In this document: positions 1 through 64,000 of the stretch, one piece after another
Position numbering within the stretch: the stretch's first letter is position 1
How the letters are laid out: every line of letters begins with the position of its first letter
Translations under genes and position numbers: made by a program
DNA from: Podarcis pityusensis
Taxonomy: Eukaryota
DNA: 64,000 bases
Strand: one strand, 5' to 3'
NCBI GenBank assembly: GCA_964106645.2
Contig: OZ067041.1
The notes under the pieces: generated by a model
The model's database searches: none
Told to the model about the DNA's origin: nothing
The model's input: only the letters and a program-made list of their open reading frames with translations

Positions 1-694
1 CCTCCATATACATATACTGAGATGAGATTTCATAGGAAAGCTGGAAAAAGACTTTGTGGTTAACCTTTTTTAAAAAGGGGGGAGGAATAACCCAGTGGTT
101 TGATGTTTTCCATTATCTTCTAACAAGAGAGAAATAATAAACTTTCTTTTTTTAAAAAAAATCAACATTCAGTGAAGTAAACAAATCTTCTCTTTCGGTG
201 GTACAAAAGCATATGTGGCCTTGTTTGCTATTTAATCTCAGCGAATTCACTGTCAAGTTTTTTTCCCTCCCCCTCCTCATCTTGCTGCAGGGAAATAAGA
301 AGTGGGAAGAATAGAAAAATATAAGAAACAGGAAAGGATAAAGTGATAGGATTAGAGTTGTGTGTCAGCTGGGCAAGAAACTGTTTAGATTTGGTGGGAA
401 GCATTCTTGCTTGTAGTTGAATCAATTAAAATCATGAGCGCAGTTACTGGCAGAATTTACAACTTTTTATAAACCCCTTTTAAGGGAAGTTACCTTTTAG
501 CCACATTATCAGAAAGAAATGAGTCCTGTCTGTATAGATAAGATTATTTTTACATACTCAGTCATTGTACCTGCTGTACACCTGGACCCTGGTCTGGTTC
601 ATATGTTGCTAAAAGGGCAGGCCATTTTTAATTTCATTTAGCATGGAGACTCTTTCTCCTTGCTGCTGTTGCTGCTCTGGTGAGTGCTGGGTGG

Positions 695-3396
695 ACCGCT
701 CCCTCTGTCCTTGCCGCTGCTTGCCCACCAGGTTTCTCTTACGCACAGCAACCCAGGTCATGTGGACGGGGAGGGGGGGTTGCAGTGATTTTTAGGAAGT
801 CATTAGTCTGCACCAGGCGTCCTATTGGGAAGACCCAGTTTTCTGAGTGCATGTTCTGGAAGTTGGGCAATAGGGGCAGTACAGGATTCCTTTTGGTGTA
901 CTGACCTCCCCGCTGCACCAAGGATTCCCTGCCTGAGCTGCTTCAGGTCGTGGCGGACATGCTCCTGGAGACACCTAGCTTGGTTGTCCTGGGGGATTTT
1001 AACATCCATGCCAACACGACCTTACAAGGGGCCGCTCGGGACTTCGTGGAAAGCATGGCCTCCATGGGGCTGTCCCTGAATAAGTTTGGCCCAACTCATA
1101 GCCGCGGACATGCCTTAGACTTGGTGTTTACCTCTATGGATGTTGGTGATCTGACACTAACTAAAAGCGAAACAAAAGAAGTGCCATGGTCAGATCACTT
1201 CCTGGTTCAACTGGACTTCTCCGCAACCCTTCCCCTCTGCAGGCAGGTGGGACCGATTCGGATGGTCCGCCCCCGCCACTTAATGGATCCAATTGGCTTC
1301 CAGAGAGTGGTAGGGGATGTTTTATCCCAAGCTGATGGCCTTTCAGCTGATTCCCTGGTGGCACGCTGGAATGCGGAGTTAACCAGGGCTATTGACTGTC
1401 TGGCTCCGAAGCGCCCTCTCCGATTGCATGGAGCCTGGACAGCCCCGTGGTTTCCCCCGGAGCTGAGGGCGATGAAACAATCGTTGAGACGGCTAGAAAC
1501 TAATTGTGAATCAGACCGGACACGGGCTAGAGCTCAACGTCGAGCCTACCAAGTGGCAATGGCGACGGCGAAGAGGGCCTTCTTCGCCGCCTCCATTGCA
1601 TCTGCAGAAAACAGCAGCAGGAGACTTTTTCATGTGGTTCGCAATCTATCGGAACCACCTGTACCATCGGGGCCTGGTAGGGACCCCAAGATCTCCTGCA
1701 ATGCTTTTGCAAAGTTTTTTGCAGATAAAGTCGCTCAGATTCAGAAGGAGGTAGACTTCACCGTGGGAGCAGGGCCAGGGTTGGAGAGTGCTAGAGTTCT
1801 GTCTGGTCCTGTTACATGGGATCAATTCCAATCTGTTACCTCCGAGGATGTGGACAGGCTGCTTGGACAAGTGAAACTGACCACCTGTCTCCTTGATCCT
1901 TGTCCATCCTGGCTGATAAAAGCGAGCCGGGAAGGGCTGGGCGATGGGCTCTGCGGGGTGGTGAATGCTTCCCTCTGTGAGGGAGCCTTCACAGACCCGC
2001 TGAAAGAGGCGGTCATTAAACCGCTTCTTAAAAAAAATCTTTAGACCCAGCCAATTTGGCCAACTGTCGCCCAGTCTCAAAACTACCATTCTTGGGCAAG
2101 GTGATTGAGCGGGTGGTTGCTGAACAACTCCAAGCACGCCTGGAGGATGCGGACCATTTGGATCCCTTCCAATCGGGATTCAGGCCTCACCATGGGACTG
2201 AAACTTCCTTGGTCGCGCTGGTTGATGATCTCCGGCGGGCTAGGGACAAAGGTGAGAGCTGTTTCCTAGTTCTGCTGGATCTCTCAGCGGCCTTTGACAC
2301 CATTGACCATAACATCCTTCTGGACTGTCTAGAGGGGCTGGGAGCTGGGGGCACTGTTATACGGTGGTTCCGCTCCTTTCTCCTGGGCCGTGTCCAGAAA
2401 GTGGTGGTGGGGGGGAGTGAGTATTCAGACCCTTGGGCTCTCACTTGTGGGGTGCCTCAGGGTTCCGTCCTCTCCCCCATGCTTTTTAATATCTATATGA
2501 AGCCACTGTGAGAGATCATCTGGGGGTTTGGACTGGGTGTTCATCAGTATGCAGATGACACCCAGCTCTACCTCTCCTTTAAATCAGAACCAGTGAAGGT
2601 GGTGAAGGTCCTGTGTGAGTGCCTGGAGGCGGTTGGAGGATGGATGGCGGCTAACAGATTGAGGTTGAATCCTGACAAGACAGAAGTACTGTTTTTGGGG
2701 GACAGGGAGCGGATGGGTGTGGGGGATTTCCTGGTCCTGAATGGGGTAACTGTGCCCCTGAAGGACCAGGTGCGCAGCCTGGGAGTCATTTTGGACTCAC
2801 AGCTGTCCATGGAGGCGCAGGTTAGTTCTGTGTCCAGGGCAGCTGTCTACCAGCTCCACCTGGTACGCAGGCTAAGACCCTACCTGCCCGCGAACTGTCT
2901 CGCCAGAATGGTGCATGCTCTAGTTATCTCCCGCTTGGACTACTGCAATGCGCTCTACGTGGGGCTACCTTTGAAGGTGACCCGGAAACTGCAATTAATC
3001 CAGAATGCGGCAGCTAGACTGGTGACTGGGAGTGGCCGCCGGGACCACATAACACCAGTTCTGAGAGATCTGCATTGGCTCCCAGTACGTTTCCGAGCAC
3101 GATTCAACATGTTGGTGCTGACCTTTAAAGCCCTAAACGGCCTCGGTCCTGTATACCTGAAGGAGCATCTCCACCCCCATCGTTCAGCCCGGACACTGAG
3201 ATCCAGCGCCAAGGGCCTTCTGGCAGTCCCCTCATTGCGAGAAGTGAGGCTACAGGGAACCAGGCAGAGGGCCTTCTCGGTAGTGGCGCCCGCCCTGTGG
3301 AACACCCTCCCATCAGATGTCAAAGAGATAAACAACTACCTGACATTCAGAAGACATCTTAAGGCAGCCCTGTTCAGGGAAGTTTTTAATATGTAA
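695..3396 (+). pseudogene. Disrupted L2 ORF2 (endonuclease-reverse transcriptase)
   Basis: ORFs 680-904 and 950-2044 share one frame, split by TGA at 902-904 within Y-R-P-P. A frameshift falls in the A-run at ~2030-2040. ORFs 2056-2511 and 2593-3396 share a frame, split by TGA at 2509-2511. Confidence 0.9.
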
Positions 3397-3480
3397 CGCT
3401 GTACTGTTTTTAACACTTGATTGGGAGCCGCCCAGAGTGGCTGGGGAAACTCAGCCAGATGGGCGGGGTATAAATAATAA

Positions 3481-3516
<36 letters not shown>

Positions 3517-3517
3517 T
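695..3517 (+). mobile_element. L2-clade LINE, 5'-truncated, with 3' UTR and (ATT)n tail
   Basis: APE endonuclease motifs (VVLGDFNIH, GHALDLVF, WSDHFLV), RT motifs (DPFQSGFRP, LLDLSAAFDT, GVPQGSVLSP, HQYADDTQL) and an L2-type C-terminus (LHWLPVRFR, RAFSVVAPALWN). Ends GGGCGGGGTATAAATAATAA(ATT)n. The 5' boundary is approximate. Confidence 0.93.
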
Positions 3518-3574
3518 CCTTTTGGACAGGTTGCACCATCCTAAATGAATCTATGCTTCATGTAGATGTTTCTG

Positions 3575-3875
3575 AGTGACATGGATTCCCTACACTACAG
3601 CCATTCCAATCTGGCTTGAGACCTGGATATAGCTTTTGGACTTGGCCACCCTGATTGATTTCCTTTATAGGGAGAGAGATAGAAGGGGGGTTTATTGTCC
3701 TTGACCTCTCTGCAGCTTTTGACACCATGTTACCCTCCTGGTGTGACTGTGAGTTGGGTGTTGCGTTGGAGTGGTTCTTGTTACCACATAATAGCACTGG
3801 GAAACTCTCGTTTGGCCCCATGTCATTTATGAGGTTGGGTCCTGCAGGGTTCAGTTTTCTCTCCCGATTCAGTTT

Positions 3876-3921
<46 letters not shown>

Positions 3922-4070
3922 TGAAATCACGGATAGGTTTGGAGGACAGGGCCATCAGTATGCTGATGACACCTAGCTCTGTCTCTCCATTCAGTCTGAA
4001 TGAGAAGATGCTGTGCAAGTACTTCACCATTGATGGTCTGGCTAAAGGCTAATAACCTGAAGCTCACAAG
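3575..4070 (+). mobile_element. Old, degraded L2 RT fragment
   Basis: Remnants of PFQSG, VLDLSAAFDT (~3695-3726) and QYADDT (~3956-3973), interrupted by (TA)n. Confidence 0.75.
3879..3918. repeat. (TA)n microsatellite
   Basis: Seen directly. Confidence 0.95.
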
Positions 4071-5063
4071 CTGATGGTTCTGTGGGTTGGCATCCTACAG
4101 CTACTCTAGTATGATTAAAAGGCCCATCTAAAATCTGCCAAACATTTCAGTAAATCAGCTCTGCCTCCTGGTGTACTTGTTCTTCTGTGTGAGTGACAAT
4201 TACAAAGGAAATTTGGGGGAAGGAAAGGGATGCAAGCTTGCAAATTCTATCTACACAAGTATCTGCATAATGTAATGTAGGGGTGTTATATATTTTTTAT
4301 TGCAGAACTATATCTCCCTGTGTTATTGTAGTCACTTTTCAAAATTATTCATTTCAAAGGTAACTCAAGCTGCCCCCACCTCCAAGAATGTAATCAACTT
4401 GGTGCTCCTGCAGGTGTGAAAGAGGTTTTGAACTGTCAATGGAAGAGGAAGTGAGGCAACTTTTGCCCAGTTTCACTTTCCCTTGCACCACCTTCCATGC
4501 TTTTCTGGAACTCTCTGGAACTTATTTTAGAGTTGCCAGGGGCTTCAAATACTAATACACAGCACTGAAACTGCTTTGCAACCTGATATACATCGAAATC
4601 ATTTAGCATTCTACTTTGTATTTTGTTGATGTTAGAAGCATCTGGTGGAAAAAATGGGGTATAAACTAAAGAAAACAACACTGGGTTTTGTTGTAGGATA
4701 AGCTGATACTGTGAAAAGCAAAGGTGGCATAGAATAGACATTAATTTATCTTAGTTTCTCAGCATAGGGTAGGCATGTGTACATTGTTTACAAGCTACAG
4801 GCACAGCTGATCTGGTGCTTGTCCAGGGATCCACAAATTTTGGCTGGTCTTCATAGCTAGCTGTTAATTGTGGCTGCTCCCATCTCTACCTCTTCCCTGA
4901 ATACTCTGGTATGTGTACAGGATGTGTCCCTTTGTGAAGGGAGGGGTCAGCTTTGCAGAAAACTCAGAAACAGCAATATTTTCTACCCTCATTGAGTGCT
5001 GCAGCCTCCCCCTCCATAATTGATAGGTGGCAATTAGGCTAACCAACTAATTGGTTTTTTTCT

Positions 5064-5481
5064 TTGTTGTTGTTTAGTCGTTTAGTCGTGTCCGACTCTT
5101 TGTGACCCCATGGACCAGAGCACGCCAGGCACTCCTGTCTTCCACTGCCTCCCACAGTTTGGTCAAACTCATGCTGGTAGCTTCGAGAACACTATCCAAC
5201 CATCTCGTCCTCTGTCGTCCCCTTCTCCTTGTGCCCTCCATCTTTCCCAACATCAGGGTCTTTTCCAGGGAGTCTTCTCTTCTCATGAGGTGGCCAAAGT
5301 ATTGGAGCCTCAGCTTCACGATCTGTCCTTCCAGTGAGCACTCAGGGCTGATTTCCTTAAGAATGGATAGGTTTGATCTTCTTGCAGTCCATGGGCCTCT
5401 CAAGAGTCTCCTCCAGCACCATAATTCAAAAGCATCAATTCTTCGGCGATCAGCCTTCTTTATGGTCCAGCTCTCACTTCC
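5064..5481 (-). mobile_element. BovB (RTE clade) LINE 3' fragment
   Basis: ORF 5074-5403 (LRLQYFGHLMRREDSLEKTLMLGK...GVTKSRTRLND), (CAA)n tail, 11-bp TSD GGTTTTTTTCT at 5053-5063 and 5482-5492. Confidence 0.93.
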
Positions 5482-6633
5482 GGTTTTTTTCTAGGAGACA
5501 GAAATGGAAAAAAGAGAGAGCAAAGGAAGGAAGGAGTGAAGAGGAGGAGAAAGAGAAAAGTATATTGGTGGGGAATTAGAAAAGGGGTGGCTCTGCTCAC
5601 TGGTAGTTTTGGCCTGTTGATAGCCAACTCCATCCCTGCCTACTCCTGATTTTTCACCCCTGTAAAAAGATTACATCCAAGGGCCTTCTGCCCTAAACAT
5701 AAAAAAGGTTCCCTTATATACTCAGTACAACCCTGTGCTTCAGGTAAATCAATATATGATTGTAATCCTGTTTCTTTCTGGGGGGGGGGAGGGGAGGGAA
5801 CCCAGTGCAATTGAAGCATGCATTGGAATGAAATATTCAGATACAGTGCTTACATTTCTAAATACCATTAGCCACTTTGAAGCAGGAAATTCTTTTCAAC
5901 GCATATGTATAACAAGCGCTTTCCTGCTTCACGCAATTAAAAAATGTATGCCATTTTTTTGGGGGGGGATAGGTATTAATTGTGATGCGGCTTTGAATGA
6001 AAGAAAGAAAGGAAATTGCTAAGTATGGGGAGTTATTTCTGTCACTGAATACGCCTTAAGTGAATGAATGACTAGCGCGGCAGTTTTTTCTGGCAGCTGG
6101 AATTTCAAAAGAAATTGAGGGGAAGAAAGGTTAGCGATTAGAAAAGAAAGGCCTGACCTCTATTCCAGACTTAAGTAAAAAAGTATGAGAAATACTCCCC
6201 TGAACTGCCAAAGCCACCTGTGGATTAGCGGCAGTGGTAGCAGTTAAGCTGTCATTCACCAAAATGGAGGGAAGGCAAGAAAGGTGGCTGTTTGCTTCAA
6301 ACGTCTTTGGGAGAGGAGGAGGAGGATTTCCATGACAACACATAGCTCAAAAGCATGCAAGCCTCGCAGCCAACTGTAACCAAATAAAATAAAAATGCCT
6401 GTTTCTGGAATTCTTGTCAATCTTGGTGGGTTGGGTTTTTCAGCTCAGATACTGAAATTTTCCTGTTACAAGCAAGAAGTGTAGTGGAAGATATTACAAA
6501 GTATAGCCAAGCCATCATTTCCAGCCTCGTTTGATCCAGTGTTTAGACAGTATGGCTTAATCCAGGCGTCATGGAAGGTCAGTCTCAACAAAAACAGGAG
6601 CATGCTGTAGACTCATGTGTGTTATCCTCTAAT

Positions 6634-6990
6634 AAAGGTAAAGGTAAAGGGACCCCTGACCATTAGGTCCAGTCGTGACCGACTCTGGGGTTGCAGCGCT
6701 CATCTCGCTTTATTGGCCAAAGGAGCTGGTGTATAGCTTCCGGGTCATGTGGCCAGCATGACTAAGCCGCTTCTGGCAAACCAGAGCAGCACATGGAAAT
6801 GCCGTTTACCTTCCCGCCAGAGTGGTACCTATTTATCTACTTGCACTATGACGTGCTTTCGAACTGCTAGGTTGGCAGGAGCAGGGACCGAGGAACGGGA
6901 GCTCACCCCATTGCGGGGATTCGAACCACCGACCTTCTGATCGGCAAGTCCTAGGCTTTGTGGTTTAACCCACAGCGCCACCCGCGTCCC
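6634..6990 (-). mobile_element. Sauria (Squam1) SINE, full length
   Basis: tRNA-like head with B box (GGTTCGAATCC), (ACCTTT)n tail, flanking duplication CCTCTAATA at 6626-6634 and 6997-7005. Confidence 0.92.
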
Positions 6991-7720
6991 TATAACCCTC
7001 TAATACATGTGTGCTTTTTGTAAAGTTCAATGCTGCCAATAACTTCTTTACCATGTGTTGTATAAAACCAAATTCAGAAATGTATCCCATCTCCCTTGCA
7101 ATACAATAATGGGAGTATCTATTATTATAGAAGTCTCCATTGTTCAAGGAAAAGTCACGGCTGATTCCAACCTTCCTCCAAGCTTTGTACCCTTCAGCAG
7201 AGCCATTAGGTGCACTGAGGTGATGGCCACTGCTGAAGAAGTGGTGATGGGTAGAAGGTGGCCATTGTGGCTCTGGACTCTTGCTGCTGCCACAGCAGCA
7301 AAGAGAGGTGGTGGCAGCTGGACCCCAGCTTAGGATGGGGGAAGGCAGCATCTTCGCATTTTCTGTCAGGGGGGAAATGGGACGGGCTGCCCCTGCTCTT
7401 CAGATGTTGCACACTGCAATAGGAGTCGCTTGCTCAGTGTGGCAGAGTCACAGCGGTAAACTCCTAGCAGCAGCAATGCCGCCACTTACTGGGAAGGCAA
7501 GGGGCAAGATTGTGGTGGGATTGGGGCTACATGGTGCATGGGTAGAACCAATTCAATCTTTCCACTGGCATGTTGTACAGACATAATATTGCTGCAACCT
7601 CACCCCTCCTCTTCCCTGCCAAGAGACTTTGGAGTCATCTGCTGGACCTACCACTACTGGGCTACAACTCCCATCATCCCTGGCCATTGGCCACCTTGAC
7701 TGGGGCTGATAGAAGGTGGA

Positions 7721-7860
7721 ATCGTAGAATTGTAGGGTTGGAAGGGACCGTATGGATCATCTAGTTCAACACCTGCAATGCAAAAATAGTCACACGAGGA
7801 GGATCAAACCTGCAACCTTGGTGTTATCAGCACCATGTTCTTACCAGCTGAGCTATCCCG
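7721..7860 (-). mobile_element. Short tRNA(Ile)-like SINE with CR1-type 3' end (Squam3-like)
   Basis: Minus strand reads GGGATAGCTCAGCTGGTAAGAACATGGTGCTGATAACACCAAGGTTGCAGGTTTGATCC followed by a CR1-like tail ...GGTCCCTTCCAACCCTACAATTCTACGAT. Confidence 0.75.
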
Positions 7861-9057
7861 GTACATACCAATAATATTTGAAGGGTGCCAGACTAGAGAA
7901 GGCTTGCTTATTCACTCTTTACCTCTAGGATCCATACTCTTATTTTCTTCTCATGGCCTTGGATATGCTAACTAGGGGGAGATAGAAAGGGAGAGAGATC
8001 CACATGATCACTCTGTTCATTCACTTACCAGCTGCTCATGCTCCCACACTGTATATTGACATTTTTCCTCCTCTCTTGTCTCCTTCCTTTTGGATTAAAT
8101 TTATCTGGTTTAGCTAGCCAAGGTGCTCATTGTTTGTTGAAATACCATTTTCATTAAATAGCAAGTCTGGGAGCAGTCTGTTCAGCTTGACATTGGTAGA
8201 TGCTTCCCAGATTTTACGGTATACAGATAAGAATTAGGCCACACATACCCCTAATGCCGGAATCTGTTTTGAGCACAAATGCAAGTTACATTTCTGTGCA
8301 TTTTCTTCTTCTTTTCTCTTAGGGTGTATTGCGGATTTCTGTTTTCTTTTCTTTAGAAAGCATCCTTACAAAAACTTGCAATGATTTATATTTTCGTTTC
8401 TTTGAAAGGACACTGGTTCCGTTTTTATAATATCTAGATGGCCATCAAGCATGGGGATATTTCTCATATAAATTATTCTGTAATGTCATAGCACAGCACA
8501 GAGAATAGCACTCCCATATCTTAACAACGCCTCGTCTTTTAATGTACAGGGTAATAAAAAGTGGAAAGATACTGCTATGCATCCTTGGATTTAGTAACTT
8601 GCCTTAGGGCAGTGAAAGTTTTTTTCCCTGGGAGAACAGAACAATTCCGCCTCCCCCTTAAATCATTTTGTGACAGATAAATATATGCAGGTTGATGCAC
8701 CAATAATTTTTTTCCCCTTTTGATATTTATCTGTAAAGTAATTATAGCAGCTGCACAAAGCAAAATGACTGCAAATAATGCCGTGTGAAGCCTCCATTTA
8801 CTGTTTGATGTCTCTTATATATAATTGAGTTTTCATTTTTCTACATTTCAAATTAAACATTTACAAACTTTAAAATATCCAATAACTTCCCTTCTTCTCC
8901 TTCCGGTGTTCATATTACATATCATACTTTCCTGCATATTCTACTGTAACCATTCAAATCAATTTTCCACTTTTACATCAATCCAATATTGTTTACTCTG
9001 TTGAATTTATCTTAATGCTGCCAGAGTTTTCAGCTGTGTACAATTACTTTTCATATA

Positions 9058-9299
9058 CAGTGGTACCTCGGTTTCCGAACGTCTCCGTTGACGAACATTT
9101 CGGTTTTCGAACACTGTAAACCTGGAAGTAAATGCTTCTGTTTTTAAACATGCCTTGGAAGTTGAACATGCCACGCAGCTTCCGCTAAGTGCAAGATCCT
9201 GAGGCCTAGCTGTCAGCTATCGAGTTTTTGGTTTTTGAATGTTTCAGAACTCGAACGGTCTTGCGGAATGGATTACATTCAAAAACCGAGGTACCACTG
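9058..9299. mobile_element. Tc1/mariner-pogo (Tigger-like) MITE, family B
   Basis: TA|CAGTGGTACCTCGGTTT ... AAACCGAGGTACCACTG|TA terminal inverted repeats with TA duplication. Confidence 0.9.
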
Positions 9300-9626
9300 T
9301 ATTTGATAAATATTTTCCACTCTTCTTTAAATATACGTTCTTCTTGCTGTCTTATTCTCAGTGTTAAACCTGCAAGTTCTGCATATTCTAACATCTTAAG
9401 TTGCCAATCCTCATTACAACAAAAAGGACTGGGTTTTTATTGGGGGGGAGACATTTTTTTCAACTCATTATAAATCATTCCCCAATATTATTTCACCTTT
9501 CTACATGTCCACCACATATGAAAAAAGTTCCTCCCATTTCTTTACATTTCCACCATGTATCTGATTCTGCTTCATACATCTTAGCCAGTCTACTGGGAGT
9601 TAAATACCAACTATGAATCATTTTGT

Positions 9627-9983
9627 GGGACGCGGGTGGCACTGTGGGTTAAACCACAGAGCCTAGGACTTGCCGATCAGAAGGTCGGCGGTTTGAATCC
9701 CCGTGACGGGGTGCGCTCCCGTTGCTCGGTCCCTGCTCCTGCCAACCTAGCAGTTCGAAAGCACGTCAAAGTGCAAGTAGATAAATAGGTACCGCTGCAG
9801 CGGGAAGGTAAACGGCGTTTCCGTGCGCTGCTCTGGTTCGCCAGAAGCGGCTTAGTCATGCTGGACACATGACCCGGAGGCTGTACGCCGGCTCCCTCAG
9901 CCAATAAAGCAAGATGAGCGCCGCAACCCCAGAGTCGGCCACGACTGGACCTAATGGTCATGGGTCCCTTTACCTTTACCTTT
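9627..9983 (+). mobile_element. Sauria SINE, full length, inside L1
   Basis: GGGACGCGGGTGGC start, (ACCTTT)n tail, 14-bp TSD TATGAATCATTTTG at 9612-9625 and 9984-9997. Confidence 0.94.
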
Positions 9984-10394
9984 TATGAATCATTTTGAAG
10001 TAGTTCTCTTTCAGAGAATAACACACAGTAAATTTCAAATCACTTCTCCAGAGTTTCAGGTCTATATTATGTCCTATATCTATTGCCCACTGTGTCACTG
10101 GTGCTTTAACTAGCTCATCTTTTGTTTCCCAGTCTAATAATGTCCTATATTTTAACCGTCTAATAATGTCTTATATTTTAACTCTCGTTTTGGCTTGCGG
10201 CACATTTCAGTACCTAACAAAGCCCGGCATTTAGATTTTCCACAGAACATTGCCTATATTAACCATCACTTGCTTGATTCGGACCATCAACCGGGATCAA
10301 GTGTTAGCACTGATCCATCATCCCTCCCCTCTCTTCCCTTCCCCCAAGAGCAGGCTGACCCCAGCACAAAGATCCTGGTTTGTGTAACTTAGAG

Positions 10395-10514
10395 CAGGGG
10401 CAGCCAATGTGGTGCCTTTCAGATCAGCTTCAGCTTCAGCCACTATGGCCATTGATCAGAAATTATCACAGTTATAGTCCAAAACATATGGCAGGCACCA
10501 TGTTGGCTACCCTG
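10395..10514. mobile_element. Short hAT-like MITE
   Basis: Imperfect TIRs CAGGGGCAGCCAATGTGGTGCCT ... AGGCACCATGTTGGCTACCCTG; degenerate 8-bp flanks. Confidence 0.6.
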
Positions 10515-10534
10515 ACCTAGGATTTCATGTTGCA

Positions 10535-10665
10535 TCTGAACCAAGGAACACTGGTTTAATATTAGTTAGCAGACTGTTGGTTAACAAACCAGGAAAATCA
10601 CATCATGTTTTATCTTATGTTTCTGGTTTCTTAACCAACATCAAACCAGAGTTCTTTGGTTTGGA
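10535..10665. repeat. Long imperfect palindrome (hairpin-type MITE remnant)
   Basis: Inner arms 10575-10594 and 10621-10640 match 18/20; outer arms 10535-10557 and 10643-10665 match 19/23. Confidence 0.75.
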
Positions 10666-12216
10666 TTTAAACGGATGCTGTAGCTTAGTATTTCAGCAAC
10701 TTTGTGCAGAAGCTGGCATGCGATGGGAGGGAGAAGAAAGGAGGAGAGCTCGGTCCTGATAATGGTTTTTATTTTATTTATTATGAATTAAATTTCTATA
10801 GGGGAGAGATGGGAAATGAAATGGCATATCCTGGAAGAGGTCATGGCTAGCTGGCTGGAACCTTGGACAGAAATGGTCCACATTGCAAACATTTTGTTGC
10901 AGGTCCAACTTGTAAAGCCCTATTTCTAACAGGGGAAGAATATTCGAGCCTGAGACATAGCCTCAGTCTCATGCCAGGCACCATAATGTAGGATTGTATT
11001 GCCTCAATAGGATTATAGATGGCTAATTGCATAACATCTAATTTATCGAGACACATACAGTATATTAATCAGCAGGGATATTGCAGATTAATATTTGTGG
11101 CTATCAAAACTGGAGAGAAGCTTTTCCTTTCCATTCTTTAGCCAATATGCTGCTGTGCTTTTCCTCTTTGTGATTAACCCTCGCTATGGATTAAAAAATA
11201 ATGGTTTCTAATTCAGTGAATAAACACAGTCATATTTGTGGCTAGGATACTTGATTTCACAATCAAGCATTAAGCTTAAACAATGCTATGAAAAATGTAA
11301 TTTAAAAATGCTTAGATAAATGGTGTAATATGTGAGCCTTTGGTGCTATTAAAGAAAAACATATTGTTATATATTTAATAATATTTAAGAGAGCCATTGC
11401 TGTTGCAGTTAAGACGATGAATACTTTCATTTTGTTCTGATCCTTTGATGTCCATCAAACCAAATGCTGCAACTAAGAGTGAAAATTAAATTTACCACAA
11501 CTCAAAGCAGCACAAGGCCATGTCTTTAGGAAAAAGCTAATGCACTAATTTTAATATTTGATAAGGAGATTAGGCTGAACAAATTCAAATAAAGCTGCCA
11601 GTTAGTCAAGTGAGATATCAATTCTGATAAGTAAACCAAAAGAACAGTTAAGTGAATAGAGTCCATCTCTGCACTGCCAATTAAACCTGGTCTTCATGTT
11701 ATGAAAGACACATTTAAAAAATCAAAATTGTTCATTGTGTGTCAATCCTTATGTAGCCAAAACCAGTAGGTGAAATAATTCAGTGGCAGACCCTGGTAAT
11801 AGTAGTGCTTTAAAATGGCAAAATTTTGTTCCAGGTCTCACTTGAAGCAGTAGCACAGCCAGAGAGGTGTTATGCGTGGGGCTGGCTTCCCAACACATCA
11901 GGTTGGGAGGGGGAGGGATGGGGTGGGTGGGTTCGGGTTGGTGCAGTCCATGGTGCTGGAGCCAAGCTTCCCATGTCTTGTTGCCCCCTCTCTCAGTTAG
12001 TGGCACCAACTTGTGGTGTTGGGAAGCTGGGAGAGCATTTGAACCCCACCTAAACTGCCTTACCACCCACTACTGACTGCAAGGGGGTTTTATGGTGGCC
12101 ATGAAGCCTCTGGCAGTGGTTGGCTGAGATTCCCTAAAGTTCCTCTTGGAGGGTCTCTGGTTGCTATTGCCTAAGCTGCTTCAGTCCTAGAAAGGACATT
12201 GGGTAGTTAGAAAGGG

Positions 12217-12569
12217 TAAAAGGTAAAGGGACCCCTGACCATTAGGTCCAGTTGTGTCCAACTCTGGGGTTGCGGCGCTCATCTCACTTTATTGGCTGAG
12301 GGAGCTGGTGTACAGCTTCTGGGTCATGTGGCCAGCATGACTAAGCCGCTTCTGGCGAACCAGAGCAGCGCACGGAAACGCCATTTACCTTCCCGCCGGA
12401 GCGGTACCTATTTATCTACTTGTACTTGGACGTGCTTTCGAACTGCTAGGTTGGCAGGAGCAGGGACCGAGCAACGGGAGCTCACCCCATCGCGGGGATT
12501 CGAACCGCTGACCTTCTGATTGGGAAGCCCTAGGCTCTGTGGTTTAACCCACAGCGCCACCCACATCCC
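12217..12569 (-). mobile_element. Sauria SINE
   Basis: Same consensus as the other copies; 13-bp TSD TAGTTAGAAAGGG at 12204-12216 and 12573-12585. Confidence 0.93.
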
Positions 12570-13484
12570 TCCTAGTTAGAAAGGGAGGAAGCAGCAAACC
12601 AAGGCAAATGAAAATGACCCTTTGGGTCCCTTCCAACTCTACAATTCTATGATGCTGTGGCTGTCTTACGCTGTCAATATGCTACAAATTTCCTATACAG
12701 GTTGCACAGTCTAGTAAAAAAACCGTTGTGGACTTGTACCTTTCGTGGGCATAGTTGCTGAATGTTGTTGCCCATGTTGAGATGTTAACATGGGCAAACA
12801 CTGAAGAAAGAGGATATCTTAATCATGCAAAGATATCTTAATAGTTTGTTCTCTCCTTTTGATATTATCTCGTGAATATTTCGAACAAAGAACACAAACC
12901 TTCTCAAAGTCTGTGTAATGAACTTGTTTCTAAATTCACAAAGACCTTCTGCTGTGAAAGCAATTGCCAAGATATACCTCTGCAGTGTTCACAGCAGATG
13001 GGAAAGAGTGGTTTCCTGGCCTAGCTAACCATCGGGAGGGACTCTGTGCCAAGACATAATTGTGCTGATTTGTGTACAGATTCCAAAACCTGTGTTTGAT
13101 ATGCAGACTGTGACGGCATGAAGGGTTAGAGTTTTGGCAGTGTTGGGAATGCTCCCAATACATATGGCAAACAATGCACTTACTGAAAAGAAGAATTGGT
13201 ATACGTGGCTGAGAATTTAAAGTCATACTTAATCCATCACCCTGCTCCTTATCTTCTAAACACTTGTGTATACTTTGCCATCTGTCTTTGTGTTTTAATC
13301 ACAGTTGCTATTGTGAATGGCTGTTTTCTCCGCCTCTGCATTGTTTAGCCAAGTAAATAAAATCATATGAAATTTAACTGTTTCCTATACCAGGGGTAGG
13401 CAGACTTCTGGCATCTCAGAGCTATTTTGGTTTTTTTCTAGATCCTAAGATCTACCAGCCAGTGCCAAGTGCAAAAGACATATA

Positions 13485-13893
13485 CAGTGGTACCTTGGTT
13501 CTCAAACGCCTTTGTACTCAAACGCCTTGGTTCCCAAATGCTGAAAACCCGGAAGTAAGTGTTCCAGTTTTTTAACGTTTTTCAGAAGCCAGTGTGGCTG
13601 TCAGCTATTGTTTCTGAGGTCCCTGCACCAGTCAGAAGCTGTGCCTTGGTTTACAAATATTTCAGAAGTTAAACGAACTTCCGGAATGGATTACGTTTGG
13701 TGCTTTTGTTTTTGCTATTTATTTTGCGTTTTTGTTTTTGAGGGTTTTTCGGTTACTTTGTTTTTGTGACTGCGTGGAACCCAGTTCACATACAGATTGA
13801 TTGATTGATTGATTGATTGTGTGACTGCGGAAATGGATAAAAGCCCCCCATCCAAACAATGACTATCATCATTAAGTTTGAGAACCAAAGTAC
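13485..13893. mobile_element. Tigger-like MITE related to family B, right TIR clipped
   Basis: TA|CAGTGGTACCTTGGTTCTCAAAC ... GTTTGAGAACCAAAGTAC; contains (GATT)n at ~13795-13819. Confidence 0.75.
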
Positions 13894-14251
13894 TTAGAGA
13901 TAAAAACAGGGTGCCTCTGAACATATAAATTTATTTTAAGTACAAGAACTGAACTGATCTCACTGTCATTTCCTTGGAAAGTTCACACCTCTAAGCTTTC
14001 TTCATTTCATCTGTTGCTGGTCATTCAGTGGTAGAGGAGAAAATTAGGATAAAAGTGGGTGTTCACAAACTTTGTCAATGCAATCTTCTCAGGTACAGCA
14101 ATCTTAAGTGGGGCTAGGGAAGGGTGGAGCAGCCTATCTATTACTGTATGCCCAGCTCTGCCAGCTTATGCCAGCCATGATGGAAAGGTGGAAGGTTTGT
14201 TTGTTTTGTTTTTCCCTTTGCATTTTTGCTACACCAGCTCTAAACTGGCAT

Positions 14252-14285
<34 letters not shown>
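14252..14285. repeat. (AAC)n microsatellite
   Basis: Seen directly. Confidence 0.95.
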
Positions 14286-14306
14286 TTGGGAATTGACCCA
14301 TTAGAT

Positions 14307-14561
14307 CAGGGGTCAGCAAACATTTTCAGCAGGGGGCCAGTCCACTGTCCCTCAGACCTTGTGGGGGGCCGGACTATATTTTTTTTGGGGGGGGGGGATG
14401 AATGAATTCCTATGCCCCACAAATAACCCAGAGATGCATTTTAAGTAAAAGGACACATTCTACTCATGTAAAAACATGCTGATTCCCAGACCATCCTCAG
14501 GCCGGATTTAGAAGGCGATTGGGCCGGATCCGGCCCCCGGGCCTTAGTTTGCCTACCCATG
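14307..14561. mobile_element. hAT non-autonomous MITE
   Basis: TIRs CAGGGGTCAGCAAAC / GTTTGCCTACCCATG; perfect 8-bp TSD CATTAGAT at 14299-14306 and 14562-14569. Confidence 0.92.
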
Positions 14562-16197
14562 CATTAGATTAAGTGTAATCAAGCAGCTGTTTGAGTTACG
14601 TTTATTGGAAAATACGAGGGGAACACAGGTCTGTAATTGTTTAATAGTCCTAAATATATGAAATATTTATGACATCTGGGTGGCTCATCAGAGTTTGAAC
14701 TGTGGTCAGGGCACTGGAGTAACTCAATTGCTTAGTAGATAAAGTCCAGGCACTTCATATATAGAAAACTTTGAAACTAAAAGAGCTATTGTGGTGGCAA
14801 ACAAAGCCTATGTATTTGTAGATCTAAAATTTCACAAAATAAAGAGTTATGTTTGTTTTTTGTTGTCAGACATTCCAGATATAACCACCACTTGAAAACA
14901 AAAATGTAAATTTATTCTTATCCATCATCCCTACTCAAAATAGTCATGTTCCTCTGATCCTGTTGTTCATTTGTTAATTAGAAGGGTTTATTTGAGGGAA
15001 AGGATTCATTTCCCCCCTGTTATTTATATATTTGGTTGTTTTAACAACAATGATATGTTTTGTAAAGTCAGTTAGAACTAGGGTTAAGGAAAATTGTTTT
15101 GCAATAACAAGAAATAGTCTTGAGTACTTTTTGTCATTTTTATTCAGTCAGACCAAATTGACAGATTCTTGGTGCAGATGGTTAAAATTAACACAGTAGA
15201 CCTCTTTTGATTTTTAATAAGGACATCTTGACAGAAGACTTTGAATTGAATGGTACAAGGGGTGGCAGCAATTGCATTAAATTTGCATTTTCTCCTGTCC
15301 AAGCTGCTAGACTTAAAGAAACAAAAGCACTCAAACCGTTGTGGTATAATCTTTTTAGAAACAATCCTAACGGCAGAAATCCAATTAATGAGCAGTCGCA
15401 AAATTTTGGTTATCGGCAGATTAAAAACAACCCCCTTAGATCACATTTGAATTGAGCAATACATCTTTCCCCTCTTCCAATTTCTGAGGCTTATTGTCCA
15501 CTTGGGACTGATGTCACACATTTATATGGAAATTGTGTTCCTATTTATGACACATGGAATTTATGCAGCTAGGGTTTACTGCATATAGCAGGACTATAAA
15601 TAAATTCTCTGCGTGAGATAACATTAAAGCAGGGGGGAAAACATTTCTAACAAAATGTTAATTGAAATATATGGGTTTTGACTGATTACCTACGGAAAAC
15701 ATTGATGATCATTTTTATTGTTTATAATTTTAAACTGAGGAATAGAATTCTTCTAAATGCTGCCTTACAATATGCCACTTAACACAGCAAAGAGTTTGAC
15801 TGGCAGGCTCAGCTGGCAGCTGTGACCTATCCGGAATAGCTATATGTCTGCCTATTAATCTTTCTGGAAACTCTACTTTGCTTAGTCTCTACATTTAAGC
15901 CTAATTAAGGCTCTCAACTTCCCACTTGGTCTATCTGAAATTCTAGTCATTTTATTAGACCTACATTTTCAGAATTTCAATACGCAAACTTCAAGCAATA
16001 AATTAGAGCGCACTAATACATTGCATTTTTTACACTAACAACAATAGCTTTTGCTGCATATTTTGAAGGAAAACAGGGAAGGGAAATGACAGAGGAGTCA
16101 ATAATGTATCATCTTTTGTTGTTAGGTTATAATCACCATTAATTGCATCCCACCTTTCATCCAAGGGAGCATGCATAGTTCTTCCCTTCTTGGTTTC

Positions 16198-16461
16198 TGT
16201 TATGTACTGAAGTTCTCACCCTGGGTCAGCAGGGGGATACTGTAGATAGTTTTCACTCAGGTCCACATATGCAAATAAGGGATCGAAAATGATGTTCAGT
16301 GATTGGATAGTTACAGAAAATGGTTACTGTTGCGTTCTAGTGGAGCTCTATATAAGCAGGCTGGCTGAACCCTTCAGTTCAGTTCTCTTCTGGCCTGTGA
16401 ATAAACAAGAGCTGTTTGAAGAATCGCTGTGTCATCTGATATGTTCACCCACAACTTAACA
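16198..16461 (+). mobile_element. Solo LTR (Gypsy/ERV-type), 264 bp
   Basis: TGTTA...TAACA termini; near-TSD GTTTC/GTTTA; internal ATGCAAAT, ATTGG, TATATAA and AATAAA in U3-R order; sits in a MIR-like remnant. Confidence 0.75.
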
Positions 16462-17307
16462 GTTTATCCTCACACCAACCTGTGAGGTAGGTTAGGATAA
16501 GAGACCGTGACTGGCTGAAGCTCCTCTTGTAGGTTTTATGGATAAATGAATTGTAAACTGACACAGTAGCCTCTATACCAAATTGGCCAAGGCCATACCT
16601 GGTTTTTGCAATTTGGCTTCTTTGTTGTTGCTGTTTGGTAATGAAAGAGCAGTGGTGTTACTAATCTGCCCTGTATCTTAGGAAGCAGCGCACCTCCAGA
16701 CTGTCTGTATTCTGTGGGAGGGGTTCAAGCACATACCAAGAAATTAAGGTTTGTTCAATTAAAGTGGATTAAAGCAGCCTGTTGCCCTAGTGCAACAAAT
16801 CCACTTGAACAAAGAAAGTGGCTTTTTGCATCATTAGGAAGATGATGGCGAAAACGCAGTGCAAACTCTGGAATGAATAAATTATTAACAGGAAGATGTC
16901 TAAAACCCCACAAACAAACTGGGGTAAATGCAGAACCAGCGCTTATTGCCCTGTAATCTCCCCACAAACAAACCAGAATATAATCTGGGTTCAGTGTAAG
17001 ATTTGTGTAAGCAAATTAGGATGAATGTTCAATAAATAGGTTGTTTGGAGAAGCAATGAAACAAGAATTATCACTCTTGGTGACTACACTCATCTTATGG
17101 CACCTCAAAATCTTCCAAACCACATTGATCAGAGACAGCAGTGGATTCAAGTGCCTTGGATAGCAATAATTTCAATTCCGCACCTTCTGAAAAAAGTACT
17201 TCTTTTTGGTTGCTTTTGTATTCATCTTGTATTTGTCATCATATCCTAAAAGTAGAAAGTATGTACATGAGAAGTCCTGATGAGTGGTGTTCTCCTAGTA
17301 ACTATCT

Positions 17308-17380
17308 AGTTGTTGTTGTTGTTGTATTGTTTAGTTGATTCTGACTTTTCGTGACCCCATGGACCAAAGCATGCCAGGCA
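17308..17380 (-). mobile_element. BovB extreme 3' stub
   Basis: (GTT)n followed by GTGACCCCATGGACCAAAGCATGCCAGGCA, matching the BovB copies at 5064 and 47149. Confidence 0.8.
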
Positions 17381-18767
17381 GAGGGCATCAAAAGTGCGTA
17401 TTATTTTTGCAGATGGCCACAATGTTCTGTCTATCCCCACTACACCCTAGTACTGTGCCTTCCTCTTCAGTGATTTTTAACAGGTGAATTTGACAAGGAA
17501 GTAAAGATGGCTTTCCATAAAATTCATGTAGCACCTTGCCATTGCGTTGTGCTTTTACCTCAGGAATTTGCCATTCTGCTTAGCTACACAGCTCCAAACA
17601 CACAAATAAAAGAAATGATCTTTATGTTTCAGGACCAAGGAACAGAGCAGTGGATCAAGTGTACTTGAATAGGAAGAACTGGGTTCAAATTTCTATTTGG
17701 TCGCAATGGACCAGATGGCAAAAAAAAATACATAGGAACTTTTAAAATTGCAAAAGAAATAATTTTTGGGACAGCATTCAGATTGGCAGAAGTTGGGGGA
17801 TGGGGCATACTAAAAGTTGCAGCAGCCAGCTCAATACATCTCCCGTACTCAAGCTGATCTTACTGGAGGACAAACAAGAGCAACCACTCAGGGGACCACA
17901 TGCCACTCTCCTGTAGAATCTTCAGAGGTCCATGTAGCTGCTGAGACTTTTCTTCAGGCTTTGAGAATGGAAAGAACCATGTTCCATCCCAATAGGAAGT
18001 GACCCATTAATTGTGCAAGACACTCTGAAGATGGTATGGAAGGGCTACTGTTACTGTTACTTTTTAGTATGAGACTTCAGTGAGGAGAAACCTATAGAGT
18101 TTTTAAAGAACAATGGTGCATAAATCTTCATTACAGCTTTTCATCACTATCTGAATACGTGGTAGGTGTTCAGAGCAGAGTTTGATTTCTGCAATTGTAG
18201 CATTCCACAATTTATTCAGAGAAACTTTGCCCTTATTTTTCATTAGCGTGTTGTCTGAGTTCCTGTCGGAGGCTGTTAAGCTAATTTAAGATTACTGTAT
18301 GGAAGAGCAAAATGATGAAAAGGTCAGTGGGATTAGAGTACTATGTTCCAATACCGTAGCAGCAGATAAATTTCTATATGCAAAATTCTGCAAGGGTCGG
18401 CTTTCAAAATGTCTTAAGAAAATAGGGCAACAAATTGGATTGACAAGAACAACATGCTGGATGCAACAGATTGCATTTTAGACAGCTTGTTGAATAAAGC
18501 TAACCCTTTTAATAGTTGAGTCTCTAAGGAAACTTGGCAAATCATAGGCTGCCATTGAAAATTATTTTTAGTGCTGATGTAAAAGCATTCTCACTTCTTT
18601 GAACCATTCTATCCTCTTCAGTCTTTTACAAAACCAGTAGAGTAGCTTAACTATAGATAGTGAATAACTAAGTAAGCTGCAGTGATGTATTTTTCATTGA
18701 CAAGGAAAATGATGACTTCGTTGAGGTTGTACACACTTTGGAATGAGTCCCATTGAGCTCGGTGTGG

Positions 18768-18816
18768 TTTACTTCTGAATAAGATTGCACTTTACTTCTG
18801 AATAAGATTGCACTTT
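18768..18816. repeat. 23-bp tandem duplication
   Basis: TTTACTTCTGAATAAGATTGCAC present twice, exact. Confidence 0.9.
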
Positions 18817-19229
18817 GAGTCATCTTCATTATATCAGCTGAATTCAGGGATGAGCCATTAGTTCTACCCAGCATAATTTCATGCCCAAAGTCACAGAAGA
18901 AAGGGGAAAGGGGTTAGTGAATGAAGTGATGATAAGAGATGGGGAGAGGAATCCTTCTGCAGGCAGGGCCAGCCCATGCCATTTTGCCAGCCAAACCCCA
19001 CTACTGACATTGTGCCCCATATGCTGCTACCATGCCACTCTATACAGCCCCCTCAGTGCAAAGCCACTCACCATTATTTTACATGGTATGTTCCATAAAT
19101 TATTGCTGATTGCATAGAAGTAAATAAAATAGAAATACTTTTTTTAACCTATTTAAATTAATGGAAAGACCAACCTAAGCCCCTGGTCACCAGCAGCAGG
19201 AATTAATAGAGTGGCCTAGCCACTACCAC

Positions 19230-19507
19230 GCTCACTGGAAGGACAGATCGTGAAGCTGAGGCTCCAATACTTTGGCCACCTCATGAGAAGAGAAGACTCC
19301 GTGGAAAAGACCCTGATGTTGGGAAAGATTGGGGCCACAAGGAGAAGGGGATGACAGAGGACGAGATGGTTGGACAATGTTCTTGAAGCTACCAGCATGA
19401 GTTTGACCAAACTGTGGGAGGCAGTGGAAGACAGGAGTACCTGGCGTGCTCTGGTCCATGGGGTCATGAATAGTCGCACACGACTAAACGACTAAACAAC
19501 AACAAAA
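19230..19507 (+). mobile_element. BovB 3' fragment
   Basis: Same sequence as the other BovB copies, (CAA)n tail, 12-bp TSD AGCCACTACCAC at 19218-19229 and 19508-19519. Confidence 0.93.
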
Positions 19508-20182
19508 AGCCACTACCACATCCATGCCTTCTCTGCTTGCACCAGTCAGGAGAGAAGGTCAGGGGCAGGAAAATACTTACCTTATCCTATGCCAGTTCCC
19601 AGGTTGCAGGGATGGTTTAGGATCTGGTTACCCCTTCCTGGCACAGCTCTGCCACCTCCCTGCTTGAACATTTGCTGATGCATTTATAGGATGAAAAAGA
19701 AAACAAAAGCTGTGTTGCAGATTCAATAGACCAGGATCTTAGTCTCGTATTTTGATAACGGCAATTCTGCATTGCTGTGATATCAGGCCTGAGACATTAA
19801 ATCCTCATAACACTCAAACTTTTATGGGAAATGTTTGTTTACAGTAAGAAGCAATAAACATTTGCTTTTCTCTCTAAGGAAAGAATGACAAATGGGATGG
19901 GAACAAAGGAGGCACTAGTGACTACAGGCAACAGTCGTGCTAGTAATCAAGATTTGTTTGGTACAAAATGTATTGAAAGTCATATAATCTACTAAGCAGA
20001 TCTAAAAGAAAGCAAGAAAGCCGTTGCTCAAACAGGATGATTATTAAGACAGATGGAGAAGCAAAGATCCTTAATTCCTTTGTAGTCAGGCACAATGAAA
20101 ACTTTAAACGTCTGCAGTAAAAACAAAATGTATCACCAGTCAATTGATGTTCTGCCTTCAATATATAAATAAAAATAAATTT

Positions 20183-20352
20183 TAAAAATTGTCCAGTAGC
20201 ACCTTAGAAACCAACTAAGTTTGTTCTGGGTATCAGCTTTCGTTTGCATGTACACTTGTTCAGATACACTGAAACAGAAGTCAACAGACCCTTATATATA
20301 GTGGGAGGGTGGGGTGGGGTTTTTCTCAGAAGGGTAGTAGGAGATGGGTGAT
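20183..20352 (-). mobile_element. Penelope-like element pseudo-LTR fragment
   Basis: TTGTCCAGTAGCACCTTAGAAACCAACTAAG...CAGATACACTGAAACAGAAG resembles the squamate Penelope terminus and contains a hammerhead-like core. Confidence 0.7.
20230..20267 (-). ncRNA. Degenerate minimal type I hammerhead ribozyme
   Basis: Minus strand GTAT-CTGAACA-AGTGTACATGCAAAC-GAAA-GCTG-ATAC: stem I GTAT/ATAC, CUGANGA box mutated, GAAA box intact. Confidence 0.6.
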
Positions 20353-20468
20353 ATGACACAGTTGAAACAATAAGATATGAATGGCTTCATTAAAAATAAC
20401 AGGGGATGAAAACAAGCTGCATTGTAACCAAGGTTTATTAAGCTTGTGATAGACTGGGTCAGACATAT

Positions 20469-20812
20469 AGGTAAAGGGACCCCTGACCATTAGGTCCAGT
20501 CGTGACCGACTCTGGTGTTGCGGCGCTCATCTCGCTTTATTGGCTGAGGGAGCCGGCGTACAGCTTCCGGGTCATGTGGCCAGCATGACTAAGCTGCTTC
20601 TGGCAAACCAGAGCAGTGCACGGAAACACCGTTCACCTTCCCACCGGAGCGGTACCTATTTATCTACTTGCACTTTCAAACTGCTAGGTTGGCAGGAGCA
20701 GGGACCGAACAACGGGAGCGCACCCCATCGCGGGGATTCGAACCGCCGACCTTCTGATCTGATTGGCAAATCCTAGGCTCTGTGGTTTAACCCACAGCGC
20801 CACCCGCGTCCC
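20469..20812 (-). mobile_element. Sauria SINE
   Basis: Consensus match; TSD CAGACATATAG at 20460-20470 and 20818-20828. Confidence 0.92.
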
Positions 20813-22974
20813 AGGGACAGACATATAGTAAAAATAAAAAGAATAGGGACTGTTGACTTGGTGTGGGTTTTTTTTATAACCAAGTGATTGTGGTCTCGTT
20901 TAAGTGTCCTCTCACACAGTGAAGGGCAGAGTGAGATGTTCCAGCCTTCCATTATGTATGTCCCCACTGCCCTCCAAGTGTTAGAAGGTGAATATCTCTA
21001 GTGGGGAGCCCACTTTACTCAGGGGTCCCTATGTGATTTAGAATTGTAAATGACCAGGACTGGGCACAGAGATTTGCTGGAGGGAGCAGGGCCAGGAAGC
21101 ATGTGCCTGTCTTCCTTTACACAGTTTTAAGAACTCTGCCAATATCTATGTTGCAGCAAATATCAATAAACTCATTATTGGAAGGGAACCAGTTTTTGTA
21201 CCAGTCCCTAAAAAATGTGATAACTGAAGGTTTTCCTTTAAGCACTGGACTCCCAAAATATGAATGAAACGTGAGCAACAATTTATGCAGATTTTTGAAG
21301 AGTGAAAAAAATAGTAACTGTTAATGAAGCACGGATTCCCAAACTGTGGTCTTCATTCAGGTAGACCATGAATCTGTGAGTAGCGACTGTGAATGGTGGG
21401 CAAAGCATATAAAATGCATGCAGGTCTCACTTTCTGAACCCTTGTTTTGCGGAAATTCATTGATCTGAACACAAGGAATTAGCATCCAAACATCGCTATA
21501 CAAACCACAGATTCAAGCATCCAAACAGCTGGAGTTTCCCCACTTCCTTCTTTATGTTTGCTGGCCTTCTGCAGCCATTTTCGGGCAGAAACCATGCAGG
21601 GGGGAAGGGCGAGAGATTGGACAAACAACAGATTAGAAATGCTCCCATTGAAAATAATGGAAATTGTCAGCTCGTTATGCAAATGCTCACCTAGCAAGTA
21701 ATTTCCTGGGATCGCATTGTGCTTTGAAAGTGGGATATCCATGTATTCGTATTGTTTTAATTGTGTTTCAAGTGGTCCATGAGAGGAAAAGCTTGGAAAC
21801 CACTGGAATACAGCTATAATCTCCCCTTTATTATCTGTATTCTCCTGCTCTGTTTAGCAGCTAATTGTCTAAAGGTTTAAAGTTACTGATTTTAACTCCA
21901 TTTAAATGAAAAGTTCTAGCCACAGTCACACAGGCAATATCCTGGTCTACTTTGCCCAGCATGGCTTGCTCTGAAGGACCCCCCCGCCCCCATCTTTCCT
22001 CAGGGTGAGGTGGGGAACCCAAAGCATTGCCAGCGTATCTGCCACATGAGCAACAACAAAGCAGTTAACAGAAGTAGTGGCAGGAAGGAGGAAGGCAGGC
22101 GATGACACTGAAGAGTCATATCCGACCTGCATGACTGGTGGGCGAGGGTTGGCTTGTTGGCTCTGCAGACTAGTGAGCAAAGCGGGGGCGGGGGTGGGGA
22201 CTGGAGGCACATATTTGACACTACCCATGCAAACCACCTGAGGGAAATGCCTCATTTTGCCTAGGACTCCTAAAGGGTAATTAGAGTATTTTGTCCCTCG
22301 TGTCATTCTTCCAGGTAAACAGCTAGCTGTTCAGTAGTCAAACTCACTCTTCCTTGAGACCTATTTTATCTTCCTTGAGAACTTTGCAAGTCTTAACCCA
22401 ATACTTTTTGTTCTAGAACTCTTACCTCCTGCTGCCCCAGTCCATGTGCCTTGCTAAGCTGTTGAGAGAACTTGATATTTTGAATCTCATTGAATGTGCC
22501 TTGTTTGAATTGCCACCACTTGGAATACCACTGGTGTGGACCAGCCGTAGATCCCCCACATTTCTTGTTTAGTGGGCATCAAACTTCATTTGTTCACTTT
22601 TTTTTTGGCCTAGATAACACTTAACTTGCTGTGTGCAAGGGAGAAATAGGATTTCCCTTAGCCTGCTATAAAAAGAATTTCTTAATTAGTAGGTCTTGGT
22701 GTGCTGATGTTTGAACACATGCAAATCTGTTGGGACAGAAGAGAGGAATCTTCTGATGGAAATAACTTTCACATATATTTTCATCTTGTATTCCTTTGTG
22801 TATTCACTGTGATTTGAAATACTGAAGAAGAAAAACGCTAAGAAAGGGAAGGTATAACAGTTCTGCTTTATCTTCCAGGTTCCATCTGTATGCAAATTAA
22901 CTCCCTCACTCATGCCCACCATATTTTTAAAACACACGTCTTGCTCGTGATAACCTTTCTCAGAATGTGTATTA

Positions 22975-23197
22975 CAGTGGTACCTTGGGTTACATACGCT
23001 TCAGGTTACAGACTCCACTAACCCAGAAATAGAGCTTCAGGTTAAGAATTTTGCTTCAGGATGAGAAGAGAAATCGTGCTCTGGCGGCGCGGCAGCAGGA
23101 GGCCCCATTAGCTAAAGTGGTGCTTCAGGTTAAGAACAGTTTCAGGTTAAGTACGGACCTCCGGTACGAATTAAGTACTTAACCCGAGGTACCACTG
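22975..23197. mobile_element. Tigger-like MITE, family A
   Basis: TA|CAGTGGTACCTTGGGTTA ... TAACCCGAGGTACCACTG|TA; internal TTCAGGTTA repeats. Confidence 0.92.
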
Positions 23198-23311
23198 TAT
23201 TTAAAATATTTTTAAGTCTAGAAGTAGAAAACTTTCATATACAACTCTTGGCATGACTTGGGGCTCAAAGAAGCTCTGATTGCTGCTGCCAGGGTCTTGA
23301 GTTGTGGGTGA

Positions 23312-23978
23312 GCAGTGTTTGTTGATGATACCAAATTGCTCAGGGTGGTGAAACAGAAAAGGGATTGTGAGAAGCTCCTAATGCACCTCTCCAAATTGGG
23401 TGAACCAGCCCTAAAATAGCAAATGCAAGCAAGTGTAAAGTGGGGCAAAAAATAATAATCTAAACTTCACTTATACATTTATGGCATGTGAACTAGCAGC
23501 GATTACCATGTGGTGATAGTGGATAACTCAATGAAAATGTCAACACAGTTTGTGGCAGTTGTGAAAAAGGCAAGTTTCACTCTATGAATCATTAGGAAAG
23601 GGATTGGAAATAAACCTACCACTATCGTAATGCTGTTATACAAATATTTGTTGTGACCACATTTGATGTACTGTGTACAATTCTGGCCACCATACATGGA
23701 AAAGGAAATTATAGAGTTGGAAAGGGTTCAGAAAAAGGAAACCCTCAAATCATCAAAAGGCTGCAGCAACTCACCTATGAGAAAAGGTTACAACATTTGG
23801 GGAATTTTAGTTTACAAAAAAAGATGTCCAAGGGGAAACAAGATAGCAGTGTGGAATATTATTCATGGATAAACTAGATAGCGATTGTTCGTAGGCTTCA
23901 CAGTAGCTCGTGGCTACTGTGAAAACAGGATGCTGGAGTAGATGGTCTGATCTAGCAGAGATCTTCTTATGTTCTTAG
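23312..23978 (+). mobile_element. Old CR1 LINE 3' fragment
   Basis: FVDDTKL (YADD-type motif), YCVQFWPP, LERVQK; CR1-type tail TTCTTATGTTCTTA at ~23965. Confidence 0.8.
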
Positions 23979-24009
23979 TGATGTTGCCGTTGTTTAAAAG
24001 CTAGGGTGT

Positions 24010-24410
24010 GCCCAGAGGAGGACAACAACAATTTCCAGGTGCAGACCTTGCTAATCGAGTCAAATGAAGAAAGGTTGAAGGAACTGTATATGATTAAGAT
24101 CATATCACCAATGGGCATCTTCAGATGAAGGTTTGTCACATAGATGGCAGAGCTTTTTGTTTGTTTGTTTTTTGCAGCTCCAAAGGGTAGGACTAATGGA
24201 TTCGAATTACAGGAAATGGATTTGCACCAAACATTAGGAAGAACTTATTGACAATGAAAGCCATTCAACAGCAGAACAGACCCTTCTTAGAAGGCCTCCC
24301 GTTCCTTAGAGGTTTTAAGTAGAGGTTGGATGGCAAGAATGCATTTTCTGCACTGAACTGACAGTGGAGTTGGAATAGATGACCTTAGAGATCCCACTCT
24401 GTGATTCTAA
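24010..24410 (+). mobile_element. CR1 3' fragment
   Basis: ACATTAGGAAGAACTT..., CCTTAGAGGTTTTAAGTAGAGGTTGGATGG, tail CTCTGTGATTCT. Confidence 0.75.
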
Positions 24411-24430
24411 ACAACCCATCTTTGGGATTA

Positions 24431-24757
24431 AGTAAAGGTAAAGGGACCCCTGACCATTAGGTCCAGTCGTGACCCACTCTGGGGTTGCAGCACTCATCTC
24501 GCTTTACTGGCTGAGGGAGCTGGTGTACAGCTTCTGGGTCATGTGGCCAGCATGACTAAGCCACTTCTGGCGAACCAGAGCAGCGCATGAAAACGCCGTT
24601 TACCTTCCCACCAGAGCGGTACCTATTTATCTACTTGCACTTGACGTGCTTTCGAACTGCTAGGTTGGCAGGAGCAGGGACCGAGCAACGGGGATTCGAA
24701 CCACCGACCTTCTGATCAGCAAGCCCTAGGCTCTGTGGTTTAGACCACAGTGCCACC
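24431..24757 (-). mobile_element. Sauria SINE with small internal deletion
   Basis: Consensus match; lacks the GAGCTCACCCCGTCGC segment that lies between CGGG repeats in other copies. Confidence 0.9.
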
Positions 24758-25654
24758 TTTTTTTCTTTTGATAAACTTAACATTTTCATTCAACACCCAA
24801 CACACTGCCAATGAAGTAAGGGGAAGAGGTTTGCAGTAGCAGCTCTTGCGCTAAGTGACTTGCAGGCCAAACTAGACATGACAACAGAGATGCTTGAATG
24901 ATCTTTAAAAATTTACAAATAGCTGCTGCAGGTATCCCCATTCTAGATTAGAGTGCTATTCAGGCAGTTAACTCTGTTCCCACCTGAACTGCTGGAAATG
25001 CCTGTTCTCCATCCCCAACTGCTTGGTTGAACTCTTATATTTCCACCTGGGTAGAAGCAGGCTTGTGGCAAATTGTCCCCTGCATTGTTTGCCACCCACT
25101 ACTTCGCAACTTCAATTTTGGTATGACAGCCCGTGTTTTCTAAATATGGGTTAAGCCATGCTGTGCAAAATTGCCCACTTCTGCAGGGTTAAAGAGTTGG
25201 CCAATATACATCTTTTTCTTTCCAGATATCAAACTCAGGATATTAACAGCTTAATAGGACTCACTTAGCTTCATTAAATCCAATTACCATTTGTATACTT
25301 ATCCATCAAACTTTATATCTTCCATTTTCTCAGTCTCCTGTTGGTGTTTTTAGTTTGCACAGTTTTATTTCCTCAAGCAGACATCAATTTAATTTATTTT
25401 TACTTTTCCTATCTTCATTGCTAAGACTGAAATTGTGAACCTATGAAATTAGAAGCCTGTAGCTTGGTACAGTAGAATGAATAATGTTTTTGTGAAATCT
25501 CACAGGTTCTGTATAACAAGTTGATGGTAGATATTAGAAACGGTGGATATTTGTTTGTGTGATATAGCAATAATAAGAAAATTCACGGACCTGAGTATTT
25601 GCATTTTCAGTCCTCTAAACAAATACACCAAAATATAGGATGGTCATTAGAAAA

Positions 25655-26203
25655 AAACTAATGCTATTCTAAGATGCATCAACAGAGGTATAGTGTCCAG
25701 ATCAAGGGAAGTAATAGTACCACTCTATTCTGCCTTAGTCAGACCACACTTGGAATACTGTGTCCAAGGCTGGGCACCACGATTTAAGAAGGATGTTGAC
25801 AAGCTGGAACATGTGCAGAAGAGAGCAACCAAGATGAGCAAGGTTGTGGAAGCAGCCTTATGAGAAGTGCTTGAAGGAGCTGGGTATGTTTAGCCTGGAA
25901 AAGAGACTGAGAGGAGATATGATAGTCATCTTCAGATATCTTAAGGGCTGTCACATGGAGGAGGGAACATGTTTGTTTTCTCCTGCTCTGGAGGGTAGGA
26001 CTCGAACCAATGGCTTTAAGTTACAAGAAAGGAGATTCTGACTAAACATTTGGAAAAACTTCTTGACAGTAAGAGCTGTTCAGCAGTGGAACAGACTCCC
26101 AAGAGGTGGTGGACTCTCCTTCCTTGGAGGTTTTTAAACAGAATTTGGATGGTCATCTGTCATGGATTCTGGGATTCTTGCACTGCAGGGGATTCTATGA
26201 TTC
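25655..26203 (+). mobile_element. CR1 LINE 3' fragment
   Basis: [45 protein letters not shown]; tail GATTCTATGATTCT. Confidence 0.9.
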
Positions 26204-26648
26204 TTTGTATTGCTTGCTGATATACAGAGTATATGTTGGGGTGTCTTGATGTATTTTGTGAGTAACAAGGATCTCAGATGAAGCAAAATCTGTTTTAAGA
26301 AGAAAATTTGGTACATTTTAATTATCATATTGTAATCCTTAATGGCTTTGATCCAAAGGTTTCTTGCATGAGTGGAAAGGCATTTCTGTTTGTGCATCAG
26401 TCCTGCTAAATTTCTAAATCCCCTGCTCTGCTGTGCTATCTAGTGCCCCATTCCACATGGTTCCAGAGGGCCCTCAAACCTCAGAAATGGCTTTGGAAGT
26501 GGCAAAGGCATTCATAGTGTGGGGAGGAGCCAGGAAGGCCCTATTGCATCAGCAGAGATCAACTCCCTTTTTCCCCTGATCCAACTGTGTGATCAGAAGC
26601 TCGCAAACCACGTCTAGGTGAACATGCATTCTGGAGTTACCTGTGTTC

Positions 26649-26868
26649 CATAAGAACATAAAAAGAGCGTTCTTGGGTCAGACCAAAGGCCCTTCTATTC
26701 CAGCATCCTGTTCTCTTAGTGGCCAACGAGATGCCTATGGGAAGCTCACAAGCAGGCCACGAGTGCAGCAGCCCTCTCCCCACTTGTGATTCCCACCAAC
26801 TTTTATTCAGAGGAAAACTGCTTTCAAACAATGGAAATATAGCATAACCATCCTGGCTAGTAGCCACT
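26649..26868 (-). mobile_element. CR1-type 3' end or CR1-tailed repeat
   Basis: CATAAGAACATAA tail in reverse with CCAGCATCCTGTTCTC; related to 23905-23978 and 47545-47633. Confidence 0.6.
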
Positions 26869-26957
26869 GATCCTAGATCCTTTGCTCAACAAATATTTGG
26901 ATCTTGGATAAAGTATGTGTTGTTTACCACCATAATTTAAAGATCTATGCACTAAGA

Positions 26958-27216
26958 CAGGGGTCAGCAAACTTTTTCAGCAGGGGGCCGGTTCACTGTC
27001 CCTCAGACCTTGTGGGGGGCCAGACTATATTTTTTTTGGGGGGGGGAGGAATGAACGAATTCCTATGCCCCACAAATAACCCAGAGATGCATTTTAATTA
27101 AAAGGACACATTCTACTCATGTAAAAACACGCTGATTCCTGGACAGTCTGCTGCAGGCCGGATTTAGAAGGTGATGGGCCTGGATTCAGCCCCGGGCCTT
27201 AGTTTGCCTACCCATG
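26958..27216. mobile_element. hAT MITE, same family as 14307-14561
   Basis: Near-identical body and TIRs; TSD not preserved. Confidence 0.88.
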
Positions 27217-27368
27217 TCCTAAAAAAACCTCAGCAACTTCAGTCCTAAAAAAAGGTCAACAACCTTGGTCGGCCCTTTGGTCGGCCCTTCATGTCATCAA
27301 ATCTGGCCCTCTTTGAAAAAAGTTTGGACACCACTGGCCTAGGCCTAGTACAAGCTAAATATATAGTA

Positions 27369-27610
27369 CAGTGGTACCTCGGGCTAAGTACTTAATTCAT
27401 TCCGGAGGTCCGTTCTTAACCTGAAAGTGTTCTTAACCTGAAGCACCACTTTAGCTAATGGGGCCTCCAGCTGCCGCCGCGCCGTCAGAGCACGATTTCT
27501 GTTCTCATTCTGAAGCAGAGTTCTTAACCCGAGGTAATATTTCTGGGTTAGTGGAGTCTGTAACCTGAAGCATATGTAACCTGAAGCATATGTAACACGA
27601 GGTACCACTG
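27369..27610. mobile_element. Tigger-like MITE, family A (opposite orientation)
   Basis: CAGTGGTACCTCG TIRs with TA flanks. Confidence 0.92.
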
Positions 27611-28091
27611 TATAGACTTTATTACACAATTGTATCATCAGTAGACTGTCAATATGTATTGTAATTAATGGATATACAGGGCACAGTTTTTGCAAAACCA
27701 GAGATGCGATAGACTACAGATAAATGTGAAAGCATGGTATTGTGGCAGTGTCATGTAACTAAATCCAGTATTCGCAGAATCAATATCAGATTACAATCGA
27801 AATAAAAATTACATGAGGGTAAGCCTTCAATGCAAAACAGTATATTCAGTAAAAGAACTTATAAAAAGGGCCAAATAGGAAAGCAAGAAGATATGCCACA
27901 AAATACGTCAAGATAGTGAAGGCTACCTGTTTTGTTTAACAGTGGTCATAAAACAGCTGATCCTTTGTATCATCATTTCCCTGCAGTGAAGCTCTACAGT
28001 ACAGGCACACACATCAATCACTGGCACCAATAGCTAAGAGCCCTCTGTCTGTAGTGGCTCCTAGGATTTCTGTGTCCCTAATACGTTTCCT

Positions 28092-28368
28092 AATACTCCA
28101 ATAGGTTTGAGAGGCAGGACCTCCCATTGTAGAAGCCATGCTTGGCTATTTTATCTTTAACTGTACTTTCTACCACTTTTCCTGGGACAGACGTTACGCT
28201 GCAATTTCCAGGATCCCCTCTGGTTACCTTTTTATAGTTGGTGTTACATTGGCTGCTTTTGCAGTCCTCAGGTATGAAGGTTGATCTGAGCAACAAGTGA
28301 CATAGTCTTGCTAGAAGATCAGCGATTTCACATCCAGGTTCTTTGAGAGATTTCGGGTGGATGCCTTC
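28092..28368 (-). mobile_element. CR1 ORF2 internal fragment
   Basis: GIHPKSLKE, RGDPGN..SVTSVPGKVVES, HGF..GRSCLSNLLEY. Confidence 0.85.
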
Positions 28369-28789
28369 CAAACTTTGTCAATTTGTTAGGGTTCCCCCTC
28401 CCGCAATTAGGCCTAGAATTTCATTTCTCATCAACATAAAATGTATTATATTAGGAGAAATTGCTTGCAAAACTGTGTATTTAGTAGAAATGCACACCGA
28501 AATACTAACAATTTTTAGTCGGGACTTTATATAAACAAACAATTCACAGAATGTTGTGAAAATGTGGTGAACTGGATTTTAGATTGGGAAACAGAGAAAT
28601 TGATAGATTTGAGCCATCCCTTACTGAGTAGTTTGCTAAGCGGCAACTTTCCCTTCTAAACACTGCAGTTGTATATTACTTTTTAAAACTGATTGTTCCT
28701 TTCCTCATTTTTTATTTATAAATAAAACAATATAGGGTAGTCATATTACATGTGTGCATAAAACAATAATAGTTTATTAGTTTGATGTA

Positions 28790-29031
28790 CAGTGGTACCT
28801 CTGGTTAAGTACTTAATTTGTTCTGGAGGTCCGTTCTTAACCTGAAACTGTTCTTAACCTGAAGCACCACTTTAGCTAATGGGGCCTCCTGCTGCCGCCA
28901 CGCCGCCAGAGCACGATTTCTGTTCTCGTCCTGAAGCAAAGTTCTTAACCTGAAGCACTATTTCTGGGTTAGCGGAGTCTGTAACCTGAAGCGTATGTAA
29001 CTTGAAGCGTATGTAACCCGAGGTACCATTG
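28790..29031. mobile_element. Tigger-like MITE, family A
   Basis: TA|CAGTGGTACCTC ... GAGGTACCATTG|TA. Confidence 0.92.
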
Positions 29032-30976
29032 TATGTCCACTTGTCCCTTCTCAGGCAGCTTTGTGGGCAAACAGACATACATCAAACTAAGATGTATGCC
29101 CTCTTCTTCAAACTATCCACCTCCTCAGCCATCTTGTGCCTGTTACGTGTTATCAGTATTATGTCCAAGTATTATATGATTACTTAAACCAGCATTAAAG
29201 GGATATTTTTCCTTACATAACAACGGTACTTTGCGGCAGTTCCATTTTCTGTGCCCAATTGATTCTTGCCTGAAACATAAGCTCTCATTCGACTCAGTGT
29301 GTTGAGACTACCTTTAAGAAACCCAGAGGTATATCATAGATATACATATTTATGAAAGTGAAAATGTTTTAATGTTCTTTTCCGTTTTGAAGGAATTGGA
29401 AGAGTATGGCCTTAAAGCAAAATTCATAGTTTGGATTAAGGTGATTTAGCCAAGTACCCAAGTCCTTCTAACAATCGATGAGGACAGATCACAATCCTTC
29501 ATGCTAAACAGGCGGATGAGACAGATTTATGCTGCTTAACTATATCGGTTCAGATATTGTCTTTTTCATTGCAAGTAACTTCCATAACTGTCCCATTTTA
29601 AAAAAAAAAAACCTTCAGACTGTCTTGTGCATCTCAGACAATTGAAGGTCCATCCCATTTGATAGAGAATTAATCCAGGGAATTGAGATCACAGCAGGGG
29701 GCTGCACAGGAACGCTGCTGCTGCTGCATCTACCTCCCTTGCCAAACTCCTTCCTCTGTGCCTCCCTAACATGATTAGCGCTGTCAGTTTTGACAGAACT
29801 CATAGCCTGCTATGTGGTTGAAAAGGGAGATGAATTGAATGCCTGGATGAAGTCTTGTGCCTCCTTTCCTTAACAGGTAATGGGTGCACCCCAGGTATTG
29901 TGTTCACGTTCCCAACATGAACCTTTTGTACAGGTGGTGGTGAAACTCTTTTAGTGCGAACCAGTTTTTACATATAGATTGCTTTTGCTGGATTAGGATG
30001 ATAGAATGGTATCACAGAAAGCGGCACAGATTTTCTAAGTTCAGAGCAGGTAGAAAAGCTAGTCGGTATCAGTTTGCATAACCACTTAAAAGTGAACGCA
30101 TTTTCATAGTGGTTTTCTTAGAACACTTCAAATTATTATTATTTATTAAAATGTGCTACGGACCTGATGCTATCAGCTTGAAAGTAGTTGCAGAAATGCA
30201 AGGCACCACATTTGTCGTTGCATCCTTTCATGCCGTGACAATTACACAGCAATCCCTAAAGGTCATATCAGACCTTGGAGAGCGTTTGGCTGGCCTTGCG
30301 TGCCTCTGTTGGACTCATTGGATATTAGGGTCAGGGAGTTCCTGGTGTACCTCTCTTGCAGTGCTGGACATGTTTGTGCCTATGGTCCCTTTCATGCATT
30401 AGCCACATAAAGTGGACTCCATGGGATGATCAGGAAGCAAGGGAATACTCCTGCTCTTCACATCAGGCATACCACTGGCTGAACCCACAGCATTTCCATG
30501 CACTTGTGTGGATCTAGGCAGTAGACGATATCATTTACTCTGGCTCCACTGCTGTTTGAAGCTGATGTGAGAAACAATCCATATCTATCCTGTATTTACT
30601 TAATACTGCTGTTTAATGCATTTTCCTTCAAACCAGCTTCTATCTGATTTAAAAATGGAAGCCACATTTTCCTAGCGGTGAAACAAAGGTGTGTACATAT
30701 GAGACGTGAATAGGCATTCAGGGGAATTGCAAGTAGGGGGGAACCAAACAGGTAACGTGCATTGGGCGAAGACATGGCAGCCTCCTCTCTGATGTATACA
30801 GCAAACTTGAAACACAGTGGGGGGGAACAACCTCTCTGCTGATGTGTACATGGCCAAGTCTACAGGTGAGCAGCTCTAAATGTGTAGGCATCATCCAATG
30901 GCAACATGTGGATGTTTAGGGCTATGTCCTCATCATTGCATGGGTTCTCCTTCACATGGTTACTGTGATTGGGCAG

Positions 30977-30999
30977 TCAGTGAGTGAGTGAGTGAGTGA

Positions 31000-31052
<53 letters not shown>
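30977..31052. repeat. Compound microsatellite (GTGA)n(GT)n(GA)n
   Basis: Seen directly. Confidence 0.95.
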
Positions 31053-31055
<3 letters not shown>

Positions 31056-34000
31056 CTACCTTCTTAAATAGCACCAAATTGACAGACTGGGAAAAGCTAT
31101 TAGCACTGGTTTAATTCCATTAGTTTTAATGTCACATTGGTGTTATGACCCTTATTATATCTGACTGTATGGCTTCAGCAGCAGAATTTGAAGTCTGGGA
31201 ATCAGGAAATACACTTTTAATCCACTCATTTGGAATACTATAAAATTATTGATTGTATCAAATAGACCATGGCTGGGTTAGCTCCATGTTTCCTGAGTTT
31301 GAAGCTAAAGTTGCCTCTTCATATGAGAGGACCACAGGAGGAGATGGAACTTCCATTGTTAGGTGATACTTAAGTGGTGAATTTATTACATACAAGGAAG
31401 AGAACATCCCAGGCAATAAAGTTCAGCAGAATTTTACAGACTCATAATTGGTTCTTAGGACAACTTCATTTTTAGCAATAGTTACCCATCTCCATAATTT
31501 CCCAATGCTAATTTCCCAGCTGTGTAATTATTTGATAAATACAAGATTTATAAAGGATAACCTAATTTGCATGCATCATTTAATATATATTTTTTAAATA
31601 GAATATGTGATGGATTGCTTAGCTTGAGTTAGGAAATATATGAAGGCAAGTGGAACCTGAAACAAAATGTTGCAGAATGGAGTGCTTCTGTTCAGCTTCT
31701 AGTCTCTCCATTTCATTTATCACCACCCAACCCAGTTATTCATACCAAACCCCCCAGCAGCAGGGCCTGTGAGCATGCACCTTGAACTATTTTGAGGGGT
31801 TCCCCCCATCCTAAACATTTTCTCCACTTCTGCAAAACCTAGGGTTCCTCCCAGATCCTATTACCTCATAGTTCCATAAGGGCTTAAAGAATTGAGATTG
31901 CTATTTGAGGTGGGTAGCCTGCAACAAAATGTATGTGAGAGAGACAGGGCTGTTTTAAGCATATGTGGAGCTGGGGTGTAAAGATTCACCCAGTGCCCCC
32001 CCCCCAGTTTGCCCAGTCCCAGGTGCGCAGGAGGTGGAGCCGGTCGGCCACCTCAGCATCTCGCTGGCTCGGTTGCCCCCGAACACGTGGTGCACAACAG
32101 AAGAGCCCACTGCGGCGCTTTGACCAATGGGCAGGCTCTTCCCCGGACACAACTCTTGGGCCCCGGACTCTTGGCCTGGCGACCCTGAGAGCCTGGTGCC
32201 CGGGTGCCCCACACCCTTAGCGCTTATGGGTAAGATGGTCCTGGTGAGAGAAAGAGCCTTCAAAGTTCCCTCTGGCAAGAGGCTGCCCAGAGCCAATGGA
32301 TAGTTAAATGCTTATATCTATGTGTCTTTTCCTCTCTCCTGCTTTCCCATCTGGTTTTCAGTTTCCCCCCCTTCAACAGCCAACCAGCATTTTGTGAGCA
32401 ATGAGCATGCTTAGGTCCCATTGGACTGTCTTATGGGGTTCCTCTGCCTGGTGTCCCCCCCAAAAGAGATTTGTTCATGTGCTTCTGTGAATGTTGGTGT
32501 TACTTCCGAGTCTGCTGATGCCTCTCTCTTGTGTGGGAAGCTACCTTAATTGTGTATGCAGTTGTGTAGGCAACACTTACTCAATATAATTTTCAAAATG
32601 TGTTTGTTTACTCATTCACTTGAGGCATTTATGTACTGCTTAATCATTTACATTTCTAAGCAATGTATTCTGTTTCAAACATCCAGATTTTTAAAAAACT
32701 GGTTAAGATGGTGCACTTAGATTTGAGCCAGTTTACTTTTACCAGTGTCAGTGAAAGCAGTGAAGTTGACAGTCCTGATCAATTCCATCATACTGTTGGA
32801 GCTGAGAAGATTAGTAAGGTCATTGCCACATACGCAACCCTGACATGACAGTGACCAGGGAGGGGAACACAGATCATTGTGCCTGGGCTGGTGCAGATCC
32901 CAGGCCAGCTCAGCCCTGACCTCAAAAGCTTAGTTTTGGTGCTTTCCACTGACTGTGTTCAATGGAAATCCCATTCAGCAGGCAGAAGGCAGAGCTTCAA
33001 TTCAGTGAAACGACACTGGTATCACTTCTCAGGCAGCAGGAGGTCAACAGAGGAGTAGGGCTGGGCAGGCGGATACCTCTACTCAAACTAACCGTGCGCC
33101 CCAGTCCAACGAAAAGAGGGTTACATTGCTCTGTCCATCACCTAAATTATAAATGATTCCATTTGAGTGGATTGCCTGGTTTTAGGTTCAAAGCAAGAAA
33201 TCTTTAAAATCCTATGTGCCATTCAAATGTTTTATTGAATTCTTATGTTATTTTATTGCCATTCATTATGTAATATTTGGAATACCTATGTTCAAATTTG
33301 AACAGACATTCCTAACTTAACAGAGATTGTATATCAAAAAAGCCTGTTCCAGTAATCTTGGCTATTTGACTGATAATGTCAGTTTTACATTTCCACTATA
33401 TTCTCAAACTCTGATAGAATTATTGGCATATGTGAATAAAAATGACAGATGTATACCTTCTAGCATAAAAACCCAAATGATTTAGTATTATAATTTTGAC
33501 TATGGGCTTTTTTAATCTGCAGAAATAAAGCTTGATATTAGGAAAGAGATATAAATCTTTCGTGTGACAGGTTGAAACGGCATAAAACATAACTCACATA
33601 CCAATAATAGCAGTTCTTTTTTTAAAATCCCCATTCAAAATATGTATTTCTGTACAGCAGCAAACACAGAACGTCTCACCTTTGCCTCAAAAGACACTTC
33701 AATTCATCGTCTTTTGTATTGCTTTGTTGAAATCCCCTTTCTGTGTTTTTACTGAAGGTAATCGTTTCACCCAGAGCACATCAATTATAAATGTGCATGC
33801 ATCACTTGAAGTTGATTTGCATGGTTATTGCGGTGAATAGACAAAAGAGCAAGCTACCGTGGAAGGCTTATAATGATGAAGGCCCCACTTGGACCCTACC
33901 TTGATTTATGCTGTGGAGTTCGGGAGGCAGGATTTCACAGTGAAGCTTTTGTGGCAACATTAAATGGAATGACGCAACCTTTGTACTGTTTTATGTGCTC

Positions 34001-34115
34001 AGATGCAAAGTAATGAGACTTCATCCAAAGTCACAGTGACTGTTAAGGAGTTGTTTGTATAAAACCTACATGCCCAGAGTGTGGAACCCTAATTTTTTTT
34101 TATTAGAACCAAATG

Positions 34116-34117
<2 letters not shown>

Positions 34118-34166
<49 letters not shown>
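34118..34166. repeat. (TA)n(CA)n microsatellite
   Basis: Seen directly. Confidence 0.95.
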
Positions 34167-34589
34167 GTAGTGTTTCTTGAAAGCATAAATCTTGGGCCGT
34201 TCTTGGTTGCTTGCTTCTCGCCCAATAAATACATTGGGGTTTGTAAAGATAATATATTTGATAATATATTTTACACAACCTATGATAGTGTCCAGAATTA
34301 TTGATTATTAGAATGCAGCTTGTCTTCGGGACATTACTTCATTGCAAGCAGCATCTACATGACAGAAATTGTTTCAATGCGGGCAGCTCAATAGAATGTG
34401 AATTAAGTGACAGTGATGGATTTATTGAAAGACCTATGTTGCTATGGTAATATAAGCAAGGCCTGTTACACTGTTATTAGTCATTTGAGTAGTCCTGGAC
34501 GGTTTGTATGGACATGGTTAGGTCTTAGTCTTGACATCAGAGTTAATTTTAGTTGGTTTGCCAGTTTCCACTATCTTATATATATATAT

Positions 34590-34929
34590 GGACCCCTGAC
34601 CGTCAGGTCCAGTCGCGGATGACTCTGGGGGTGTGGCACTCATCTTGTTTTATTGGCCGAGGGAGCCGGCGTACAGCTCCCGGGTCATGTGGCCAGCATG
34701 ACTAAGCCACTTCTGGCGAACCAGAGCAGCACACAGAAATGCTGTTTACCTTCCCGCCGGAGCGGTACCTATTTATCTACTTGCACTTGACGTGCTTTCG
34801 AACTGCTAGGTTGGCAGGAGCAGGGACCGAGCAATGGGAGCTCACCCCGTCGCGGGGATTCGAACCGCTAACCTTCTGATCGGCAAGCCCTAGGCTCTGT
34901 GGTTTAGACTACAGCGTCACCTGTGTCCC
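34590..34929 (-). mobile_element. Sauria SINE lacking its ACCTTT tail, flanked by microsatellites
   Basis: Consensus body; (TA)n at the tail side and (TACA)n(CA)n at the head side. Confidence 0.9.
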
Positions 34930-37102
34930 ATAGATACATACATACATACATACACACACATATACATACACACACACACACAGCCTTTTCAATGTTTCCT
35001 TCCTTTTAATCCAGTGCTAGTTTACTATTGTACCAATTGCAGCATTTCTGAAACCAATAAAGCAATTTCTGGCTTTGAAAATAAAGCACAATTCAGTAAA
35101 CATCTGCTGCTCTCAGTATGCATTGTTTCAATAGCTCTGCAACAGGTGGCTCCAGAAATGCAGTTAGATTCCTCTTATCTCATAATTGCAGCTAGATTAA
35201 AGCAGGGCACAGAAGTAATTCATCACTGTAACATGAAAGGATGTGAGCGGAGAGGAGGTGCTTCTGTGAAGTCTTGCAAAATCAATAAAGCTATCCATTC
35301 TGACCACAGAAACGTGCCCTTCTCCTGCTATGGGTGAGCTTTATGTGTAGGTAAGTGGCAACATTTCCCTCTTTTTCACAGCTTGCTACTGTGTGCAAAT
35401 TGAAGCCTACAGGAAATAGCTAAAATAAAGTGTTAATAGCAAGTGCCTGCCTTAAATATTTTTAAACATCTGATGTAAAAACAAGATTTATTTCCCGATT
35501 TCTGTTTTAAAGACACATTAGGGGCCTTCTTCATACAAGTTTTCTACTCGTAATTTTTTGTACTCTATATAATACAACTCTGTGTGTGGCATGTAGTGCA
35601 CATTTCTTGCCTTTTTTAAAAGTTATGCATAAGCAGTGATGAGAAAATATATGGGCTTCTTGCTGGCATGTATTTTAAAGGAAAATATATACTGAGGGTC
35701 TGAATTCATTGCCAGCGTTTTCAGACAACCATTAGCATTCAAGGATTAGAATGAAATCTGATGTGTTAAGGCAAATTATCACACAGCTGGGTCTTCCCCT
35801 AAACAACAGTGGTCTCCATTATCTAGGACAGGGCTTCTGCTCTCAGTGAAGCTACAGGTGTGTTACAAGAGTTGGTGTCTCTTTAAGACAGCCTAACATA
35901 CACAGCAAATGCTTTCCTTAGGAGCAAAGAAGGGAACTTTCACAGAAATATTATAGAAGCCTAGCACTATGTCCTTTATGTGGGGTGGGTGAGGGGAATT
36001 TTTCCAGTGTTCCAACTTCTGAACAAGGAGTTACCATTTTTTTTGTCTTGAATTTGATAGTTCAAACCCATCCATGAGGGTTATAGAATAAGGTAATAAG
36101 ACTCCTCCCTGTATTATTTCTAATCAGAAATCCAATTTGTCACAGCTGAAATCCTTTTCAAATTATTTAACGTGTGTTGTTTGAATAAAACTGATTTTTT
36201 TAAAACAAGCAATTAGCCAATTGCCATATGCTCTGTCTCAAATCCTATAATTTCTTAAATATAATTTCTTTGATGAGCATGGGCTGAAGAACATTGCTGT
36301 TACACAGTGGCCTTGCATCGCCATCTGAAAGAAACGTCAGCTTGGATATACACACAGGCAATGCAGAGAGTGTAAAACTCTTCCATGCATGCACACACAC
36401 ACAGGAGAGCAATATTTCCTTCTAATGACAACATCTCACGTTACATTGGGTGCCTCTGTAAAAGGGCTCTCAACCCATGGAAGCAGGGAGGGTTTAAAGA
36501 GCCTGGGGATGGGTGGAAAGGATTTATGCCTCTATTGGGTTTACTTTGCAATAATAGGTTTAGGATCACAGCATTAGTGTTGTTAATGGCATCCATTTGT
36601 GGTATTTAAGCTACTTTTAGAACCACTATTTAATTTCTATTAGTATTTATCCTGCACTGTAAACAGACCGGCTGTTTATTGTTCTTACAAAAATTACTGA
36701 AACTGCAGCTTTTCAAGATGCCCGGCAGTTGATACCAAACAGTGAAGAATTCATCTGATTAATGGGCAATTCTACAACCCCCAAGAACATCATCCGTGTG
36801 GATGAATCCACCTGGGGCTATCTTGACTGCTTTTGTGCCATTTGGGTGCTAGGAGAGCATAAAAACTATCACATGCATTCATTTTTTCCCTGTCCCATTA
36901 TGGTCACTGGTCAAACGGGTTTTGCATTGTTTCAAAAAGCAGCACAGCTTGTCTGGACAGAGAGTGTAGTGAGACAGAAATATGTACGGTGACCAGGTAT
37001 AAGGAAAGGCATTCCTGTATCTTCAATTGCTGCCTAGAAGACTGATTTTTAACATGTTCAGTTTGTCCTATAGGGATGAGAAAAACTGCAGAGCCTGAAA
37101 TT

Positions 37103-38100
37103 CATAGAATTGTAGCATTGGAAGGGACCCTGAAGAGTCCAATCCCTGCAATGAAGGAATCTCAAAGCATCCATAACATGTGGCTATCCAGCCTCTGCTT
37201 AAAAACCTCCAAGGAAAGAGAGTCTACAACCTCCCAAGGGAGTCTTTGGGTTTGGACAGTCAACCAGCTACAAACCCACCTAACAGTAATCTCGTCCAGC
37301 CCACATTTTACCAGCTTCTTCACAAGAATATCATGGGGGAACTTTGTCAAAAGCCTTAGGGAAATCAAGATGCACTATGTCCACAGCACTCCCTGATCCA
37401 TCAACCTTGTAACTTTATAAAAAAGAAAGGAAGGAGATTAGTCTGCCATGACTTGTTTTTGAGAAACCCATGCTGGGTCTTAGTAATCACAGCATCCTTT
37501 TCTAAGTGGTCACCGACCAACTGTTTAATTATCTATTCAAGGTCCTTTAGTACCCTTGGGGTGCCACACATCAGGCCCTGGATATCTGAATTCATTTAAA
37601 GTGGGTAGGTGTTCACTTACCACCTCTTTAACTATATTGGGGTGTAGCTCCCTCCTTGCATTGTTCTGTTATTGGCCAGTTATGGGCACTGCTTTACTTT
37701 TGGGTGAAGACAGGTGCAAAGTAGGTGTTGAGCACCCAATAACATTTTTCCGTCTTCTTCACTCAGATGACCTACTACATGCTTGTTCTTCCTCTTGCTT
37801 TGAACATAGCCAAATAAACTTTTGACAAATTGTTTTTAACCTTTCTTGCATGCCTGAACTCATTCTGAGCTTTGGCCCACATGACCGTCACCCTGCAACT
37901 ATTAGCTACTCTTCTGTCATGATTTCCCCTTTCTTCCATTTCTTATAAATGCCTTTCTTAAATCTCAGCTCATCTGTAAGCTCCTTTTGCAGCCACACTG
38001 GTTTTCTTAGATGCCCCCCTCCTTTTTCTTGTTGGAATTGCCTGCACTTATACCTTCAATGTTTCATCTTTAAGAAACTCTCATCCATCCTGGACTCCCT
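37103..38100 (-). mobile_element. Internally deleted CR1 LINE
   Basis: 3' tail at ~37103; HDILVKKLVKCGLDEITVRWVCSWL joined to LPWEVVDSLSLEVFKQRLD; QHGFLKNKS further upstream. Confidence 0.85.
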
Positions 38101-38568
38101 ACTCATTTTCTCCAGCTGCTTCCTACTTTCTTGCCCTTTAGCAGGGTCCTGGAGCCCCACCTCCTAAAACCCTGCAAGAATAGCCTGTGATGCTGCTGCT
38201 GAGGAACTACTAAGCCTTCTTTCCCACTCGCAGGCTGATCAAATGTTTTCAGGAAGTTGCTGAGAGTTAAGATAGAGTGAGCCCAGCGCCATTCACTGTA
38301 GCCTGGACAAAGCCAGCTCCAACCACATCCCATCGGTGAAAGAGAGGCTTCATTTCTTTCTCTTCCACCCCTTCAAGTACTCCAGTGCGTCAGGGTTATT
38401 GTCCCCATCAGCTCCTTGCTAACTCCTCCCCCAACTCACTTTCTCATTCAGTCTGGGTTCCTCCTAGCAGTACCCCACTCCCCTCAGACCGTGTGTTATA
38501 GCAGAGCTCATGGCCACACCCACAAACAAACTCACCATGAAGCCTCCACACGGCTAAGAAAAGCAACT

Positions 38569-39065
38569 AAGGTTGCCATATTTCAAAAAGTAAAATTTCT
38601 GACACTCACAAAGTTGTTTTTAGTAGGAAACCACCCAAACTGTTAAGCCTTTTTTGGGAACAACCCAAACTGGGGAAGGTAAAGGTGAAGGTAAAGGGAC
38701 CCCTGACCATTAGGTCCAGTCACGGATGACTCTGGGGTTGTGGCGCTCATCTCGTTTTATTGGCGTACAGCTTCTGGGTCATGTGGCCAGCATGACTAAG
38801 CCGCTTCTGGCGAACCAGAGCAGCGCACAGAAACGCCGTTTACCTTCCCGCTGGAGCGGTACCTATTTATCTACTTGCACTTCGTGCTTTCGAACTGCTA
38901 GGTTGGCAGGAGCTGGGGCTGAGCAACGGGAGCTCACCCCATCGCGGGGCCATACATCTGGCTTTTCCCTGACATTTTGCCAATTCGGCAACATTCCCCC
39001 CTGACGCCATTTTAACACCCAAAAACCAGGACATGTCAGGAATTTTCCTGACGTATGGCAAGCCT
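38569..39065. mobile_element. Non-autonomous DNA element with (A)GGTTGCCATA-type TIRs (PIF/Harbinger-like), interrupted by a SINE
   Basis: Left end AAGGTTGCCATA...TTTCTGACA; right end TGTCAGGAATT...TATGGCAAGCCT. Confidence 0.55.
38677..38949 (-). mobile_element. Sauria SINE, 5' head missing
   Basis: Tail and body present; sequence stops at CATCGCGGGG, before the B box. Confidence 0.9.
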
Positions 39066-42000
39066 ACAAGGAACCAGCCTTAATCCTAAAGACACAAGTT
39101 CACTCTCTTCAGTCTCTTCCACCAATCTCTTGCTAAACGCCCCTGTTTACAAGTCCTGTTCATGAGCTTCCAGAGACTGCAGTCAGCTAAATAGAACCGG
39201 CAATTCCTTCTATTATGCCATTGCTTCATTCCTGGCTTGTTAAATAACCACTGTTAGAACCAACCACAGTTCCCTTAATTCAGATGTAATAGGAAATCTA
39301 CCATTAAAATTAAAGCTTTCCTTCTCCCCTCCTTACATCTGAAGGAGTGACTTTTCATGCAGGCCTGTAATTGAGAATCATGTTCTCCATACCTACAGAC
39401 ACACCCACAAATATTCTCTCTTATTCACACACCACAAGATCCTGCACTAAGCTGTCAGGCCCCTTGCTAGTTTATGCTGCTTATTTTCATGCTTTCATTT
39501 CCAGATTATCTATGATTTACACAATTTTTGTCTCTGCAGAAATCAGGCAAAGCTCAACATGTTTTAGAGGGCTGAAAAGGGTTTGTTTGTTTCTTTGTTT
39601 TAACATTGGGCTTCTTTTTCCCAGCCATATCCTCAGAATGAAAAATAAATAAACTAATAAACTAAGCTATTATTTCTTCAGTGAGAAGAGTTACTGTGTT
39701 CCTGTTCCAAAAATAAAATGATCGGAGCCAACGTGTATGTAAACCTACTCCACATTCTCATGTGCAGCAAATTTGGCATAGTGGAACTCAGTGGACCTGA
39801 AACAATATAGTACAGTTGTTCATCACCATAATCTTGTGGGGGGGGGGTTAGGGAGACCGAAGGGAAACACAGCCCACACCTGTTTGCAGAGATGACTTTG
39901 GCTGTATAAATAAGCATACCAGCTGGTTCCTAATCAGCTGTGATCACTCTGACATATAATGTAGATTGTTCACGAGCTTGAAAATGAATTTTGTGACTAG
40001 CCAAGCTTCATTTTATACTACACTGTGGAAACATGCGTGAGAAATGGGCAGCAGCGGTGTGGCACAGATGCTCAAATTCAGCTTGCTGCAGTGATATCTT
40101 TACTCAAATCAGCATCACAAGCATTATTACAATGTTGTTGTTTTAAAATGTGAGTCATCTATATTTTGATGCATCCTCTTCCCACCCACACAAAAAATGC
40201 TTCTTGTTTGAGTCTTAAAGAACTAATTTGCATTAATTGTCATGCTTTGGGAACCAGTTAGTGTTAGTCAAGTTGTGTATCTCTCACAATGATATATTCC
40301 CTATAATTGCACATGTTGGTGGTTTTATGTCACTGTACTCGCTATCATTTCATCCAGGAAATCCAGAAAACTGTAGAATGCTGAGAATTCATTCCTAGCA
40401 CAGCACAGAATTAAAGTGACCAGAGTTTTCTTTATGCTGTGTCTGTAGTGCAGATATGCCTTAGGTGTATAGTACCACGGTAAATGAAAATGCCAATATT
40501 GGTTTGCAAAGGCTGTGGAAATTTGCAGTCAAAATAACTTTTCGCCTTTTGCTAAATAAGGGTATGAAGGGGTTAAAACCCACAGAGTTCCTGATTACTA
40601 GAGAGGGCACTGTGTGACATCACTTCCCTTGAGTTCTGTGGTGTGGGGAAAATACAAAAGGGCGAGCTTCTCTCCGATCCTGCACATCTGTATGGTCTCA
40701 CTAAGCCAAAGTTTGGCTTGGTATGTTGTGTGAACTAGTTAAGCCAGTTCACAGCAGAGGGGAGATTCAAACTGGGAGCTTCCAAATGTGCAGTCCAGTC
40801 ACTTAGCCACTATGTTACACCACACCAGTTCTCCTATTACACTATTTGTGTCTGAAATGACCGCTAGATTACTTTACATGACTTGCGAGTTAGCTGGACC
40901 GAAGTTAGCGACTACTGTTGCAACCAAGATGGTGTATCGGAGAACAGTACCTTTTGCTGTGCAAAGAAATCCCAGAGGATCGTGCCTTGGCACACTTATC
41001 ATTTAAAAGTATGAATTCACTTCCCAGCCCCCAATAATAAGCATTAAGGCTGGAAAATACTGTTAGGATTTATCTGCCTGTAAGCCAGGAATAGATAAGA
41101 GTTCCCTAGATAAGAATCGCTGTCAATATATTCATCATGGCAAACTATATGGATGGATTTTTAATCAGTGTTCTGAAGGTATTTTTGTGCTCCACATTTC
41201 TGTTCTGAGGCAGGGAGGCCTAACCTGTGTTGCTGAAATCACTCTGGTTTCGTCTTTCTCCCTCAACATCTCTTAAAGCTTTGTTATAGTTAGATGCATC
41301 AACGATGCTGAAAGTTGAAGAGTTCAGCTACAATACTGAGTGTTGTTGTTTTCTAAGAAAGAGGCTTCATTTTTCTGTCTTTTGCCTTTTGGACAATTTG
41401 ATGCTTTTTTCAAAAAACAAAAAACAAATGTTGATTGTTCCTGGATCATCTGGTCAGAGCTACTTCCAGTGTTAACATAAAATAAATCTTTTAAAGCCTG
41501 TGGAGTTTACAGTGGATTTGCAACCACAGCTGAGATCAGGATCAGGCTCTAAAGCTCTTCCAACCCATGCACTAACATTTTCACAGCAGTTAATCACCTT
41601 GAGGTAAAGAGCTTAAGTACACATTTTACGAGTGCTAAGTAAGGACTTGTTTGGCTGTTTAGTCTATTATTATTTTGCTGTTCATCTGTGTAAATTTGAT
41701 TTAGAACAGATCTGTGGGTACTACTGTTCCGTAGTACTTGGATTTATTTGTTTAGCAGATGTTCTTCGATAAAGGTGTGTGTTTTCGTACACCTGTGCAA
41801 GCACCCTTTAACTTGCATCCTCCGTAAAAGAACTTGGGGGGGAAATGCGAAGAAGAGCTGAGAAGAATAATGGATGACTTAATAGTTAGGAATACATTTC
41901 AAATGTCAGAGGCAAGGTAAATCTCTTTCTCGCTCCCTCCCTTTCTCCCACTTCTTCTTTAGTGAGGAGTTTCAAATAATATAGTGCTACTACATTCCTT

Positions 42001-44335
42001 TGAGGCTAAGACTAAATGAGAGCTTGAAATACTCCCTGAAGAAAGGTTAGGCTTCCCTATTAGTTGAACTCATTTGTATGCGCAGAGTTGTCAAATTTCC
42101 ATCGTGTGCTCGCTCACTTTGATTCACTTTTCCCGTTCTCGTGTATCTGAGTGGCAACATACTAAAAGAGCAAGAGTGTCACAGATGATTAGAAAGAACA
42201 AATATTCCAGGCAACATCCTAAATTATCTTTTAGCAGGAGCAGTGCTCGCTGGAGGTTCTCTCTGGGGCTGTGAAGATGATTCAGTGAGCTCTAATTGAA
42301 ACAAATATGTGGGGAAGAAAAATACACTTTCTGGATTAATGGTGCACAGAGTTATATCCTCAACCTGGTTTCCTTCGGGCTTTCATTTTAAGCGTATGCA
42401 CACACAGCTGACGACGATTCTGCAAAGCAATTTCCCACATTCTCTCATGAATTAACAGACATGATCAGCCACAGAGGTATTTGCCAGAAAAGAGGATGAT
42501 TAAGATAATGTTTATCTCATGCAGTTCATTACCTGCATTACATTTTTTAAAGTAGTCATTACAAGATAATTTTGTAACGTGGTATTATATGTGCAGCTGG
42601 GAAATGTTTTTTAAGGGGTCCAAACTGCGCATATAACGTGCAGCCTTTTAAAAAGCTGCACATTTTTGGGAGGGGTGAATGGTGGCAGCAGGTGATGGGG
42701 CAGTTTAACCCTTTCCTACTCTAAACAGCTTTTTGCACATCAGGGGAAAGATACAAGCACCCTATCATTTCTCACTGTTGGGCAAAAAGCATGGGAGGGA
42801 GGGCAGTCAAATTTGAGCAAAACATAAATATGAAGGGAAAGGGTTAAGCCGCTTTTCCTCCCTTCTGTTATTCCAATGAAACCCACAGTCTCCAGAGGCT
42901 GCTTTATTTATTTATTTTAAAAGAAACACCAGGATAGAAATGCACATGGCTCCATATAATGCATAGTTGGACTGCAATAAAATGTATTGAACAATCAGCT
43001 GTGTTTTCCCCAGTGTAAAAATAGCTTTGTGGAGAGAAAGCCCATAGAATTTAATGAGATTTTTTTTGAAGAGTGAACCCGTGCACTTTGTTTTGTCTTT
43101 TATTATTTGCTTAGGGAATGTTCTGTATTCCCATTGACCCAAATAATGAATGAGATCATTCCTTGAAAACTTGGTATTAGAATATGGCTTTGAACGTGAA
43201 CATCTCACTTGCGTTTGAGTTCTACACAGATGCACATTTGAAAGCTTCTGGTTCCTTTAAGAGACTGCCAGTAATTGCACCAGCAAATCAGTGCTCAGAA
43301 TGCAATATTAGGTGCTTGAAGAATAAAAATAAGAATGGATGTCATAATTATTTCAGCCATTATACTGGACTTGCAGGGTGACCTAGGATATTATGCCCAG
43401 TGTAGGAGCATTCTCAGATATCCAAAGGTAGGACAGAATGGGGATGGCAGTTATGGTGGGATGTGTGTGGAAACTAGGAGAGGATATAATAGTTAGATAT
43501 TATCCTTACTTATCACTTTGTGAGTACAGCAGAGTACTTCCCTTTGCAGCAAAACAGAAAGTTGTTGATTTCTTGGTTACAGCCTTTTTTATGAAGCAAT
43601 GCCTTGGTGCAGCCTGGATTCTCTTGGTATTTTCCCCTTTTATCCCACTGAAAACAACAATGGTGCAAAAACAGCATTCTTAGAATAAAATAAGAGTGTA
43701 TCACAGTTCACATTCAGTAGCAATCTAGAGACAGGCTTAGGTTGCAGTTACAGGTACATTTATGTATATATAAGGACAATAGAGTCTGAGTCTTTTGACC
43801 TCAGGCTCAAGAACTAGCTATCTCTGTAGAGATGTAGTGGCAGCAAGGTGGAGAGAGAGAGATGGCCATGTTACTAGCCTTTTACATAAGTTACGCCCAT
43901 CTCTACCTGGCCGCACCTGGGGGGAAGTGGCTCCCACAGGTTTGACAGGAAGTCCTCCTTGTTGGAGCCACATTCCGCTGAGTGCCCCTTCTAGCAAACA
44001 GGAAATATTGGACTTGATTGCTCTTTCTGGATATCCCACAAGTTACCCACCATCTAGACAGGATGGAGCTGGTGAAGCTGTTGTAACGCCCCTAAGCTAT
44101 ATTGGTGGGATTGTAATTGTTACATCGTTTAGTAGTTTGGGCAGTACCTATTTGTCTTGTAGAAAAGGCCGCCATGACTTCCTTGGTGCGTGCCGTGGTG
44201 TACTCCATTGCAGCTGTTTGTGTCTAAAATACCAGGACGTTGCCATCCACCTAATGCTTAAGAATGGCCGCTGCATCTGTGTATGTCTAGGATTACAGAA
44301 CAGCAAATCATTACTCAAACACACACATTGCTTAA

Positions 44336-44338
<3 letters not shown>

Positions 44339-44377
<39 letters not shown>
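44339..44377. repeat. (CA)n microsatellite
   Basis: Seen directly. Confidence 0.95.
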
Positions 44378-44380
<3 letters not shown>

Positions 44381-44470
44381 TTAAATACCTTCTTTGTCTG
44401 TGTGTGCAGTTCCTTGATCCCTCCATTCATCAAAGACAACGTGTTTTGTATAACAGGTACATTTGGAATT

Positions 44471-44529
44471 TGGGGTGGGGTGGAGATAAAATGAATAGAT
44501 GGGGTGGGGTGGAGATAAAATGAATAGAT
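44471..44529. repeat. 29-bp tandem duplication
   Basis: TGGGGTGGGGTGGAGATAAAATGAATAGA present twice, exact. Confidence 0.9.
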
Positions 44530-44539
44530 CATTAAGATA

Positions 44540-44942
44540 CCAACATTTGAGAAAGATGCCAAGAAGCTGGCTCAAGTTTAGATGAGATGGAGGTGAGAAC
44601 ATGTCTTGAATGTAAAATCCTAAAGTTGCAAACTGGGTTTGTTTAGGTTGAGGCAGACAAGATTAAGGGAAGCCTATGATGTCAGTGTTCAGATATTTCA
44701 AGGGTTCTGAAATAGAAAAGGGGGGACGACAATTTTCTTATCAAAGCAGGGCAAGAAGCAATGTTGTTAACCTATGTAGGGCTATAGGTCAAGATGTCCA
44801 GGGAGGATGTGGGGTGCACTTTTAAGGTAACATTTGGATTGGCTTCAGGGATATTTATAGGTATAAGATGACTTGCTTAGTGACAGGGTGTTGCAGTAAA
44901 TGATCCAATGGCTCCCTTCCAGTCATGCAATTTTATAATTCT
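44540..44942 (+). mobile_element. Highly degraded CR1 3' fragment
   Basis: AAGATTAAGGGAAGCCTATGAT...TTCAGATATTTCAAGGG; end GCTCCCTTCCAGTC...TAATTCT. Confidence 0.55.
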
Positions 44943-46455
44943 CTGACTTGTCTATATACTGACAGAGTTTGAAAATATCCATTCAAACTTTTAAAAAAAA
45001 ACTTAAGATGTGTTCTAGGCTAGGATCAAGTTGGAGGAAGAGAAACTGGGTCATGTTAGAATAAATTGTATTCTGCTCTGATTCCGCTGCCCCTTTGCAT
45101 AATATAACAAACAAAGCAATAATACTGATGGAATGTAGGAGAGCATCCTGTTGTTGCTATTGAAACATCATAAATCTAATCAGTAGATCATTTTTGTTTC
45201 ATTCTTAATTCTACTTCTTACCCAAACTCACTGGGAAAAACAAAATGTGTGCATATCTGCCTGGTTGGGAGGAAAGGCATATATGGGGTGAAGAAGCAAC
45301 CAGAAATTTATCAAATGTACTCATTCTGTTAGCACAAGGATTTCTCTGCTTGCATGTGCCTCATGCACTCTCCCCAAATCTGCTATGGAGGGTTGGGGCA
45401 TCCCCAGAACAGACTTAGAGGGCTCAGGAGGGCACACAGGTAGAAGAGAGGAAGAGGAATTCCATTGCACAGCCAATATATTGTGCACAGACAGAATAAG
45501 TTTGTTGCATGCTGCCCTATTTGTGGAAGTGTAGAAACTCGTACCTACTTGGATATAAATAAAGAGGTGGCTTCCCAAATACAGGATAGCTCGTGAGTGT
45601 TCAAATTACCCCAGAGGGTCTCTGATAAAAGCAAAAGTGTGGAGTCAATAAAAGCATTCCCAATAAAAGCTCCAGTGGCATGCTCTAAACACAGTTACTA
45701 TAATAAACCTTTTAGCACCAAGCTATCCCAATTAACTGTAATATCTTCCACCATTCAAAACCACTCCCTTACGATCTTCTAAAATGTTTAGGAAGGTGAG
45801 AGCACTGTGCCCTCTCATTTACCCAATTGCCACATCGCTATAATAGATATATTTTTTTTGTCTCACATTCAGCACTTCCTAAAAGTAATGACCCTTGGTA
45901 GCAAGACTGCAGAATGATTTTCTACTTTATTAGAGATTTAAGTCAATGCAAACATCCCTTTTGATTGATGAGCTGTATTAGAGTGGGTGATTCTCCTCTG
46001 CACCTTTTTGCATGACTTGATTTTTTAATATAGCACTAACTTCAGATGGACTATGACTCTCTAATGAATGGAGCAAGCTGTAGAATAAATCATATCCTTA
46101 GCAAAATGTACTTTGCTAACACATGAACTCCTCAGTTTTCCCCACTAGTATGCAATTTCTTCCTTTCAATATTTGTGCTTCAAAGTCTTGAGCGTTGTTA
46201 TGAATTATGGATCCGGGACTGTTTGATTTAATAGGAAGAATTTATTAAAATCAACTGTTCTTGGCCTAGGGTAGCTTCATTCTCCTCTTAAGTATGGAAA
46301 AAACCATGCCATTGTTCATTCATAGATATTTGAATTACGTTGCCTACCTGTTCCTTGAAACTTTGCAAATATAAGGAACTTAAAGAAATGATTATGGTTT
46401 TTAATTTCCCCCTGTTTTAACAAGTAGTAACATATAGTTACACAATTTCACATCT

Positions 46456-46728
46456 AGTTGGCATCCGTCTGTGTCAGGAGACAATGGAGGAGTGCACCTT
46501 TGGGGTGAAGTCAAACTGTTGGAGGGTTGCAGCACCTGTTGTGGCTGTGCAGACTGATACGGGAGAGACATGTTTTGTTGCAGCTGGGGCAGATGAAGGT
46601 GTCTGGTTGTGCTGCTGCAGATGCACCATAGCATTTCTTCTCTCTGCACTCCTTGCAGTGTTCATTCCTCCTCTGGCCACTGCTACAGATACACAATGTG
46701 ACTGTTTCCAGGTGCTGCGGTCATCTTC
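46456..46728 (-). mobile_element. RTE-clade LINE 3' fragment (non-BovB)
   Basis: DDRSTWKQ and the C-terminal zinc-finger-like FICPSCNKTCLSRISLHSHNRCC; ends ...GACGGATGCCAACT. Confidence 0.75.
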
Positions 46729-46755
46729 AATTTTTAAACTTCTACTAGTACTTTA

Positions 46756-47111
46756 GGGACGCGGGTGGCGCTGTGGGTTAAACCGCAGAGCCTAGGACTT
46801 GCCGATCAGAAGGTCGGTGGTTCGAATCCCCGCGACGGGGTGAGCTCCCGTTGCTCGGTCCCTGCTCCTGCCAACCTAGCAGTTCAAAAGCACGTCATAG
46901 TGCAAGTAGCTAAATAGGTACAGCTCCGGCGGGAAGGTAAACAGCGTTTCCGTGCGCTGCTCTGGTTCACCAGAAGTGGCTTAGTCATGCTGGCCACATG
47001 ACCCGGAAGCTGTACACTGGCTCCCTCGGCCAATAAAGCGAGATGAGCGCCGCAACCCCAGAGTCGGCCACGCCTGGACCTAATGGTCAGGGGTCCCTTT
47101 ACCTTTACCTT
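46756..47111 (+). mobile_element. Sauria SINE, full length
   Basis: Intact A-box region and B box (GGTTCGAATCC), ACCTTT tail, short flanking repeat TACTTT. Confidence 0.93.
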
Positions 47112-47148
47112 ACTTTGCAAAACTGGACTATTCCTGCCTCACATTCTT

Positions 47149-47486
47149 TGTTGTTGTTGTTTAGTCGTGTCCGACTCTTCGTGACCCCATGGACCAGAGC
47201 ACGCCAGGCACTTCTGTCCTCCACTGCCTCCCGCAGTTTGATCAAACTCATGCTGGTAGCTTCAAGAACACCATCCAACCATCTCATCCTCTGTCGTCCC
47301 CTTCTCCTTGTGCCCTCCATCTTTCCCAAGATCAGGGTCTTTTCCAGGGAGTCTTCTCTTCTCGTGAGGTGGCCAAAGTATTGGAGCCTCAGCTTCACGA
47401 TCTGTCCTTCCAGTGAGCAGTCGGGGCTGATTTCCTTCAGAATGGATAGGTTTGATCTTCTTGCAGTCCATGGGACTCTCAAGAGT
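47149..47486 (-). mobile_element. BovB 3' fragment
   Basis: ORF 47105-47491 carries the BovB C-terminus; 11-bp TSD CTCACATTCTT at 47138-47148 and 47487-47497. Confidence 0.93.
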
Positions 47487-48913
47487 CTCACATTCTTAGC
47501 AGTGCTATAATTGAATTACACTCAGGTCCTGCTTTTGAGGTTCACATAGCCATCTGGTTGGCCACTGTGAGAACAGAATGCTGGACTAGATGAGTCATTA
47601 GCCTGATCCAGGAAGATTTTCTCATGTTCTTATGGTGGTTATAGTCCTGGTGTGACCGCAACCTGGTTGCACCACAACCATTTGCAGTTTAAGACCCAAT
47701 ACCAGCTAAAGACCAGTCTATTGCCCAACCTGGTGCCCCCCAGATACCGTATCCTACAACGCACAGCAGCCTCATACGGCACACCTGCGGTTAATGGAAG
47801 TTGCGGGCCAAAACATCTGGAGTGTCCCTGCTTGGGGACTGCTGATCTACATTAAGAGTAAAAATGGATGTGGTTATTAATATCAGATATGAGTTCATGC
47901 TGTAATTTGACATACAAAAGCACTTGCCGGTAATAAATGCACACAGACTACTCAGTCAACCACTCCAGGATAATGAGGATTGACTGAGTGGCCGGAATGT
48001 CTTCATTAAGTGGTAAGTTATTTTATCAGAATAAAATATGCTGCCACAATCAACATCATGTTCGCTCTCAGGCTAGATAACTTGGGCTGATCTTCCACCC
48101 TCAGACATAACAAGCCGATTATGCCTCTTGCCCTTTATCATGCTGGTTATAGATCAATGTGCAGACAGGAATTTAAAAGATGCCTTCTAATCTTAATTGC
48201 ATAAGTATCTCTGTGATTGTACTCTGTTTGACACGTCTGGGTTCGCGTTCAAATGCGAATAAACCAAACACACTGTTTCAGGGGTAATGCAGCTTTCTCA
48301 CCAGGCTGACTCCTCAGAAGGCATGCAGGGGCCAGGGTGCTCAAGATCACTCAGACTCTAGGCCATCAAGTTCTGAGGCCCAGGGAGTGATGCAAAGGGG
48401 GCACGTACATAGTAAAAACCATGTGCATACTCAGTAAAATAAAGAAAACCCCAGCTGTATTAGAGGATCCAAGGGACTATAAGCAGGTATATAGTCACAG
48501 GTGGTCTTTATGTGTGCCATGACCTGAAGACCCAAGCAGGGAAAAGGGGACAGGGCAAATTGCTCAGACTGAAGAGGAAGTTCCAAAGGCAGGACTCTGT
48601 AGGGCTTTGTGGATCATGCTCAGGCAGGCTGGTACTTCAGTCTATACGTCACTAGTGATACAGGATGAGGTAAGGCATCAGAGCCTGACTGATGGAAGCT
48701 CTGTTTCCACCCTCCACTCCATGCTTTACATCTCTTGCTTAATAGCAAGCAACCCAGTGGGCTAATCTCCCTAATATGTAAACCTTTCCATGTCAAGGCC
48801 AGTTTTGATATAGGACTGTTTTCATACAAAGTATTCCCCACATACATTGTGTAGGTGATATAGCCCTACAAGAAAAGTTTATCGTATCACAAACAAACAT
48901 TTGAACCCATTTC

Positions 48914-48956
<43 letters not shown>

Positions 48957-49415
48957 TGCTTTTTAAAAAAAAAATGTTTAGGATTACTCTCATTTTCCTA
49001 CGCATATTGAAATACTGCCCCTCAACGAGGCCACACTTAGATTCACAAAATGTTTAGGGGTTTTCGTACCCCTTTGTACCCCCAGAAAAAAAGCACTGGT
49101 TACGTTTCCAAAATTTCATATATACGCTCCAAAACATATGTTTTCTTTGTTTTTTCTCAACTTCCCCTCCCATTTTCCATGTTGTTTTTAATTTCTCTGC
49201 TTTGCTGTACCCTGTCTTATTTTCTCTCTCTTCTATACGATAAACACCATGCAATAATCTCTCATTCCGTCTGTTGCTCATAGTTCAAATCCTGCTCACG
49301 AATTCATCATACTGTAAGATTTCTTTAAATATTCTGAAAAAGGCTTCCATTCTTCCCCAAAACAATCCTCATTAGGTTCTCTTATTTTTGCTGTGGACCA
49401 ACTTCTAATTTCGGT
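48914..49415 (-). mobile_element. L1 3' end with (TAA)n tail, interrupted by a MITE
   Basis: TAKIRE...EEWKPFSEYLKK resembles the L1 C-terminus near 9300; A-rich UTR; (TTA)n at 48914-48953. Confidence 0.6.
48954..49098. mobile_element. Non-autonomous DNA transposon (hAT-like)
   Basis: 11-bp perfect TIR CAGTGCTTTTT / AAAAAGCACTG. Confidence 0.75.
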
Positions 49416-52400
49416 TTGAGACCTGGTGATGTGGACAGGACTCCTGCAGTGATGCAACTGGCTTCCTGCTGTCTTGACTGCTGCCAATCCTGGCTGGTGA
49501 AAGCCAGTCAGGTGGGGATGACTGGATGGGTCCAAGGTGTGGTGAATGTGTATTTACATGACAGAGTGGTGTCTGCTGCCCTTAAAAGGCATTAGTGAGA
49601 ATGGTTTACATTAAGATAGATATTTTATGCAGTGTCCCATCATAAGCGGCATTTAATGATTCAAATTTAAGTCGCCTCACTTTTCTCAGCAAAACCTTCT
49701 TGGTGGAAAGCCATATATTTTGAGGACGGTGCTTCTGAGAGGGCAGGTCATCTGGGCTGAATGTCTTTCACGTGGAAATTAATCTTCCTGCCAAGAGCAC
49801 AAGGTGTATGATAACCTAACCTGTGACAATTCCAACAATGTAATAAATGGCACTTCACTTTTATTTACTGATACTTCGCTCTGATATGAATAGAATCCAA
49901 CCAAAGAAATGTTAAATTAGCTCCATCATGCCCTTCTCTGTCAGCAGGCAGTGAATTATTAGCAATAAATAACTTCTGAAGGGAGGAGGCTTGCAGAACC
50001 GCCTGCGCTATAGCTCTGTTAATATAAATGAAGGGATTCTGTTTAAGCTGCCCATTTTGAAATCTGGGAGGCTACTATGGGGAAATGGCTCTTTAGCAGA
50101 TGGGAATGGCATCCCTACAAAATTTTACTTAGTTTTGCCTCATCCATAGCAGTATATGTGAGAATCACCGTCTTGGATAAGACCGAGATCTGTTGAACCC
50201 AGCATTGTTTTCAGCCAAATGCCTCTGGGGGACTCTCACAAAAAGGACTCCCAGCAGATTTCCCCTCTTTTCTTTTGGCCAACAATTCAAGCTGCTGCCT
50301 ATGTTCATTATCTGCAAAGCTTTGCCCTGATTCTTTCCTTACTCTCAGTTTCTGAGGGGCAATGGAGAGATTCAGTGCCCCGTGTGAACTTGACTGTGTC
50401 CCCTGCAGTATGCCTGAGAACCATCTGCAATGTTTTTGAGAGCCATTGATGTGTAAAATGTCACAAGCCTAAAATATTAAGGGTTGTGTTCAGCTAAGTT
50501 TCACTCAGTGTGAATGAACCTATTTAAATCAATGCAGATAATTTAGGCAGTGGTTCTATACACAAGAAGCTGGCACAAAGCAAGCAGGTGTAAATTGAGC
50601 CAAGGTGAAGTTACACCAAATCAAAACTCTGTTCCAGAAGCATCACTACCATTGGTTGAGCTGGCCTAAGTTTGGCAGGAGGAAAGCAAGACTTTGACAT
50701 ATCGTTTGAGTTGCACCATTCTTTTCGCTGGCTAAACTTATGCTGGGTTGCCCGTTGACATGACCAAGCTGAATTGACATAGGATCCATCTCAAGCCCCT
50801 ATCCTTGGTCCTGTCCCAGAATGCCCTTTTTCAGGTTCTATGCAGGATTAAGACCCATCAGGTCAGCTGGTTCCCATTTGAGACAGGATGGGGGAGATAC
50901 ACCAGCATATTTCCACGAGCTGAGGGTGAGGGAGTTAAGCTGACACAGTGTTGCTGTGCCAGGAACATGTCAGCTTAGCCGGAGATCTGCAAGATCCTAA
51001 CCCACACATCCTGAAAGACTTTGCTACAGGACTTCTCCCCAAGTCATGTTCATTAATTTCACTGGTTCTGCTCTGAGTAAAATGTCACTGGAGGCCAAAA
51101 TATCCCATCACTGCATAGAAAAACTGTATGATTAGAAGGTAAATAATTCAGCTTGGGTCAGAATGATAGAATCGCAGCTGAAGGCAAACTCAATGCTTTT
51201 GAGAGTGTGCCCTAGAATGGGGAGCCTTTGGCCATCCAGATGTTGTTGAACTCCAGCTCCCATGTCTATATCTGTTGGATGTACTCGCTAGGGCTGATGA
51301 CAGTGGAAGTCCAATCTAAAACTGACTCTGCCCTAGACTATACCCAATACTGTTCCTCAGGCACACACCGCTGAAGAACATCAGGGACCTTGACACTGAG
51401 GAACATTGGAAACTGTGCCTCAAAAGTTTGGAAATGTGTGAATTTCAAAGGATTGCTGCATTTTGGTTCACACATTTGAAGTGTGAAGTAGATTCACATT
51501 AAAATGCAAACCAAACTGAATTTCTCCTCCATCCCTGGGGGGCAACCAATATAGGAAAAGCTGAAACCCATGGGCATTGCTAAAGAGTAGCACCAGAGGC
51601 CTGGATCGCCTGTCACTTACTTAACCCAATAATTGGGGGGGGGCATTCTAAAGGAGAAAGAAGGTACTGAGGAACATTTAAGAGGAGAACCTCTCAGGGT
51701 GGGATGGTTCATAAAGGTACTTGGTCCAAATTCCTTTCCATAAAACGTTGCATAAATGAAAACAGTTTGCAGACCTAGAAGAGGTTTTCAGAGTACTATC
51801 TCCTCTCTCAATTATTATTTTTCTAAAAACAAATCCTATAAATTCTTGGGGAACTTTCAGGTCTAAATTGCATCTTACCCGTAAAAGGAAAAGTTCAAAC
51901 ATAAAAGCCACATACATGAAAGTGCTGGAAGAAGCACCAGAAATGACAGCATACTTCTGGAACAGAATACGGACAATGTGTTCATTAGACTGAAATAGGC
52001 AATACTTGCCAATCATAAGTAATTTTACTGAACTATAGAGGGAGAAAGAATAATCTTGGGTGTGTGTTTTTTTCTTCCCCTCGAATCCTAAAACACATAA
52101 GTATTAATGTATGTTAATTATTTCCTTGCTTATTCCACAAAATGAAGCTGGCATAAGGAGGAAAGAGAAAGTTTTCAACAACCATTAGCATAAATCAGGA
52201 ATTCAAATCTGGGTGGTTCCCAAGTGACCCAATTAAAATATTATTCCATCTTGCCTTGTTGAAATTGTTTTAGAACTTGAGCAGATTATTTTCTTGGCTT
52301 CCACCTCAATAGCAAAAATGATTACAGTTGCAGTCTCAACCAAAACTGAATTTCTTGGTCTTTGTGGTCCAAGATCCCTGAGTATGTTGTCCTTCATAAC

Positions 52401-52934
52401 AAGCTGTTCCTTACTTGCAGATAACTTTGAACAGAAGCAGAACATGTCACGGCTGTAGCACGATATTGGTTGACTGATGGAAATACAGCCAATGCCACAA
52501 TAGGCTTTATTTTTAGATAACAATTTCTAATACATTTCTAAAATCTGTCCTGGGTATCTTCTTACTCTGTTGTAATTTAAACCCATGATCCCATCCTCAA
52601 AATAATTTAGTTGGTACAGCATCAGCACAATAAAGGAAAATTAATTCACATTAATTCACTCAGAAAGTATTTGCAGAGGAGTTACGCTTTCGCTTGGAAA
52701 AATTAATGATGAGTTACTCTGGGGATGGGGATGGAAGGTTTCCTCTGAGTATTTTGAGCTTGCCCACCCCCGTCCACACTTACTCACCTTTTGGAAGCCT
52801 CAACCTCACTCTGGTACTAACTATTTGTTTCTAAGCAGAAAATCCAGGTATTCTTGCATGCAGTAGTGTTCATATAGCCCATTGCTATATATAAGAAATC
52901 TGTTGATTGGGGCACTAATTCATCACTAGGACTA

Positions 52935-53226
52935 GGGTGAGCTCCCGTTTCTCTGTCCCAGCTTCTGCCAACCTAGCAGTTTGAAAGCACACCAGTGCAA
53001 GTAGATAAAAAGGTACTGCTGTGGCGGGAAGGTAAACGGCATTTCTGTGCGCTCTGACTTCCGTCACGGTGTTCCGTTGCACCAGTAGCGGATTAGTCAT
53101 GCTGGCCACATGAACCGGAAAGCTGTCTGCGGACAAACGCCAGCTCCCTCGGCCTGAAAGCGAGATGAGCGCCGCAACCCCATAGTCGGCTTTGACTGGA
53201 CTTAACCATCCAGGGGTCCTTTACCT
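52935..53226 (+). mobile_element. Sauria SINE, divergent subfamily, 5'-truncated
   Basis: Shares the core but has extra segments ACTTCCGTCACGGTGTTCCGTTGC and CTGCGGACAAA and a different 3' end. Confidence 0.85.
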
Positions 53227-53864
53227 AGCTTTTACTATAGAAGAAAATATTGCTGACACACACGCAGGGAAACACTATTAGAACAAAGCAATGACTCTTT
53301 CCAAAATGGTTGGAATTATGAGACTACTATTTCCTTCTACAAATCAAATGTGAAGCAATAAGGGTTCTTCTCTAGGGAGCATTCCATTCACCTATATGGA
53401 TTGCCTCACAATTTGATAACCATTGTTTTAGGTATGGGGATTTTGCAGGTATTAGGAGTAGAAAAGCCCGATAAATTTAGTTTCTGTGAATTCTGATCTA
53501 AATTGACCTGATCCTCACTTTGTGGATTAATGCACAGTTCAGAATGGTAAATTGCCCTTGGGATTTTCTTCGCCAAAATTTAGCTCCAGAAACATGCTAA
53601 AATGTCTTGCAAATGCATATTTTAGGATAATATAATGTAAAATAATGTATATCTGTGATACAATACATATTCAAACAAAATGTTCATGTGTATGTGGCTT
53701 TTTTAAAATAACTGATTAATGCAGAAACGAGATGCAATGGACTTATGAATAAACACATGCCAAATTGACGTAGAATGGAAATACAATGATCCTTAATTAG
53801 GAAACACGAGAGAGTCTCCAAGGAATCCTAATCTTCCCTGGAATTTTCATCCTTCCATTCCAGG

Positions 53865-54140
53865 TGTTTTATTCCCTTGTAGAGGTAGTTCCATCTTCAG
53901 GGAAGAGGCTTTTCTCTGATTTGGACTGGAAAACCTCATCTGCCGTTGTTGTAACTTCTAGACTCTACTTGTGCAACGTGCTTGAGGTGAGACCACCTTT
54001 GAAGACTGCTTATGGGCTGCAGCTGGTGCAGAATACATCTGCTCACTTTCTGAAGAAGTGTGGCCACCCATGCATACAGTGTTTCAGAATCTGCACCAGC
54101 TTCAAAGTGTCTTATGCACCAGTTCAAAGTTTCATTCATG
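53865..54140 (+). mobile_element. Old L2 fragment
   Basis: VVTSRLYLCNVL..PPLKT..LQLVQNTSA matches the L2 C-terminal region at ~2920-3020. Confidence 0.7.
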
Positions 54141-54203
54141 ATCTCTATTTTAATCTAAAGCATGGTGTCATTCCTGCAACCCGTAGAGACCTCGTCTCCT
54201 ATA

Positions 54204-54546
54204 CAGTGGTGCCCTGCAAGACGAATGCCTCGCAAGACGAAAAACCCGCTAGACGAAAGGGTTTTCCGTTTTTCGATGCGCTTCGCAGGAGAATTTCCCT
54301 ATGGGCTTGCTTCGCAAGACGAAAATGTCTTGCGAGTCTTGAGATTTTTTTCGCTTCCTCCCCCTTTTTCTAAGCCGCTAAGCTGCTAATAGCCTTTTAG
54401 CCGCTAAGCCTTTAATAGCCGCTAAACCGCTAATAGCGCTAATCTGCTAAGCCGCTAAGACATACAGCGGTGCCTCGCAAGACGAAAAAACCGCTAGACG
54501 AAGAGACTCGCGGAACGGATTAATTTCGTCTTGCGAGGCACCGCTG
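54204..54546. mobile_element. Tigger-like MITE, family C, with internal GCCGCTAA tandem repeats
   Basis: TA|CAGTGGTGCCCTGCAAGACGAA ... TTCGTCTTGCGAGGCACCGCTG|TA. Confidence 0.88.
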
Positions 54547-56030
54547 TATGTCTTTCATAATCCCTGTTCATCAAGTATATTCAGAAGCAGTTAAAATGCT
54601 TCTGTTCAGGTATTTTGTGGCTTTCAAAGAGCTTACTCCCATGTGATAGGTCTGACAGAATGATTTGCTTGTCAGTGTGGAGACTCCAATGCTAATAGAG
54701 AACTTCTCCATTCACTTCTACAGATAGGATTTGTCCATCGCTCATGAATGAAGAAAACAGGTCATCATTCTTTATTTTTATACACCTCTATTGTAACTGT
54801 TTATACTTAGGAGCTGCAACTATGCGCCACCTCTTCTTAAATTGCTTCCTGGTAGAGTTGGCACTTCTTCTTTTTCTGCCCCTGATCTTGTACACATAAC
54901 AGCTACCATACAGGGGGGAAATTATCTAGGTGAATAATTGTTTCAACACATAATGACTGCATCGACTGCCAGCATTAAAAAATGAAAAGCACTTTTCTTT
55001 TTAACATTTCCAATCATAATAAGGTTCTCTAGATTATAAATTCCCATGATGTAATTCTGTTTGCAACACATGCTCAGAGATGGGGCAGAGGGAAGGATGC
55101 ACAACCAAGGGTGCATAGAGAAGAATATGGGCAATGGAGTCACATGTGAGAAAAGCTTGCTTGCCGCTGGGAACGAGGATTGGCCAAAAGCCACATTGAA
55201 AAGGTGGGCTTTGTGGAAGGGAGACAGGTGGTACCATGTACATGTTCAGGGGGACAGTAAGCCATGGGGTTGTGCTCCCGGTCCCCATTGGATATAAATC
55301 CAGTCATCCCCATAGCCAGATTAAAGCAGTTTGCAACTCTGTTCTTAATGTCTTCAAAGTGTTTCCTTGTAAGCACCCTATTTTTCACCAGGCTATTTCC
55401 AGCATGTATCTTGACTTGTGAATTGATCAAAAACATTGAAAAATTGATCGGAGCAGTGTGAAAATTGCCTTATATGATCCGTCGGGGGAACAGTAAAACA
55501 GCTGCTGCTTAACACTCCTGGAGGATAATGATATATTTTTTTCCACACTAGGGGATACTTAATGTTGGTAAAGTGCTCGGTAATGGGCATGATCCAGCCA
55601 ACACAAAGCTCTAAAATGGGGACCGAGGCTGAAGCAGCCTAGGATCTGTTGGATCCTGAACTAGCCCCACAGCTGTCATGTGATGGCATTGGCCTGATCA
55701 TTTCAACAACTCCAGGCTAGTACAGTAGTTTGCCATCCCTGCCGCCCCCAACCTTTTGCTTCACCCGGGATGGCAGGGCTGTGGTAGTAGCCCCACTGCT
55801 CAGTTATGCCCCACTGGGCGGTTCCGGGGTTTGGATTAGACCCTAAAACATCATTACTTAAAAGAAGAAACAGAGCAGTGATACCCAGTAGACAGAACCA
55901 TGGTTCGCACCTGTTCATCAGTAGCTGGGCATTAAAGCTTTCTTCTCGGGGCAAAGACTGTAGAGAGGAATGGTAGTAGTTTGCTGCTGAAGTTGCTGCT
56001 GGAATAAACTACTGATACTTGAAAAGATAC

Positions 56031-56068
56031 GTGTGTGTGTGTGTGTGTGTGTGTGCACGCACGCGCGC
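56031..56068. repeat. (GT)n extending into GCACGCACGCGCGC, an alternating purine-pyrimidine tract
   Basis: Seen directly; Z-DNA-prone composition. Confidence 0.9.
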
Positions 56069-56665
56069 TAATAATGATTTGGGAGACAATATCCTTCTAC
56101 TGTACCTTGCAGCTACTAGTAACTAGGGATCTATTTGGTGTCAAGGAAAGCCAGTAATGTGAATTGGCCCTTAAAAAGTGCAACCTGCCCTATTCACCTC
56201 ACATCATGCCGTGTGGTGACTAATTATGTTGTCAAAAAGCCTGACATTTTCCCAAGACTGCTGCAAAATGGGTTCTTGACATACAAGCTGCAATTCTCAA
56301 TGGGATGACAGACGTGTGCTGGGGCAATCGTGGCCACTGAATCTTACTGTGTGTGAGAGAGAGATAGTTGTGAGGAGAGAATATTTTTTGAAAAACTTTA
56401 CTTAAATGCAAAGGTCACGGTGGGAAATACAGTTCAGTTAAAGTTGCAGGAATAAATGGAGAAGTGAGTGGTTTATTTCTCCCGGCAGTGTTGTTTTATT
56501 AGACTTGAGAACTGTGTAGTCCCCAGTTCCACAATTATGGAGCTTGGTGTTGGACTGAGAATTAAGCAACCTAAGACTCTTCACCACATGTGTTTTTGTA
56601 TGTGTATATTCTAGTATGAGAAGCAAAGGCCTGGGCTGGAAATACTGGCTGGGTAAGTATAGCTT

Positions 56666-57010
56666 GGGACACGGGTGCCACTGTGGGTTAAACCACAGAG
56701 CCTAGGGCTTGCCGATCAGAAGGTTAGCAGTTCGAATCTCCGTGACGGGGTGAGCTCCCGTTGCTCGGTCCCTGCTCCTGCCAACCTAGCAGTTCGAAAG
56801 CACATCAAAGTGCAAGTAGATAAATAGGTACTGCTCCAGCGGGAAGGTAAACGGTGTTTCCGTGCGCTGGTCTGGTTCGCCAGAAGCGGCTTTGTCATGC
56901 TGGCCACATGACCCGGAAGCTGTACACCGGCTCCCTCAGCCAATAAAGCAAGATGAGCGCCGCAACCCCAGAGTCGGCCACGACTGGACCTAATGGTCAG
57001 GGGTCCCTTT
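56666..57010 (+). mobile_element. Sauria SINE without repeated tail (5' part of a chimera)
   Basis: Full head and body ending GGGGTCCCTTT. Confidence 0.92.
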
Positions 57011-57202
57011 TCCTGACAGTAAGAGCTGTTTGACAGTGGAATTTGCTGTCAAGGAGTGTGGTGGAGTCTCCTTCTTTGGAGGTCTTTAAGCAGAGGTTTG
57101 ACAACCATATGTCAGGAGTACTCTGATGGTGTTTCCTGCTTGGCAGGGGGTTGGACTCGATGGCCCTTGTGGTCTCTTCCAACTCTATGATTCTATGATT
57201 CT
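57010..57202 (+). mobile_element. CR1 3' end (3' part of the chimera)
   Basis: TTCCTGACAGTAAGAGCTGTT...TTGGAGGTCTTTAAGCAGAGG...CCAACTCTATGATTCTATGATTCT; homologous to 26060-26203. Confidence 0.9.
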
Positions 57203-60200
57203 TTTTAAGTATGGCTTGAGTGTCCTACATTGGGGTCAGCAGAAGGTAAATCAGAATCTACTGGTAGATAACTCAGTGATTAGAAGTAGATCAAAAAGGA
57301 TTTCTGACTCCCAGGTTGTTGTTTTTTTAAATAATGATAAGAACAAAATGATTCTTCCCCTGTCTCTCATTCAGATATTTCCTGGAAGCAAAAAACCCCA
57401 CAACTGTGATGTATGTACCTTCTTGTATGTTTTGCTTATGTGAAAATTAGGGTATTTCGTTCTTAAGCTTAGAAGTAACAATGTTGTGACTATTTTGTCA
57501 TGTAAAACTGAAAAAAAGAGAAAATAGTGTGTGCAAAGTTTTTCTTTAGCCAATATGATTTTTTAAAACTCCTTATTTGTCACTTCTACTAGAGATTGTT
57601 TCTACTGCAGTTGACTTGAGCCTAGCTTTTATGACATCATTATCTAACTCATTTTCCATTGATTATTTCACAGCATCATGTCCTTGATGGACAGCTGACA
57701 TTTTATAAGAGTTACCTATTCAGCCTTAGGGACTCAGCAGAACTTCAGTGGAACTCAAGCACCACATAGGGTGCAAGTTGGTTTTCTTTCCTTTTTTTGC
57801 AAGACTGAGCAAAGCTGAATGCAAATTATACTGAACTATTTAAACTTTTATGTATATGTTTCGTTTCCAGGCCAATTCTATATATACATTTCCATCAATG
57901 ATTGTCTGCCTGCTCAAAAACTATTGCGTATACATTAACAATTGTATATAAACACACAAAGTAATCAAAATAAACTTAAAATATCTTTCTTTTTTCCCCC
58001 CTGCTAATCCACGTGTTACTTTATTATTTGCATCTTATTTTTCTTTATATATAAAGCTGTGGCCTTTGATTTTGAAGTCCCAGTTGATATTAAAGCTGTT
58101 CTTAGTCTATTGCCCTTTAACAAATGTTTAGTTTGTTTTTTGATGTGTTTCCTGAAGCATGATTACATCTACCTTCTCTTTATATAACCTAAGAAAAAAA
58201 CCTGGTAACAGTGTTACTCAGCCCTTTCACAGTCACAGATACTATTTAGATGCTGTTTATCTTGGGGGGAGGAATTCAAGTACTTTATTAATTCACAGAT
58301 TAAAATTATGAATACTTTCAGATTAGAACATTTTCTGAATTAAAATTGCAAAATAATGGCAATATTTCCACCAAGTGAAGTGAAGTTTGGGGTTTGCTCT
58401 GCTCATTTAAAAAAAAATGATAAACTGCTTTATACAGCAGACGTACTGATCTTGTGGTTTTGCTAAGCATACCAATGGCTTCTCTTTTGGAGCTAGCACT
58501 TGCATGGCGTAGTTGAAATTCTATGCTGTCTCAGAAGCAAAGCAAAAAGCAATGAATACCATTAGAAGCAAGAGACAATACTTAGATTAATTTCCTGGCA
58601 GCTCCTGTGTTCTCCCAGGCCAAGGGCATGTCCCCAGTGCCGTTCCTATCTCTTTCACCTCAGAGAAGCAGTGGCTACAGAACCAGACAAGTGCCCTTTA
58701 AGGAGCACTGCCAATTTCCTCCGGTAGGTGGGGCAAACTGGAGAACAGCCTTCAGGAGGCTATAACTCAGAGACAGGGAAACTGTGGCCCTCCAGATTTT
58801 TGTGACGCAAAAGCCAACATGGCTGACTGCCAGAATTGATAGGAGTTGTCATCCAACAGCACCTACAACAGGTGGGGGGAGCCTCTTTGTCTACACAGGC
58901 AAGATGCTTATAAAAATTCCACTCATAGTCCAAATTCGACAGATGGATGGAGCATCCCACATGTCAGTCACATGCCACTTGGGAACCTGCAATAGCTTCA
59001 AAACCCTTTCACTGTTTCCAAAGGGCTGTAACATAGTGCCTGCACTCCTGTGTGAGCCTCCAGAGCATCAAATAGGAGTGGGGTTGTCTGCCTGAAAGCC
59101 CTTTGCAAAAGCTGTCTTTGAACATTGCTTGAGATATGTTTAAAGGTGGGGAGTCTGCTTCAAACAGCAATTTTGCTAGGCTCCCCGTGCTCTTGCCTGA
59201 GGCTACAGAAGTGCTCTTTGAAGCAGCATGAGTGATGTTAAAAGGAGGGGGACATTGCATCAAAGGACCCTCTGTCAGAAGCACTGGGACTATCGTAAAG
59301 TGCTTGGCAAAAGCTCTCTTTGAAGCATCTCTACACGTTTCCTTTAAGTGGGCAGGGGAGAAGAGAAAGAAGCCTCCATTCTACAGGCTTCTTTGTGCTC
59401 TCCCCTACTTGCTCGCTTAAAGGAGAAGGCCCTGCCCATCAGTCGGTGTCACTAGTTACAGCTGGTGAGCAGGTAGGTGTAATTTGGGTGAAATGTCCTC
59501 ATGGACCAAATTGGACCACCTGGCAGACCAAGACTGGCCTGTGGGTGAGAGGTTCCCTACCTATGACCCAGAAGGGTCACAGGTTCCCCATTCCTGGTTT
59601 AGTCCTTTGCCGAGACAACACATCTCTTTTGCCTGCAATAGGGAGAGAGCTGTATCTAGCAGATATCGCTAGGAACTCTCCATGGTCCTGATAGCTTTCA
59701 TGAAACTGGACATATTTGGCCAACATTCTTTGGAACCTGGCATTCTTTGGAACCTCTCCTTCTAAATGTAACATACTAGGAAAGGCAAGAGTTGAACAAG
59801 CACCTAGTAGTAGGTCACACTCTTCCAAGCACAGTGTGCAGATCCTCCGTCTGCAAGAACTGAAATTCATGATCCCAAACTAGATGATACTCTGGACATA
59901 TCCCTAGTCTGAACTACTGAACTTGTGGGGTTGTGGCTGAGATGGATACAAGCAACATAATCTGAAGAGTGATTAGCAAACATGTCTCAATGGGCTTCTG
60001 TCTTCTTACCAAATACTTCTCTTCCTCTGCAATGTACCCAACTTCACCCTGGTTTTCCCACTGCGCCATCAGAGCCTTCACTGGTTGGTACACTTCCACA
60101 ATGGAATAAATTGACTATGCCAGTGTCCCATTACATTCTACTAGTCTAAGGGCATTTAATACCAATTCTATCTCACCAAGTAGGCATAACTTAATGATAG

Positions 60201-61115
60201 GATTGCACTGCAAAGTATGGCAATTAGCTGTGATTCTATAATGCATGATACTGTGTATCCTTGGTGCTGAGCAACTTGTTCAGTATTGTCCTGTATATTC
60301 ATTGGCCATGGACACATTCTGTTTCCTTGGGAAGTAATTCTAAAAGAGATCACAGAGTTGTATCTCATTTTGTGTTTGCTTTTTCTAAACGTAAAAACCA
60401 GTGTCTAAATTAGACTAGATATGTGGCCTGATTAAAACAAAGACTAGAGGTGAACTCCAAGAGATAGTACGAAATATTTTTCTTACTGAGATCATATATG
60501 CCATTTTTAAGTTCCTCCTTTTTTGGAAACTGTAGCTGTAAATCTGAACGTGATTTATTTTTGAAACAAGAGTCAGTACAGCTTTATTGAAAGGGGGATG
60601 TGTTGCTGATAGTTTTATTATAATCAGCAATAAATTAGGTTAGCTCTGTCACTCTTGTTTTAAATTCTTCAATCACATGTCTATAATCATTCATTCCCCT
60701 CCATTGTCTGCATGTGACCTGTGAGGCAACTTCCTCCGGCGCTTCAACTGGATTTCTTTGCTGTGTGCAAGATTTATGATGGATTTAATGAAGTTAGTTC
60801 TGGCATGACTTCCCCACTGAGGAAATATATGAGCAGACTGATTCACACATTTTCAAAGAACATTATCGGAACTGAAGCTGAATTTGATTTAAAGAAAGGC
60901 TAGATTTGGGGCAGTGGAAGAGAGACAGAGAGAGTACAACTAAGAGCCAGGCATAAGCTAGGAAGTGGATTTCTTGAATTCTTTGCCAAATGTTCGTGCA
61001 TATGGCTCCTGAAAAAAAACCCTAAATAAAAGTAAATGCTATATTTTTACAATCTCTACGTATCTGGTCATACAGCTCTGTGTACATACATTCTGAGAGC
61101 CTTTGATGTACACAG

Positions 61116-61447
61116 AGGGATCGGAAAATCTGTCAATTTTTATTTCACTCAGTTTCTTATTTTTTCAGTCTTCAGTTCTTTGCATCTCCATGCCAGTTTT
61201 CGATTTTTTTAAAAAGTCCTCATGAAAATTCATAAACATGTTACTGCATGTTTCTCTTGATGTTAACAGCTTTTGCAAGTAATCCCCCCCCCAAAAGCAT
61301 TTTTGTATTTTCACGTCTTTTCTGTAGACTTTCACCTAATACACATATGATTGTGCATGTTATTTGGCTGTAGACTTGCACTGTGAAATTCAGGGAAGTA
61401 TAAATTTTGAATGATCACTGATTTCACCAGACCTCTCCCTTATCCCT
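61116..61447. mobile_element. Unclassified interspersed repeat with short AGGGAT/ATCCCT termini
   Basis: A related, reverse-oriented partial copy lies at ~28440-28621. Confidence 0.45.
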
Positions 61448-61726
61448 GTAACGCACATGCATCTAATATCTCATGCTGTATTTATTTTAGCATTAGGATA
61501 CTGAACATTGGAGCATATCAACCAATTGCAGATTTGTTTACCTTGGCCAGGAACTATTTTTGCAGTCGATTGGTTGCAACTAGAATGGGATCTAGTATTA
61601 AGATTAAGACATCTTGGACTGTTTGTTCCATATTGTGGGCACCAGAACCCCATCACTCCTTTCTTGAGGGATGGGATTAGTGCAGACGTGGCTCAGCTAC
61701 GTGGAGAGGAGCTGCTAAATAATAAC

Positions 61727-61728
61727 AT

Positions 61729-61763
<35 letters not shown>

Positions 61764-61766
61764 TTT
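61727..61766. repeat. (ATTT)n microsatellite
   Basis: Seen directly. Confidence 0.95.
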
Positions 61767-62132
61767 CCCGCCCATCTAGCTTTCCAGCAAGTGGCTTGCA
61801 GTTGCTTAACAGAGTGTGAAGGTAGTGGAAAGGTGGCTTGGAGCAGATTTGGAGCAGACATGCCAATGTAGCCAACCCATTACTCCTACTGGTGTGTTTA
61901 CACTCCTTGCCTCCTCCACAGCCTGGTAAGCAACAACAAAACTATAGTAGTGGCTTTGCCCCATCCAGCAAGCCACTTCTGGATTAATAAACACTGTTCT
62001 ACCTTTGTGTAAATGGTTCTTGTTGGTTGTTGTTTTTTTTACCGGATAAACCTAGGGTTCTTTGGAGGTTTCTCAACAAAAAAATCAGTAATGGCAGACA
62101 AGCTAACCTGAACAGCTACCTACTTACTATAA

Positions 62133-62330
62133 CAGTGGTACCTTGGGTTACAGATGCTTCAGGTTACAGACTCCACTAACCCAGAAATAGTACCTCAGAT
62201 TAAGAACTTTGCTTCAGGATGAGAACAGAAATTGTGCAGCAGCAGCAGGAGGCCCCATTAGCTAAAGTGGTACCTCAGGTTAAGAACGGACCTCCAGAAT
62301 GAATTAAGTTCTTAACCCGAGGTACCACTG
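62133..62330. mobile_element. Tigger-like MITE, family A, shortened
   Basis: CAGTGGTACCTTGGGTTA ... TAACCCGAGGTACCACTG|TA. Confidence 0.9.
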
Positions 62331-63024
62331 TATTGATCTTCCCTTTCAACATGCAGTGACAGTGAAGAGTTGATTAGAGGGTGTTCTAGTGGTGTGTTTT
62401 GTTTGTACCCTAAAACATGCCCAGAATAATCTGCAGTACATGGGAGTTTGTGACGGATGCTCAGGGATTCCTAAACAGAATAAGTTTTCCCCTTCTTTTA
62501 TGAATCATCCCCAATGAAACATCCCAAAGCAATTTAAGAAGACAAACATCAACAATAACAACATATCAATGCAATTTCTAGGCGAAGCTTGAAAAGCGCT
62601 ATACATTTATCTCTTTTACTACTCATCAAGATCCTCTGGTTTTAAGTTGCAGGTGTATGAATTTTCAAAGGCTTTGACATCCTGTTGTAATTGATTACCA
62701 ACAACCCTACAAACAGTCTTAGTTCACTATCCTATGCAAAGGCAAGGCAATACACAACAGACTAAAGTTCTTACAAATTTTAACCTAAGACAAAGAACAT
62801 TGTCAGCAACTGATGCCATTTACCTGGATAAGCAAGAACTTCACAATTGTTTCTTTTAAAAATCTTTTCTCAATTGCTCAAATACTTTAAAAAGAAACAA
62901 ACAAAAAAACCACCCCACCAAAACAAGAGTAGTGCATTGAGTGTACTTAACATGGTTTTTCCTTCTTAATCTTTAACAGCAATTCGGTATAGAAGGCCGA
63001 TGTTTTTAACCTCATCTTGGCCAT

Positions 63025-63290
63025 CTATGGAAGCGGCTTCCAACAAAATATTAAAATACAGTAATGCATCATACATTAAAAGCTTCCCTAAACAGGGTTG
63101 CCTTCAGATGTCTTCTAAAAGTCAGTTGTTTATTTCCTTGACATCTGGTGGGAGAGCGTTCCACAGGGCAGGTGCCACTACCGAGGAGGCCCTCCCTGTA
63201 ACTTGGCTTCTCACAGTGAGGGAACCGCCAGAAGGCCCTCGGTGCTGGACCTCAGTGTCTGGGTAGAACGATGGGGGTGGAGACACTCCT
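63025..63290 (-). mobile_element. L2 3' fragment
   Basis: Reverse-complement homologue of ~3160-3440 (ALWNALP..VKEIN, RRHLKATLFRE). Confidence 0.85.
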
Positions 63291-63298
63291 TTTGAAAT

Positions 63299-63487
63299 CA
63301 TAGGAGTAAACTCCTAGGGGCCATGGGGGCTTCGGCCCCTACAGTAAAATATTTGAGGGGGCCAGGCCCTCACAAAGTTGGTGGCATTCCCATTTAAATG
63401 GTGTGTGTGCACAGTTTTGTGTGACTGATTATGTAGGGCAGGACTTACCTGGGTCCCCACAATATTTTATTCAAGTTGGCACCCCTG
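63299..63487. mobile_element. hAT-like non-autonomous element
   Basis: Imperfect TIRs CATAGGAGTAAACT / AGTTGGCACCCCTG; 8-bp TSD TTTGAAAT (63291-63298) / CTTGAAAT (63488-63495). Confidence 0.7.
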
Positions 63488-64000
63488 CTTGAAATATTTA
63501 CTGGGGACAATTGTGTGTGCACAGATAGAACTGCACTAGTTTTGTTAACCTTGCTTAACTTGGAATTTAGCATGGACCAATAATACTGTGTTTGGTTTTC
63601 GCTGGGAGCTTGTAAGTGCCACGGTAACTCTATGAAAACAAATGTGTCTGTACTTTAAGTTAATGTTTTCAAATTTATCTGCTGGAAACAGGCCACGTAA
63701 GAGTATTTGAAAGTAGCTTGCTTACTATTCTTTCTCACTAACGCAACATAAAAGAAACCAAGTTGATCCTTTTACCTATTTTGAATATTGTAGGGACACA
63801 TGCGTGAACACTTTGAATTAGCATGATGCACAACAGGATATGGACTTTCCTTCTAGCACATAGCGCATTATCTGGCCCAAATATGTGCCTGTTAGTGAGA
63901 TCCCCTGGAGTGTGAAGCGCCAGGTTCATTATCTCTTGTTATATAACCCAGGAACATACTCCAGATATCCAGTAATAAATGGCTGTTGCATTAAATTTAT

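What the first reader, a model, noticed from the sequence alone, without database searches (positions are those of the whole stretch)
56654..57218. Sauria SINE-CR1 chimeric retroposon bounded by a single target-site duplication
Seen: a complete Sauria SINE (56666-57010) lacks its usual (ACCTTT)n tail and joins directly, in the same orientation and through a T-rich microhomology, to ~190 bp of CR1 3' end with an (ATTCTATG)-type tail. One 13-bp near-perfect duplication flanks the whole unit: TAAGTATAGCTTG (56654-56666) and TAAGTATGGCTTG (57206-57218). Known: Sauria SINEs share their tail with BovB and are thought to be BovB-mobilised; U6-L1 chimeras arise by template switching. Inference: this is one integration in which a CR1 RT primed on CR1 RNA and switched to SINE RNA, or else a composite SINE that changed LINE partner. 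The TTTT at the junction (57008-57011) could terminate Pol III, which favours a one-off template switch.
Basis: partly seen in the sequence, partly recalled or inferred. Interest (0 to 1): 0.8.

Follow-up and report, generated by a model that had tools for sequence, protein, structure and literature searches.

The report
CR1 fragment abutting a Sauria SINE
A lizard SINE is joined directly to the tail end of a CR1 jumping gene inside one 13-base target duplication, but this looks more like a CR1 landing in the SINE's T-rich tail than a one-step hybrid, so it is probably ordinary.

Summary
A full-length Sauria SINE body (56666-57010) lacks (ACCTTT)n repeats. It abuts, in the same orientation and with no spacer, 192 bp of CR1 3' end (57011-57202) with the ORF2 C-terminus, hairpin and octamer tail. 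A 12/13 duplication flanks the pair; none of 63,204 control positions shows the like.

The one-step reading (CR1 reverse transcriptase switching from CR1 RNA to SINE RNA) is not shown. Every feature also fits two ordinary events: a Bov-B-mobilised SINE insertion, then a 5'-truncated CR1 landing in the SINE's short T-rich tail.

Four points favour two events:
- The outer duplication is 13 bp and starts with TA, the Bov-B/Sauria habit (4 of 5 other SINE copies here). Bird CR1s are reported to make no duplication.
- TCCT left of the CR1 and TTT right of it together rebuild about one ACCTTT tail unit.
- The junction lies in the first tail unit, not at the end of a SINE transcript.
- One contig of a related species stops aligning exactly where the CR1 tail begins.

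Ages of the two halves are indistinguishable. I found no second copy of the junction. Four related species share the SINE's 5' junction. My odds are about 0.6 two events, 0.25 template switch and 0.04 new SINE family. The scan had not noted this structure elsewhere.

The parts
56654..56666 (+). 5' copy of the target-site duplication, TAAGTATAGCTTG. The last G is shared with the SINE's first G.
   Evidence: 12/13 match to 57206-57218; 0 of 63,204 control positions show such a repeat.
56666..57010 (+). Full-length Sauria SINE body, ending ...GGGGTCCCTTT, with no recognisable (ACCTTT)n repeats.
   Evidence: 345-bp end-to-end matches to copies at 9627, 46756, 6646 and others, 76-94% identity; eight of the nine other copies carry ACCTTT-type tails; 15 majority differences from genome-wide contigs, 11 of them at CpG.
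57010..57014 (+). Junction overlap TTCCT. It fits the CR1 consensus (C|TTCCT|GACAG) fully and the SINE tail (TTT-ACCT) at 4 of 5 positions. 57011 = T is the CR1 state.
   Evidence: loose ends: ordinary SINE copies align to 57014 and then read TTACCTTT; CR1 copies read ...AGGAAGAAC before 57010; the CR1 copy at 26040-26070 reads AACTTCTTGACAGTAAGAG.
57011..57202 (+). 5'-truncated CR1 LINE 3' end: last 39 codons of ORF2 (57010-57126, in-frame TGA at 57031-57033), 3' UTR hairpin (57148-57185) and octamer tail (57184-57202).
   Evidence: translation matches another CR1 copy; hairpin; TCTATGAT x2.4; only 3 majority differences (57049, 57097, 57120).
57203..57205 (+). TTT between the CR1 octamer tail and the 3' duplication copy. 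Read as a remnant of the SINE's ACCTTT tail under the two-event reading; unexplained under the one-step reading.
   Evidence: sequence; other CR1 copies continue ATGATT after 57202.
57206..57218 (+). 3' copy of the target-site duplication, TAAGTATGGCTTG.

Best explanation
This is two ordinary retroposition events at one spot.

First, a Sauria SINE was integrated by the Bov-B LINE machinery at ...GGCTGGG|TAAGTATRGCTTG|AGTG. That made the 13-bp duplication and left a short tail of about one unit (…CCCTTT-ACCTTT(T)-TAAG…).

Later, a CR1 element started target-primed reverse transcription at a nick in that T-run. It was copied for only about 190 nt. Its 5' end was joined back to the upstream DNA through the CCT/T microhomology in the tail, with at most a 2-bp (CT) duplication.

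Because the CR1 sits inside the SINE's tail, the SINE's own duplication brackets both elements and mimics a single integration.

Shown here: the anatomy, the reality and type of the duplication, and the shared SINE 5' junction in four species. Inferred: the order of events and the pre-CR1 tail sequence.
For: (1) The outer duplication is of the SINE's type. In this window the SINE duplications are 6-15 bp and 4 of 5 begin with TA; this one is 13 bp and begins with TA. TA makes up only 6.2% of dinucleotides here. The literature agrees: Sauria SINE duplications start with T followed by A (PMC13295347), and RTE-clade duplications are 7-15 bp (PMC6007223). [quoted passage not shown]

(2) TCCT (57011-57014) to the left of the CR1 and TTT (57203-57205) to its right together rebuild roughly one ACCTTT unit in front of the duplication. 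That is the arrangement seen in ordinary copies, whose tails here run 3-18 nt.

(3) The junction lies in the first tail unit, not at the end of a tailed SINE transcript.

(4) The contig of organism E (X9 record 32) aligns from 57480 leftwards only to 57201. Its 17 further letters do not align to the CR1 octamer. This would be expected if that haplotype reads ...ACC-TTTTT-AAG with no CR1.

(5) Chance alone makes such nesting plausible. SINE tail zones cover about 0.16% of this window, and squamate genomes hold on average about 370,000 CR1 copies (PMC11303007). By my rough estimate that gives tens to hundreds of CR1-in-SINE-tail cases per genome.

(6) SINE ends abutting CR1 tail ends in the opposite orientation occur in 5-12 contigs per species (joints). 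A single reverse transcription cannot produce that arrangement, so independent SINE/CR1 tail adjacency is common.
Against: - Position 57011 is T (the CR1 state), not the SINE's A. The 5' join therefore lay at 57010/11 with loss of ACC, or a mismatched microhomology was resolved to the CR1 strand.
- The T-run is one T longer than a plain ACCTTT + TAAG reconstruction predicts.
- Non-CpG divergence of the two halves is the same (4/345 against 3/192), so nothing shows that the CR1 is younger.
- The duplication habits of CR1 in lizards were not measured here; the 'no duplication' statement comes from birds.
- No Tn run lies about 10 nt upstream of the duplication, so only half of the Bov-B 'Tn-TA' signature is present.
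- The organism E hint rests on alignment coordinates alone; the 17 letters could not be read.
Confidence: 0.62

Rival explanations
1. This is a one-step chimeric retrocopy. CR1 reverse transcriptase primed at the target on a CR1 RNA (octamer tail) and copied about 190 nt. It then switched template to a Sauria SINE RNA, guided by the T.CCT microhomology at the SINE's first tail unit, and copied it to its 5' end. One 13-bp duplication was made. This would be analogous to U6-L1 chimeras.
For: The anatomy matches the chimera template: a full-length Pol III-type element at the 5' side, a 5'-truncated LINE 3' end with its own tail, the same orientation, no spacer, and one duplication around both. 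Four of five positions are shared between donor and acceptor at the switch point, including the terminal one, and this reproduces the observed 57009 = T (SINE) and 57011 = T (CR1) (loose ends). The two halves are equally diverged from their family majorities. Template switching by non-L1 LINE enzymes is documented in Anolis: U6 chimeras with L1, L2, RTE and AnolisSINE2 (PMC4476161). It has been proposed for CR1 in the birth of PittSINE (PMC5729268). First-stage notes on this genome report several Pol III heads on one CR1 tail (unverified).
Against: - The duplication has the length and TA start of Bov-B/Sauria integrations, not what is reported for CR1.
- Three T between the octamer tail and the duplication have no source in the empty site (GGG|TAAG).
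- The acceptor was entered at the first tail unit, whereas such chimeras normally begin at the acceptor RNA's 3' end.
- No CR1 chimera was found among the Anolis U6 chimeras.
- A relative's haplotype possibly lacks the CR1 (record 32).
Confidence: 0.25
2. This is a member of a multi-copy composite SINE family, with a Sauria head and body plus a CR1 tail, that switched its LINE partner from Bov-B to CR1 and amplified.
For: Partner switching by tail exchange is well known for SINE superfamilies (PMC5729268). CR1-tailed SINEs with other heads are noted in this genome (unverified). The CR1 hairpin and octamer needed for recognition are intact.
Against: - The junction occurs once among 10 SINE copies in 64 kb, allowing 3 mismatches, and not at all in the metagenome scan.
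- In about 90,000-170,000 laid contigs per species, the reported loose ends at the junction are those of ordinary SINE tails and ordinary CR1 upstream sequence. No second bridging form was reported, though the output was truncated.
- T4 at 57008-57011 would impede Pol III read-through into the CR1 tail. This point rests on established knowledge and was not tested here.
- A 192-bp tail containing ORF2 codons is long for a SINE tail.
Confidence: 0.04
3. There were two independent insertions some distance apart, later brought together by a deletion. Alternatively, a SINE inserted at the 5' edge of an older CR1.
For: SINEs and CR1 fragments are dense here: 10 SINE copies and about 6 CR1 3' ends in 64 kb. 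Another CR1 tail lies 25 bp from an inverted SINE tail at 24396-24440.
Against: A deletion would have removed the SINE's 3' duplication copy, yet a 12/13 duplication abuts the outer ends exactly. A SINE inserting next to an older CR1 would bring its own tail and its own duplication, and neither is present.
Confidence: 0.03

Closest known systems
Nested retroposon insertions ('transposition in transposition'), here a CR1 inside the tail of a Sauria SINE
   Same: The host element's duplication encloses both elements. Host sequence (tail remnants) lies on both sides of the guest. The guest is a typical severely 5'-truncated CR1 with hairpin and octamer and at most a 2-bp duplication.
   Different: The guest sits within the last few nucleotides of the host. 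The remnants are therefore only 3-4 nt each and the structure imitates a chimera.
U6-L1 and other LINE-RT template-switch chimeras (Buzdin et al. 2002; Doucet et al. 2015, PMC4476161)
   Same: A full-length Pol III transcript copy is fused in sense to a 5'-truncated LINE 3' end, with one duplication around both.
   Different: The acceptor is another SINE rather than an snRNA. The LINE is CR1, for which no such chimera is documented in lizards. The junction is not at the acceptor's 3' end. The duplication type fits a different LINE (Bov-B).
CR1-mobilised SINEs born by head or tail exchange (TguSINE1/PittSINE, PMC5729268; tortoise Pol III/SINE-PsCR1; Deu- and V-SINEs with CR1 tails, PMC3747384)
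   Same: A Pol III-type head and body joined to a CR1 3' end carrying the hairpin and octamer that the CR1 enzyme is thought to recognise.
   Different: Those are amplified families with short tails. Here there is a single copy, a 192-bp tail that includes coding sequence, and a T4 at the junction.
Canonical Sauria SINE (Piskurek et al. 2006) with Bov-B-type tail
   Same: The 345-bp body is 76-94% identical to the other copies in the window. The duplication is 13 bp and starts with TA.
   Different: The (ACCTTT)n tail is interrupted or replaced.

Membership tests
Sauria SINE | Full-length body homologous to other copies | tested here: met
   345-bp end-to-end alignments to nine copies in the window, 76-94% identity.
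Sauria SINE | 3' tail of (ACCTTT)n directly followed by the target-site duplication | tested here: not met
   eight of the nine other copies have ACCTTT-type tails. Here CCCTTT is followed by TCCTGACAG (CR1). Only TCCT and, 190 bp later, TTT could be remnants.
Sauria SINE | tRNA-related Pol III head | tested here: inconclusive
   ARAGORN and Rfam find no tRNA in 56500-57350. The head is too diverged for these tools. Its tRNA origin rests on the literature.
Sauria SINE | Bov-B-type insertion signature (duplication of 7-15 bp starting with TA, with a Tn run about 10 nt upstream) | tested here: inconclusive
   The length (13 bp) and TA start are met (PMC13295347). No T-run lies about 10 nt upstream.
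CR1 LINE 3' end | ORF2 C-terminus, 3' UTR hairpin and (ATTCTRTG)n octamer tail | tested here: met
   translation; hairpin 57148-57185; array 57184-57202; thousands of genome-wide matches whose upstream continuation is CR1 ORF2 sequence.
LINE-RT template-switch chimera (U6-L1 type) | Full-length Pol III-type RNA copy fused in sense, without spacer, to a 5'-truncated LINE 3' end | tested here: met
LINE-RT template-switch chimera (U6-L1 type) | One duplication around both parts, of the kind made by the LINE whose tail primes the event (here CR1) | tested here: inconclusive
   The duplication is real, but its length and TA start match Bov-B/Sauria integrations. CR1 duplication habits in this lizard were not measurable in the window. 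Bird CR1s are reported to make none.
LINE-RT template-switch chimera (U6-L1 type) | Junction at the 3' end of the acceptor RNA | tested here: not met
   The SINE part stops at or within its first tail unit (57010-57014). Ordinary copies go on with TTACCTTT (loose ends).
LINE-RT template-switch chimera (U6-L1 type) | No intermediate (acceptor-only) state at the orthologous site | tested here: inconclusive
   four species share the SINE 5' junction. The contigs break inside the repeats. One contig of organism E does not align into the CR1 tail, but its letters were not shown.
Composite SINE family with CR1 tail | Many copies sharing the identical head-tail junction | tested here: not met
   One match in the window at up to 3 mismatches, none in metagenome contigs, and no second bridging form reported among the laid contigs (truncated output). 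A whole-genome search was not possible.
Nested insertion (CR1 in SINE tail) | Host sequence on both sides of the guest, with the host's duplication outermost | tested here: inconclusive
   The outermost duplication is of the host type. The remnants are only TCCT and TTT, too short to be proof, and TCCT is also CR1 consensus.

The most novel reading that the evidence does not exclude
This locus is a single-integration chimera made by a CR1 reverse transcriptase that jumped from CR1 RNA onto a heterologous, Bov-B-dependent SINE RNA at a 4-of-5 microhomology. It would be a 'caught in the act' example of how a SINE acquires a new LINE partner, and the first CR1 chimera of this kind in a lizard.
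Probability: 0.25. Interest if true: 0.55.

Novelty: already known. Interest (0 to 1): 0.22.

Why it matters
If this is a nested insertion, it matters mainly as a caution. A LINE fragment that lands in the last few bases of a SINE is enclosed by the SINE's duplication and looks exactly like a template-switch chimera. A single outer duplication therefore cannot be used alone to call such chimeras.

If the minority reading is right, the locus would be direct evidence for two things. CR1 enzymes would be shown to switch templates onto unrelated SINE RNAs. And it would show the raw material from which SINEs change LINE partners, which has so far been inferred only from finished families.

Tried and rejected
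- tRNA and Rfam scans of the SINE head and of the whole window found no tRNA-like hit. There are therefore no CR1-tailed tRNA-SINEs in the window from which to measure CR1-type duplications.
- An exact scan of metagenome contigs for the 27-nt junction gave 0 hits. This is uninformative, because lizard DNA is not expected there.
- I looked up four window ORFs that span or flank the junctions in the Logan/ENA gene index, hoping to fetch relatives' contigs. None is on record.
- I tried to read CR1 duplications from the five other CR1 3' ends in the window. All are old or have undefined 5' ends, so they are unusable.
- Age comparison of the two halves gives 4 against 3 non-CpG changes, which has no resolving power.
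- The joint '57014 to 57143, skips 128' was considered as a second SINE-CR1 fusion with another breakpoint. I rejected it as evidence. Its sides are only 21-22 nt, and ordinary CR1 copies read ...TTCCTGCATT-GCAGGGG, which can be mislaid on TTTCCT at 57009-57014.
- Ichiyanagi & Okada 2008 (CR1 duplication statistics) and Suh 2015 are not held in the paper library.
- A deletion-fusion origin and a SINE-into-CR1-edge origin are rejected on the intact outer duplication and the missing SINE tail and duplication.
Full report
**Observation**

The window has no N runs.

- Positions 56666-57010 are a full-length Sauria SINE body. BLAST within the window finds nine more copies, most of them aligned over all 345 bp at 86-94% identity.
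- Eight of these nine run from ...GGGGTCCCTTT into ACCTTT-type tail units and then into their own target-site duplications. The ninth, at 34590-34929, runs into an (AT)n tract.
- The copy under study instead continues TCCTGACAGTAAGAG.
- From 57010/11 to 57202 the sequence is a CR1 3' end. It translates to FLTVRAV*QWNLLSRSVVESPSLEVFKQRFDNHMSGVL*. This is the same ORF2 C-terminus as a longer CR1 copy at 25901-26149.
- It folds into the GGGGTTGGAC/CTTCCAAC hairpin just upstream of the tail and ends in 2.4 units of TCTATGAT (57184-57202).
- TAAGTATAGCTTG (56654-56666) and TAAGTATGGCTTG (57206-57218) flank the pair. With the same geometry, none of 63,204 other positions in the window has a 12/13 flanking repeat.
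- The SINE by itself has no duplication.

**Fine structure of the junction**

I laid Logan contigs of four species (coded A, B, E and F; A is probably the source species) on 56400-57480 at 80% likeness. The loose ends define both family consensuses.

- Ordinary SINE copies align up to 57014 and then read TTACCTTT.
- CR1 copies read ...AGGAGATTCCAACTAAACATTAGGAAGAAC immediately before 57010. This is ORF2 sequence (RRFQLNIRKN-FLTVRAV).
- The SINE is therefore certain up to 57010 and the CR1 from 57011. Positions 57010-57014 (TTCCT) fit the CR1 fully and the SINE's first tail unit (T-ACCT) at four of five positions.
- After the octamer tail, other CR1 copies continue ATGATT. Here three T (57203-57205) precede the duplication.

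**Copy number and relatives**

- The SINE part attracts roughly 10^5-fold the single-copy word depth and the CR1 part roughly 4x10^4-fold (table 2). Both halves belong to very abundant families.
- The junction itself occurs once in the window, even allowing 3 mismatches, and not in metagenome contigs.
- The contig output, which was truncated, reported no second form bridging it.
- In all four species a single-copy contig runs from the unique 5' flank 23-35 nt into the SINE head (records 1, 9, 17 and 27). They differ from the window by 0, 7, 7 and 11 letters.
- The SINE's 5' junction is therefore shared by species about 2-4% diverged. The contigs break inside the repeats, so none spans the unit.
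- One 3'-side contig of organism E (record 32; depth 4.7, about half of that run's single-copy depth) aligns from 57480 back to 57201 and no further. It has 17 more letters on that side.
  - If the CR1 octamer were there, those letters should have aligned.
  - A SINE-only haplotype reading ...ACC-TTTTT-AAG would give exactly this picture.

**Ages**

I used the majority letters of the laid contigs as the family consensus.

- The SINE part differs at 15 sites. Eleven of these are at CpG; 10 of the consensus's 30 CpG dinucleotides have decayed.
- The CR1 part differs at 3 sites, none at CpG.
- Non-CpG divergence is 4/345 against 3/192.

The halves are equally old within very wide error. This does not separate one event from two.

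**Interpretation**

Three readings survive the anatomy.

(a) One step. A CR1 enzyme primes on CR1 RNA, copies about 190 nt and switches to SINE RNA.
- The 4-of-5 microhomology with a matched terminal base reproduces the observed letters, and the layout mirrors U6-L1 chimeras.
- Template switching by L1, L2 and RTE enzymes is documented in Anolis. No CR1 case was among them (PMC4476161).
- Template switching has been proposed for CR1 in PittSINE (PMC5729268).
- First-stage notes on this genome mention several Pol III heads on one CR1 tail (unverified).

(b) Two steps. The SINE is integrated by Bov-B with a short tail, then a 5'-truncated CR1 lands in that tail. The SINE's duplication then necessarily encloses both elements, so the single duplication is not diagnostic. 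Several details favour this reading.
- The duplication is 13 bp and starts with TA, like 4 of 5 other SINE duplications in the window (6-15 bp). It also matches the published Sauria/Bov-B signature. TA is only 6.2% of dinucleotides here.
- Bird CR1s are said to show no duplication, and L2-type chimeras have 1-9 bp.
- TCCT on the left and TTT on the right rebuild about one ACCTTT unit in front of TAAG. Under (a) the three T have no source, because the empty site reads GGG|TAAG.
- The SINE was entered at its first tail unit rather than at a transcript end.
- The organism E contig hint points the same way.
- Expectation: SINE tail zones are about 0.16% of this window, and squamates carry on average about 370,000 CR1 copies. 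Tens to hundreds of such nestings per genome are therefore expected by chance. One among the 654 windows scanned so far is unremarkable.

There is also evidence against (b).
- 57011 is T rather than the SINE's A. This needs a join at 57010/11 with loss of ACC, or resolution of a mismatched microhomology toward the CR1 strand.
- The T-run is one T too long.
- CR1 duplication habits in lizards were not measured.
- The upstream Tn half of the Bov-B signature is absent.

(c) An amplified Sauria-CR1 SINE family. There is no support for this. The T4 at 57008-57011 would hinder Pol III read-through; this point rests on established knowledge and was not tested.

A deletion-fusion origin, or a SINE inserting at the edge of an older CR1, is excluded by the intact outer duplication and the missing SINE tail and duplication.

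**Verdict**

My odds are about 0.62 for two events, 0.25 for a one-step chimera, 0.04 for a family and the rest for other origins.

The structure is real but most likely an ordinary nested insertion that imitates a chimera. The decisive data are a SINE-only orthologue, a genome-wide junction census and the CR1 duplication profile in this genome. None could be obtained here.

The reads call used 1,081 letters. No N stretch was involved.

Noticed in passing
window 57014 / 57202 (joints table): In each of the four species, 5-12 contigs join a Sauria SINE 3' end (…ACCT) directly to the end of a CR1 octamer tail on the opposite strand (tail to tail). This suggests that Sauria SINEs often integrate into the TA-containing reverse complement of the CR1 octamer, or the reverse. 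A single reverse transcription cannot make this arrangement.
   Followed up: no
window 57240-57325: The 3' flank, starting about 25 bp after the duplication, has 7-27 times single-copy word depth in all four species. It carries majority differences at 57270-57282. This is an unidentified low-copy repeat fragment; the 5' flank is single-copy.
   Followed up: no
window 24369-24440: A CR1 hairpin and degenerate octamer (…ACTCTGTGATTCT) is followed after 25 bp by the tail of an inverted Sauria SINE (24440-24757, minus strand). This is another close SINE/CR1 tail neighbourhood.
   Followed up: partly
window 34590-34929 (minus strand): This Sauria SINE copy ends at …GGGGTCC with no ACCTTT tail, directly against an (AT)n tract and next to a (TATG)n tract. 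It is a second tail-less copy, probably through microsatellite expansion or deletion.
   Followed up: no
window 57031-57033: There is an in-frame TGA inside the CR1 ORF2 C-terminus (FLTVRAV*QWN). The contig majority shown listed no alternative letter there, so the stop may be shared by the abundant subfamily. Nine rows of that table were hidden.
   Followed up: no
window 56430-56544 in run X9 (records 25 and 26): Organism E shows two contigs (depth 4.9 and 6.8) over the same unique 5' flank, differing at several sites. That individual is heterozygous across the locus, so a presence/absence polymorphism of the CR1 could be looked for in it.
   Followed up: no
window 54456-54554 (+): Weak Rfam match to the mir-2804 precursor (36 bits, E = 0.0014, far below the gathering score of 86). 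It is probably a repeat-derived hairpin.
   Followed up: no
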